From: Haliotis rubra
Taxonomy: Eukaryota
Direction of reading: 5' to 3'
Assembly: GCF_003918875.1 (NCBI RefSeq)
Contig: NW_025765225.1
Coordinates: forward strand, 1,550,001-1,614,000
DNA length: 64,000 nt
A program made the translations under genes and the position numbers. The notes under the pieces were generated by a model, which was not told the DNA's origin, searched no databases, and saw nothing but the letters and a program-made list of their open reading frames with translations. Positions 1 to 64,000 of this stretch are shown here, one piece after another (positions within the stretch are counted from its first letter, which is position 1; the number at the start of each line of letters is the position of its first letter).

Positions 1-510
1 GTTTGTCTGTATCATACCCGTGTCTGTGGGTTTCTTATATGATCCTTGGTTTGTCTGCATCATACCCGTGTCTGTGGGTTTCTCATATGTGATCCTTGGT
101 TTGTCTGCACCCCTCCCGCGTTTCTGGTTTCCCATATGTGATCTTTGGTTTTTCTGCATCATACCCGTGTTTGTGGGTTTCCCATATGAATCTTGCTTTG
201 TCCACACACTACCCGCGTCTGTTGGTTTCCCATATGATCCTTAGTTTGTCTGCACCATACCCGTGTTTGTGGGTTTCCTATGTGATCCTTGCTTTGTCTG
301 TATCAGACCCGTGTTTGTGGGTTTCCCATATACGACTCTTAGTTTGTCTACTGTTGGTGGGTTTCCCATATGGTCCTTGGTTTGTCTGCACAATACATAT
401 GGTGAGAAATTTCCCATGTGATCGTACGTTTGTCTGTCTACCGTTGGTTGGTTTCCAATACTAGTATATGATCCTTGGTGTGGTTGCGCCCTACCCGTGT
501 TTGTTGGTGT
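1..510. repeat. Minisatellite, ~48-bp unit, ~10 degenerate copies, runs off the window start
   Basis: Recurrent GTTTGTCTGCATCATACCCGTGT(C/T)TGTGGGTTTCCCATATGTGATCCTTG. Confidence 0.9.
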
Positions 511-973
511 TCTCATGTATCACTTCACTTTCATGTTTTCATCTGTATTAAACTGAGACATGACACCAGATTCTCCGTGCTATCTCATGCGTTGAACGCA
601 AAATACTCTTTAACACAAAATAAATCTCAGATTTATTCCTTTTTATGTCAATCATAGATCATTATCATAGCTTGTGTGTATGAATATAGCTGAGAATAGC
701 ATTACAGCACGCTTGAAGTGATACGTTCGCCGTGTAGGAGGCCGTTTTTCACTAATGTTGTGGAATGTAGACACGATCTTGCTCGACGACAGTTACTTCT
801 AAGATGTCGGGGTGATGGATTGTCAAGTGGTATTAGATGTGAAAACTGAGTTCCCCGGTTACTAAGTTCCCCAGAATCAAGTGACTTTGGATTCGAACCC
901 AAGATTCACCCCAATTATGGACCTCGGTCTACCAATAAAGATTATTATTCGAATATGTTTTCATCTTACACAA

Positions 974-1284
974 GGCCAGACCAACTTTATTTCTTGTTTT
1001 ACGGATTTTTGTACTCAAAAAACCTAAAGGCAGGAGGGAAAAAAATAAAAATAAACATAAATAAATGTTAAAAGTATTTTACTTTTGGCAATTTATAAAG
1101 TGTATATGGGACAAAACACAATCTAAAAAAACTTTTCTTGTAAATTTACATTTTTGACCAATAAAACCCCCAAAACATTAGGATTATATTTTTAGAGCGG
1201 GGAAAATTAACTTTTATTTTTTTTCTTATTCTTGAAAAAATATGACAGGCGGATCCGTAAAACAAGAAATAAAATTGGCTGGCC
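974..1284. mobile_element. MITE with ~32-bp terminal inverted repeats (possibly PIF/Harbinger-like)
   Basis: GGCCAGACCAACTTTATTTCTTGTTTTACGGAT ... ATCCGTAAAACAAGAAATAAAATTGGCTGGCC; flanked by CAA/TAA; AT-rich non-coding interior. Confidence 0.7.
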
Positions 1285-1532
1285 TAAATTAAAAAAGGGA
1301 GTCTTTGACAACGATGAAACATAATAAAACATGTTTAATTTAGTTAATGTATGACATTTTACGAGCTAAATAACCATTTTGTCATCTGATGCCATTCTTT
1401 AAATAAATGTTTAAGCCATTGTTTGTCTGCATCAGCGAAGAAACTTAAGAAAACTGACAGTAATACAATTCCTAAATTAAAGCATAATGTTTTATATGGT
1501 GCTATTCATAATCATGTGTACATACATACACA

Positions 1533-2306
1533 CACTCTTCACAAAAAAAAGGAAACGCATGAGCCAAAAATAACGAAATATATTAAGACTTATTTAAGTG
1601 TACATAAGTCGATTAAGCTTGAACACAGACGAATGAAATTCGACACACGGATGAACTTATGTATTGTTGTCAGTGTCAGCATTGATTCAGTTCACTCACT
1701 GCACATGTCTGGACACAAGAGGGCGTTCAGGTCACGTGGTGACACCACCCCTTTCAGCCGTCACTGCTCGACACCGCCTTGGAAGGGATTGCATCGGATC
1801 TTTACTTGGGGGATCCATCGCCATTCCCCCTGCAACGCGTTGGAGGATGGTGACGTTTACGAACGCGTCGATCAAGTTCGTCCCATAGATGCTCGATCGG
1901 GTTCAGATCAGACGATTTGGAAGGCCATTGACTTTTGCATTGGCGAGATAGGCACCTGTTACACGAGCTATGTGGGTCGAGCTTTGTCGTGTTTAAACAG
2001 CTCCCTCTGGCGGTTAAAAAGTGGGAGGAGGTGAAGTCGCAGGATTTGGTCGATGTAGCGATTGCTGTAAGACTGCCTTAAACGTGCATTACGTGGAAAA
2101 CCCTTTCTGTATACAGTTTTCATGCTTCAGTTTCTTTTTTTATGACAAACGTTTACAAACACATTTTGGAATGCGTGCGTGCAAAACACAACAACCACGA
2201 CATGATTAACGGGATTCAAACATAGGAATTGTCTGTACGGCGATTGTTGTCAAAATATATCAAAATGAACTGCTGAAAACGCCTATGCGTTCTTTTTTAA
2301 AGAGTG
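1533..2306 (-). mobile_element. Internally deleted Tc1-family transposon
   Basis: TIRs CACTCTTC..AAAAAAAGGAAACGCAT / TGCGTTCTTTTTTAAAGAGTG followed by TA; minus strand encodes KHDKARP and WPSKSSDLNPIEHLWDELDRR (Tc1 catalytic-domain motifs). Confidence 0.85.
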
Positions 2307-3419
2307 TATATAATGTTTCAAAGGGTAACTATGTCCAACCGACACAATAGCACCCGCTACACACATTGATAGTATGCGTGAAAATCTGTGTGTTTATTTA
2401 CCAACACCACACGGTGCACTCCTGTGCCGCGATAGCGGCAAGTAAACAAACCAGACGATCAGGTGATGGAGCAGACTAGACAAATGACCCCAACACTGTC
2501 AGGTCTGGTAAGTAGTAAGCTATTTCAATCCTAATGAATTACCCTATTCAAAAGGTAACGACCATCTGTCATGATACAGTACAGTTCTTGCACGACAACT
2601 TGAAGGTTAAAGTGATATCAGTCTGAATCATTTTTCGTGTTTGGCATGAAGCCCGCATGCCGATTTCATGCGTGCCAGTTCTAAATTTGGTTAATTTTTC
2701 AGAGAACGACGGTTGAGATTGATCGTTTTTCTGTCACCGACTAACATTTGTTTCCTGGGTTTAATTTAGTCAGAGTCGATTCGAAATTGGCTGAGTTGTG
2801 GATTGCACCTTTTACCGGATATCGTCTGCTGTATGTGTAGGTCACGTGGTGTGTGTAGCCAGCGATGCCAAATTGGATCACATGCATGGTGGCAACGAAA
2901 GTGCAGTGTAGGATGTGCTAAGCAATTTGACACGACACTCCATAATCACAGAGCCTTTTTATAAGGTAAAACAGAGCGAGTGAACAATGGATCTCCAAAA
3001 CGTACTCGGCCATCAACAACACGTGAGGATATGCAAACTTATCATTCGGAATATCACCACTGAATGAAAGAAAGAGGGAATCCTACTGGGTTTTTGAATG
3101 CTTATATAAACGGCTCTAGTGGCATTTTAGCCGGGTAAAGGTTATGTTGCCTGCTTATATTATCGTATTCAGCATTACTTATTCTATGCAATACTTCCCT
3201 TTATTCCAAGAATACTGTGACATTTCCCTTATTCCAGTACACTCAGTCTGACATTCCCGCTTTAAAAAAAATACTGATATTCCCTATATTCCTCGCCTAC
3301 TTTGACATTCCCTATTTCCAGGAGATATCAGTTTGACATATTCCCCTTATTTCATGTGATACTTGGTCCGACATTTCACATATTCCGAGTCGTGGCGGAG
3401 CTCAGCCTGACACACCTGA

Positions 3420-3542
3420 GGGGTGGAAGCCTAGTGGTCAAAGCGTTCGCTCGTCACGCCGAAGACCCGGGTTTCCCAATATGGGTACAACGTGTGAAGC
3501 CCATTTCTGGTGTCCCCCGCCATGATATTGCTGGAATATTGC
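3420..3542 (+). mobile_element. tRNA-derived SINE family A, tail truncated
   Basis: Matches consensus TAGCCTAGTGGTTAAAGCGTTCGCTCGTCACGCCGAAGACCCGGGTTCGATTCCCCACATGGGTAC...GCTGGAATATTGC. Confidence 0.85.
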
Positions 3543-5361
3543 GAGAGCTTTCAAATGATATAACGTTTGTTCTTGACTGTGTGGTCAAGTTCTCACTGCT
3601 GGCCATTCCGAAGTTGTCCCTCCCTGGCTTATATCAGACATGCTATACTTTGACACATTTATCTTTTCCTTACAATCATATGCCGACATAATGGTTTCGC
3701 GATAGGCATAACAAGGCTTCGGGAAATCTTAACAGTGACAAATATGACTGTTCAATACGAAGAAATAGCGATTAGTTGTACCTAAAGTATACACTTATGG
3801 TTTTCGTTATTCTAAATATATACAGTAAAATATTTAACTAAAATAACACGTAGTTAAAATATATTGTTCATGAAATAAATGATGTCAGTTACAATACATT
3901 CCAATCATTGCATCAAATGGGCTATATGGATGGAACCTGTTTATACTATATGACCGGTAGACTGGGAGAAAAGGTACAAATATACATAAGATTGAAAGAT
4001 GGAAAACTTGGTAACTAAGCTGATGAAATCATCAGCGGCACTGAAGACTGATCATTGTAAGGAATACACATATTGTTGAAACACAATCTAAAAATATCTT
4101 AATAATGTACCTGTTATTTGTTTTCCACCAAATTCTATCTAATATATAACTAAACAAAATGAGGTTTTCAAACAGAAAAACCTGCCAATTTGACCAAATT
4201 ACACCTGTCACGAACGCCAAAACCTATTTCATTCTTTGTTCAAGAAACTATCATAATGAAGGCACTATAGAGTCCATTTGCGGGTCATTTTAAACAGAAG
4301 TGTCATTATATACATATATGTCGTTTCATCACGATGTCTTCGGGCAGGGAGTATTAACTGCAATTGTTTACTAATAAGCTTCGCTACAAAACTGATACAG
4401 CGCCGAAAACTAACAAGCATTACTGTTCCATCGACATCGCCACAGATAACGATTACTGCTCTGAGTCTTTGAGAAATTTCATATCTTATACGGATATTGC
4501 AGACTGCAGAAACGCGGGGAATAACAATAATTCGAGACTGAATTTCCGTAGCAATCAAGTACATGGATGTCTTCGGGTAATTTAGGGATATTGCGATCTC
4601 GACGTAAACGAAACTGAATAGCTTGCTTGCCCTCCGATGCAATGACCTTTGTTAATACCGTATAGTAAATACGTTTTGCCAAGATCTGGGATTTCTGGTT
4701 TCTCCATAATATAATGTCATTTAGAACATCAATTGTAGATGTATAATGGTAAATCTATTGGAAGGTGTGGACCCGTGTGCTCAATCATTTAAGGTGAATA
4801 ACACATTTTCGAACAAATCTGATCAAGGCAATATGTTTCGAAACCTCTGTATACACCAACAGTATTTACCCAAGTATTACCTTTGCCGCGACTTTAAGAA
4901 GGAGCAGTAGATACCTGCACAAGATCCGACTTCTCGAAGTCCATGGTCTGAACTTGTAGGTCATGATGTCTGGTTTAAGAATGATTTCCAGATCATGGCA
5001 TGTAAATCCCAATTATTGTCTTAATTGCTGATATCGGACATGTACATAAGCGTAATTCCAACATCGCAAAATCACTCAGAATGCCTACCTAATCAGTTTG
5101 TAATTGTTCCAACTGACAAGGCCTCAGATAACATAGTTATAATATGTTAACTAGGCATCACTACATTTAGCGTGTAATTAAATTGGCATTCGTTATGTTT
5201 GCTCCACACAGGGTCAGTGGGTTACTTGAGGAAACTTAAATCTAAATTTCGAGAATATTTTTGAACATAAGATCACGTAACATAAGATTACATAAAATTA
5301 TTGTGAAGTTTGTGCAACAAAATCAGAAATTTGACACCAATATTATTGGTTATTCTTTTCA

Positions 5362-5524
5362 GGGGCGGTAGGAAAGCCCATTGGTTGAAACGTTCGCTCG
5401 TCACGCCGAACACCCTGGGTTGATTCCCCACATAGGTACAATGTGTGATGCCCATTTCTGGTGTCCCCCGCAGTGATATTGCTGGAATATTGTTAAAAGC
5501 GGCGTAAAACCCAACTCACTCACT
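5362..5524 (+). mobile_element. tRNA-derived SINE family A
   Basis: tRNA-like head, body, GCGGCGTAAAAC(ACTC)n tail. Confidence 0.85.
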
Positions 5525-5729
5525 GACTATTCTATTCAGTTTTTCGTTGTGCCACACACACGGCAATGACATAACGGCTGTTTGAACACGGTCCGCAACG
5601 TGCAACATTTCACGTGATAACCTTCGCGATCGCACATACATTGGAATGTAAGCAAACAGACATCACTAAACAGGAAAACGCAGCAATAAAATACAGAAGC
5701 CAGTATGTCGCAACTCAACAAGCCAGCAT

Positions 5730-6530
5730 CATGAGCGTACCATGGGTAGGTTTAACACTGGACCATTCGTTTCAGTAGTTGCACGAATGCTTGTACAGGC
5801 GTCAGATGATACACAGTCTGCAGATCCGCATATAACAGACGGGGACCGGTTACGCCTCGTGACGTACATGTCAGGTTACGTCACCTTCACAGGAAACTTG
5901 TGATTGTAACCTCAAGAAAGGTTCTTCAGAGGTAGAGTGTGAGCAGACCCACCTGGAATAGACATTTTACCGCATATAACTTTGCTTGACCTACCTTCAA
6001 AGTTTACACAGATATGCCAGATTCAAACAGAGGTAGTGGGACAGCGCTGTCTTCAGTGGCGAGGCCCGCTTCAAAATGCGCTTTGCCGATGGCAGGGTGT
6101 GGACGTCTTGGTTGATCAATTTGGAGGGGCCAGCGTAATGGTCCGGAGAGGGGGGGGGGATTTTGTGCAAGAGGTGGATCTCAGTTGATTGTCGTAGAGA
6201 GGAATTTGACTGCCCAACTTATCAGAACCAGGTTTTGACCCCAAGTCCTTCTATCATTCATGCAGCTACATGGTCCTGGATTGAACTTTCAACATGACAA
6301 CATCAAGCCCCATACTGCAGTTCGTATATGGTACGTATTAGGTACCGCTACTGTCATTGACTGACCTTCCTGTTCCCAAGACTTGAACCCGATCGAACAC
6401 ATTTGGGATGATCTTGGAAGACGGTTGCGGTAGCAGATGAATCAACCTCTGACCTTGCAAGAACTTGTTAGCGAGTTCCGGCAGGTGCTATTGTCCACAA
6501 GGAGACATCTTGTCGTCCTAGGATATCACA
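5730..6530 (+). pseudogene. Degraded Tc1 transposase relic
   Basis: Frameshifted motifs QFGGASVMV, FQHDNIKPHTA, DLNPIEHIWDDLGRR. Confidence 0.75.
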
Positions 6531-6589
6531 GACGTCATTGACTTCTTCTCTTCCTCAAGTTTTATCAGTATGAAGTTCGCGTTTAGAAG

Positions 6590-6752
6590 AGTGAGTGTGT
6601 TAGTTTAGTTTTACGCCACTTTTAGCAATATTCCAGCAATATCGGCGGACAACAGAAATGGGCTTCGCACATTGTACCCATGTGGGGTATCGAACCCGGG
6701 TCTTCAACGTGACGAACGAATGCTTTAACCACTAGACTACCACACCGCTTCC
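6590..6752 (-). mobile_element. tRNA-derived SINE family A
   Basis: Reverse complement of the family A consensus. Confidence 0.85.
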
Positions 6753-7364
6753 CAGCATTAAGGGGACCATGGCACGTCATGCATTATTTTAGCAATAAAA
6801 TGAGGCCGCAAATCACTCTTATTCGTCTGTATTGTTACCTGGATGATAGCAAAGTACTACGCATCTATTTTCATAATCACACTTCTTCCACTGTGAGATT
6901 GAATTTAACACGTGTCAAGTTTTAATTTGGTTGAGTATGTTGAACTTGAATTGAATCAAAATGTCAGATCTGCACATGCTCATTTAACCCACGTATTTGA
7001 TACCTTCTGTGAATTCTGATTCAAGCTCACCTTGCGAAGTGTGTGCCCTTCGTCAACATTCATTATTGTTGGATTTCGTTTGGTTGATATATTTCCTCTG
7101 ATGATCACTCAGCGTTGTTCAGTCACAAAAGTGTAAGATGTGGCGTAGAATTGGAGGTAATGAGGTATACAGAAAGTGACTGGTGTGCCTAAACACATTA
7201 CACTATTGGAATCAGAGGACCACATAGGAAGCTGTGTGTTCAATATCACAGGTAAAGTTAAAAGGAAACTTAACGTAGCTCTTTTGTAGTGAGTGACTAA
7301 TGTTTCACGATTTTCTTTTGTAGGATCAACTAACAAAGGCGTGGTATTGATGCTACGGCTAAAT

Positions 7365-7572
7365 ACCCATGAAGATCCGGGGTAGAACTGCAGCAACCCA
7401 TCCTTGTAAGAAGCGTTTAAGGGATGGGGTGGTCAGGCTGGCTGGCTTGGTTCAGTCGCGTAGATCGATGCTCATGATGTTAAACAGTGGGTTTTATGGT
7501 CAAGATCATTTACAGACCGCCGTCATATTGCGGGAACATTGCAGCGGGAGTGCTAGTATTAACAAACAAACA
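7365..7572 (+). mobile_element. SINE-like family B, diverged copy
   Basis: ACCCATGAAGATCCGGGGTAGAA...GGGTGGTCAGGCT...TTTACAGACCGCCGTCATA...AACAAACAAAC. Confidence 0.7.
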
Positions 7573-8003
7573 AACATAGTGTGGCAAAAAATGTTGAAAC
7601 ATTAATTAAGTTAAGACAGTATTGCAGTAACAGTGCGATGGTAAAGTTAGAACCTTGATGTTCACTCAGTCCAGACATCATGACGCTTTTTGGATTCAAT
7701 ATTTAATCATCGAACGTTGGAAATCTCAAATTATACAACTATAAACTGAAATGTTGTAGGGTTTTAAAGGTGGTACATTATTCCAAAACTAATTAATGTT
7801 GTAGACTACTGTCTGTAGATACAAACGGAATCTGATAACAGTAGATCTGACTTTTATCTAATATAAAATAAATTAAATATAAACTGTATATGTAAAAAAA
7901 TAAATGGAAACGTATTTATAAGAGGTTGGATGTCATCATGTGTTTTTTTCCGTATGAAGTGCATTCAACCTTTGAATAGTCTATTAAGCTTCGATATCCG
8001 CTA

Positions 8004-8169
8004 GGGGCGGTGGGGTAGCCTAGTGGTTAAAGCGTCGGCTCGTCACGCCGAAGACCCGGGTTCGAATCCCCACATGGGTACAATGTGTGATGCCCATTTC
8101 TGGTGTCCCCCGCCGTGATGTTGCTGGAATATTGCTAAAAGCGGCGTAAAACCAAACTCAGTCAGTCAG
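8004..8169 (+). mobile_element. tRNA-derived SINE family A, full length with 13-bp TSD
   Basis: A box TAGCCTAGTGG, B box GGTTCGAATCC, GTC anticodon-like loop (tRNA-Asp-like); perfect TSD TCGATATCCGCTA at 7991-8003 and 8170-8182. Confidence 0.95.
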
Positions 8170-9100
8170 TCGATATCCGCTATAAGGTTACACTTACCAT
8201 TCCGATCAGAGCGTGGACAATTACAATACATTGATAGTTTTAAGTGAGCTACAGAATATTGTTGCTGTAATACTATATCATGTTGTCTTTGGTTTAGATG
8301 TTAAAGTAGCACCAGTACATTTTTTTGTCATTTTCAACGACAGTTCGGAATTTTGTTTCACGGGTTTCTTTTCCAAATTGACATTATTGGGGTCTTCTTA
8401 CGGACTGACGAACTATTGCTGATTAAATATAAGAGCTTGGAGTCTCTATGCTCAGACACAATTCTAGGCAACACAAGTACAAGACGCTTTCAAGAAGAAG
8501 AACATTAAGTATTCTGTCGTAATCTGTGTTTCTGATCTCCCACCCGCGGTGAATTTTCATTTCGAAGCAAAATAATAAAAAAGTTTTCCTATTTTCATTT
8601 CCCCCCCGCCGCTCTGGAAATGTCATAACCTGATAAAAACATTATCTTAATCTTTCAAATCCATAAAAATCCAGGTCAATTTGATCTCTTTTCGTCTACG
8701 TTTATTGAATTTGTTTCTTCTGAAGCAAAGCTACTCGATCTACATCGTAAATTCATTTCTGACTTTTACCATGTGATCTAACTTTAAAAATGTTATAGCA
8801 TAAGTGAATTAGTGCAAACTGGTATTCAGGTTTGTCTTTTCAATATGTCATTCGCTCGCCGCTCTTTCACTTGTTGAGGTTTGAGATAAGAAAATGTGAA
8901 AAGGTACGGATGGCCCAATAAACTGCTGCAAATGGGGGTAAAGTGTTAACACTTCATGTATCATGAATCGAAGTCTAATTTATTCTGTCCCGACAAAATT
9001 AATACATAAACGCGATTTGATAATTTGAATGTTTGTTATTTCGGATTGTTTTTGTGGGAACGGCAACGGCTGGATTAAGGAGGGATTGGATAGGGGAGGA

Positions 9101-9265
9101 GGGTGTGGTGTGTGGTGTGTGGTGTGTGGTGTGTGGTGTGTGGTGAGGTGTGTGTGGTGTGGTGTGGTGTGGCGGTCTGTGTGTCCTTGTGTTAGTTAGT
9201 GTGTTGTATACATATATATATATATAATATTTATATATGTGTGTGTGTGTTTTGTGTGCGTGTGT
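9101..9265. repeat. Compound microsatellite (GTGTG)n/(TA)n/(TG)n
   Basis: Direct reading. Confidence 0.9.
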
Positions 9266-9954
9266 GTTTCTTTGCGTAGCGTTAATAGGGAAGAAGATAA
9301 CTTGAAATTTTTTTTTATTCCGTCGTATTCTAATAGCCAATAGTACGTGAATTAATGTAATTAAGAAGCGTTCTGACACTGATTAGCTATGTAATAGGAG
9401 ATCAATGGTCGTTAAAACATCTACGGTGGTGTATTTCTTCAATAAAACACAAATCGGGCTGGCTCTTTACGTCTTGCCACCGATATAGCGAAAGTAAGGA
9501 GATCTTGATCGTAAGACCGCTGATTAAGTTTCAGGTTCTTATACGAAGACGTTTCGTTTACTCACCATAAGCCTTTACTTTAAATGTGCCAATGAATGAA
9601 CAATGTCATTAACTCTGGATACAATCAGCAGTCTCGATGCTCTAGTGGAAGGCGCGTCTGTCCAGAGAGCAGAAGACTGATCAATACCAAAAGATGATAA
9701 AACAAGCTACTTTTTATCCCGTCTTTTAATCTTCAAAGCGATGACAATTTCACCGCATAATCTTGTTGTATGTAGACGCAATTGTATAAAGTATTTCCTT
9801 GTAATGGACAGTTTTTGCGTGCAGTCTCTCTGGAGTTTTTAATGGGGATAGCAAGGGAAACTGAATGTTCTAGCCTATATGAAAACTACCATCACCGAAG
9901 GACACACACACACAAAAACAACCGATGTGAAAAAGGTTTGAGTTTTTTATAGGG

Positions 9955-10167
9955 TTGGTTGGTTTGTTGCTTAACGCTGCGTCTGTGAGTAGTCAATCTG
10001 GACCAGCCAATAAAGAGATCTGCAGCATGAGCATCAATATAAGCAATTGGGACACGATGACATGTGTCAACCAAGTCTGCGAGCCTGACAACCCGATCCC
10101 GTTAGTTGCCTCTTACGACAAGCATGGGTTACTGAACACCAATTCTAACCCGGATCTTCACGGGTTC
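9955..10167 (-). mobile_element. SINE-like family B
   Basis: ...GCCTCTTACGACAAGCATGGGTTACTGAACACCAATTCTAACCCGGATCTTCACGGGT. Confidence 0.85.
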
Positions 10168-11044
10168 TATATAGGGAGACGTGGTTCAGCCCCGGTATAT
10201 TGATGCAAATTATTCAAAACCCGGTTTTCGTTTGTCTTTAACCTCAGATTTAAAGTGAACATGAACCTTGAAGTTTGTGGTACTCGAAATGTGCGTGGAC
10301 AATGTCATATTGAATGGGTGCCTAATTCTCAAGTCAAGCATGGACACCGGATTGTAGTTTATAAACCATTAAACTTAACAAATGTTTAAGATGTATTTTC
10401 TCTTTTTTTAAATGTAATTTATCTTTTCCCAAAGTACGTGGTGGTATCACATAATCTAAAGGATAAACAATGCTACAGAGGAACTCTGGTTTACAAGCGA
10501 TTCTGACTGTTCACAACTTGTATAAAATGTCGTTTATCATATGGCCTTAAAAACATCATTTAGATAAATGAATAACAAGAAAATGAACTGTATACGCTAA
10601 TGTGACTGTTATCACAGCTTATATGGAAATAGTGGCTTCGGTCGAAGATAATTGCATGGGACATTCCATCTGTCTCGCAAAACCCTGGAGCCTTCTTTGT
10701 CATTCCAGTGAATTGTAAATGGATTTAGTAGAAGGCTAAATGTATCGTCTTCGAGTAAACTCCATAACATTTTTCATGGGAAAATCTCTTTCTGATTATG
10801 TTGGTTTACATTGTTTAAGGAGCACCGACACTGTCCAGTCATGTCTCCATGTGGGTATATAGCTTTTCATACCATTAATCTCTACTCTGAAATTGTCCGT
10901 TAACGTACACGGTATCATGTATAGTTGCATGTGACTTACCGTCTCCCTGCTGTAGTGGATAAACAGTCTGCCCTTGAGCATCAATGTTATATGGAAAGAA
11001 TTCTAGTGTAACATTTGGCAAGCAGAAAGTGGAGCATAGTCGCC

Positions 11045-11130
11045 TTTCACATGTACCCATGTGGGGAATCGAACCCTGGTCTTCGGCGTGACGAGCAGAC
11101 GTTTTAACCACTAGGCTACCCCACCGCCCC
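11045..11130 (-). mobile_element. SINE family A, head only
   Basis: GTACCCATGTGGGGAATCGAACCC...CCACTAGGCTACCCCACCGCCCC. Confidence 0.85.
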
Positions 11131-12368
11131 AGAAATGTTTAAAGTGTATTGCAATGGGTTTACGCAGTGCCCTTAAAGAGATATATTTATCAACGTGTAG
11201 GAACGTTAGTATGCAAGTTCTTTTGAGCTTGTTGACCGATCCAGTTCATGAATTTTGTTGTTTTTTCATGAAATTAATATGTTTAAACCACTGTGCAAAT
11301 CAACCAGCCAAAACGACAACCTAGCCCGTTCTTTTACGGAAAAACATTTATTCTTGGTCCTCCTATAACGGACCACGACAACAGTTATTGAGAGGGAAAT
11401 AACTGATAAGTCGATAAACTATACACACATGTCAATCTTTTAGAATTTGTCTTTGATGTTTTCATTTGTAGACCTGTTATAAGCAGTTATTACAAGTTAT
11501 GTCTAAAATGCTTGAATTGTTTTGGTTTTGGACGTTTTGACAAATTTCATTGATTCAACGTTGCACTGCTGGCATAAAATGAACCCGCCGTTATTGCAAA
11601 GACATCTTGACCGTCTCCATTTGATCTCTGTTCAAGTTCTTTACAGCGTAACAGGAAATGTACATTAACGTATACCTTGAAAAGTAACTTGTAACTAAAC
11701 ATCCACAAACTACGAAGATTTTGTTTGGGTGGAATATACCAACATGAGTCGCAACATGTGCGATCGCCACCGAATCGATTTTAATAAATTGTAACAAACA
11801 TGCAATTGACGTCACAATAAATCATCATGACTTCATCATACGGTCTGGCAAACCAGGGACTGGCAAACCATGACACAGCTGAATTCTTTAATTGCTTTAA
11901 CCCGTAATGGTAATCCCCTTCTTGAACAAATCAACGTTCTGTTCAAGAGTAGCAAACTGAAAACCTGAACATTTGATTACATCTGTATATCCCACACCTT
12001 CCTTCCTAGAGTAACATCACAGCCCATTTACCACCGATCTGATATTCGAGCAAATATTTATCACGTAAGTAAATATTGCCATTCACTCTATCCTCTAATA
12101 ATCTCCTGGGCTCCATTGTTATGCAGGCTTTCATGTTCGTGTGTACTTGGTGCCCCGTTATAACGACAGCTCTTGTTGTGTAGGTTTGCCCACAGCGTTG
12201 TGGAGACAGATGTTTCAGATGGTAATTAGTATTTGTGTTTCCCATTATTTCACTGACCCCTTCTGTGTGTGTAGGGGGACTCAATTTACTCCAATTTCCT
12301 CCTAGAACCGCTCATATTAGAAAAACACTCCAGTGTAGCAATTACTGAAACACATCCACACACCATCC

Positions 12369-12758
12369 ATTTATTGCATTGATTCTTTTTTGTTACATTT
12401 GTGGTCAACTTTCGAGGAATACGGCCTGGAACTGAAAGGTATATATTTCACAGGTACCGTTATCATATGCGAGTTCTTTAGATGACATCTGCATCCTTCA
12501 TCGGGGAGACATTCAAAATATGACACTAGTGTTGTAGTCTGAAGCTTCTACATTGGTATCTTGTCAGCGGTTTATTGCATTGATCCTTTTTTGCTACGTT
12601 TGGGCGCAACTTTCGAGGAATACGGCCTGTAACTGAAAGATATATATTTCACAGAAGCGCGTTCTTTAGATGACATCTGGATCTTTCATCGGAGAGACAT
12701 TCAAAACATGACACTCCTGTTGCAATCGGAAGATTCTACATTGGTATCTTGTCAGCGG
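12369..12758. repeat. Tandem duplication, two diverged copies of ~190-200 bp
   Basis: TTTATTGCATTGAT...CAACTTTCGAGGAATACGGCCTG...CTTCTACATTGGTATCTTGTCAGCGG occurs at ~12369-12570 and ~12571-12758. Confidence 0.9.
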
Positions 12759-12959
12759 ATCATCATTTCCTATTCTTGTCACACCTTACTGCCCTCGTAA
12801 ACAACAATACCAGACTGATATTGTGTGATAATGTCATAAATTAGTACGTGACATTTATCTTAAAACAAAACTTGATATTTAAAGATGTCAAAAACATTTA
12901 ATAGTGTACACGTGAAGGTTATATACCACATAACCCCTTATTTATCGATCACATTTATA

Positions 12960-13580
12960 AATAAAGGCCAACTTATTTTCTTCGCCGCTTAAGAAACTTT
13001 TCTATTGACAAAACCATAATGACCGTTTTTTATCAAACCATTATTCAAAGTGTCTTGACCTACAGTTTTCTTTGTTGGTATGGGGGTCTGTCTGCTCGTT
13101 ACAAAAAACAAACCTTTCAAAATTGTTAATACTGCCAGCAAAATTGCTGGAGTGTCGTTCGAGTATATTCTCTTTATCTATGAGCGCCAGATTGTCAAAA
13201 AGGCAAACTTAGAATTGATAGTTCCCATATTTTATCTCACCATTTTGAACTACTTACTTCTGGACGCCGCTTTCGATTACCTTCCCTCAAAACAAACAGA
13301 GCTCGACAGTCTTTCATACCAACCAATATTCGTGAATGCAACACATGTTTTGAATCATCATCATGTGATAACCACTAAAATTATTCTGCCTCTTTACCTA
13401 TGTGGTTACTTGTATTGAATCACGTCAGTTTCATTGTGTATATGTGTATAACCAGCTACAGCATTCATAATGTGCATGTAATCATTGTGTATATTTTTCG
13501 TAAATTGTGTTTATATTCATTTTGAGACCGTTTTGATGCAAAAAGGATTTCCTCCTGGATAAGAAAAGTTGTATGTTATC
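12960..13580 (+). mobile_element. Rex1/Babar-clade LINE 3' fragment (RT C-terminus, decayed)
   Basis: Frameshifted YFLRRLRNFSIDKTIMTVFYQTIIQSVLTYSFLCWYGGL...IVNTASKIAG...FELLTSGRRFRLPSLKTNRARQSFIP, matching the Rex1 C-terminal pattern (LLPSGRRY). Confidence 0.75.
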
Positions 13581-14166
13581 CTATTTTCACTTTTGATAAA
13601 TTATGTTTCCGTGTTTGTTCATTTGAAAACTTGACAAGGTTTTGCGTGTGTTTCTGATGGGTGCCACCTGTAGGGCTGGATACGCTCACTTTTTCTCTAA
13701 AACGCGAAACTAGCAAGAAGGCCTTTTGGCAGGGATTACTGATAAAAATAGATAGGGCTTTGTTGCCATTTTTTCATAGACATTATTATAACAGTGTGTC
13801 ACAAAGTGTTTTAGTGTCGGTGATATTATGAAGTCTGATTGAGTAAGTAAGTGAGTTAGGTTTAGCGCCGCTTTGAACTATATTCCAGACATATCAGGAC
13901 GAGTCGGCTTAATGTGGGAGAAGAGCCGAAGGTAATGCAGTTCTCAGACATTTAACACTTTGGTAAAACACGGAATGGTCCAAATAAAGAAATAAACCGG
14001 GTTTCTAATCCGCGATCTGGCATGCCAAATGGACGAATATTATCAAGAAATGAATCAAGTCAATCAAAATTTAAGAATGTTAAGCCTCTGTTGTATTTCA
14101 TGTTTGAGTTTGCATGTTACATACTAACCATGAGAGGTTTAAAGCACTCACTAGCACTAGTACGTT

Positions 14167-14796
14167 ATGAGTGTGTATAACACTGTCAATCTGGCCTATG
14201 TTTCAACGCACAACCCCAAGAATCCGGAACTTTTTCATATCATAAGACAAAATGTTCCAATTTTAAATGCTGATATGAAAATGAATCGAATTATGGCTAA
14301 TGTAACAATGATAAAGAGTAAACGCCAAAGCCGTAACTTAAAACACATATTGACACGTGCCACATTCGACTCATGTATTAAACCTACAGAATTCAGTGTC
14401 TCAAAATGTAAACGGGGAAATTGTGGAACTTGTGAATATATACTTGAAACTTCATGTATAAAGTTCAAAAACAGGAAACAATTATTTCATGTACGCTCTA
14501 ACATGGACTGCTCCGCAAAACATATTATTTATGTTATTATATGCCAAGGGTGTCATGAAGAATACATTGGACAAAAGGAGTGCTTGAGGGACAGAATGCG
14601 CGTCCATAAACAACAGATTAAGGACCCCAAAACAAGGTGCATCCCCTTAAGCGCTCACATTGACAAATGCGCAGCAGGAAAGGAAATAAAATTTAAAATA
14701 TTCCCTTTCTATAAAATGAATACTGCTGACGCCATGCAGCGTAAAGCTAAAGAAAACTTTTTCATCAAAGAATTGTGTCCATCGTTAAATAGGTAA
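14167..14796 (+). mobile_element. Penelope-like element 3' part: linker plus GIY-YIG endonuclease ORF (5'-truncated, no RT)
   Basis: KRQSRNLKHIL, CKRGNCGTC, MDCSAKHIIYVIICQGCHEEYIGQ..LRDRMRVH, RKAKENFFIKELCPSLN. Confidence 0.9.
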
Positions 14797-14961
14797 CGCA
14801 ATGTGTCTGAATTATACTTGTTTTCATTGTGCTACTAGCACTGTCAATATAAAGCCGCCAATGTGACGTCATGGCAACGCCGCGTCACAACATTTGTATA
14901 CAGTTGCATTGTGACGTCATGACAAATTGACGTCATAACATAATCAGTTTAACTGTAATCA

Positions 14962-14999
14962 CTTCTCCCTGAAGATAAAAGTGAAACATGTTGGAGAAG
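14962..14999 (+). ncRNA. Minimal type I hammerhead ribozyme-like motif in the Penelope pLTR
   Basis: Stem I CTTCTCC/GGAGAAG; core CTGAAGA...GAAA; palindromic stem III AACATGTT; stem II degenerate. Confidence 0.65.
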
Positions 15000-15034
15000 A
15001 TCCGTGTTGTGTGATTATTTCAGAAACTTCTTCT

Positions 15035-15035
<1 letters not shown>

Positions 15036-15066
<31 letters not shown>

Positions 15067-15071
15067 ATATA
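15036..15071. repeat. (TA)n microsatellite at the end of the Penelope copy
   Basis: Direct reading. Confidence 0.9.
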
Positions 15072-16089
15072 CATGTTACATCGATGTTGAATGTCTTCAC
15101 TAACTCGACGGCACAAACTGCTAACCTTATGCAGATGAATTGCACGAGGATCATGCATCAAATTGCTAGAAAGCATGTGAAAATATCGTGCATATGCACA
15201 GCTCCGACTTTCTGTATTGTTTTGTTAAGAATTCGCCAATTTTCATTGAGTTTCAACTCATGACAACAATCTTTTCAACATTACGAATTTGTTTTACAAT
15301 ACATCAGTTCGTGTGTAAACAGTACCTTCAAACAATATGGAACATTTTGCAAAATCTAGTTTAGAACAGGTTGACTGAAGTAAGTGGCTACATTTACACT
15401 AGTGCGTCTAAACGTTTGATGGGTAGTTTATTAATGCGTATTGCATCGAGCCAACCTTGATATATCCCAGTTTCATTTAGCATTAAATGTATAATATTGC
15501 CGGGTATAGCTCATGTATGTATACACGTATCTGTTTAATAGTTGATAGATAATGGATGGCCGTCTTGTTATAGGTAATTATGCAATAGAAAGTTGCATCC
15601 CTTATGTCAGATTCCTCTGTAGTTCGATTCTTCATCAAACCGGGAGAAAACTGATACCATTACGCCATCCTATTGTTTATGGTGTTGACAGAGTCGTCAA
15701 AGCAACAGGTGAACTACAGAGATGCTAGTTTTGCATTTCTTGTCGGGCTGACACTTCATCTTTTCATCATTGTTTCTTCATCCTTTGGGTTAAATTGATA
15801 CAATGATCATTGGTAATGTAACATATACCACTCAGTCACCCAGTCACTCGAAATAACTAAGAAATCCGGATATTTCTGCAACCTGCCATCCATACAAAGT
15901 GAGAATGTATCTTGATTTGCCCCAAAATGACTTGTCGCGTTGACTTTCAAGAAAAGGCTTGGTCCAAATACAAGGGGCGTCCCAAAAGGAGTCCTCCTAA
16001 CTATATTCTCGATGTCCAATGTTAGAAAAGCTTCCATTTTATTTTGAAGGAATCGTTAGCAAAACAATATAAAAAATTTCACATATGTG

Positions 16090-16400
16090 GGTAACGTGGT
16101 TAACGAGATTCACCACAACACATTGGGGTATAATATTTATTTAAAGATTGCAGAAAGTGAAAAACGATCTGTCATTTTATACCTCTTGGATAATGGTATG
16201 CCCTCAGGTAATATCATGCAAAATATGTTCAGTATAGTATTGGATGACTTTCCGCCATAATCAACATTCAAAGATTTGAATTGCTTGATTTATATTTAGA
16301 CGGGGCTGTTTTTAAAGGACACTCCCATTTTAATCTTTCAAACACATTATGTCCAGATATTCAAGCTGACACTGTTTACAATATATTGAGTGCTGACACT
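16090..16400 (+). mobile_element. Possible highly decayed LINE RT relic
   Basis: YLLDNGMPSGNIMQNMFSIVLDDFP resembles the non-LTR RT motif GxPQGSxxSPxLFxIxxNDLP; only one motif is clear. Confidence 0.3.
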
Positions 16401-17549
16401 TGTGTGACCATTCAGTCTTTAGTTTGAACCCTTGGCGTCATGTATGAATAAGTGAAAATATTAGAATATATTATGTCCTGATGATTACATCATCTGAAAG
16501 GGGTTGGGTAGTGTTTCCAAAACAAGCTCTTTCAGTAAACATCATGGGGGAGTCACCTTAACAAGCGATTGTAGTTTGAAATTGCATTTTTATGCACTTT
16601 AATATCTACGTTTGATTCTAGAGTACTTCTGACTATCTCAAACACACAAAATGTGTCTTGCATATTTTGTTTCCTGAAGTTTGTGATGCATTTATTGCAG
16701 ATTTTGCGTTTTTTGAGGGTACCAAGATAAAAGGTCAACCAAAATGGGGATTGTGAGGCTGGAACATGGCAAAAGCAATTTGCTTGAGCTTGACAGATAA
16801 TTTGTAGAAAAATAAAACATAAAAACAGCTGCATTTGTATAATTTTCTAGGTGAGGCCGACTACTTTTGGGACGCCCCTCGAAGAGCAAATATGCAATAG
16901 GCTGCGGTTAGATGAGAACAAATATCTTTGGAAAGTTGTTTGATAACTTTGTTTGGCAACACTATGTGTTGTGAACCGTTATTTGTAACCAGTCAAGCCT
17001 GCGAGTATTGTAATCTTGAGGTTAAGTGATATATTTCAATTCTGACTATCTGTGACCCATTTTTCGAATGTTCTGAGACAACAGGCTTTTGTACCAAGTT
17101 GTCATAGTGCGTACAACATCGTTTCACAATTTTTCTTGTCGTCAGGGTGGAATGGAGATGAACTACTGTGTTCTGAAATTAAATGAAGTCTCACACTCAA
17201 GTACATTACATTTTGAACCGAGCACTTTAACATGAGGTTTCAGATGTATAGATAACGGTATTTAACCTGGAGTGGAACAACAAAGTTTTTCAACACACTA
17301 GATATATCTCCTTCTAAAATTACATATTCTGTTCCGTCATTCAAAAATACCAATATGTTAATCCAGAAACAAATGAATTTATTTTGGGTTAAACACGGTA
17401 GAGCTTGCCTACTGAAGTGAGCGTGTTTTGCACGTGCGAGTTGTGCAGAAGCCACGTGACGAAGGTGACGTGGTGAGATTGAATATGAGTTTAGCCATTC
17501 GAGGTCTTCGCACTACACAGCGAGCAGCTTTTTTCAGTTTCATTCTGCT

Positions 17550-18080
17550 ATGAGTCGGCATTCGGTTTCCCCTTCACACCATTCGGTGGATTCTGATACA
17601 CCTAACAAGAATAAGCAGAAGGGACCCATTGAAGATCTCTCTTCAGAAATCTCGAGGAGGAACAAGTATATCCGCTTAGCGGATTGTTCACCATCTGGAT
17701 GGGCCGTTGTAGCTGAACTAGAGGGAGACGATATTGCTTCTGGGTCCGAGGAAGAACGTAGATTCGAGAAGCTGAGAATAAAGCCCTGCGTAAACGACGT
17801 GCGTCCTCGTTCCGTTCCAGAGGAAAACCTAGCTATGTTTCACCAAGCGCTACTGTGTCTTCTGCTAGCATGGTTGATGCTTCTAGGGAATCTACAGCCG
17901 GTCAGAACCAGCCTTTTCGTCCCATGGTCAAACGAGGTCCATCTCCCAACGAGCAGTGCTACGTCTGTGGAGGTTTCGGCCACTGGAGGATCTCCTGTCC
18001 TGCGGCAGCTTCACTACGTGCAGCCCAGTCAGCCAGCTCCGATTCAATACAGTCCAACCAAGTTGTCAAGAAGTAGATAA
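17550..18080 (+). pseudogene. DIRS gag-like ORF1, frameshifted, with CCHC zinc knuckle
   Basis: RRNKYIRLADCSPSGWAVVAELEGDDIASGSEEE in one frame; CYVCGGFGHWRISC (C-x2-C-x4-H-x4-C) in the overlapping frame. Confidence 0.8.
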
Positions 18081-18365
18081 TTCACTTCAGGTAATTGTGT
18101 TTCTGTAATATCTGAAGTTGTTCCTTTAGTCAATTGAACAGTGTGTATCTTTCCTGAGAGTATTCTTTAAAATTGTTTTAGGTCGAGTTTCTGCAGTTCC
18201 GATGTTCCGGTGCCAGCAGTCCATAAAACCAAGATACGACAGAGGGATGCTACCTGTGCTTCAGATTTTGACATTGATAATTCTGCATGTTTAGGAGATA
18301 CTGAGTTAGATTCTGAATTCATCCAACTAAGGTTTTACGAGTTTGAATCCAACACTTCGTGCATC

Positions 18366-18998
18366 GTGAAAGGCAGTTAAAAGAAGCGTGTTTCCTTTTG
18401 GGTAAATATTGGAGCTCCTCAGTTTGTAATCGATACTATTACTGATGGTTATGTCATTCCATTCGTTGATAGTCCTCCTCCATCTTTTTCTAAAAAGGTT
18501 ATAGCTCTTACTCCAGTTTTTGGCGATGTTTGTAGACTTTTCACAAGGCATATGTATTCGGAGGTATATAAGGCTTCTTCCTGGGATAGATGTCTTAGGT
18601 TAGAAAATTGTCATTGTGTGTATGAATTGCTGTTTTGGAGAGACAGCCTGCGTAGTCTAAAACCAAGAGTGTTGTCTACTGTTATTCAACCTATGCTGTC
18701 TGTGTTCACAGATGCAAGTGACATAGGTTGTGGAGGTTATGTTGCAGATTCTTATCATGTGTTTCCAAATGTGTGGGACTTTCAAGAGAAACGTGGTAGT
18801 TCGACGTGGAGAGAAGTGAAGGCCATAGAATTAGTTCTCATTCCGTTTACCAGGGTTCTAAGTGGCAAAACTGTAAAGTGGTTTACAGATAGTAAGCCAT
18901 GTTGTCGTGTAGCTTCATGTGGTAGTTCTAAACAGCATCTACAACAAGTTGCCACCTCCATCTTTGTGATAGCCAATCAGTACAACATAAGGTTGTAA
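18366..18998 (+). pseudogene. DIRS pol remnant: RT N-terminus fused to RNase H
   Basis: VKGS*KKRVSFWVNIGAPQFVIDTITDGYVIPF joined in frame to VIALTPVFGDVCRLFTRHMY; RNase H motifs VFTDASDIGCGG, SSTWREVKAI, KWFTDS. Confidence 0.85.
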
Positions 18999-19002
18999 CA
19001 AT

Positions 19003-19278
19003 TTGAATACCAAGTTAGAAAGGTTTAATTCCAGATCGTGGGTACCGGATACGAAGGCAGTTGATGCATTTACACAGCAGTGGCATGGGGAAAACAACTG
19101 GGCAGTTCCTCCTGTACATTTGGTGTTCAAAACTGTACATTTTATCTTAGCGTGCACTGCTCCAACTACTTTAGTGGTGCCTATGTGGCCATCCGCTCCA
19201 TACTGGCCTTTGTTGTTCCTGGAAGGTCACAAAGCAAGACCTTGTCTCAGGTGGGAGCAAGCAGTCTATATTCAATAA
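19003..19278 (+). pseudogene. DIRS methyltransferase-like domain fragment
   Basis: NTKLERFNS..W.P....VDAFTQQWHGENNWAVPP...VVPMWPSAPYWP. Confidence 0.8.
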
Positions 19279-19327
19279 TTTCAAGGGGTTCGTGTTAGCT
19301 CTCAGATTTGACAGTTGATTATATATC

Positions 19328-20356
19328 TTGTCAGGTATGTTTTCCGTTGGTATATGGAGAGAGAAAGAGGCTCTGGTGCACCAAGATTTAGTTGACTTAT
19401 CTACGAAAATGCCTGATATAGTTTTAAAATCTAAAGCAGATACTACAGTTATAAAATATAGAAGAGCTCTTACATGTTGGAAAACATTATACCTTACGTC
19501 ATTGATTCAGTCGGGTAAAAGGTCTCCTGTTATTATGGAATCTGTGTACGGTATAAGATGGGCGCACAGAGTGGCGGGTCTACCAGATCCATGTCAACAT
19601 GACCTAATTAAGAACATTAAAGAGGCAGCTAGGAGATGTCACAGTGACCCTGTCAAGAAGAAAGACCGTGTAGATGTTGGTATTTTGGAACGGTTAGTTG
19701 ATAGATTTGGCAAAGAGAATTCTTCTCTTATAGATTTAAGACTTCTGACAATGTCCATTTTTTCATATGCTGGCTTTTTCAGATTTTCTGAAGTTTCCGT
19801 AATTAGGCGTTCTGATATTTCTTTTCATGAAGGATATGTTCGTAATTTCATAGAAAAGAGTAAGACAGACGTGTATAGAGACGGCAGATTTGTTGTGATT
19901 GCGGCGTCTGATTCCCAACTCTGCCCAGTGAATATGCTTCGCCGTTATATGTTATTAGCAAATATCAAAGAAGACTCCCATGAGTTCTTGTTCAGACAAG
20001 TGAATTATTGTAGAAAACAAAAGAAGTATGTTCTCAGAGGCAATAAGCCAATGTCTTACACGAGAACAAGAGAAATTTTCAGGGAAAAATGTAATGAAAT
20101 AGGAATAGATGTGAACAGTTTTGGTTTGCATAGCTTTCGTTCTGGGGGAGCAACAGCCGCTGCGAGTGCAGGTGTACCCGATCCGTTGTTTAAGAGACAT
20201 GGCCGCCGGGTTTCCGACACGGGAAAAGACGGATATGTTAAAGATGACATAAAAGAGTTGTTGGGTGTCACTTGTATGTTAGGCTTGTACGTTTCCTGGG
20301 CTGTAATAAATGATTATCGTTTCTTTGACCTATCTTTTAATTTCGAGCTGCGGTAG
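19328..20356 (+). CDS. Tyrosine recombinase of the DIRS element
   Basis: Catalytic set R (GFFRFSE), K (KSKTD), HxxR (HSFRSGGAT), H (HGRR, usually HGRW), Y (DGYVKD); probable small N-terminal deletion and C-terminal read-through. Confidence 0.85.
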   Translation: MSGMFSVGIWREKEALVHQDLVDLSTKMPDIVLKSKADTTVIKYRRALTCWKTLYLTSLIQSGKRSPVIMESVYGIRWAHRVAGLPDPCQHDLIKNIKEAARRCHSDPVKKKDRVDVGILERLVDRFGKENSSLIDLRLLTMSIFSYAGFFRFSEVSVIRRSDISFHEGYVRNFIEKSKTDVYRDGRFVVIAASDSQLCPVNMLRRYMLLANIKEDSHEFLFRQVNYCRKQKKYVLRGNKPMSYTRTREIFREKCNEIGIDVNSFGLHSFRSGGATAAASAGVPDPLFKRHGRRVSDTGKDGYVKDDIKELLGVTCMLGLYVSWAVINDYRFFDLSFNFELR

Positions 20357-20899
20357 GCATTACCCATGCGAAGTGTTATGTTGTACATAAATAAATAATT
20401 TATGTTCGTTTGATCGAAGAGAATTAGAACATAAAAACCCGTTTCATGTCCGGCCTTCGTGGCTAGGTGATGACCGATCCACAGGGTCACGAGATGGCAG
20501 GTCCGTCGGAACACTAGGTATCCGGTTGAATATGACCATGACGAGGTATCTGACAGACAGCGTGACGTCATATCCGGCTAACAGGATCACATGGTATTGT
20601 AATGTCCGACCAATACGACCATGTGATGTCTGCCCCATATGACAATGTAGTGGCCAATCGACAGGGCCACGAGATAACCGGTCAACCTGACCGTGAGATA
20701 TCCGGCCTCAGCAGACCATGGCCCTTTTAAAGACCCTTTATTGACAAAAACGGAAAATTGTTTGTATATGCCTCCCCCATTCATCTACTTAATGTGTCCA
20801 GTGTGTAAAAAGCAAACCTAAATTCCGTATCTAGGCAGACAAGCAATGCCGTGAAACCAGCCAATAAAACACCAACATGATATTCCAAAGCACGAACTC

Positions 20900-20905
20900 T
20901 TTATT
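20900..20905 (-). terminator. Candidate polyadenylation signal of the EH-like gene
   Basis: AATAAA on the minus strand ~715 nt after the stop codon; another at ~20737-20742. Confidence 0.35.
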
Positions 20906-21620
20906 CCAACTGTTGGAAATATTTTTTGTTTGAAATAAATAAATAAATAATTTATGGAATGTACTAACATCACATGTGACATATAAAGAAATGTATCATT
21001 GCAGATGATATGAAAATAATCGTCGTAAACAGAGTAAACACTGAACCTGATCGCGCTTTGTTATGTATATAAGCATGCCGTGAATGATCCGATTGTTGAC
21101 ATAAGCTTGTGCCGATACTAGAAGGTTCTATCTTCTAAACAATTAAACATCCCAGTGTACAGGGGTAATCCAAGATAATCAAACTTTCTTTTAACACACA
21201 CTTTCATCGGCATCCATCAGAGTGGACAACACCCCAACATGTTCTTTCCATTTATCGAGATATTCAATCATTCCCGATGGTAAATAAGATTTCTCTACCT
21301 CACATTATTGATTTCAATATTCCGACATTTGTACAGTAACTTACGATCCAGATTGGGCAATGACAAACTGTTCAGGTTTTTTCGCGTCCACGTATAGTTG
21401 TGCCATGTGAAAGGACAAGTGGACATTGACTATTTTCGAGGCCATCTTAAACGGACAATTAAGAAAAATAACGCCCATTATTTCAAACACCCCCAATATA
21501 ACAGAATGTCAAAATTGAATGAAATAAATACGCTTGGGAAAAGGGGATGAATGCTTACAAAATAAATACGTTTGGAGGTATAAATAATATTCACATACTA
21601 CAGTCTCAAAGTGTCCTTTT

Positions 21621-21977
21621 TCAACAATTCTTGGGCAACTCCTTCTTCACAAGGCACGTGAATATGCACGAAAGACGATTCAATTGTAGCCCACTTTCGT
21701 CATGTACACACTTTTCGCAACGTTCTTCACAATCTTCTGACGTTACCCGAAATTCTGTACGTTTGTTTGACGGTGCGCTTCCTCTTGTACATTCAGGGTC
21801 GATGGTCCTCCCTTTTGAATCTATGCAGGCTTGGGCACAGGCCTTGCCGTCATACATTTTCTTTCCCCATGACTCCACGCAATTGACACACTCAAACAAA
21901 CAGCCGTCGTACAGCGTGAATCCTTTCACCAGCAAGGGAATGAGGAAAAGTAGTGCGACGGAAAGTATCGGTTTCAT
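21621..21977 (-). CDS. Secreted eclosion-hormone-like neuropeptide precursor with two tandem 6-Cys domains
   Basis: Signal peptide MKPILSVALLFLIPLLVKG. Domain 1 C-x3-C-x2-C-x13-C-x3-C-x11-C with EH-like YDGxxCAxxCIxxKG...PEC. KR at aa 72-73. Domain 2 C-x3-C-x2-C-x13-C-x3-C-x9-C. Splice acceptor TTTCAG 2 nt before the ATG. Confidence 0.85.
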   Translation of the reverse strand: MKPILSVALLFLIPLLVKGFTLYDGCLFECVNCVESWGKKMYDGKACAQACIDSKGRTIDPECTRGSAPSNKRTEFRVTSEDCEERCEKCVHDESGLQLNRLSCIFTCLVKKELPKNC

Positions 21978-21979
21978 AT

Positions 21980-21995
21980 CTGAAACATCAAATTT
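21980..21995 (-). promoter_or_regulatory. 3' splice acceptor of a 5'-UTR intron of the EH-like gene
   Basis: Minus strand AAATTTGATGTTTCAG|ATATGAAA. Confidence 0.65.
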
Positions 21996-22592
21996 TAAAG
22001 TATATGTAAAATATATCTTAATCGAACAGACAATTCTGTAGACGTCTAGAGATGTACTGACGTTTAAAGTGGTTGACTTGAACTTTGTAAGGTCATTGCA
22101 TTGTGAGTCCTTGTTTCTAGGTTAATCTTTTTTTAAAAAAACATCAACAAATCACTGTCATTTTCTTAATGTTTTATACATCAGGCACATCGGGTACATT
22201 ACTGAAGAATCCGGGGACTGAAAGTGGTGGCATCGATGACATTAAGACCCATTTCTATCAGAATACTTGCTTTTACGTCCATTTACTTGCACTAATGTGC
22301 AATTGTAGAGTCCCCAACAACAAACCATCACGGAATCTGACCCGTGATTATCTTCTTTATTAAGTCCGAGTAAATGTAATCAGATCAAACAACCCATCTG
22401 TAACACTAGTTTGCGGAATCACGATCAGCGGAACTACATTTTTTTTTAATCAAATGTGTTACACGTATGGCAATGCAAGACCGCGTGACTGCATCTCAAC
22501 CCTTAGGAACACTTATTACGCAAATATTTCAGCCATACAGTACATACGTGTTAGGTCATCTGAATAAACGATGCATCTTGTTTAGTAATTAA

Positions 22593-23880
22593 CATCTGTG
22601 GGACACGGGCTTTTTATTGGGTACCTTTTATGGTAGTCATCAGCTGGCTAGCCATCAGCAAAGATGTACTTTTCCTGATATAATGGTACAGTTAGCAGCG
22701 ATTAAATCCCTATTAATTATCTTAAGTCTTGTTTTCTAAGACGTTGTGTTACCCATCATGGCTCGTATCATATAATCTAATTTCAATTAGTTTCCCTCGT
22801 ATTCATTGATATATTCTCAGGTCCATATAAGAAAACAGATTTCACTTTTTCATCTTGTTTAGTAATTGGGTGGGGTAGCCTATTGGTTAAAGCGTAATGC
22901 CACAAACTAGGGTGAGATTCCCCACATGGGTACAATGTGTGAAGCCCATTTCTGGTGTCCCCCGCTGTGATAATGCTGAAATATTGTTTTGTAATACAAC
23001 TGTTAATCATACGCTAATGCTAAAGGTATGCCCAAAACGTCTAAAGGTTCTGACTATATAAACTGGGATATCTATTGGCATACTTCTATGAAATTAAGCG
23101 TTCATTCTTCACTACATAAATGTTCAAGATTATCCCATATTTTGTTTAGTGCAGTTAACTTACTAAAGAAGGTTTGATAATTCCCTCGTCCAGACATTAG
23201 TGTTGTCATGTACAGAGTATTGGCTAAGGGCGCCCAGTGTCACATTACTAGGTTAATTCAATACAAACTGATGGCTGTGAAGTCTCATGATTATAATACT
23301 CTCTCACTGTCAACATCGTTCCGCTTTGAATCACGATCCCTCCTTAAGAAAACGGATTATCGATTTTCCTCCGGTCTATGCAATTGTTGACTGCAATCGG
23401 AGACGTTCAAAGATTTTTATATCTGCACCTTCGTGTGTTCTACATGCTCGTCTGACACAGAATGTCATCATTTCATAGGCGTCACATCGAGAACTTGATT
23501 ACGGGTATTGTTTTGGCATTCACTTGCTACCTAACGATGGTGATTGGAGGTACATATACCTATTTTCAATATGTACGTGGAATGTATATAATCTGGTACA
23601 CAACTGAGTCAATGCCTGCCCAACTGATCCATCTGTGGGACGCGGGCATTTTATGGTAGTCATCAGCTGGCTAGCCATTAGCAAACATGTACTTTTCTTG
23701 ATGTAATGGTAGAGTTAGGAGCAGTTAAAATCCTATCAATTATATTAAGTCTTGTTTTCCAAGACGTAGTGTTACCTATCATGGCTCGTATATTATTCGA
23801 ATCTGTTTTCAATTAGTTTCCATCGTATTCAATGATTTAATCTGAGGTCCATAAAAAAGAAAACTGAATTCACTTTTCCT
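22593..23880. repeat. ~260-bp direct duplication (~22593-22852 and ~23630-23880)
   Basis: CATCTGTGGGAC.CGGGC...TTTTATGGTAGTCATCAGCTGGCTAGCC...TTCACTTTT occurs twice. Confidence 0.9.
22868..22987 (+). mobile_element. SINE family A, diverged
   Basis: GGTGGGGTAGCCTATTGGTTAAAGCG...CCCACATGGGTACAATGTGTGAAGCCCATTTCTGG. Confidence 0.8.
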
Positions 23881-24720
23881 TTAAGACAGACTTAGGCTCA
23901 CCTTCAACTGCTCCTTTTGGGGATAATATACCATACCAAAACACATACAACTGGGAGTGCGTGAGTGCGTGAGTGCGTGAGTGAGTGAGTAAGTGAGTGA
24001 GTGAGTGAGATTTAACGACGTTTTGCAAGTCTTACGTGTTTTTACACGAGTAAGTGCTAACAGATTTATAAGGAACAGGAAGCATCTTATATTCAGACTC
24101 ACGACCCATACTCTCCACAGCGAACAGCTTAAAACAACCCGGATCGGTCAGATCGCACCAGTATTTATGTGTTTCTCTCTAACATATTGTAGTCCATTAT
24201 ATAATGATTGTTTGGGTCGAGACTAATAGAGGGCTTATTATAAGCTAAATGCCAACCACTATGATTACTGTTGAAACGGCAGTAACAATTAAACCAACAA
24301 TAACTAGACACACCAACCAATACACAATTACTACATAACATTGATTTATATATAAAAAGACACCCCAAACAACACACAATTACTACATAACATTAATTAA
24401 CATAGAAAAAAAAGAAATTTAGGTCTAAGCTAATTGTTTGGCGTAAGAACATCACAGGCATACTAGATATGTAGTCATAATATTTAGAAACGCGAGGGTA
24501 GCGTTTTATGCTTTCCTTGATCTACTATTTATCGGTATGTGGGTGTATTTTTATATATAAACATATGCTCTATTGGTTGTGTTTCCTGGCAGCATTAGTT
24601 ACTGTCTATGCAGGCATAGGTACAGACACCTCACAGACACGCATAAAGCTCTTTCCGTACTGACATCTGATTAATCGTCTTCACTCCGTAGATCTACCAT
24701 TCTGCTGTTAAGACTATTTA

Positions 24721-24893
24721 GGGGCGGTGGGGGTAGCCTAGTCGTTAAAGCGTTCGCTCGTCACACCGAAAGCCCGGGTTCGGTTCCCCTCATGGATACA
24801 ATGTGTAAAGCCCATATTTGGTGTCCCCCGTCGTGATATTGGTGGAATATTGCTAAAAGCGGCGTAAACCTAAACTCACTCACTCACTCACTC
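24721..24893 (+). mobile_element. SINE family A
   Basis: Full consensus match with (ACTC)n tail. Confidence 0.9.
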
Positions 24894-24989
24894 AATAATA
24901 TGTAGACTAACCACGTGCTGATTTTGATACGAACGAATATGTTTAAGGTCACTGAGCGAAAATTCAACATCGGTGTTATTGTTCGATGA

Positions 24990-25146
24990 GGGCGGTGGGG
25001 TAGCCTAGTGGTTAAAACGTTCGCTCGTCACGCTAAAGACCCGGGTTCGATTCCCCACTGGTACAATGTGTGAAGCCCATTTCTGGTCTTCCCCGCCGTG
25101 ATATTGCTGGAATATTGCTAGAGCAGCGTAAAACCATACTCACTTA
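24990..25146 (+). mobile_element. SINE family A
   Basis: Full match; imperfect TSD TATTGTTCGATGA / TATTGTCCAATGA. Confidence 0.9.
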
Positions 25147-25443
25147 CTATTGTCCAATGATGCTATGGCGAAAGCTAGTTAGCTACTAAACACTATCCTC
25201 AGCAGCGACCGACCGCAAGTCAAGTCTCAACTATGACGTTAGTTTCCGACGTTTTTTTAACGGTTTTGCCTACAGGTCTGACTATAGAAAAAATCTATTT
25301 TACGATACGTTTTCATATTCTTATAAATGATATCATTTCATATTTTTACTGTATAGCCCCTTCAAGCAGGTTGTTATTGATTCTTATTATAAGTTTGTGT
25401 TGTTGCTTAACACTACACTGAGCAATATACCAGCTTTATGAGA

Positions 25444-25619
25444 GAGTGAGTATGGTTTAACACCGCTTTTAGGAATATTCCAGCAATATAACGTCGGGGA
25501 AGGGGGGGGGGGGGGACAAGAAATGGGCTTCACTCATTGTACCTCATGTGGGGAATCAAACCCGGGTTTTCGGGCATTACGAGCGGATCCTTTGACCACT
25601 AGGTTACCCCACCGCCCCT
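25444..25619 (-). mobile_element. SINE family A
   Basis: Reverse complement of consensus, with an expanded G-run. Confidence 0.85.
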
Positions 25620-26187
25620 CCAGCTGCATGACTGTATATGATGGACTCAACAAGTGCAGTTACATAAGGATAAACAATCACTGGATTGTCTGGTCCAGAC
25701 TCGATTATGTACAGACCATCGTCATACAGCTGCAATGTTCCTGAGTGCAGCGTTAAACTAAGAAACAAAATGTTCCAACTCACAATAGCATAGCTAGCCC
25801 CAACGCCAGCAGAAAAGAATAATTTATAACACATATGTTTCGAAACAATATGAACTGAGTACCGCTAGGCAACAAATCTATTCGACATCCACCCTGCTCT
25901 GGTGCAATCTTAGTCGAACATAACAGAAGAACTATATATTTAATGATTCCATGCTGAAGAGATTGTCAGCTAAATATACATGAAACTTGTTTAATGATTT
26001 AAACAATGATATTAGGCGTTACTGATCAATAGTAGAATATGAAAAATTGTAATTTAAAAAAAATGGAAACAACATGGAAGCAATAAGCTAACTTAAGATG
26101 ATAACCTTTTGTAAATATGTAAGCTATACAGCAACCCGAACATTTAAATATATCTCATGGTCATCTCACAAAAATAGATAACCTTAC

Positions 26188-26265
26188 CTTGAAGCGGACA
26201 ATAAGTCACAACGGTCCTAACAGTGGGATATGTGGACGTGACTGAAGCCGGACTTGTAGAAGCAC
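26188..26265 (-). other. Candidate non-coding first exon of the EH-like gene
   Basis: Strong donor AAG|GTAAGG at 26188/26187 in non-repetitive sequence ~4.2 kb upstream of the acceptor; 5' end is a guess. Confidence 0.4.
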
Positions 26266-26842
26266 TGCCTTATGACAAACTAATACGCCCTCACAGTTCT
26301 CTGGCTGAAATACGTGTCAGGCAATAGCCTTCTTACGTTAGCTCTATCACTATAGGTTCTTATGAACATGGCCCTCCCACGATGACATTGGGTTATCGCG
26401 CTCTTATTCAGAACTGCCGTGTTGGGCAAAAGGGAATGTTACATCCTAGGCTCAATTCCATTTGCTTTAGATGCAGATGCCAGAGGAATTGGTCTTGTTA
26501 CCATTAAATACTTAACCGAAAACCAAATCCTTTTACAGGCGATTTTTCTTTCGTTGGTATATTTTTATGTGTTTTTACTGTTCAGTTTCTCCCACAACAC
26601 TGTTTCTACCCACTTTGCGTCTTGCTCAAGGTAATGTGTCTTTGGAATAAACTATTCTTAATTGTTTGAAGTGGGCTCTTCAGACAAGAACAGTAATTTA
26701 CCTCTCCCGTATTTAAGGCGAGCACGTTAAAGTTTTTGATAGACTTTATTCAAGTCGAGGTTCGAACGTGCTACACACATCTGAAGCATAAGTTATATTT
26801 TAATGCATTTGCCAAGACTCTACATATCTGCAGTAGCAAAAT

Positions 26843-27087
26843 TGAGTGAGTGAATGAGTGAGCGAGTTTAGTTTTACGCCGGTTTCATTCAGCAATACTC
26901 CAGCTATATGGCGGCGGTCTGTAAATAATCGAGTCTGGACCAGACAATCCAGTGATCAGCAATGTGAGCATCTAATCTGCGCAATTGGGATATGATGACA
27001 CGATCAACCAAGTCAGCGAGCCTGACCACCCGATCCCTGATCTTACGACAAACATGGGTTACTGAAGACCCACTCTAACCCGGATCA
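26843..27087 (-). mobile_element. SINE-like family B
   Basis: (GAGT)n tail, GTCTGGACCAGACAATCCAGTGATCA body, CTTACGACAAACATGGGTTACTGAAGACC head. Confidence 0.85.
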
Positions 27088-27093
27088 AGTAAA

Positions 27094-27545
27094 ATGTGGT
27101 GTAGCCCCCTTTAGAATTGAAACTGGTCGTTATGAAAATATTGTTTCAGAAAATAGGATATGTTTTAAATGTCTTAATGATATTGAAGATGAAGCACATG
27201 TATTGTTTCACTGTGTATTATGTGACGATATCAGGGTGTTACTTTTAAATGATTGTGTTAATGTATGTCCAGATTGTTTAGATAAACCTGATATCGATAA
27301 ATTATGTATTATATTCAACAATCCTAATCTTTGTTATGTTTTAGCCAAAATTTGAGTTTTAATCCTCAACAGAAGGAAACCACTTTTTTATGCTTAATAA
27401 TGTTCTGATATGTTTTATGTTTTTAGAATGATTTTTGTCTCATAATTCTCTTTTGAATTTTTCTGTACATTTTACTCTTTTGAATGTTTGTAAATATCAA
27501 TTGAACGTACAGAAGTGAGACGTAAATATACTACTGTCTGTCAGA
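27094..27545 (+). mobile_element. Non-LTR retrotransposon 3' end (CR1- or RTE-X-like zinc-knuckle C-terminus)
   Basis: CGVAPFRIETGRYENIVSENRICFKCLNDIEDEAHVLFHCVLCDDIR, followed by an AT-rich 3' UTR. Confidence 0.75.
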
Positions 27546-27752
27546 GTGAGTGAGTGAGTTTAGTTTTCAGCCGCACTCAACAATATTCCAGCTATATGGC
27601 GGCGGTCTGCAAATAATCGAGTCTGGACCAGACAATCCAGTGATCAACAGCATGAACATCGATCTGCACAATAGGGAACCGATGACTTGTGTCAACCAAG
27701 TCAGCGAGCCTGACCACCCGATCCCGTTAGTCGCCTCTTACGACAAGCATAG
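27545..27752 (-). mobile_element. SINE-like family B
   Basis: Near-consensus body through GTCGCCTCTTACGACAAGCAT. Confidence 0.9.
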
Positions 27753-28096
27753 TCGAAACCCACATGAATTACAGGATGTACGAGCCTTTAGATGTAGCAA
27801 GCAATCTTCTCCTGTAACGATGACGTTGGAAAATGAGACCTGCACATCCTCGTATTCAAGAAATGTTTGTACTTGTCCTCACAATTACATGTTGTCGCTT
27901 TTCATACATCATATGGATTAACACATTCTGGTGATTCATCCAGTGTGAAGAGATATTATTCACAGCTATACGGGATGAGGTACTTGTCACTCAATATCCT
28001 TCCGTGGGTATACGTAACTCCAACACCGTACGTGCTTTGTACCGTGACCTCAACTACCAGAACACAGTTATCACTTGTTACTGGTCTGAAGAAGTG

Positions 28097-28440
28097 GACC
28101 CGAGAAGATCCGGGTTAGAATTGATCTTCAGTGGCCCATGCTTGTCGTAAGAGGCGACAAATGGAATCGGGTGGTCAGGCTCGCTGACTTGGTTGAAACG
28201 TGTCCTCGTATTCCAATTGCGTAGATCGATCCTCTGTTGATCACTGGATTGTCTAGATCAAATGAAGTCGAAACTGTACGCTTTTAGCAGAGATTACGCG
28301 AATACCCTGAGTTTCGGTTTATAATTCACAAATGTTTCACCACTCTTTTCTTTTTACACCTGTCTGGTCCAGACTTGATTATTTACAGATCGCCGCCTTA
28401 TAGCTGGAATATTGTTGAGTGCGGCGTTAAACAACAACCC
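28097..28440 (+). mobile_element. SINE-like family B, interrupted by a ~100-bp insertion (~28256-28360)
   Basis: GACCCGAGAAGATCCGGGTTAGAATTGATCTTCAG...; body resumes at TGTCTGGTCCAGAC and ends GCGGCGTTAAACAACAAC. Confidence 0.85.
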
Positions 28441-28534
28441 TCAACCCAAGAGATAAATCTCCCCGTCGGCAATCAGCACCCTTCGTATTACGTATCCCGT
28501 ATGTCCAAGCAGTCAGCCACCAGATAAGATGAGG

Positions 28535-28889
28535 TGAGGTGAAATTGGGTTTTACGTCGTGCTTGAGAATATTTCCTCATATGACGACGTGCATGCGTGT
28601 GTATGTGTATGTGTATGTGCGGCTGCTTGTACTAGCCCAGACTTAAGCTGGTTTTATAGTGCTAGCCCACTGAGATACCATGCCGCAGTGAAGCATGAAT
28701 ACCCCACTCAGACACATTATACTGACTCCGAGCCGACCAGTCCTTGCTGTACCCATTAATGCCGAGCGCCAGGCAGGGACCAACAAGTACCATATTTTAA
28801 CGTCTTTTGGTATGACGGGGTCGGTGATCGAACCCGTGACCTTCCGCTCTCCGGGCGGACGCTCTAACCACTACACCACGGAGGCGGTC
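28535..28889 (-). mobile_element. tRNA-derived SINE, distinct family (CORE-SINE-like)
   Basis: Minus strand CCGCCTCCGTGGTGTAGTGGTTAGAGCG...GGTTCGATCACC, then CATACCAAAAGACGTTAAAATATGGTACTTGTTGGTCCCTGCCTGGCGCTCGGCATT. Confidence 0.75.
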
Positions 28890-28894
28890 CACCA

Positions 28895-29700
28895 GATAAG
28901 ACGACTCCCTCAGCAGCAAGCAGGTATAGACTTTCTGTTCCAGAAAGGCAAGTACATCCAAAACCCCCTCCAAGCCACAGACAAACCCCCATCAACAACA
29001 AAAGAAGACTCCACAGGAGTAGTCTATCAGATCCATTGCAAATGTGGAGACTCTTATACAGGTGAAACGTCTCGCCATCTCCCACTACGAATTAAGAGCA
29101 ACAAAACTTCAGTCCAGAAAAAAAGACTCCAAATCCGCCACAGCACCACACCCAAGCCAACCCTGACCATGCCATCCTTTGGGACAACATCCACATCCTG
29201 GAAACCAACCGAGCAGACTACAAGATTAGGAAACTTCTTGAAGCCATAAAATTTCAACCCCTCAACCCCACCATGAACCGTGATCAAGGTTATTTTATCT
29301 CCTCGGCCTATCACCACCTAATTAAAGATCACCAGTAATCCACCCATACCTTGTCCAATTGGCTTCCATGCTCCCTTTTGTGCATTGTAATCACAACCAA
29401 TCAATGTGTACATCAACCTACTCTCTTCAACTCACGATTACAATCTCAGTGTACATCAACTCATCTATTGTATAAACTCATTCTGCATATTGTTTTAATC
29501 ACTACTATTCTGCCCAAATCATTAATTAGCACCCAGTGTATATCAACCTTGTCAGTTGTATATACTCACTGCGCAGCTATGTATGTATTGTCCTTGTTAC
29601 ACCATTTTGTATCACTTGCTTAATAACGGTGTTAGTACCTACACCGAAACGTCGCACTCATTGCAATTAAGATGTTGACTGTCCATAGAACTTGATTTTC
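28895..29700 (+). mobile_element. Penelope-like element 3' fragment (frameshifted GIY-YIG plus pLTR)
   Basis: GVVYQIHCKCGDSYTGETSRHLPLRIKS; later frames give HAILWDNIHIL, RKLLEA, MNRDQG; hammerhead-like motif downstream. Confidence 0.85.
29617..29656 (+). ncRNA. Degenerate hammerhead-like motif in the Penelope pLTR
   Basis: TGC TTAATAA C GGTGT..ACACC GAAAC GTC GCA; stem II intact, CUGANGA core mutated. Confidence 0.5.
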
Positions 29701-30463
29701 CAACAACCAATCAAATCCTTTTACACCGAATGGAATCTCGTGAGGTAATCAAGACGCATTGACGCTTCCTATTTATGATTTATAGAAAACGGGATTGTCA
29801 CTGTTTATTATAATGATGTGGCTTTGTATCAAAAGATTCCCAGCAAGATCGCCCGGATGTAGAATTTTCTAGAGTATGGAGGTGTAAGTTGTATGTACCT
29901 ATTGCACGAACAATATATTAATCTGACGCTACTAAATTCACGGCAACGTTCAGAATAAGAATTACACACATTTTGGCATTTTCTTCAAAGAAAGGGACTG
30001 GCGAAAAATGTTGTCATCTTTGATGAACTGGTAAATACTGCTACTGTCATTAAGATTTCACACTAACTAGAATATTTCCGCTTTCATTTGCCGCATAGCC
30101 TTTGCGCGTTGAACGTAGACAAAAGGCGGTACTACGAGTCGCATATTAGTTGATGGTCTTTCGCTTTGATCTCGTCGCCATTACTGATAGAATAACACAC
30201 AAATTAGATGTTGCAGCATGTACGTACCACTAAGTGATAGATGAAACAAAGGATCATCGCCGAAGGCATGCTTATGCTCATACCTTTATAGCAGTAAAAG
30301 GACATGCGTAGTAATTCTGTGTTGCTGTATGAATGTCAGACTTTGTCGTTTGAAGTTTCAGATTTGGGTTCAGTGTTGTCTAATTACCAGCTGTTCCTTC
30401 ATCCTGCTGAGGAGATGTACTTCAACAGTACATTTTTTTTCTGCACTGTTACATGCTATATTT

Positions 30464-30652
30464 TGGATTACACTTCCTCAGGAAAGTACAGATTCTAGTG
30501 CTTGTTTTGGGTTTAGCTGGCGAATGAGGTACCTTACTCGGAGACTTATGGTTCGAATCCCGAACGAGACTCAACCTAAAACGAATTTGCGAATCCGTAC
30601 CTTACTGAGAAAGTATAATCCCAAGTTGCATTTGACCACTTTCTAAAGGTAA
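30464..30652. mobile_element. SINE family C fragments in inverted arrangement
   Basis: GGATTACACTTCCTCAGGAAAGTACAGATTC ... GAATCCGTACCTTACTGAGAAAGTATAATCC; B box GGTTCGAATCC. Confidence 0.6.
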
Positions 30653-30686
30653 CAGTGTATTCAACACAACGTTGTGTTTATTACAC

Positions 30687-31060
30687 AAGGGCTGGCACGG
30701 GGCCAAATTTTTTACTCGGGTATCCAACGCCCAATTACCCTACCTTACCCTACCCGGATATCCGTTATGCTAATTCCTGACATTAAATTTGCAAGAAATG
30801 GCAATATATCCTTGAGCTCGGAGGCTAATATTTCGTGTTGTTCAATACCTTAACTATGTATTATATTCAAAAGAACAGAAAGAACTGTCTGTCTAAATCT
30901 TCAGACGACACACAACATTTTAATCATGAAAGAATAACATATTACATTTGTTTAATCTATTAGTCACATGATCAAATCGGGTCCGGGTATTGAGACGGGT
31001 ACCCGAGTCTAACTCATTACCCACCCGTCCCGGGTATCCGGGTTACCCGTCCCAGCCCTA
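30687..31060. mobile_element. hAT-family MITE
   Basis: TIRs AGGGCTGGCACGGG / CCCGTCCCAGCCCT; 8-bp TSD TATTACAC / TATTCCAC; subterminal CGGGTA/TACCCG motifs. Confidence 0.85.
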
Positions 31061-31809
31061 TATTCCACGCATGTGACACGTATCTTGGTACAGTTGTGTA
31101 TTTCTAAATAGAAACACACAACACTGTTGACATTCAAAACAGTCATTTTGTCCATGATAAACAACAACACCTGCTATTGTTTGCATTCCTGACATTAGTA
31201 AATAGCTTCTGACGCTGAACGCAAATATACAAACCCATTGAAAGCACATATATATGATAGAAATCCAATCAAATCGTGAACAAGTATAGCTGGTGGGAAG
31301 AGTTGGACTTCCTACACATTGCAGCTGTTAAGTAATCGTTGATCATACCATATCAATGCAACTTCGACAGTCGTCAAGTGCAGTTAGTACTGAAGTAGTC
31401 CCATTAGTTAGAATCTCCAATGACCACTTTGTGCCCGGCCACTTAGTCCAGAGCGTGCTCCGCCATTAACTGTGCTCGCCACACTCGTTTACACAACCCA
31501 CAGCCATACTCTAATGATTGGGTTGTACAAACGTTTGTTCCTCTCTCGTTGGTTACAAACTACTTACAGATGAATAATGGGCCTTTGAGGAAGAGGTTAG
31601 ACATATTTTCTTTGTGAGATGTTTACATTTATTTTAGTTTCAGTAAATTTATTAATCCATGTTGTTATATTATGTTTCTTAGATGTATAAGAGAATAATA
31701 CATTTATTTGGTGTTTCCCTCCTGAAACATATCCAGTGGCGTGCAAGAGGCAAATTCCAAGGGCGTGAGAAGATGACATGTATATAAACGGATAACTGAA
31801 AATGATTGT

Positions 31810-33620
31810 GAGGGTGTTCCCGAAAATGGTTAGAAAGCCGCCCACACAAAATGTAGGTGTTTACCGGAGCCCTGACAACAATACGTCTGTCATACGACTG
31901 TGTGTTGCCCTGCAACCAATCTGGTCTTGACCAATCATATGATGGACCAGACAGTCCATGGATACCATAATGCAATCAGTGACTTTGTTGTAAATAAGAA
32001 CCAAAGTAAACAAAATAGAGACAACTCATCAGCATAATGTATAAAATGCCATTATTTTTTAATGACACACACATTCGTGTACTGTGAATATATTCAATGT
32101 GTATCACGGCATGAAACTTGTACGAACTACATATAATACGGTATCTGTACAGTTCAGTGTGTTAGTAAATGTGTGTCTCAATGGACAAACAGAATCTTAA
32201 TCTGAATACTAGAATCTGTTCAGTTTTGATTTACAGTTCTCTCATCTAAATGAATGACTATTTATCGTTTTCTATAAAACAGATTTTCAGTAATTTGCTT
32301 TTTACGTCCAATGGAATCGGTTTCGGATCATAATCGTGACTGATTATTCTCTGACAGTGACGTTTGGCATTTCATAACTTTGTTTTTAGGTAATGCTTTG
32401 AGCAAGAAAGGTCGTCCAAAATTAAGATAATCTCATTCCTAACATCCTTAATTGCTGTTATGTATAAAGAGTTGGAGGATTTATTGTCGATCTGGATCTA
32501 GGAGACATCAGAAAAGAAAAGATTTTGCGAAGACAACAGAAATTCGTTTGATCAACATTAAATTTTCAGTTAAAAGCAATCAAATGTAAAGTCACCTCAA
32601 ATAAAAGTTTTTATGAATATGTTATATTAGACATGAAATACGATACTTATTAGCAATATGTCTACTTATTTCGAAGACGCTGCTTCTGTAAATCGGTAGA
32701 GTTATCAGTTATAAACCCTATTCCAATAATATCTTCAACAAGGACGCAAACATAAAACCTTTGGAATCGAACTAAACCTAAACCATTTGACGATTGAACA
32801 CTTTAACATATCGGCCGTTCTGACACCATAAAGCAGGCAACAAACATCTGCAGGCATATACAGTCTATATTATATTTACATATTATTTCATTATGCTATA
32901 ACTAAATACACCCTCACAAAGAACAGTAAATGACGATGTATATGCAATGCAAGTGAATGTATATACAATATAGATATGTGTGTCTGAATTTGGATTGCTG
33001 CTTTGTAGCATTATCTCAATGCAGGAGAAAACCAAATATGACACGTACCTGAAAGTGTCCGTGTTTCTTTGAGTAAATAATCGACTTGCCTGTGCATGTG
33101 TTTGTGACGTTTACCATCGATGGGCAAGGATGCACTGACCTGGTACCAATAGTTTGGTGAAAGTGGTTCATAAACACATGATCATGTGATTCGGAAACGT
33201 ACAAAAGACTCTAATGGATTTCTTATGAGTATGGAAAGGCCTTTGTTGCTTCTATTCACACATATTACACATACGGGAAAGCGAAACATGAGAAATCCTA
33301 CTGTATAACCAGAAAGAGTCATGGTCTGTGGCATTACCGTAGTAAATATGTGCAGCCGTACTGCCATAGATGCCTGTGATCAAAGTCGACGCTAAGTGAT
33401 AACGTATTAAATGCTCATCGAACAATGAATATCCGACAATAGATCCATCAGCAGTCATCAGTCAGTCATTGCAAGCACCTGTTACATTACGTTCGTGACA
33501 ACCCTTTGATGCTTCTGGAGGGGATGGTCGTATGAAGTATCATTATATCTAAATTTGTGAATAGTGTGTTACCTGTTGCTCCAAATATATCTTTTTTATT
33601 GTACAAGGGCGTCTGAACTG
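31810..33620 (-). pseudogene. Probable decayed rhodopsin-family (FMRFamide/dmsr-like peptide receptor group) GPCR pseudogene
   Basis: Collinear frameshifted motifs: TM1 IFGATGNTL (~33562-33588), TM2 VLAMTD/LMTA (~33461-33478), TM3 HDSFWL/TVGFLMFRF (~33278-33323), TM4 VFCTFPNHM (~33183-33209), TM7/helix 8 VNTYILCGRLSNHFRE (~31817-31864). Confidence 0.5.
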
Positions 33621-33799
33621 TTTGAGATATATTTACCAGGAGGAGTGGTTGATTTTCTGTAAATGTTTTTAAGTGACTGTTGAACACAACACAGCCATGC
33701 ATGAGTATATGTTGACCTCTGTTAACTCTCAACATGTTATATCATGTAACCACGAGTGAAATAAAGGTCAGTTCAGGTGATCTCGGTTATCATCACAGC

Positions 33800-34430
33800 T
33801 CCGCAGATCTACACGGATCATAGGAAATGTACCGCTGGAGATCTAAATGGGTTGTATGTAATGTACCGCTGTATAGCTACAACGATTGTGGGTAATGTAC
33901 CGCTGTAGATCTACATGGATTGTAGGTAATGTACCGCTGGAGATCTACATGGATTGTAGGCAATGTACCGCTGGAGATCTAAATGGGTTGTAGGTAATGT
34001 ACCGCTGGAGATCTACATGGATTGTGTGTAATGTACCGCTGGAGATCTACATGGATTGTAGGCAATGTACCGCTGGAGATCTACATGGGTTGTCGGTAAT
34101 GTACCGCTGTAGATCTACATGGATTGTGGGTAATGTACCGCTTCAGATCTATTCTGATTGTAGGTAATGTACCGCTTCAGGTCTACATGGATTGTAGGTT
34201 ATGTACCGCTTCAGGTCTACATGGATTGTGGGTAATGTACCGCTGTAGGTCTACATGGATTGTGGGTAATGTACCGCTGTAGATCTACATGGATTGTGGG
34301 TAATGTACCGCTTCAGATCTACATGGGTTGTAGGTAATACACCGCTTCAGGTCTACATGCATTGTCGGTCTATATGGGTTGTAGGTGATGTACCGCTGCA
34401 GATCTATACTGATTGTAGGTGATGTTCCAG
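33800..34430. repeat. Minisatellite, 34-bp unit, ~18 copies
   Basis: GTACCGCTGGAGATCTACATGGATTGTAGGTAAT. Confidence 0.95.
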
Positions 34431-35261
34431 CGCAAATGTTCATCAGTTGTCTGTAGTTTACCGGTTAAGACCAACATGTTTAGCTACAATGTACTGATGA
34501 AGATCAAAATGGGTTGTAGGGAATCTGTTATCTTCCAGTAACAAGATGTATATGTGCTATGACTCCTCCTTTTCCTTTTAGATTTAAAGGTAACTGTTGC
34601 TGAGTGGTTATGGTGGATCATGTGTGCCTCAAAAGATAGACTCGTAATGAATCGATAATGAATCATTTCTAAGTCCCTTTTGTTTTGCCTTGCCACCGAT
34701 TATGATACAACGCCAATTTAGTTTAGCCACCTGCTTTGTACCAATACGCGGACCAACGACGCCAAGCTCCCCAATTCTGTGTTCGAACTGGTCTGTTATA
34801 CACAGAGTGATCGATATCTAAGTCCATATACTCACGATCGTCCAGTCATGAGCACCGTTACCTTGAGTATATATCGTGACTACCGATGCATGAACTATAC
34901 CCTGCTAACACAAGTTTAGAAGAGTAATTACACAGGTAAGGATTGACTACACTTTCAAGAATATTATCAAGATTATCACTTAATCAGCTCTCAGCCAGTT
35001 ATGGAAATTGGAGTTCGAAGTTCACTTGAGATTAATATGAGCTGACCAGACAGAGACGTAAAGTAATTACCTGACATATTATGGGTGGCTGAAACACTCT
35101 GAGCCAAATTATACTAGACAGTGTTGATGGAGATGGCTGATAAATATTCTTCAACAACATTCCCTCAGACACATAGAATCCCCACAACTGTGACCTAGTG
35201 CTGGATCATTCTGGTGTAGAAGGCTTCCTTCTACTGATGTAAACGTCCTCCACACCAGGAG

Positions 35262-35423
35262 AGAGTGAATGTATTTTTACGCCGCTTTTAGCAATTTTCC
35301 AGCAATATCACGGCGGGGGATACCAGAAATGGGTTTCACACTTTGTACCCATGTGGGGAATCAAACCAGGGTCTTCGGCGTGACGAGCAAACGCTTTAAC
35401 CACTACGCTACCCGACCGCCCCC
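35262..35423 (-). mobile_element. SINE family A
   Basis: Reverse complement of consensus. Confidence 0.85.
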
Positions 35424-36848
35424 TCCACATCAGGAATGACGTTGTCATCATTTGCAAAAAGTTTGACAGATACGTCCGGTGACTGATATCACGAGCATCG
35501 ATGTATCCTATCAGGGCACGATGACTCAGGCACTGGTGAATTATACTTGTGGAACAAAATTGCTTCAATAAGTGTTCACTACGTTGCAATTCTTACGTAG
35601 TTTTCTAGGCAAATTAGTACGATAACAGTCATTGATGGTCTGACCTGGGCCCTGCCAACAACAGGGTTTAATTTGGAATCCCAGAAAACCGAAGTTAATT
35701 GAACAGACTTTTTTTTCTTCTTCGGAGACGATTTTCAAAAGCTGCTGTTTAATCTCTGGCTGTTGGCGGTGAAGCAAAGACCTTTTCATGATTGCAAACC
35801 ATTCAACAACATAACTTGTATCCACATAAAAATGACGTGAATTCTCACGAGAGATAAAGAAGCTGAAGCGGTGCTGATCAGGAGTCAGAAACCACTCTCG
35901 TGGCTATGTGACATGTGGTGAGTCGTTGATCAACCGTAACCATACCAACATCTTCTGTGGTAAAGCGCTTAATGGATCGTTCAGGTGGAAAATATTTCAA
36001 ATATTTTGACTCCACTTGTATCCTTATATCGTTAACTTGAAAATCTGTATTGCTTTATTTGCAAGATTTAGAAAGCTTTGAATGAAATTTTAAAAACGAT
36101 TTCAATTACATGAATTATACTTGAAACTAAAATACTCTACTTTGTGAGAACAGATGTTAAAATCCTAATCTGTTTAACGTAAATGTTCACTTATACGTGA
36201 CACAAATGTCACCGGTATGGCGTTATTATTCCTTGCTGTGGAGTTATGATTCGTGGTGAATTATTAGTTTTACCCACACGGGTTATAAATCAATGGCTTG
36301 TTCGTGAGCTGTTCTCTCTGACTGAGTATGAAGTACTAATAATTAGTGTCAGAGAATGTACATGAATTGACAAAGGGACTGGAAAGAAAATAGAGGCTGG
36401 ATCTACTCTTGCACCTGTTCCAACATTTCATCAAATAAATAAACACAACAAGATGTACCAGTTAATTTTAATTTATGGCAGAAAACAATACTTAATCTTT
36501 AAAAAGTGTTTGGTTTCAAACAAGAGAAACTTTGATCTTGGTCGTTTACATGGGATATGACTCTAAAGACCTAAAATCTTCATTGATGGATGTTTGTTGT
36601 GTTGCACTTGTCTAAAACAAACGATATAATTGCTGCCTGACCGTAGGTAAATTAAAATGTGAAAAACTGTTTACGACGCTTTGTAACACGAAGTTTTATT
36701 TGCAGCATTATGATTGATTTCAATATAACTCAATCATTTGAGTATTTCGGTATGTTTTGTCGTGTCACATGTATCCTAAATATTCTGAAATATAAAGAGA
36801 CAAAACTAAATATATTGAACACGAAAACAGTGTATAATTAACGTTCTG

Positions 36849-36956
36849 TGTCCACTTGCACGAAGTGGATCCTAGCACTGCGACTATCGCAACTCCCATC
36901 CGTTACCAAAGGCTTACGATTGTCGTAGTGCTAAGGCCGCTTTGGGCAAGTGGACC
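36849..36956. mobile_element. Small palindromic MITE (PIF/Harbinger-like)
   Basis: ~45-bp arms GTCCACTTGCACGAAGTGGATCCTAGCACTGCGACTATCGCAA / TTACGATTGTCGTAGTGCTAAGGCCGCTTTGGGCAAGTGGAC; CTG on both flanks. Confidence 0.7.
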
Positions 36957-37864
36957 CTGTCATGCAAATCATTAATATTAGGAATGCTTTGTTTCACATC
37001 AACTTAGAAAGTATCTGTTAATTACAGCCAGGAATCAAATTCTTAAAAAGCGTATTATAACATGAATGTCTTAAGGATAAGGTTGATGCAATTATCACGG
37101 GCGATGGTAATGCATTCGTGCTGAGAATATTTTGTAATGCTTCACTGTGTTTTATCTACGGTACAGGATAACCCTAAACCGCTAATACTACACAAACAAG
37201 GCTAGGTGATCAAAGTTTATTTATACCCATGCCAGACCATTATATTGGTCCCTGAGCATCGGTTTGAATCATTTGCGTGGTAATATCATTACCCAGATTG
37301 AATTACAAAGCAGTCAACATAGAGCTGCCCTGTGGAGAGGTATTGATCTTTAATCACACGCTGTCCTAACTTTAGGCACAAAAGAGTACTTAAAACCTTT
37401 TAGTGTTCGTTAGGTCAAACGCTAAGTCGCTTTCAGGACGTGATCACATGTTGATCGTGGGATACATGTCGGTGAATCAGGTTTGTTCTACAGGGGAAAT
37501 CAGAGTCGGTTTAGAACTTACATTATCACGTTATCTTGTTAAGCCAAACATACACCGGTATGATGGGATGTGGGCAAGAGGGTATCTTTTCTTGAGTCTA
37601 TGAAAATAGACCCGAAAGATCAATATAGAGACAGGAAACTGGTCATCAGATATTATGAATGTGTTTGCTGGATGGGCTGAGGAAAGTTGCCTTAAAGATT
37701 TGTTGATGGTTAATAATTGTCGTTAATAACCTACGCATGACAAGATCCTTTCAATAATCGACATCACAATAACGAAAGCAATAAAATCAATGTCTCTTAA
37801 CCTCATGTATGTATGCATGTATGTACGTATGAGGTTAGGAGAGACTGATTTTACTGCTTTTGTT

Positions 37865-38065
37865 NNNNNNNNNNNNNNNNNNNNNNNNNNNNNNNNNNNN
37901 NNNNNNNNNNNNNNNNNNNNNNNNNNNNNNNNNNNNNNNNNNNNNNNNNNNNNNNNNNNNNNNNNNNNNNNNNNNNNNNNNNNNNNNNNNNNNNNNNNNN
38001 NNNNNNNNNNNNNNNNNNNNNNNNNNNNNNNNNNNNNNNNNNNNNNNNNNNNNNNNNNNNNNNNN
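37865..38065. other. Assembly gap (N run)
   Basis: ~200 N. Confidence 1.
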
Positions 38066-38275
38066 CCGCACTTAACATTTAGCTACATGGCGGCGGTTGT
38101 ACATAATCGAGTCTCGATCAGACGATCCAGTGATCAACATCACGAGTATCGTTCTGCTCAATTAGGATACGATGACATGTGTCAACCAAGTAAGCGAGCC
38201 TCACCACCCGATCCCTTTAGTCCTACAAAGAGCATGTGGGTTGCTGAAGACCAATTCTAACCCATATCTTCACGT
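38066..38275 (-). mobile_element. SINE-like family B abutting the gap
   Basis: Diverged consensus match. Confidence 0.8.
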
Positions 38276-39244
38276 AGGTATGTATGCATGTGTGCAGGCG
38301 TTCATGCGTGCGGACATACATACATACAAACATACATGCCTGCACGTTCTTAGTCTTAATGCTTTAGGATAAGGAACGATATTAATGACGACATTTGTTG
38401 TGACAGTATACTCCCGTCAAGTGCACGTACATAACACATAAAATGTCAAGTTGGTGAACATATTTAATCAAGACTCCTCAAAATAAGAAGACGTCTAGAT
38501 GGGAATATAACTAAGTCATGCTACTCTAGCCCTTTGCTTCATGGAAGATACAAACCAATTCTATCTTTTTAGTAAATACTGTTGATTAAAATCCATACTT
38601 GTTTTTGCAAAAATGAAAGAAACCACATTGGTCTTGTTGCAATGCTCGTTGATTAGAACATGAGAATCTTCCTAATATATACGAATAGAGCATATAAAAC
38701 TGGCTAATGGCCAACATAACTGCCATTTGGGATACAAAATATTGTTTCAGTAAGGAGTATTAATCTCGAGATGTCGGGATTGTGCAATGACACGTAATAG
38801 AATGTATATGTTGCAGGAATAAAAATCTAACGCAGATTGGTTTCAGAGCGAGAAATTCAATTCTATAAATCGTTAATGTCTACATCGAACCACAGAGGAG
38901 GAAAAGACCAAATTTATGATGATTGCTGAGTGTGTTTCGCAATAAAGTATTTTAGAAGGAATACTTAAATAGCTTCCATTAAAAAGTACGCCTAGAGAAA
39001 ACACCTCATCGTTCCGGTATCGTGAAAAAAGTAACTGAGGAATAATAGGTTCTCAAATTCACATACATTCACGTATTAGTATATACCTAACAAAGTGACT
39101 TTAAGAGTATGTAAACATCAATTTAGCCTTTAATCAGTCCTTGTCCCTGGAAGGTTTAACTGAAGTCACGGCATATGTCATATTTCTTAGCCTTTTTAGC
39201 TTTATCGGTTGAAGGTAATGCGAGACAACCATTTACCTATGAAT

Positions 39245-39438
39245 ACACAATGCCATTTAGAAAGTGGTCAGTTGTAACATATGTTATATTTGAGATTACA
39301 CTTTCTCAGTAAAGTACAGATTCTAGTACTTTTGTTGGTTTGAGTCTCATCCGGGATTCGACCCTACACCCTCAGAGTCAGGCACCTAATCGCCAGCACA
39401 CAGAGTCAGCCGCCTAACCTGCTCCGCCACCGCGGCTA
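39245..39438 (-). mobile_element. tRNA-derived SINE family C
   Basis: Minus strand GCCGCGGTGGCGGAGCAGGTTAGGCG (A box) ... GGGTCGAATCCC (B box) ... TGACCACTTTCTAAATGGCA; related pieces at ~30.5 kb and ~54.15 kb. Confidence 0.75.
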
Positions 39439-40367
39439 CCTTTTCATGTAAATTGTGTTGACAGCTGTAGAGTAGGACATGCTTATCCTTTTTGCCAAGC
39501 TCAATTATTTTCAGTGATCTATTTACAATTTACATTGAATCTGTTTCGGGAGATGCTCGGTACTGATTATTTCTGGCCTTGACGTTTAATATTTCTGACT
39601 GTAATACCTCTTCTCTTGAATATCTGATATTTTAATTACTGTTATGCAGTTTCCTGTCCCTTGAGTGCAGTCGCGAAAGAAAATACTCGAAAACTATCTG
39701 GTGTATATTGATATTACTTGTTTTTTCCTATGAGCAAAGTCATAAATTCATGTTTTGAACTCAAATATTCTGCATGTTTTGTGTCTTAAGCAGCATAATG
39801 AAAACCATGGTATGATTTTTGTTTCTATTTTGGAGAAAAACACTCGTTTCACACAAAAACCAACAGAGTCATCTCTAGATAATGATTATTCAGTGCATTG
39901 TAATATTTCTTTATATATGCTCATACAAGCGGATCCTGAATAAATATAATTGAACACCATGGAACTCATCTCCCACCAGTAACGTATGTTGGTCGTATGA
40001 TAATGACCAACATACGTTACTGACCAACATACGTGGTCTGGCTTGGTGACATATGTTTTGCTGATACTGTCAAGCACAGAGTTGTCTGACCCAGACTCGA
40101 TTATAAATAGGCCGGAGTCACAGTTGCGCTATTGTTGAGTGCAAGCAAAAAGCCGCATACTGTGAGTGGGAGACAGCTTTTGTACTTTGGCAAAACTAAG
40201 AATATTCGGTTCATGTCTTCTGAAGGTAGGAACTGAAACTATCATACTAATAGTATTCCCCAGCATACCTAGTTGGCATCTGACATTTTTGCTACTTCGT
40301 TTCCAAGTTCTTGAAAGGCATTTATAAGTTGAGTGAGTGAGTGAGTTTGTCTTGTAAACATGTAACA

Positions 40368-40515
40368 GTGAGTGAGTCTTAGTTTTACGCCGCTTTAAGC
40401 AATAATCCAGCAATATCACGGCGGGGGACACCAGAAATGGGCTTCACACATTGTACCCATGTGGGGAATCTGCGTGATGAGCAAACGCTTTAACCACTAT
40501 TCTACCCCACCGTCC
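40368..40515 (-). mobile_element. SINE family A
   Basis: Reverse complement of consensus, small internal deletion. Confidence 0.85.
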
Positions 40516-40525
40516 TGGACAAACA

Positions 40526-40702
40526 TGAATACATGACACATTTGTATGGATAACAACTTATTTTTATTCTTTATACGACGTTCCAAAGCTAATTCTTGCT
40601 CCTTCTGATCATTCAGTTGATGAAGAAACAAGAATTAGCTCTGAAACGTCGTATAAAGAATAAAAGAAGTTGTTATCCATACAAATGTGTGTCATGTGTT
40701 CA
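40526..40702. repeat. ~80-bp inverted repeat made of two Penelope-type pLTR/hammerhead copies
   Basis: Arms 40526-40605 and 40622-40702; plus arm TTGATGA AGAAAC..GCTCT GAAAC GTC followed by AATAAAAGAAGTTG. Confidence 0.75.
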
Positions 40703-42905
40703 AACTTCGTTTCCATTTGATTAAAATTGTCTAATTGCTGAATATTATTCAATAGGACATACATTTTCAGCTAATCCTTTACTACTACAAACAGGCACAG
40801 CAGTCATATGTACAACGGTATAAGGCACATGTTTACCATGCTGGTCCTGTTGTATAGCACAGGAATAGATCTGTGTTGCCGGTGGCGTAGTGTTGTATGT
40901 TGGGACAGCAGGAATGTAATCACTCTTTGATCACTCGGTAATTACACTTTATCAACTTCATCAAGAGGATGAGGGAACGAGACAGGAAACGATGGTCAAC
41001 ACGATAGCTCCAGCAGGTGGATGACGTAGATGGAGTGGAGTGAATGAGTGAGTGAGTCTATGCAAATGTGTCATAATGCAGTATTTCTGAAACATATTGC
41101 ACAGGGAATGAAAGAAGGATGAAGATCCACGAAAACTAAAGTAAACACGATCTTAGCATATTGACAACACTCCTGAATTTAATTGCTATGAAAATTCGTT
41201 AATGTCTTCATACTTAAGAGGAAATGGAAATTGTTTCAATTTAAATTTGTACCGTACCATCCTAGCAGATTCTTACATTTTACATTTGATTGAATACAGC
41301 AAGGTCAAAACAGCACTAGATACTTAAATAGATACTTAAATATGCTCTAACCTTTACGCCAACGGACTGGAGTCAATATTTTAAATCTTCTAAATTTACA
41401 TTCTAAAACTTATTTTCCTTCTCAGTGTGTATATTTATATTTATCGTGATTAGACCCACACTCCCACGGATATTGACTCAGCCTCAGACACATCTGACGA
41501 TCTGTGACCTGCTTAGTGACTTTCAATGTGCCAATGGTATTTGTGACCTCTTCCAACCACTTTCTAACATCGTTTGTTCTAGTTACACCTGCCACTTTGC
41601 TCGCGAGGCATTAGGCACTTTGAGAATCTAGTTATCTTAAGAACTATTTCCTGAATTCAAATGCTTGTACTAAACTCTAGCAGGTGAAGTTCAAAATCAA
41701 ATCGTCCAAAATAACAGAACATATTCTAATAATGGTTATTAGAAATATTTGTGTTTAAGCAGAATTTTCAAACAAGAGACTGTCATTGATTTTTAGTAAT
41801 CCATTCATACAATTTTCACCACTAATTTGCCGTTTATGACCAAGGAAGCTGTTTCCAAGTGTCCTGTTTGAAAGAAGATAGAGTCTGGTTGTTCTATGGT
41901 GCTGACGTTTACTGTTTGCATATTTCTCGGTTTGTTTCCGTATCCCTCCTATCGAAAAATGTAAATGAAAGCGACAAATTATAGAATCGTTGAGTTCCCT
42001 CAAATAACAAAGGAACGTCGAGTGATGTATATTATCCTACTGCCATATCTATTTCTTGTTTAAAACCACTCTCAGCAATGTTCCAGCCATATGACGGCAG
42101 TCTGTAAATCAGCTGGACCTTCGAGTGTTATTATGACTACCGGACCGCACAATCTGGTAGCGATGAAGTCGCCATAAGTGTCTGTCTCAATTGCAATAGA
42201 GTCGTGATTTACAATATTCAGTTGGACGGTTCCCAACATTGGAACAGTGTATAAACAAAGACTCTGCTGGGAGATCACTGAACCCCTGGAAAACAAAACT
42301 AGACTTGTCAAAACTTCGACGCTAAAAGGTTATTTCATAGTATACCTCGATTTCCCATACATCCTGCATTGCGGAAACTATTAAACCCATTGTAGATGTA
42401 TAGAAAAATCTGGAGAAACGACCTTGTTTGATATATAGTCAAGTTTTATTGACTTATTTGTGAATCCGGTAAGCTGAGAGACTTAACGTAATCAAATCAC
42501 GATTCCCATCACATACTGGTCACCCTCGAGTCTCAAGAGCATTCGTCCTCACTTCACCTGAAATATTTTTCCCAAACACCACCATCCAACATCAGTGATA
42601 CATAATTGGCCATTAGTCGTTCACTGGAAACAGCATACTATTGTTAATAAAGCACCTTTGTCAAGAACATGTCCGTCATTAAAGTATGAAACACACATGT
42701 GACCTCCTCAGTGGTCGCAAATGTGATAACGGATGAACATTGTGCATTACTTGTAGCTTACAGTGAGTTTGATTGCGTTGTTGATGAACAGTAGCTAAAC
42801 GCGGGGATTAAAAGTAACGCTAGAACTGTTAAGGTTTTATATACATATCTGAAAACTGTCTGATGAATTAGTACCAAGTAGGTTTTACTGTGGCAGCATC
42901 AGCAC

Positions 42906-43122
42906 GATGTGAGACATATATTGTATGTCCATCACCCGTGACCATGACCTTTAAGTCTCAGTTAGGTATATGTATAAGAAAAGGTTACCCACCTTTTAAG
43001 TGCAGTCATTAAATGTCATCAAATGTGAGACATATGTTGTATGTCCATCACCCTTGACCATGGCTTTTAAGTCTCAGTTAGGTATATGGTACCCACCTGT
43101 TAAGTGGAGTCACTAAATGTCA
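42906..43122. repeat. Tandem duplication, 2 x ~105-115 bp
   Basis: ATGTGAGACATAT.TTGTATGTCCATCACCC.TGACCATG...TTTAAGTCTCAGTTAGGTATATG...AAATGTCA occurs twice. Confidence 0.85.
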
Positions 43123-43719
43123 CACAAAACTTCATATTGTTGAAAATGTCAACATTACCGTTTTGATATTCTTAATTTTATAAGGTGTGTCATTTTATAT
43201 GGATGTGTATAATTAATATTTTAGTTTTGACATTGTAACTGGTAACATACGAGGAATATTGGAATATACGGACTGATTGAGAACTCTCATATGTTCATAG
43301 GTACTGGAATAGCCTACAAGCGCGTTGTAAAAATAATCGACTGGTCGTGTTCCCCCAAACCCTAGAGTGAATGGGTGGATAAGGCGTTACCAAGTGTTTT
43401 GAACCGATCCCGTTAGTCGGCTCTTACAACAAACACGGGCTGCTGAGGATAATTTTTAACAGGGATCTTCACAGGTCCATGCGGTAGTAAACATAATTTC
43501 TTTTAATATAGGATTTTCCCAAAACGCTGATCTTCCTTTTCACGAATCACGGTCTACTCTTGGCATAGTTACAGTTAAAATATTCTGTAATAAAATATAC
43601 TGCCCGGTCAAATGGCCTATATGACACTCAAATCACCACATACATATAAAAATAAGGAACAGACTTCTACTGTTTGATCACAAATTAATAACCTTTAGTT
43701 ACAGTGAAATATATCAGAG

Positions 43720-43893
43720 AGTGGATGAGTGAGTATGGTTTTATGCCACTTTTGAGCAATATCCCAGCAATATCATAGTGATGAACACTAGGTGGGTTTC
43801 ACACATTCTAAGTTCTAAGCATGTTGGGAATCGAACCCGGGTCTTCAGCGTGTCGAGCGGGCGCTTTAACAATTAGGCTATCCCAACGTCCCA
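43720..43893 (-). mobile_element. SINE family A, diverged
   Basis: Reverse complement of consensus. Confidence 0.8.
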
Positions 43894-44063
43894 AATTATA
43901 TCAGAAACATATGACCCACTAAGATATTGGTACAAAGGTTAATATTAGGAAGATATATGTACTAAAATCTTTCCGATATTCCACGGTTTGGTAATAATCA
44001 AAACGTGATGTCAGTCTGAAAAGATGTACATGGTCCAAAGTCAAGAAGAGACATCTGTGATTA

Positions 44064-44198
44064 GGTGAGTTGAGTTTTACGCCACTTTTAGCAATATTCC
44101 AGCAATATCACGACGGGGGACACCAGCTTCACACATTGTACCCATGTGGGGAATCGAACCCGGATCTTCGGTGTGACGAGTGAACGCTTTAACCACTG
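44064..44198 (-). mobile_element. SINE family A
   Basis: Reverse complement of consensus. Confidence 0.85.
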
Positions 44199-44336
44199 CA
44201 GTGCATATTTAATATGCCTACTCAACCAGTTTAGTATGTGTCAGCTATAAATATACACTGGAGTCTACACACACATGTACCAACGCGAGATCAGCTACAA
44301 TCTGAAAGTAGTAAGGTAAGATCACATAAGGAAATA

Positions 44337-45709
44337 TACTCTCCCAAAAAGGAAACACATATAGGAATTTCAAGTGTATTTTTATGATTATTTTGAAACA
44401 TCTTGTAGGCTTTATGAATCAATGAAATATAGCGAAATTGCACACTGGGAATGCAATTTCGCTATATCAACTCGACCGATGAAAGTCAGTTTGAGTGTCA
44501 CATGGAGACGTGTGGTGGCGCTGAAGTCAATACCTCGTGTGACCACCGTGGGCATCCAGAACTGCATGGCATCGCCTTGGCATCGAACGAATAAGTCTCA
44601 GAATCTCGTGTTGCCCAATCGCAGCCCACTCTGCCTGTAGTGCCTGTGCGAGTTGCTGAAGTGTCTGGGGCTGAGGGTTACGGCGTCGCACCCGTCTGTC
44701 CAGGGCATCCAACAGATGTTCGATCGGGTTTAAGTCCGGTGATCTTGAGGGCCAGGGGAGCACATTGATGTTGTGGTTCTGGAGGAAGTCTCTAGTGTGA
44801 CGTGCTGTGTGGGGCCTGGCATTGTCCTGTTGAAACAACTCCCTCTGGCGATCAATGATTGGACGGAGGTGTGGGCGTAGGATTTCGTCACAGTACCGTT
44901 GAGCTATCAGGTTGCCCTGGATCATCACCAAATCACTTCTCCTACCGCAGGTGATCGCTCCCCACATCATAACACTGCCCCAGCCGAATCTGTCCACCTG
45001 GGGAACGCAAGCGTCGGCGAAATGTTCACGTCGACGTCTGTACACCCGCATTCTTCCATCGCGTCGTTCCAGTAGAAATCGTGATTCATCACTGAACCAG
45101 ATTCTACGCCAATTCGGTAGGTTCCAGGCCTGAACGTTGGTGCACCATTGAACTCGATGTCGACGATGTCGTTGTCGAAGCACAGGGCCAAAATAAGGTC
45201 TTCTGGCACGTTAACCAGCCTCTCTCAACCTTTTCCTGACGGTCTGTGCAGACAGCCTCCTTAATCCGGGTATTTGTCGAGCGGTACTGGTCGCCGTAGC
45301 ATTCATGCGTCCGGCAAGTGCACGTTGAGACTGGCCAGCTTCAAGCAAACCAATGGCGATATGTCGGTTGGCTTCCCTTAGACGTGGCATTTTGCGTTCG
45401 TCAACAATATTCCAAATATAGTGAATAATCGACAGACAGCGATCAACCTTTTATACCCATCATTGAGACTATCTGATCCCCAACTTTCACGTGCATTGCA
45501 TGTGAATTGTGTGTTCTGTGACACTACACGCCGAAAGTGAAAATCATGTTGTTAAATACGGGTATTTTACGGATGGTGCGTTTTGTTTCAAAACATAAAC
45601 ACCATAGGACTCATAAACAGAGCAAAACCTTTTGTAAAATGAATCACGTTTTATTTCATTGCTACATGACATTGCTATTTTCGTGATGCGTTTCTTTTTT
45701 GGGAGAGTA
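44337..45709 (-). mobile_element. Tc1-family (DD34E) transposon with both TIRs and TA TSD
   Basis: TA|TACTCTCCCAAAAAGGAAAC ... GTTTCTTTTTTGGGAGAGTA|TA. Confidence 0.95.
44527..45390 (-). pseudogene. Tc1 transposase with premature stop and in-frame N-terminal deletion
   Basis: ATG at 45390: MPRLREANRHIAIGLLEAG...; TAA at 45211-45213; catalytic WFSDESRF, QQDNARPH, SPDLNPIEH with 34-aa D-E spacing. Confidence 0.9.
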
Positions 45710-46676
45710 TATATTTATCTGCATTGGAATAAAATATTCAGCAAATACAAACATCACAGTGTGTTACGAAACCTCGCCGTTATCTCTTAATTGGTAATAA
45801 AGTATATTTATTTTCAGATTGGAGGGAAGCTATACTTGTTACTTTATATTCTGTTTTCGACAAGAAATTAGATTAAGTAATATTGCCACTTTTGAACAAT
45901 TAATCCGTTCAAGTTATCTTTGATACGTTGTACAAAACACTAAAGTCCCATGAGATTGGAGAAACCATTACAGCTCACGAACAACAAAGGGACATTGGTT
46001 GACTTCATCAAGCCAGAACTGAAGTTCAACGACATGCACTACACTCCAACAGTTAATTAGCATGGCGTGATGACCTACGGTAATCTATTGCTATTAATCT
46101 AATACGTTGGAGGGATTCACTACACTCATCACACCCTAAAGGTGGGGTCATTCAAGGGGCATATACTTTCCGTACCCATTGAATGATGCAGTGTATAAAT
46201 GCACTGAGCTACTATAAGAGGGTGTGTATGATTGTGTACAGCTTACCAAGTACCTTTATTGATGTTCCTGTCTATGGTATTGCTACAGGATTGATTTGAC
46301 TTTATCATATACTGCGCACACAGAACAATGTACTGCCTGGAACTTGCTACTTGGAAGAATTTTGAAATATTTCAGGAACCCTGTTGACATTATAAATAAA
46401 TTGATAATTTCGTTAATGTACCGTGTGGATTTTCACATATTTTATAGATGGCCTAATTAAACCCTATTATATTTATCATGCTTTTCTTTGTTTGAGCTTC
46501 AAAGTTTTGAATTAAACTTTTACTTTAATTTCAGTTAATGTAACGTTTCAGGTACTCATGTAAGCCCTTATTTGAAAGGCAAAAAAGTTTACCTTGCAGG
46601 GACACAACACTATTCACGGATAGGCCGTAGATTGTTCTTCATAACCTCAACACATCCCTTGGAATTCTGTTACGGA

Positions 46677-46840
46677 AGGGCGGTCGAGTAACCTTGTGGT
46701 TAAAGCGTTTGCTCGTCACGCCTAAGACCCAGGTTCGACTGACCACATTTGTACAATGTGTGAAGCCCATTTCTGGTGTCCCCCACCGCGATATTGCTGT
46801 AATATTATAAAAGCGGCGTAAAACTAAAACTCACTCACTC
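46677..46840 (+). mobile_element. SINE family A
   Basis: Consensus match with (ACTC)n tail. Confidence 0.85.
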
Positions 46841-47480
46841 TGCTGTTGATATATCCACTTTCTGATCTAATAACTGTCAGAACTATACCGAAACAAAATT
46901 ATATTCAATATTAAGCGGTTCATTTAAAAATAAAGTTCACCCTGTCGAACGATGTGAAATTTACTTCCTTTAAATACGTATTTTCAAGTTTAAGAGACAC
47001 CAATTTGACTGTGACGCACATTCCAAACGATTAACTTTACCACTGACATTGGCGAGTATGTTCTACACGCTTAGGCGAGTTCCACTTCTTACGTTGTTTC
47101 CATTCCATAAACATACACAACTCATTATTTATCAACGAGTGTTAATTTGTAATGCAACATCAGAAAAGGCTTTAAGTCACTAGACGTTTTAGTATAGTTT
47201 GAACTAGAAACGGTCTCAGAAGGTTAGTTTATTTTTTATACATGTATATCGTTCAGTATAACTATTTCATGTAATGCCAATGTGTAAATATGTGTTGTAA
47301 TGAAACCTTGTTTGAAAAAGAAAAGTTAATTTATTGTCAGACGTGAAATGTAGTTCCAGTGAAGAATCGGATAAACGTTAAAAGGAGAAGTTTACACTTT
47401 GATAATGCCACTTTTCTATGTTTTTATAAAAAAATGAACTGGACATGTGATAAACGTTTGTTAGCCGTTTAGTGCGGAAC

Positions 47481-47660
47481 TGAGTGAGTTTAGTTTTAAG
47501 CCGCACTCGGCAATATTCCAGCTATATGGCGGTCGTCGGTAAATAATCGAGTCTGGACCAGACAATCCAGTGATCAACAGCATGAGCGAGTCAGCGAGTC
47601 TGACCACCCGATCCCGTTAGTCACTTCTTACGACAAGCATGGTTTGCTGAAGACCAAGGA
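47481..47660 (-). mobile_element. SINE-like family B, internal deletion
   Basis: Consensus match. Confidence 0.85.
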
Positions 47661-47674
47661 TAACCGGCCAATCC

Positions 47675-48237
47675 AATGACATTTCTCATCATAGTAAATG
47701 GCCATATGACATACTTCATCATAGTAAATACCCATATGACATACCTCATCATAGTAAATACCCATATGACATACTTCATTATAGTAAATACCCATATGAT
47801 ATACTTCATTATAGTAAATACCCATATGACATACTTCATCATAGTAAATGCCCATATGACATACTTCATCATAGTAAATACCCATATGACATACTTCATT
47901 ATAGTAAATACCCATATGACATACTTCATTATAGTAAATACCCATATGATATACTTCATTATAGTAAATACCCATATGACATACTTCATCATAGTAAATG
48001 CCCATATGACATACTTCATCATAGTAAATACCCATATGACATACTTCATCATAGTAAATACCCATATGACATACTTCATCATAGTAAATACCCATATGAC
48101 ATACTTCATCATAGTAAATGCCCATATGACATACTTCATCATAGTAAATACCCATATTACATACTTCATCATAGTAAATACCCATATTACATACTTCATC
48201 ATAGTAAATACCCATATGACATACTTCATCATAGTAA
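47675..48237. repeat. Minisatellite, 30-bp unit, ~19 near-identical copies
   Basis: CCCATATGACATACTTCATCATAGTAAATA. Confidence 0.97.
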
Positions 48238-49254
48238 CTGTGTGGATGACATTTTCAAATTTATGCATTCGTGACAAACATAATGGTATTTTGCTTGTAC
48301 TATAATATTGTAACCATGAACAAATGACTTGTCTGTGCATGTATTTCAGACTATTGTCATCGGTGTAGCAGGATACGCTAACCTTTTTACGAGAGCTTGT
48401 ATCATCACTATTTGAATTAGCCACTGTGAACAATAAATCGTCGGTAGCATTGAACCATTGCTATGGAGATATTGTCAGCAGGGCTGATCCATAGCAATGT
48501 CTATACATGGTCAGTAGGTTTTAGCCATAGCGATATGTAGACATCGTTAGCAGCAATGTCAGTAGCAAGTTATTAAGACGAACATACGTATCCAAGACAA
48601 CAAGACAGCAAGAAATCTCTGCTGAAAGCAGAATCCATTCCTAATGCTTAAGCATGTGGTTAACAATCACTATCTAATACATCAGGTGTTCGCCGCGAAA
48701 TTGAATACATCAAAATCATGATCAATATACAAGCGTGCTCTGAAGCTTCACTGACATGATTAAAAATCTTGATTAAACTGCAGGTAGACTGAAGTAAATA
48801 ATTGACTGGTGACTACTAATACTGGGGTTTCATCATCAGTATGCATTTACCTTCGTTGAAGACAGAAACAGCCTTCAGCAGTGGGGATTGTCGTATGATA
48901 TGTTAAACGCAACCACAAACTAGCCACATAACGCATGCCATCAAATTAACAAACTAGTATTTGCTGCTCGTGAGTTTCAACATTTATGTCACTTCCCAAA
49001 AAAGTATGATCATTCAAACAACTCTCACTTGATTGAAAAAGACAAAATATACTGAAAATCATATATAACTTTCCTTGTGAGCATTTTATTGAATTGAGGT
49101 TGTTTTAAAGTACACAATTCAGATTTCTTTTTCTTGGAAGATTGTAGGCTACAAAGGTATTTAATTTAACGGTTTTAACGTTTTTTTCTCTCAATGTTTT
49201 TGAAGATAAAGATGTTGCAGTGAGATTCAAACAGTTTCACTGGCTCATGGAGAC

Positions 49255-49415
49255 GAGTGAGTATGGTTTTACGCCACATTTAGCAATATTCCAGCAACAT
49301 CACGGTGGGGGACACCAGAAATGGGTTTCACACATTGTACCCATGTGGGGAATCGAACCCGGGGCTGCTGCGTGACGAGCGAACGGTTTAACCACTAGGC
49401 TACCTCAGCGTCCCC
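49255..49415 (-). mobile_element. SINE family A
   Basis: Reverse complement of consensus; flanking CATGGAGA direct repeat (TSD). Confidence 0.9.
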
Positions 49416-49840
49416 CATGGAGATGGTAATGGCGCCATTCCACTCTTGTAGTTAACAAAAGAAGAACACGGAACTATCATTTTGTTCATGATTGTCTTTA
49501 ACCTGTTTCCAATATTTGCTCAAAAGTTTTGAAAAGAACTTGCCTGGTATGAAATGTGAATAAACAAACACACAAATATCAACATGAATCATTAGGCAAC
49601 TTGAACAACATTATATATGAAACAAGTTATGCTGAATATGTTTTTGTTATTAGTTATATATAATTTCTATCTTTGTCTATTCTTATATCAGATCAATATC
49701 TCAAGATTGTTGAGGGTTTTATCGACGCGTGTTGGTATGTTTGACACGAGCGTGAGGTTCATTCTTTCACACATTCAGTCTGAATATAGTTACCTTGAGT
49801 GAAGTACAACAAAGCAGTTTCAGTGATGGAAAGATAAAGG

Positions 49841-50020
49841 ATAATGATGATAATGATAATGAATTTATATAGCGCCTGTTTCCAAAAAGTATTTGCTCAA
49901 CGGCGCTGAAGAAGAAAGACTATGAGAGGTATGCTGTAAACAGATGGGGTTTTAGTTTTTTTTGAAAGAGTCTAAACAGTTGATTTCTCCTATAGTGATA
50001 GGGAGGCTGTTCCAGAGTAA
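49841..50020 (-). mobile_element. L2-clade LINE 3' end
   Basis: Minus strand LWNSLPITIGEINCLDSFKK/LKPHLF, then GCGCTATATAAAT and a (CATTAT)n tail. Confidence 0.75.
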
Positions 50021-50782
50021 CCTTGTGTTGCTATTTGATTGCGACGCCAAGGCAACCGATTATGTCACAATGGTCTGGAAATTAAACATTGGAATTTATT
50101 GCAGCGATATCACTTTGGGATTATCGCCTGATATCAAATAAGCGATCTCCCGTTAAAGCCAGTTTTGAATGATGAATGATTGAATACAACCAACTTGTCC
50201 AAATTGTCTTTCCTTGTCCCTCAGGGCAAACCTGCCATTTGAAGAAAAAAGAACAACATTCAAAAGAATTCCCGATGGTTGGGAGTTGTCTGAGAACATT
50301 TTTCGCACACTGTGTTTGTAGACTGAAGATTAAGGACATTAGTATTGGAAATCTTGTACATTATTTACCAATGAACCAGCTTGGTGACGAAGATCTATAC
50401 GTTCTGTAGTTTGAGGATATGAGAAAGATATAATTTATAAAGCAGTTTATTTCGAGTTAGCGATATCGTAGTTGTGTCATCTGGCAATGTCTCAAGATAG
50501 TTCAGATTATTTCACTCGGCATCAAATGTGAGAAATCGAACTAGACATTGTTCGTTTGATGTTGAATATATCTTCTATTTTGCCCTGAACCTGTCATAGT
50601 TCTCACTGACACATTCACAAGACTATCTGCAAACTGTTCCCTTTGCTATTAACCATCGATCACGCCGTGTAGTTAAGGATTTAGTTTGTTTACACTAAGA
50701 GTGTACCGTGCTAAATATGTATATTCTAAACAGATTGTGTCCATTATTGAATTATCTCTTGTCATTTCGGTAAAACTGTAAC

Positions 50783-50947
50783 AGTGAGTGAGTGAGTATG
50801 GCTTTACGCCGCTTTTAGCAACATTCCAGTAATATCACAGCAGGGGACACAAGAAATGGGCTTCTCACATTGTACCCATGTAGGGGAATCGAACCCGGGT
50901 CTTCAGCGTGACGAGCGAACGCTTTAACCACAATGCTACCCCACAAC
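50783..50947 (-). mobile_element. SINE family A
   Basis: Reverse complement of consensus. Confidence 0.9.
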
Positions 50948-51715
50948 CTTTAACGCTGGACACATGCATGCTGCCCAGAAGTACAAAGTGTAAGAACTAT
51001 GTAGGCGAGAACCGCCAAGAAATTAAAATGAGTAATTTCTTCCCCTTAGAAAATAAGCCTCGGCAACAATCAATAAACAAAATAAAATGTATTTTACGAA
51101 TTAATTTAACTTAAAAAAAACGAAACAGTGTCTGGACATTGCATAAATGCATGTATATACAGTATTATAAAATCTATAATCACATTTGATAATAATGATC
51201 CCTTCTGCAAAGAAGCCTGTGTCGACAAACTATCGTAACACACTGGGAGACGTGACAGGTAGAAGGAGATGACGCTAAATATTCGTTTGTTAACACGGTT
51301 TCCTCGTAGGAAGTGCTTTCATCCTACGTGTATCACTTATCTCAGTGGTATAAAGGAAGAAGAACAAGCTTTTAGATGGTAAATTAACCACCCTGTATTT
51401 TGTAAAGCCGGAACTCTAACTGATCACGACGATAACCTGTACCAAATTTAATATTTTCTTCTTGCTCACAACGTCTGATATTGTTTGGCGGAAATCTTTC
51501 CGTGGTTCTGTAACACGTAACGAAATACCATCGTTTTCCGCCTTGTTTTATACAGCAGTGAAGGGCAACAGGATTACTTCCCCTATTCCTCATGTCACAT
51601 GGGTTTCGGTTTTCATGTTGCTGGTTTTAAGTCATATGTCTTCAATGAAACTAGTGTTTCCGTATTCCCTATTTTATGGGGTTTACATGTCTCACACAAT
51701 CACTTTATCAGAACA

Positions 51716-51957
51716 GACCCGTGAAGATCCGGGTTAGAATTGATCTTCAGTAACCCATGGTTGTCGTTAAAGGAGACTAACTGGATCGGTCAGGTTCGCT
51801 GACTTGGTTGACACATGTTATCGTATCCCAATTGTGTAGGTCGATGCTCATGCTGTTGATCACTGGATTGTCTTGTCTAGACTCGATTATTAACAGACCA
51901 GCGCCATATAGCTGGAATATTGCTGAGCGCGGCGTAAAACTAAACTCACTCACTCAC
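51716..51957 (+). mobile_element. SINE-like family B, full length
   Basis: GACCCGTGAAGATCCGGGTTAGAATTGATCTTCAGTAACCC...GCTGGAATATTGCTGAGCGCGGCGTAAAACTAA(ACTC)n. Confidence 0.9.
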
Positions 51958-52294
51958 TTTAACGAGCTAATAATCGCTTTTTCACGTTATAATCCATCAT
52001 ATAATCAACTTTTTCGCCTCACTATCTACCACACATCTATTTGCCCTTTTATAACGTCATCAAGTAATCATCTGCTGTATAGTGCCGCAGTGATTTCACA
52101 TGCAGCACGCAAATCCGCCATCACGTCATTATATTAAACAGTCACCATCTGTCACCTAATCACGGCGATTGTCACTTACCAGATGATCCCGTTAGCACGT
52201 GAACAACACGCAAAGTAGTAATGCGATAGCATCAAGTCGTAATGTTACCACGTACCAAGGGCATCATCATCTTCCGTATCATCCCGTCATCATG

Positions 52295-53265
52295 TCACCC
52301 TCTACCACATACTCCCATGACCATCAACTACATAATCCCATCATCACGTCACCTTAAAGCTTGACCAACATAATCACTTCACCATCTACCACATACTCCC
52401 ATGACCATCAACTACATAATCCCGTCACCTTCACCAACATAATCACTTCACCCTCTACTACATACTCCCATGACCATCAACTACATAATCCCGTCACCTT
52501 AACCAACATAATCACTTCACCATCTACCACATACTCCCATGACCATCAACTACATAATCCCGTCATCTTCACCAACATAATCACTTCACCCTCTACTACA
52601 TACTCCCATGACCATCAACTACATAATCCCGTCACTCTTCACCAACATAAACACTTCACCATCTACCACATACTCCCATGACCATCAACTACATAATCCC
52701 GTCACCTTAACCAACATAATCCCTTCACCCTCTACTACATACTCCCATGACCATCAACTACATAATCCCGTCACCTTCACCAACATAATCACTTCACCCT
52801 CTACTACATACTCCCATGACCATCAACTACATAATCCCGTCACCTTCACCAACATAATCACTTCACCATCTACCACATACTCCCATGACCATCAACTACA
52901 TAATCCCGTCACCTTCACCAACATAATCCCACTTCATAATCCCTCTTCACTAACATAATCATTCACCCTCCTACATACTCCCATGACCATCAACTACATA
53001 ATCCCGTCACCTTAACCAACATAATCACTTCACCATCTACCACATACTCCCATGACCATCAACTACATAATCCCGTCACCTTCACCAACATAATCACTTC
53101 ACCCTCTACTACATACTCCCATGAACATCTACTACATAATCCCGTCATCATATTACCTGCACCAACATAATCACTTTGCCATCTACCACATAATTCCGTC
53201 ACCTTCAGCATCATAATCACGTCAACATCTACCACATACTCCCATGAATATCAACTGCATAATCA
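52295..53265. repeat. Minisatellite, 69-bp unit, ~13 copies
   Basis: CATACTCCCATGACCATCAACTACATAATCCCGTCACCTTCACCAACATAATCACTTCACCATCTACCA. Confidence 0.95.
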
Positions 53266-56200
53266 CTCCACAACAAAAAAGAACAACAGAACAACACGTT
53301 ATCAAATCATCATCTACAATGCACTGACATGGACATCATCTACAAAATGATCACTACCACATAGGTCCTTCCATATCTAAACCAAATTAAGCCAAACCTA
53401 CATACCTTCATCACAAAATTATAATCGATCGAACATCAAGTTTAGCTATTATTCCTGTTATAGAAATACCCTTTTGAAAGAGGTTATGTGTGAAATATGC
53501 CTTTAATTACGAATGAAATACTTCTATCTTTCTTTTGAAGCTGAGTCAGCAAACTGTCATGGGTTTCCAGCTAACAGCTCAACTTCCCTCTGTTTTACAG
53601 TCTCAATAATCCCTCACGAATTAGCACAGAAGGATGTCTCCATCTCGGTCTAAATAAATGTTACTTTAAACTAATGTTTTTGAAGAAGCCTGAGATATCA
53701 AAGAATTTATGGTTCAAATTAAAACCAGTGTTTAAATTTTGAGGGAACCAAAGATGCGTTAGGATATTCTGTTTTCTTCTGTTGGTGACATAGCCAATGA
53801 GAAAGTAGCCGATACAAGAAATACGCATGCGTTTCTCTTAGTTACAGAAAGTGTAGTTTAGGTTTGTAGATGTGGCTGGTATGAAGGTGGAGGACATGGA
53901 TGAGAGTATTGGTGTCAGAAAGAGGTGAGGGTTCTGGAAAGGTTGTGAGGATATGGATTTGGGAAATGGGTCGTTAACAGGTTTGAGAATGAATATTCGC
54001 CATGATTATTGAAAGAGTTTTATTGCTGTTCTTGGAATCAAACCCAAAGACTGTCATTGGCATTTGGGTAAAACCGAGAAGAGCATAGCTGTTAGTGAAG
54101 GGGACTAGCGGGAAACGTAACATTCACGACTGCTATGATTACACAATGCCATTTAGAAAGTGGTCAAATGTTTTTGATTGGACTCAACCCAACAAAAGTA
54201 CAAGAATCTGTACTTTGTTAAGAAAGTGTAATCACAAATATGATATATGTTACATTCACGAGGGCATTAGTTTTTACATACAAATAATGACGTTACGTCA
54301 TTTCGTCATACGTTACATTCCGAGGAAAAACATAACACAGAATGTAAGGATTCAGGCATTCAAAGAACTTTCTTTTCAAACCGGTTAAATCTTAAATATC
54401 TAAGTAGGGATTCAATATGAAAAACATTTTTATTACCTTTTGATTACATTTGAGAAAAAAGGAACGTAGGTTTCATGACAGAAGGAAAAAATGTAGTTTT
54501 TTGTGTTAAGGCTGTCCGAGTGACATGATTCATGTTATAAGACCAGTCACGCCACAAACGTAGCTGCCACCGGGAAAGATATTGCTTGAACAGATTTTAA
54601 CATAAGGATAAAACCGAAAACAATGTAATGGAAAATAAACATGAACATAAAACGTGAACACCAGCGAAAATCAGAAAAATTGTCGAAACTGATTCTATAT
54701 ATAAAAACAGAAGGGGAAAGTGTCTCCAGTATTGAAGAGTTGTTTTTTTCATTCCTTTTATTATGTAAAACATGAATATATTGTATTTTCATGCATATAT
54801 GGAGGGACCCTGCCAGAATGGTAATTTCTTATTAATATTTGCCATAACAGTTTACAATGCAATATAAGGTTGAAAAGTATAAGAATGAAAAACAAAAACA
54901 AATCCGGTTTAGATCTATAATATTATATATGTGCCTTTAAAGAACGAAAAATAAATCATGTATAAATTACCTTACCTGAAGACTTCGGAGTGGATTTATC
55001 TGCACGGTTCCCAGCTGTAGCCTCTGTGTATACTGGTCCTTGAAGCAAAGGCTTTCGTTAATGTAGGTTTACAACTCAAAATTACTAAGCGTCCATTAAA
55101 TTGACATTAGGCCCACGCTGTTTGAGATCGCCCCGGCCGTGGTGGTGCTAATGGTTCCAGCCAGTCAGCGAGAGAGATGAACAACTGGGTGTTGAATACC
55201 AAGGGCCCTTAGAGCTCTGTGATTGGTCTAGTCAGAATAGTAAGCTCTGCTACAAGCTTGGCGATTCTACCTTCACACTGCACAATGGTAATGGATGGTT
55301 GTATTGAAGCCTCTGTCGAGTGTTACAACTGCTATTAAGAACGTCAATATATATAGCGAGATTAAAGTTTAACTATTTACGAGGGATTGGTTGTGGGGGA
55401 AGGGAAGTGGTGAAATGCTAATAGCTCAGACCGGGATAAATTACGGATATGCAAAGCTGTCCATGCTGCTAATGAGTAGTGTTGAGTGGGAAGGCCTTTC
55501 AGTTCATCTAATAATGTCGTAAGCCCCGTGTTGCCAGACACAAATGTTTTCACTGTTGGTCGATACAAAGTATTATGAGTGCACTATGTACATCCTCGCC
55601 AACCACGGAACAGGGTGGAGAAGTGTGTGTGTGTATGTGAGAGAGAGAGGAGGTGTGAGCATGTGGCAGTAAGGGTAGTGGGCAGCTGTCGTTAGAGAAA
55701 GAAGTTGTCGTTATCTGGTCAAGATGGTCATGCTGATGTGGACCATCTGTGATAGTCTAGTTTTTTACAGTCCCTCGATGACTGATTATTTAACAACTTA
55801 TATTTATTGTGTATGCAAAGCCTTTCTCGTCACTATATGGCTGAAATATTGCCGAGGTGATGTTAAATTTAACTCACTCACTCATGATTATGTGATCATG
55901 ACGGTGGAACAGAATCCCTGAAAATACCCAATTTTATGTACAGAGAACAGGATACATTGTCGCACTCTTGATAATTGATAAAGAATTCTTTAAAATGTCT
56001 GGAGTGCAAGTATTGATCACGATCAACGGATTATAAAATGTGACCATCTTTCTGTCAACATTCACGTAATTCTTTAAAAAAAACCCCGCCACGTACCATT
56101 TGATTTAGAATTATTTACACCCTTGATCTAATGTTATATATGACCGTCTTTCTGTCAGGATTGATGTAGTCTTTCACCATTGGCATGAGCCGTTCACGTA

Positions 56201-56505
56201 GCGGTATATATTTCAGTCTATCTGTTAACATTTATTCATCTTACTGACAACATTTCAGCCTTGTAGTAGTGGTATATGTGACCGCCTTTCTGCCATGTAG
56301 ACCCTTGAATCATGTTATATGTGTGTAATGGTATACTATGATGTGACTCTTTTAGCCCTTTGATCTTGGTGTAGCGTTATTGATGACCGTCTTTCTGTCA
56401 GGCGCGTCCTTAATGTAGTTATGTCTATGGCACTCATTCCGTCAAATGCATAATTGATTAAGAGTCCTTTCTCTTTGAATTGTCCCCATTATGTAATAAT
56501 ATATT

Positions 56506-56507
<2 letters not shown>

Positions 56508-56562
<55 letters not shown>
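56508..56562. repeat. (CT)n microsatellite
   Basis: Direct reading. Confidence 0.95.
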
Positions 56563-56563
<1 letters not shown>

Positions 56564-56657
56564 GTACATGGAATCTTCATATTATAATGACAGTGTCTTT
56601 GTCATTCACACCCTTGCTGCACTGTTTTATATGACCGACTTTCGGTAAATAGTGATA

Positions 56658-58074
56658 TACATATGGAAAAAAGTATTGCAACAATTATGATTTTGATCAT
56701 TATGATCACCCTTCATGCGTACCACACATTGATTTTAGATAGGCAAGAGTTGTGATCAAAGGCGAGCATCGCGTGCAATACGTGTACCCGTCAGTAAGCA
56801 AATATCTAGTTTCAATAAACTGTTCTTACAGCTTTGTAACATCGAAAATCAATTGATTTCAGTGTTGATATAATAGGCCTCCTCAGCTGACAGCTGCTTG
56901 CAAGAGATGCTGAGGACCCTTGCATAAGATGTCGGTTGTCATCCATCGGCTATCAGCCAACTAACCGTTCAACATCAGCTAATTAATGTTATCGCGGGCC
57001 GTCAGCGTTCAGGTAGAAAACGAAAAAAAACAAGACTGATGTTCCAAAGCCACAGACATCTTGGTTTGTCTGATATATTGTCGTGTATGGAACCAGACAA
57101 TGTATCTGACGCCGGTTGTTATCCGCACAACACTAAGCAGCACAACTGGCCTGGTGTCAAGATCGACGACACTGGAAAGGTATGATGGAGAAGGGTCCAT
57201 TGGACGGAGGAATTTCGATTTATTTTGTTCATGACTGATGGCCGAGCTGGTGTTTGGCGCCACAGATGCACAACGGAATATACTGCACATACTGTTTGGT
57301 GTAGGGGCGCCTCTCACATGACTGTAAACCTGGCCTTGTGACGTGCAGACAAATTTGAATGGGTAACGGTAAATCACTGACATCACAGACAGGGTTGTTG
57401 TACCACATTTCGATGACCGTCCTGTGAACACAAAGCCAGTCTTCATTGACGACAATGCTGGACCACATCGTGCACGTGCCGTTCGTTGGTGATTTCTTAC
57501 GTCAAGACGAGGTAGTATCTCTACCTTCGCCCGCCAAGTATCCATATCCCATCGAGCATGTTTGGGACATTATGGGCCACAGTATACGCCAGAGAGATCT
57601 CCCAGAACAATATCTTGATGCATTGGAACAAGCCCTTCAATTAGAATGGAACGCAATTCATTGTCAATATGTGAGTGAGTTGAATTTTACGCCACACTCA
57701 GCAATATTCTAGCTAAATAGTGGTCATTGTCAATGTGGAGGAAGGTCAAGGATGTCATTGGTTACACCGGATATTGAAACTGTTCTGGATACTTGATTTC
57801 AAAGGATTGTATACCAAAATGGCCGCACTTGTTAACGTCATACGTCCATAATTAACAGCACTACAATTTTAATGTTTGCCATGTTTTCTTCTATGCATAT
57901 AATACAGTTTTCGTTCAATTTGCGTTGATATTTGCCATTTAATTTATCCTTGAGGATCAGTTAACCAGATTGTAAATTAAATCGAGGTTTGGACACGTTC
58001 ATTTGCAATGGTAAATGGTAACATATTGATACTTTGGAAAAATCTGGGGTGCAGGAATACATTTTCCATACGTA
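56658..58074 (+). mobile_element. Decayed Tc1-family transposon with TIRs
   Basis: TIRs TACATATGGAAAAAAGTATT / AATACATTTTCCATACGTA; motifs VFIDDNAGPHRAR and PIEHVWDIMG; SINE tail inserted at ~57671-57715. Confidence 0.8.
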
Positions 58075-58739
58075 TATAACCGTCTTTCTGATACGTGGAC
58101 CATTCCTGTCATTCTATCTCTCAGTTTCTTTATCTCTATAAGCAATACAGTTTGTGCCTTTGAAAACAGAGGATTTGGAGATGTTGCTATCGTCCCTGCT
58201 TAGGTAGAACTATATCTTATTCGATGTTGTTTTAAACAAGTCTTTTGAGATTGTAAGAACGGGCTTTTCAGATGTTGAAATAACTGTGTTATACGTTCGT
58301 TGTGATGCATCTGCACTGACACAGTTATGAGGAAAAACACAATTTAATAGTAATTAAAATATACGCAGGTGCACGAAAAGTATTTTTTGGGGGATAAACT
58401 GCATCCATTAAGTTTTAATGCCACGCCATGTTGTATTTTATTACTTTGACATTAGAATAATATTCATTCCAGCCAGAGATGAGGTATTCTTAGTCTCATA
58501 ATCAAACAACTCAAAACATTTGAAATCAGACATGACATTTAAGCTGGACTGAATAAGTTGCCGCCGTCGCAAGGCACGACGGTGCTGCTGTGTAGTGCTA
58601 GGGAACGAACACACACATTTTATGTACATTATGTGAGTGGCGGGTGCTGGCGGTGCTTATCCTTTTTTCACTGATCCATTCATGTACTTTTAACCTCTAT
58701 TTTACCATTTACGCCCGATGGAATCTGTAGGATACAGGT

Positions 58740-58917
58740 TGGTTAGTTGGTTTGTTGTTTAACACCGCACTCAACAATATTCCAGCTATATGACGGCGAT
58801 CTGTTAATAATGGAATCCAGTGATCAACAGCATGAGCATCGATCTACGCAATTAGGCGCCTCTTACGACAAGCATGGGTTACTGTAGACCAATTCTAACC
58901 CGGTTCTTCACGGGTCT
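58740..58917 (-). mobile_element. SINE-like family B, internal deletions
   Basis: GCCTCTTACGACAAGCATGGGTTACTGTAGACCAATTCTAACCCGGTTCTTCACGGGTC. Confidence 0.85.
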
Positions 58918-60394
58918 GTCGTATAATGACCGATCATTGCCTGGCGCTGACATCCTATATTAATCCTACGAATGTGTTGTTGGAACATTATCAAAGACCA
59001 TTATGGATAACAAATATACCCCGTCAAATTAACACAAAGATGATCAAATGTCCGATAGTAAAGCTAATGCCACCAGCTAAACACATGTACTTATTCACAA
59101 ATTAATCAATCTCACTGTACAGATGTCTACTGGCACCAAGATCAGGAGGGCCACGTTGTATTGGTTTTCTCAATAGTTTGTGACTGAAGGAATGGTTTTC
59201 CTGACAGTCAAAGAGAACACGTGTTGTCATGAAATGAACAGGTTGAGTTACTGTAGATGTTTAACTGAAAAGCCTCTTGACTCTTACGCAGCACGACGTT
59301 AGGTATAAAAATAGTGAAAGAAAAACATAATTGACACAAAAATTCCTTGAAGGAATGGAAGTGGAACATTATCAACCACCTCTGAATCAAGAGCTAGTTT
59401 ATGCTTATAGGCAAATGCGAACTGAACATCTAGCGATGGAGTGAGAGAGTAAAGGACATTTTCAATTATGATAGAGACTAAATTCCCGATGCAATGCCTG
59501 GTGTAGACCATCCCGTCTTGTTTTCGGTACACAGGGAGAATATTGATTCTTCCAGCAAATATTCCACCAAATCCCTGTCTTCAAGATTAACCATAACCCT
59601 AAATACATTCAAGGTATTGAATTGAGAAATGTAGACGTAAATGCCATCTGAAGTCAAAGAAGAAAACAATGCGTCAATGGTTGGCCTTCCCAATAGACAA
59701 CATCTATATACAGATTGTATATGACTAGTGATAAGACATTTAGGCAGGGAATAAGCGGGCATCCCCTGGGCACCAGCTGTAAACTCTTCCTTGTTTGTCT
59801 GGTTTTATCCAAAAGAGTAAGAGTTTCTGCTCGGTTTAGCAACATCATAACATAGAAACCATCTCGCGAACAGCTGGTATCATCACGAGAAACTGATTCA
59901 TTAACAGATGCTCATAAAACGTCTCGTACATGCATTATGGACTCTGCTAGTAGAATATCATTATGGAAATGTTCATTGACATTAATTGATTGTTATGATT
60001 TCTGACTTTCCGAACAGTCTGAGACATTCAGAGACATCAGCCGAGACTTGAGATCTTAGAATCATATACATTTGCGACATATCTGTCGAGAAGTATCCCT
60101 GATATTTGATATATTTAGTTGTCAACTTGTCTTTGTAAAGCGTTTTTAATTCCTACCTTTTCATTGATCATGATCGTAAGTTGCAGTGGTAATTCTGCTG
60201 ATGTACATGGACTTAACATAAGCTTAGATAATTCATGTAATAAATCTGTTGCGGTTGGGTCCAGGTTGAGCTGAGCATAGCAGCAGACTTCTGCAGGTAT
60301 GATCATGTATCATTTGAGCTGAGCATGACTGCAGTCACTGTACAGTGACAACTATCAAGACTTCTCGACAAAATATGTGTTAAAACAGGATATT

Positions 60395-60565
60395 GGGGCG
60401 TGGGGTAGTCTAGTGGTTAAAGCGTTTGCTCGTCACGACGAAGACCCGGGTTCGATTCCCCACATGGGTGCAATGTGTGAAGCCAATTTCTTGTGTCCCC
60501 GCTGTGATATTGCTGGAATATTGCTAAAAGCGGTGTTAAACTGAAATCACTCACTCACTCACTCA
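60395..60565 (+). mobile_element. SINE family A
   Basis: Consensus match. Confidence 0.9.
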
Positions 60566-61517
60566 AAAACCTATTGTTCTGAATCTGAGGCAATCACCAT
60601 TCCTCACAGACAATGTCGAGACAGCAGAGTTCTTCGTCAAACTTTGCCTTGTTCCTCCTGGAACTACACTCTATGATATTGTTCTTGTCTGATAACTATG
60701 CAAATCCCTGTGGTATTGGTGCTGCTTTCAATTTTTGATGTGATGAAATATCCTGCAATATTTACTTTTTACACATTTTGCAACACATGCCTATCCTTCA
60801 TCGAATATATAAATGAGTTACAATTTTTAAACTGAAAAATCCGTAATATAATATCGCGACCTCTGCCTTTGACAAGGGCCGTGATGAAGGATATATGTGC
60901 GCTGATCATGACTATCTGCATGACAGGAAGATCATGTCAGAGAATTAGATTAAACACAAACAGTGAAGTACATAAACAATTTCTAGCATGATACCAACGA
61001 CCACGTCGATTTATTTCCTCATATTTAAAAGTACACAGTTTCAATAGGCGAAAAAGTGTATGAATCTTATTTAAAACATAGTAGTTTCTAAATAATAGTT
61101 TGAGGTATTTTGTTTAATATGATTCCTTCGCTCAACTAGTCTGAGACTAGTAGAGTTCTGTCACTGACCTAGAGCCTGTCACCATCAGCATATTAATCTG
61201 ATTTGGGCCAGTATATGGACTGACTTCAAACAAATGTTTGGTGCAACCATGTGTAATGCAAAAAAACGGTAGATGACTATTTGTAAGCATACTTGAAAAT
61301 ACAAAGTAGAACATGAAAGCTTTGATTGTGTGCGACAACACACACATTCATGACATACAAATCCATCCTGATATTCTCTACTGACATTTTAACAAAATAA
61401 CACACACTTCAGCTTATAACAGCCGATCTTATTCAGTAATTTGGAATGCAACGCTATTACGTATTGTCGTTGGTTCGGGAACAGGCAAAAACATTTACTA
61501 CTGATTGGGATTCATTC

Positions 61518-61684
61518 AGTGAGTGAGTTAGTTTGGTTCTACGCTGCTGTTAGCAATATTCCAGCAATATGATGGCGGGGGACACCAGAAATGGGCTTCA
61601 CACATTGTACTCATGTGGGGAATCGAACCCAGGCCTTCTGCGTGACGAGCGAACGCTTTACCCACCAGGCTACCCCACTGTCCC
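61518..61684 (-). mobile_element. SINE family A
   Basis: Reverse complement of consensus. Confidence 0.9.
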
Positions 61685-62217
61685 TTGGATTCATTTACTG
61701 TCCATCCTTAAACAAGTTGTGCCCTTTTCGTGGCACAGATATTGTCAGCAACAGAACTGCTGTTCGTCTCATTTCTTGTTTCATTCCAATTGTTTCGTAT
61801 ATTTTGCCCTTCAGTTAAAGTTTCTTTCATTTGAAGAAACTACAAAATATCTTGCAAACGTCTCGTTCCAAATGTCAGATAATATATCTACATCATGACT
61901 AAAACATCGGTCAACATGGAATACGTGTGTAAGCTGTATCACCATGGTTACAGTTCCAGTAATGGGACTTATATTGATCTTGCCACGTTTTCTGTGTTTG
62001 CATTTTTGTGCTTGTTGAGAATACTCTTGAATCTGATGACATCAATTTAGGATAGTGGCATGTAATTATTTGGTTAGTAGGAACTTTCGCATTCACTTTA
62101 TTAACAGTGTATGCGTTGTTACAATAAATAGATTATTGTCTAAGAAGTGAAATTAGACTTCAAAGTCAAATCATTTGCACATCCACACATGCAATGATTA
62201 CACTCACATTTCTTATA

Positions 62218-62370
62218 GGGGCGTTGGGGTAGTCTCGAGGTTAAAGAGTTCGCTCGTTACGCCGAAGACCCGGGTTCTATTCCCAACATGGGTACAATGA
62301 ATGAATCCCATTTTTGGTCGTGATGTTGCTGGAATATTGCTAAAAGAGACATAAAACCATACTCACTTAC
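62218..62370 (+). mobile_element. SINE family A
   Basis: Consensus match; flanking ACTCACATTTC direct repeat. Confidence 0.85.
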
Positions 62371-62827
62371 TCACATTTCCTACATACTCTTTCACACGTA
62401 CAATGCTTCCTTTAATAAGGGAGTTTTCAGTACGAAAGATTCCGAATGTTTTGGTCGTACAAACAGTTTTGATGTTCGTGGTCAGGTCAAAATCAAGCTG
62501 AGAGACAGAAGTATGTGCTCGGCGAAACATATGAGCATCTTTCTCTCGTAAAAATCTGCATCAATCACTGAGAAACTCTTCAATCCTCTCAAACGGCGAT
62601 AACAACCCCTTCTTAAAAGCTGGTTTGTCGGAATCTTAAAATAGACTCAAGGTTTCATTATCATAGATATGATTTTGTCGTTTTTGCTCACGCAAATGTA
62701 CAAATACTCCAATTAACAAAATGGATTTCACACATAGTACCCTATATGCTAAATGGAACACGATCTTTCGGCGTGACGAGAAACTATGTCAACACTATAG
62801 TACTATGCTACGTCAACGTCCTTGAAT

Positions 62828-63235
62828 GAACAAGAAGACAAAGTCATCAACATCCCCCGCAATGGCAAAATACTCTTCATGTCAACTTGTTATTATCATG
62901 TCAAATGTTTTGGCATGTATATAGAAATCCCAAACCATCAAAAAAACAGTTCACCACAAAACCTATCTATGTGCCAAGTTTGGTGAAGAAACATTGAACG
63001 GGTTTAAAGTTCTGCACCGAAAAAGAGCACCAACACCAATTTCAGTCGAAGTCAAACTTGTTGCCATGGAAACGCAAAAAGAATTTTATTCGGAAATCCA
63101 AAACTACTAAAAGGCACCAGTTCACCACCAGACCTTTGTACGTGCCAAGTCTGGTGAAGAAATAATAAACGTTTATTATGTTATTGTCCGGAAAAGAGGA
63201 ATTTGCACGGGCAGACGGACGGAGTCCAGTTTAAT
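62828..63235 (+). mobile_element. Probable non-autonomous Helentron/DINE-like element with internal tandem units
   Basis: Starts AACAAGAAG; CAGTTCACCAC...GTGCCAAGT(T/C)TGGTGAAGAAA repeated at ~62948 and ~63118; (GACG)n microsatellite near the end. Confidence 0.5.
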
Positions 63236-63239
63236 ACTG

Positions 63240-63392
63240 AATGAGTCGGATTTTACCCCGCTTTTATCAAATTGAATATTCCCGCAAACTTACGAGGGGG
63301 AACACCAGAAATGAGCTTCGCCACCTATGTGGGAATCGAACAGGTGCCTTTGCCGTGCCAAGCGATCGCCTTAACCACGAGACTACCACACC
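63240..63392 (-). mobile_element. SINE family A, diverged
   Basis: Reverse complement of consensus. Confidence 0.7.
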
Positions 63393-64000
63393 TCTCTTCA
63401 ATGCTCTTGAAGATCCAGTGATGCCAACAGGTGCGTACGAACAAGTACTAGCAACGTGCAATAAACGTTTATTTTCATACTATCCACAGGTGACAAATGA
63501 TTGGCAAATATGACGAATGATAGGAGAAAGTTATCACCGTGGGACTGCTGATCAGTGAGTTCAGTTTACAAGTGACAAATCATTGGCCAAATTCGTCCAC
63601 ACATGATAAATGTTGGGAGCAATGGGAACGGCTTGTTGGACACTTCCACATACAACTGACAGTGCCGTCTACAGGTGTCGGATAATGGATAAATATCAAA
63701 CGTCAGCATTGAGATAAATCGGCCTCGATTATCTTCGAAGCAGATTACATTTGGCACACAAGGCAAAATAGTGGTGAATTATATGAATGTAAGTATTGGT
63801 AAATGGTGTCTACAGATGATGGACGACAGGTAAAGGGATCGACTGTGGACGACTGAGTAGTTTATTCAATCAATTCAGGTCGAGAATGCGAAAACATACA
63901 ACTTTATGGATCACACATTCGGCTTTCTTGCACTTAGCAACGTACTCGATGGAGATTCTCACGCTGTTATGAAGCGGGAGCGAGGGTGAAAACGGTGTCA

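Follow-up and report, generated by a model that had tools for sequence, protein, structure and literature searches.

The window analysed here, the whole stretch of 64,000 nucleotides from Haliotis rubra, carries what is with a probability of about 0.7 a single-copy, transcribed gastropod gene for a secreted prohormone of the eclosion hormone (EH) family, in which two tandem six-cysteine domains would be separated by a cut at a Lys-Arg (KR) site to give the peptides EH1 and EH2. The two-domain layout as such is inherited and no local novelty, as judged from the homologous sequences, and a two-domain EH precursor is already known from the oyster Crassostrea gigas (Réalis-Doyelle et al., 2021, Mar Drugs 19:452, PMC8398477). 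What is new is modest, namely a gastropod representative whose second domain is strongly degenerate and stops at its last cysteine, a form absent from the literature and data examined. The features of the gene and of its surroundings are given in Table 1.

Table 1. Positions of the EH-like gene, its predicted products and neighbouring features within the window.
Feature	Position	Strand	Remarks
EH-like precursor, coding sequence	21621..21977	-	118 aa, ATG to stop, one exon; ORF list and translation, Pfam Eclosion
Stop codon of the precursor	21621-21623	-	counted within the coding sequence
Predicted signal peptide, aa 1-19	21921..21977	-	hydrophobic core, V at -3, G at -1; heuristic
Predicted peptide 1 (EH1), aa 20-71	21765..21920	-	canonical EH-type six-Cys domain plus 8-residue tail
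Dibasic K72-R73, presumed prohormone-convertase site	21759..21764	-	RKR in the orthologue; dibasic in homologue linkers
Predicted peptide 2 (EH2), aa 74-118	21624..21758	-	degenerate EH-type six-Cys domain, last Cys is the protein end
TTTCAG, inferred splice acceptor	21980..21985	-	2 nt upstream of the ATG; contig matches end at 21984
3' UTR, about 730 nt	20891..21620	-	transcript-like contigs reach 20891, 20962 and 21047
AATAAA	20900-20905	-	shortly before the farthest contig end
342-aa ORF with tyrosine-recombinase (Phage_integrase) domain	19328-20356	+	32.7 bits, cut-off 27.1
ORF with DDE_3 transposase domain	44527-45183	-	55.7 bits
ORF with sub-threshold GIY-YIG match	14167-14796	+	21.2 bits, cut-off 22.6
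Run of 201 N	37865-38065

The translated precursor contains 12 cysteines, six of them at residues 26, 30, 33, 47, 51 and 63 and the other six at residues 83, 87, 90, 104, 108 and 118. Block 1 has the spacing C-x3-C-x2-C-x13-C-x3-C-x11-C and block 2 the spacing C-x3-C-x2-C-x13-C-x3-C-x9-C; the first five cysteines are equally spaced in both (3, 2, 13, 3) and the last loop has 11 versus 9 residues. KR occurs a single time, at residues 72-73, and the two KK pairs at 39-40 and 111-112 fall inside the disulfide domains. The original prediction, which was made from the letters alone, had named an intact 118-aa ORF with 12 cysteines in two blocks of six and one KR at 72-73, and every countable detail of it is right. 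Its coordinates also hold, with the minus strand to be added. The hydrophobic signal peptide of 19 aa that it had proposed agrees with a mean Kyte-Doolittle value of 3.0 for residues 4-17 and with a putative cleavage after G19, which fits the -3/-1 rule by a heuristic and not by a dedicated predictor. Hydrophobic N-termini are likewise present in the 23 aligned two-domain homologues described below. On the plus strand a 164-aa ORF (21547-22041) lies antisense over the entire EH coding exon, and nothing was seen in it beyond a mechanical ORF.

The closest orthologue comes from a public sequencing run. It also has 118 aa, is 88% identical and keeps the 12 cysteines as well as the dibasic site. 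The contig that encodes it matches the window collinearly for 1.7 kb, with 74% of the DNA identical, and therefore represents genomic DNA of a related species. In a Nei-Gojobori comparison with this orthologue dS was 0.36 and dN/dS was 0.16 overall; taken separately, domain 1 gave a dN/dS of 0.10, domain 2 one of 0.07 and the linker one of 0.18. Between these two abalone-like species no part of the precursor is more constrained than domain 2, and the values point to purifying selection on both domains. The ORF can be regarded as more than a chance product, because an orthologue of equal length retains all cysteines and the KR site at such a low dN/dS.

Pfam Eclosion (PF04736) is the sole family matched by the precursor. 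Domain 1 scores 29 bits within the full protein and 31 bits alone (E 2e-7), which is above the curated gathering score of 25 bits, and the likeness to EH beyond the cysteines, at first aligned by eye, is confirmed in this way. The residues G38, G56 and D60 of domain 1 fall on invariant or nearly invariant columns of the 23 aligned homologues, and its spacing of 3, 2, 13, 3 and 11 matches most of the non-arthropod homologues. Domain 1 shares with insect eclosion hormone (PF04736; Manduca, Drosophila) the order of the six cysteines and the aromatic-x-G and K/R-G motifs. However, arthropod EH has one domain with the spacing 3, 2, 12, 3, 10 in the part of the published sequences available here, whereas the abalone precursor has two, with loops of 13/11 and 13/9 residues. 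The abalone, unlike the insect hosts of EH, does not moult. A non-moulting host had in fact been proposed from the sequence, and this is borne out by a mollusc whose nearest named second domains are those of gastropods.

When all six frames of the complete 1.38-Gb assembly (1,378,282,171 bases in 2,855 contigs) were searched with the Eclosion HMM, the EH locus alone was found above the cut-off, with 30.3 bits. Since the HMM finds no other such locus in the assembly, the EH gene appears to be single-copy. A sub-threshold Eclosion match elsewhere in the genome (23 bits) lies in a repetitive stretch with a stop codon and was judged to be a chance match. Searches with the protein as query gave weak matches, and the best of these (E 0.024, contig 1), which was considered as a paralogue candidate, turned out to be a non-EH ORF. 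When the genome was searched with P0028, a homologue with an extra cysteine pair (CC type, see below), the EH locus was found and no second copy of the CC type. A look-up of contigs that encode the window's own protein gave none on record.

A short, disulfide-rich protein that is predicted to be secreted might also be a cysteine-rich peptide of defence or of a toxin-like kind instead of a hormone, and this has to be considered. An EH-like peptide is known from a wasp venom, and in the oyster most expression of the homologue was found in female gonad, mantle and digestive gland and not in ganglia (PMC8398477). However, Eclosion is the only family matched, the match is above the cut-off, and the gene seems to be present once and is under strong purifying selection. 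Toxin and antimicrobial families are typically fast-evolving and multigene. No better match to a toxin or defensin family, which the original prediction had named as evidence against itself, was found by Pfam or by structure: Foldseek of the two-domain model against the PDB returned nothing at E <= 0.001 and hence no toxin or defensin fold, and no relevant entry came out of a profile search of the PDB sequences. To date, an EH structure does not seem to have been solved. We consider a defence or toxin-like function very improbable and favour a hormone precursor of the EH family.

Evidence for transcription was obtained from three small contig sets of a sister species (about 98% identical), which have 35-65 million letters each, are transcriptome-sized and are by our guess of RNA origin. 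Compared with a stretch of 5,901 letters, they match only from 20891, 20962 or 21047 to 21966 or 21984 and match nothing else unique in these 5.9 kb. A genome-sized run of the same sister species covers the whole 5.9 kb evenly. Two contigs diverge past 21984 with 52 and 106 extra bases, and these bases were not found on the stretch. We infer a 3' splice site at 21980/21979 with a 5' UTR exon elsewhere, because the contigs leave the genome at 21984 and TTTCAG stands directly before AT-ATG. The coding differences listed for the sister species are three synonymous changes and N71S. Transcription of the EH gene is well supported by these transcript-like contigs, which cover 20891-21984.

An exhaustive HMMER search of 1.84 billion representatives returned 43 homologues; in word-indexed searches one match was obtained with the protein and six with the alignment. 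The named homologues are all annotated as hypothetical or uncharacterised. Two or more EH-type six-cysteine domains are present in 28 of the 43, three of them in one case, and all 12 cysteines are invariant among the 23 two-domain homologues that were aligned. The bivalve members come from Pinctada imbricata, Mya arenaria, Ruditapes philippinarum, Potamilus streckersoni and Mytilus galloprovincialis (two-domain E-values 1.3e-13 for Pinctada, 7.6e-10 for Mya, 4.5e-9 for Ruditapes and 2.4e-8 for Potamilus) and the gastropod members from Plakobranchus ocellatus (GFO34716.1) and Nucella lapillus (KAL8607411.1). Further members belong to the annelid Owenia fusiformis, the priapulid Priapulus caudatus and the sea anemone Actinia tenebrosa, which has the three domains. 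The survey shows that precursors from bivalves, gastropods, an annelid and a priapulid usually have two predicted EH domains, so the tandem layout, whose conservation the original prediction had left to be checked, is widely kept.

Some homologues depart from this arrangement. In P0019, P0027, P0039 (Priapulus caudatus) and P0042 the order is reversed, with a degenerate six-cysteine domain first and the canonical EH domain last. The linker of these priapulid-type precursors is acidic, 101-108 residues long and contains several dibasic sites, and each of the two domains forms its own strongly supported clade. The Actinia protein (P0017, XP_031568667.1) has six cysteines in each of its EH-type domains, and dibasic sites are lacking between these. 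De Oliveira et al. (2019, eLife 8:e46113, PMC6660194), in contrast, state that EH-like ligands of cnidarians possess five of the six cysteines only. P0015, P0028 and P0030 are single-domain proteins with an extra cysteine adjoining Cys5 (C-x2-CC) and a long C-terminal tail that ends in a cysteine; over 55 residues, this group shares 49% identity with domain 1 of the abalone.

The assignment of domain 2 is less direct. Across the family as a whole, the second module is clearly identified as EH by its profile: the non-gastropod domain 2 profile matches the domain 1 profile with 99.1% probability (E 1e-18), and 12 of 30 second domains pass Pfam Eclosion alone at E <= 0.01. The gastropod second domains (abalone, its orthologue, Plakobranchus, Nucella and three unnamed sequences) are a distinct degenerate form. 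The six cysteines are kept across the gastropods, while the aromatic-x-G, G and D positions, which vary little or not at all in other EH domains, are gone, the last loop has 9 residues and the protein ends at the last cysteine. That domain 2 retains the cysteine scaffold and has lost the EH residues had been claimed from the abalone sequence, and this proved correct for [FY]xG, G and D. When the domains were compared separately with Pfam Eclosion, only the first was recognised; domain 2 alone gave no match at E <= 0.01, and the same was found for all gastropod-type second domains. A pairwise BLASTP of domain 1 and domain 2 was uninformative (E 0.17, 22% identity over the matched stretch).

Profile comparison was more telling. 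By hhalign the gastropod domain 2 profile matches the profile of the EH domain (domain 1) with 83.6% probability and E 8e-6 over 36 columns in register, and the match to the other second domains is weaker (60.5%, E 8e-5). In a domain tree built on 42 columns the gastropod second domains form one supported clade (95/94), in which the second domains of Plakobranchus and Nucella cluster with that of the abalone and the abalone pair sits on a very long branch; most other forks stay open. An AlphaFold2 model based on the 23 homologues shows helix(CxxxCxxC)-loop-helix(CxxxC) in both halves, with a mean pLDDT of 75 and block values of mostly 78-87 (68 in one block of domain 2). A search of ESM Atlas features for domain 2 gave no usable match. 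Because of the cysteine register, the profile comparison and the position in the precursor, we conclude that domain 2 is a diverged EH module that was inherited with the gene and not a fresh duplication. The intragenic duplication proposed earlier thus stands insofar as domain 2 is a degenerate copy in register with the EH profile; the duplication is, however, old and widespread and not peculiar to this gene.

If domain 2 is so degenerate, EH1 could be the sole hormone and domain 2 a by-product or an aid in folding or sorting, comparable to the precursor-related peptides of the CHH family. The loss of the aromatic-x-G, G and D residues, the missing Pfam match and the very long branch of the abalone domain even among gastropod second domains would agree with this. 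By-product peptides usually evolve faster than their hormone, whereas domain 2 with its dN/dS of 0.07 is the most constrained part of the precursor and its six cysteines are kept in all gastropods compared. We therefore regard a domain 2 without signalling function as quite unlikely and keep to two predicted peptides. A prediction of the EH1 and EH2 complex reached a score of 0.08, which weighs neither way on a heterodimer.

The second question concerns the linker. A dibasic site is found in the first linker of 27 of the 28 multi-domain homologues, mostly 5-10 residues after Cys6 of domain 1, and the 88% identical orthologue carries RKR at the KR position while the adjoining linker residues differ. 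The inter-domain linker itself ranges from 13 to 108 residues among the multi-domain homologues and has 19 in the abalone. Cleavage at KR is favoured, because the dibasic position is conserved while the length of the linker varies freely. A precursor that stays uncut at KR, so that one secreted two-domain protein acts with both modules jointly on one receptor, would find some support in the Actinia homologue with its three domains and linkers without dibasic site, in one protobranch bivalve sequence in the available part of the PMC6660194 data that has no obvious dibasic site between the domains, and in the oyster, where an intact EH peptide was not detected by mass spectrometry (PMC8398477). 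However, the dibasic site recurs at a mostly equal distance from Cys6 and is kept in the orthologue amid changing residues, the AlphaFold2 model (pTM 0.42) shows no confident packing between the halves, and the range of linker lengths argues against a fixed inter-domain geometry. An uncut precursor is therefore unlikely in our opinion, and two separate peptides are the preferred reading of the KR site.

The processing of the precursor can be pictured as follows. The signal peptide would be taken off after G19, and each domain would fold oxidatively into a helix-loop-helix held by three predicted disulfides. A prohormone convertase would then cut at K72-R73 and a carboxypeptidase would trim the basic residues. 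The predicted products are EH1 with residues 20-71 (52 aa, about 5.66 kDa) and EH2 with residues 74-118 (45 aa, about 5.23 kDa). The homology with the insect hormone suggests that EH1 most likely signals through a membrane guanylyl cyclase, with a rise in cGMP; receptor and physiological role are presumed on this analogy. EH2 would be a much-diverged but strongly constrained copy. The link between EH and a guanylyl cyclase receptor is established only in insects, and orthologues of the EH receptor are reported in molluscs (PMC6660194).

The layout, which the original prediction could not place, had already been published for Crassostrea gigas (PMC8398477) and is contained without comment in the available portion of the PMC6660194 data. 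Like the abalone precursor, where the signal peptide is a prediction, the oyster precursor Cragi-EH has a signal peptide and two six-cysteine EH-type ligands with a dibasic site between them. Ligands 1 and 2 are 24% identical in Cragi-EH, compared with 22% over the BLASTP stretch in the abalone. Mass spectrometry in the oyster yielded one EH1 fragment only, which was possibly non-specific according to the authors (PMC8398477), and this 13-residue fragment of Cragi-EH occurs in none of the 43 homologues. The abalone gene may be orthologous to Cragi-EH, as suggested by way of the other bivalve homologues. In these (Pinctada, Mya, Ruditapes, Potamilus, Mytilus) domain 2 mostly keeps the G and D residues and a C-terminal tail, whereas in abalone domain 2 G and D are lost and the protein ends at the last cysteine.

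Two-domain EH-like sequences are also present in Figure 2-source data 3 of de Oliveira et al. (PMC6660194). In the portion of these data available here they come from the bivalves Ennucula, Nucula, Pinctada fucata and Dreissena, the scaphopod Gadila and the nemertean Lineus, and like the abalone protein they show the tandem layout, most of them with KR between the domains. The cephalopod EH-like forms in the same portion are single-domain, and among its molluscan entries gastropods (Aplysia, Lottia) appear only as a separate single-domain group with eight cysteines. A gastropod two-domain form with a degenerate second domain is absent among these molluscan entries, and no comment on the tandem layout was found in the available main text. 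In a paper on abalone ganglion neuropeptides "eclosion hormone" is not mentioned.

Close counterparts of the abalone protein are those of Plakobranchus ocellatus and Nucella lapillus. In both, a canonical domain 1 is followed by a dibasic site and by a degenerate domain 2, which closes with C-x9-C and has its last cysteine as the C-terminus. However, a PDF...MDAH.C.[FY]TC-like motif in their domain 2 is largely lost in the abalone, and the linker of Nucella has 70 residues versus 19 in the abalone.

Traces of mobile DNA surround the gene. The recombinase ORF lies 1.3 kb downstream of the EH gene, in DNA that is over-represented 10-60 times in the genome-sized run, and is therefore probably a mobile element of the Crypton or DIRS type. 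The ORFs with DDE_3 and GIY-YIG matches are transposon debris around the EH gene. Two short segments (22916-22988 and 24817-24892) reach a depth of thousands to millions in every run, compared with about 60 for unique DNA. They are linked to each other by hundreds of joints, and loose ends flanking them resemble the T-arm of a tRNA (GGTTCGA.TCCC). Both seem to be copies of a tRNA-derived SINE that is very abundant, and ARAGORN detected no tRNA gene at either of them.

Peptides of the ecdysis pathway in animals that never moult have been taken as a sign of an older function in transitions of the life cycle, and the content of a mollusc EH gene is needed before ligand-receptor tests. It is possible, although we put this forward only tentatively, that the tandem precursor is the ancestral protostome state of EH, or even older, and that EH2 acts as a further hormone, either through a receptor of its own or as a modulator, and was remodelled in gastropods to a distinct, C-terminally truncated ligand. 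The prevalence of two domains overturns nothing but makes the question of a separate EH2 receptor concrete. For the abalone, a gastropod used in aquaculture, an EH gene is now defined whose two predicted peptides are open to synthesis and assay. If the tandem precursor is indeed ancestral and EH2 a hormone in its own right, EH signalling outside the arthropods would be an overlooked two-ligand system.
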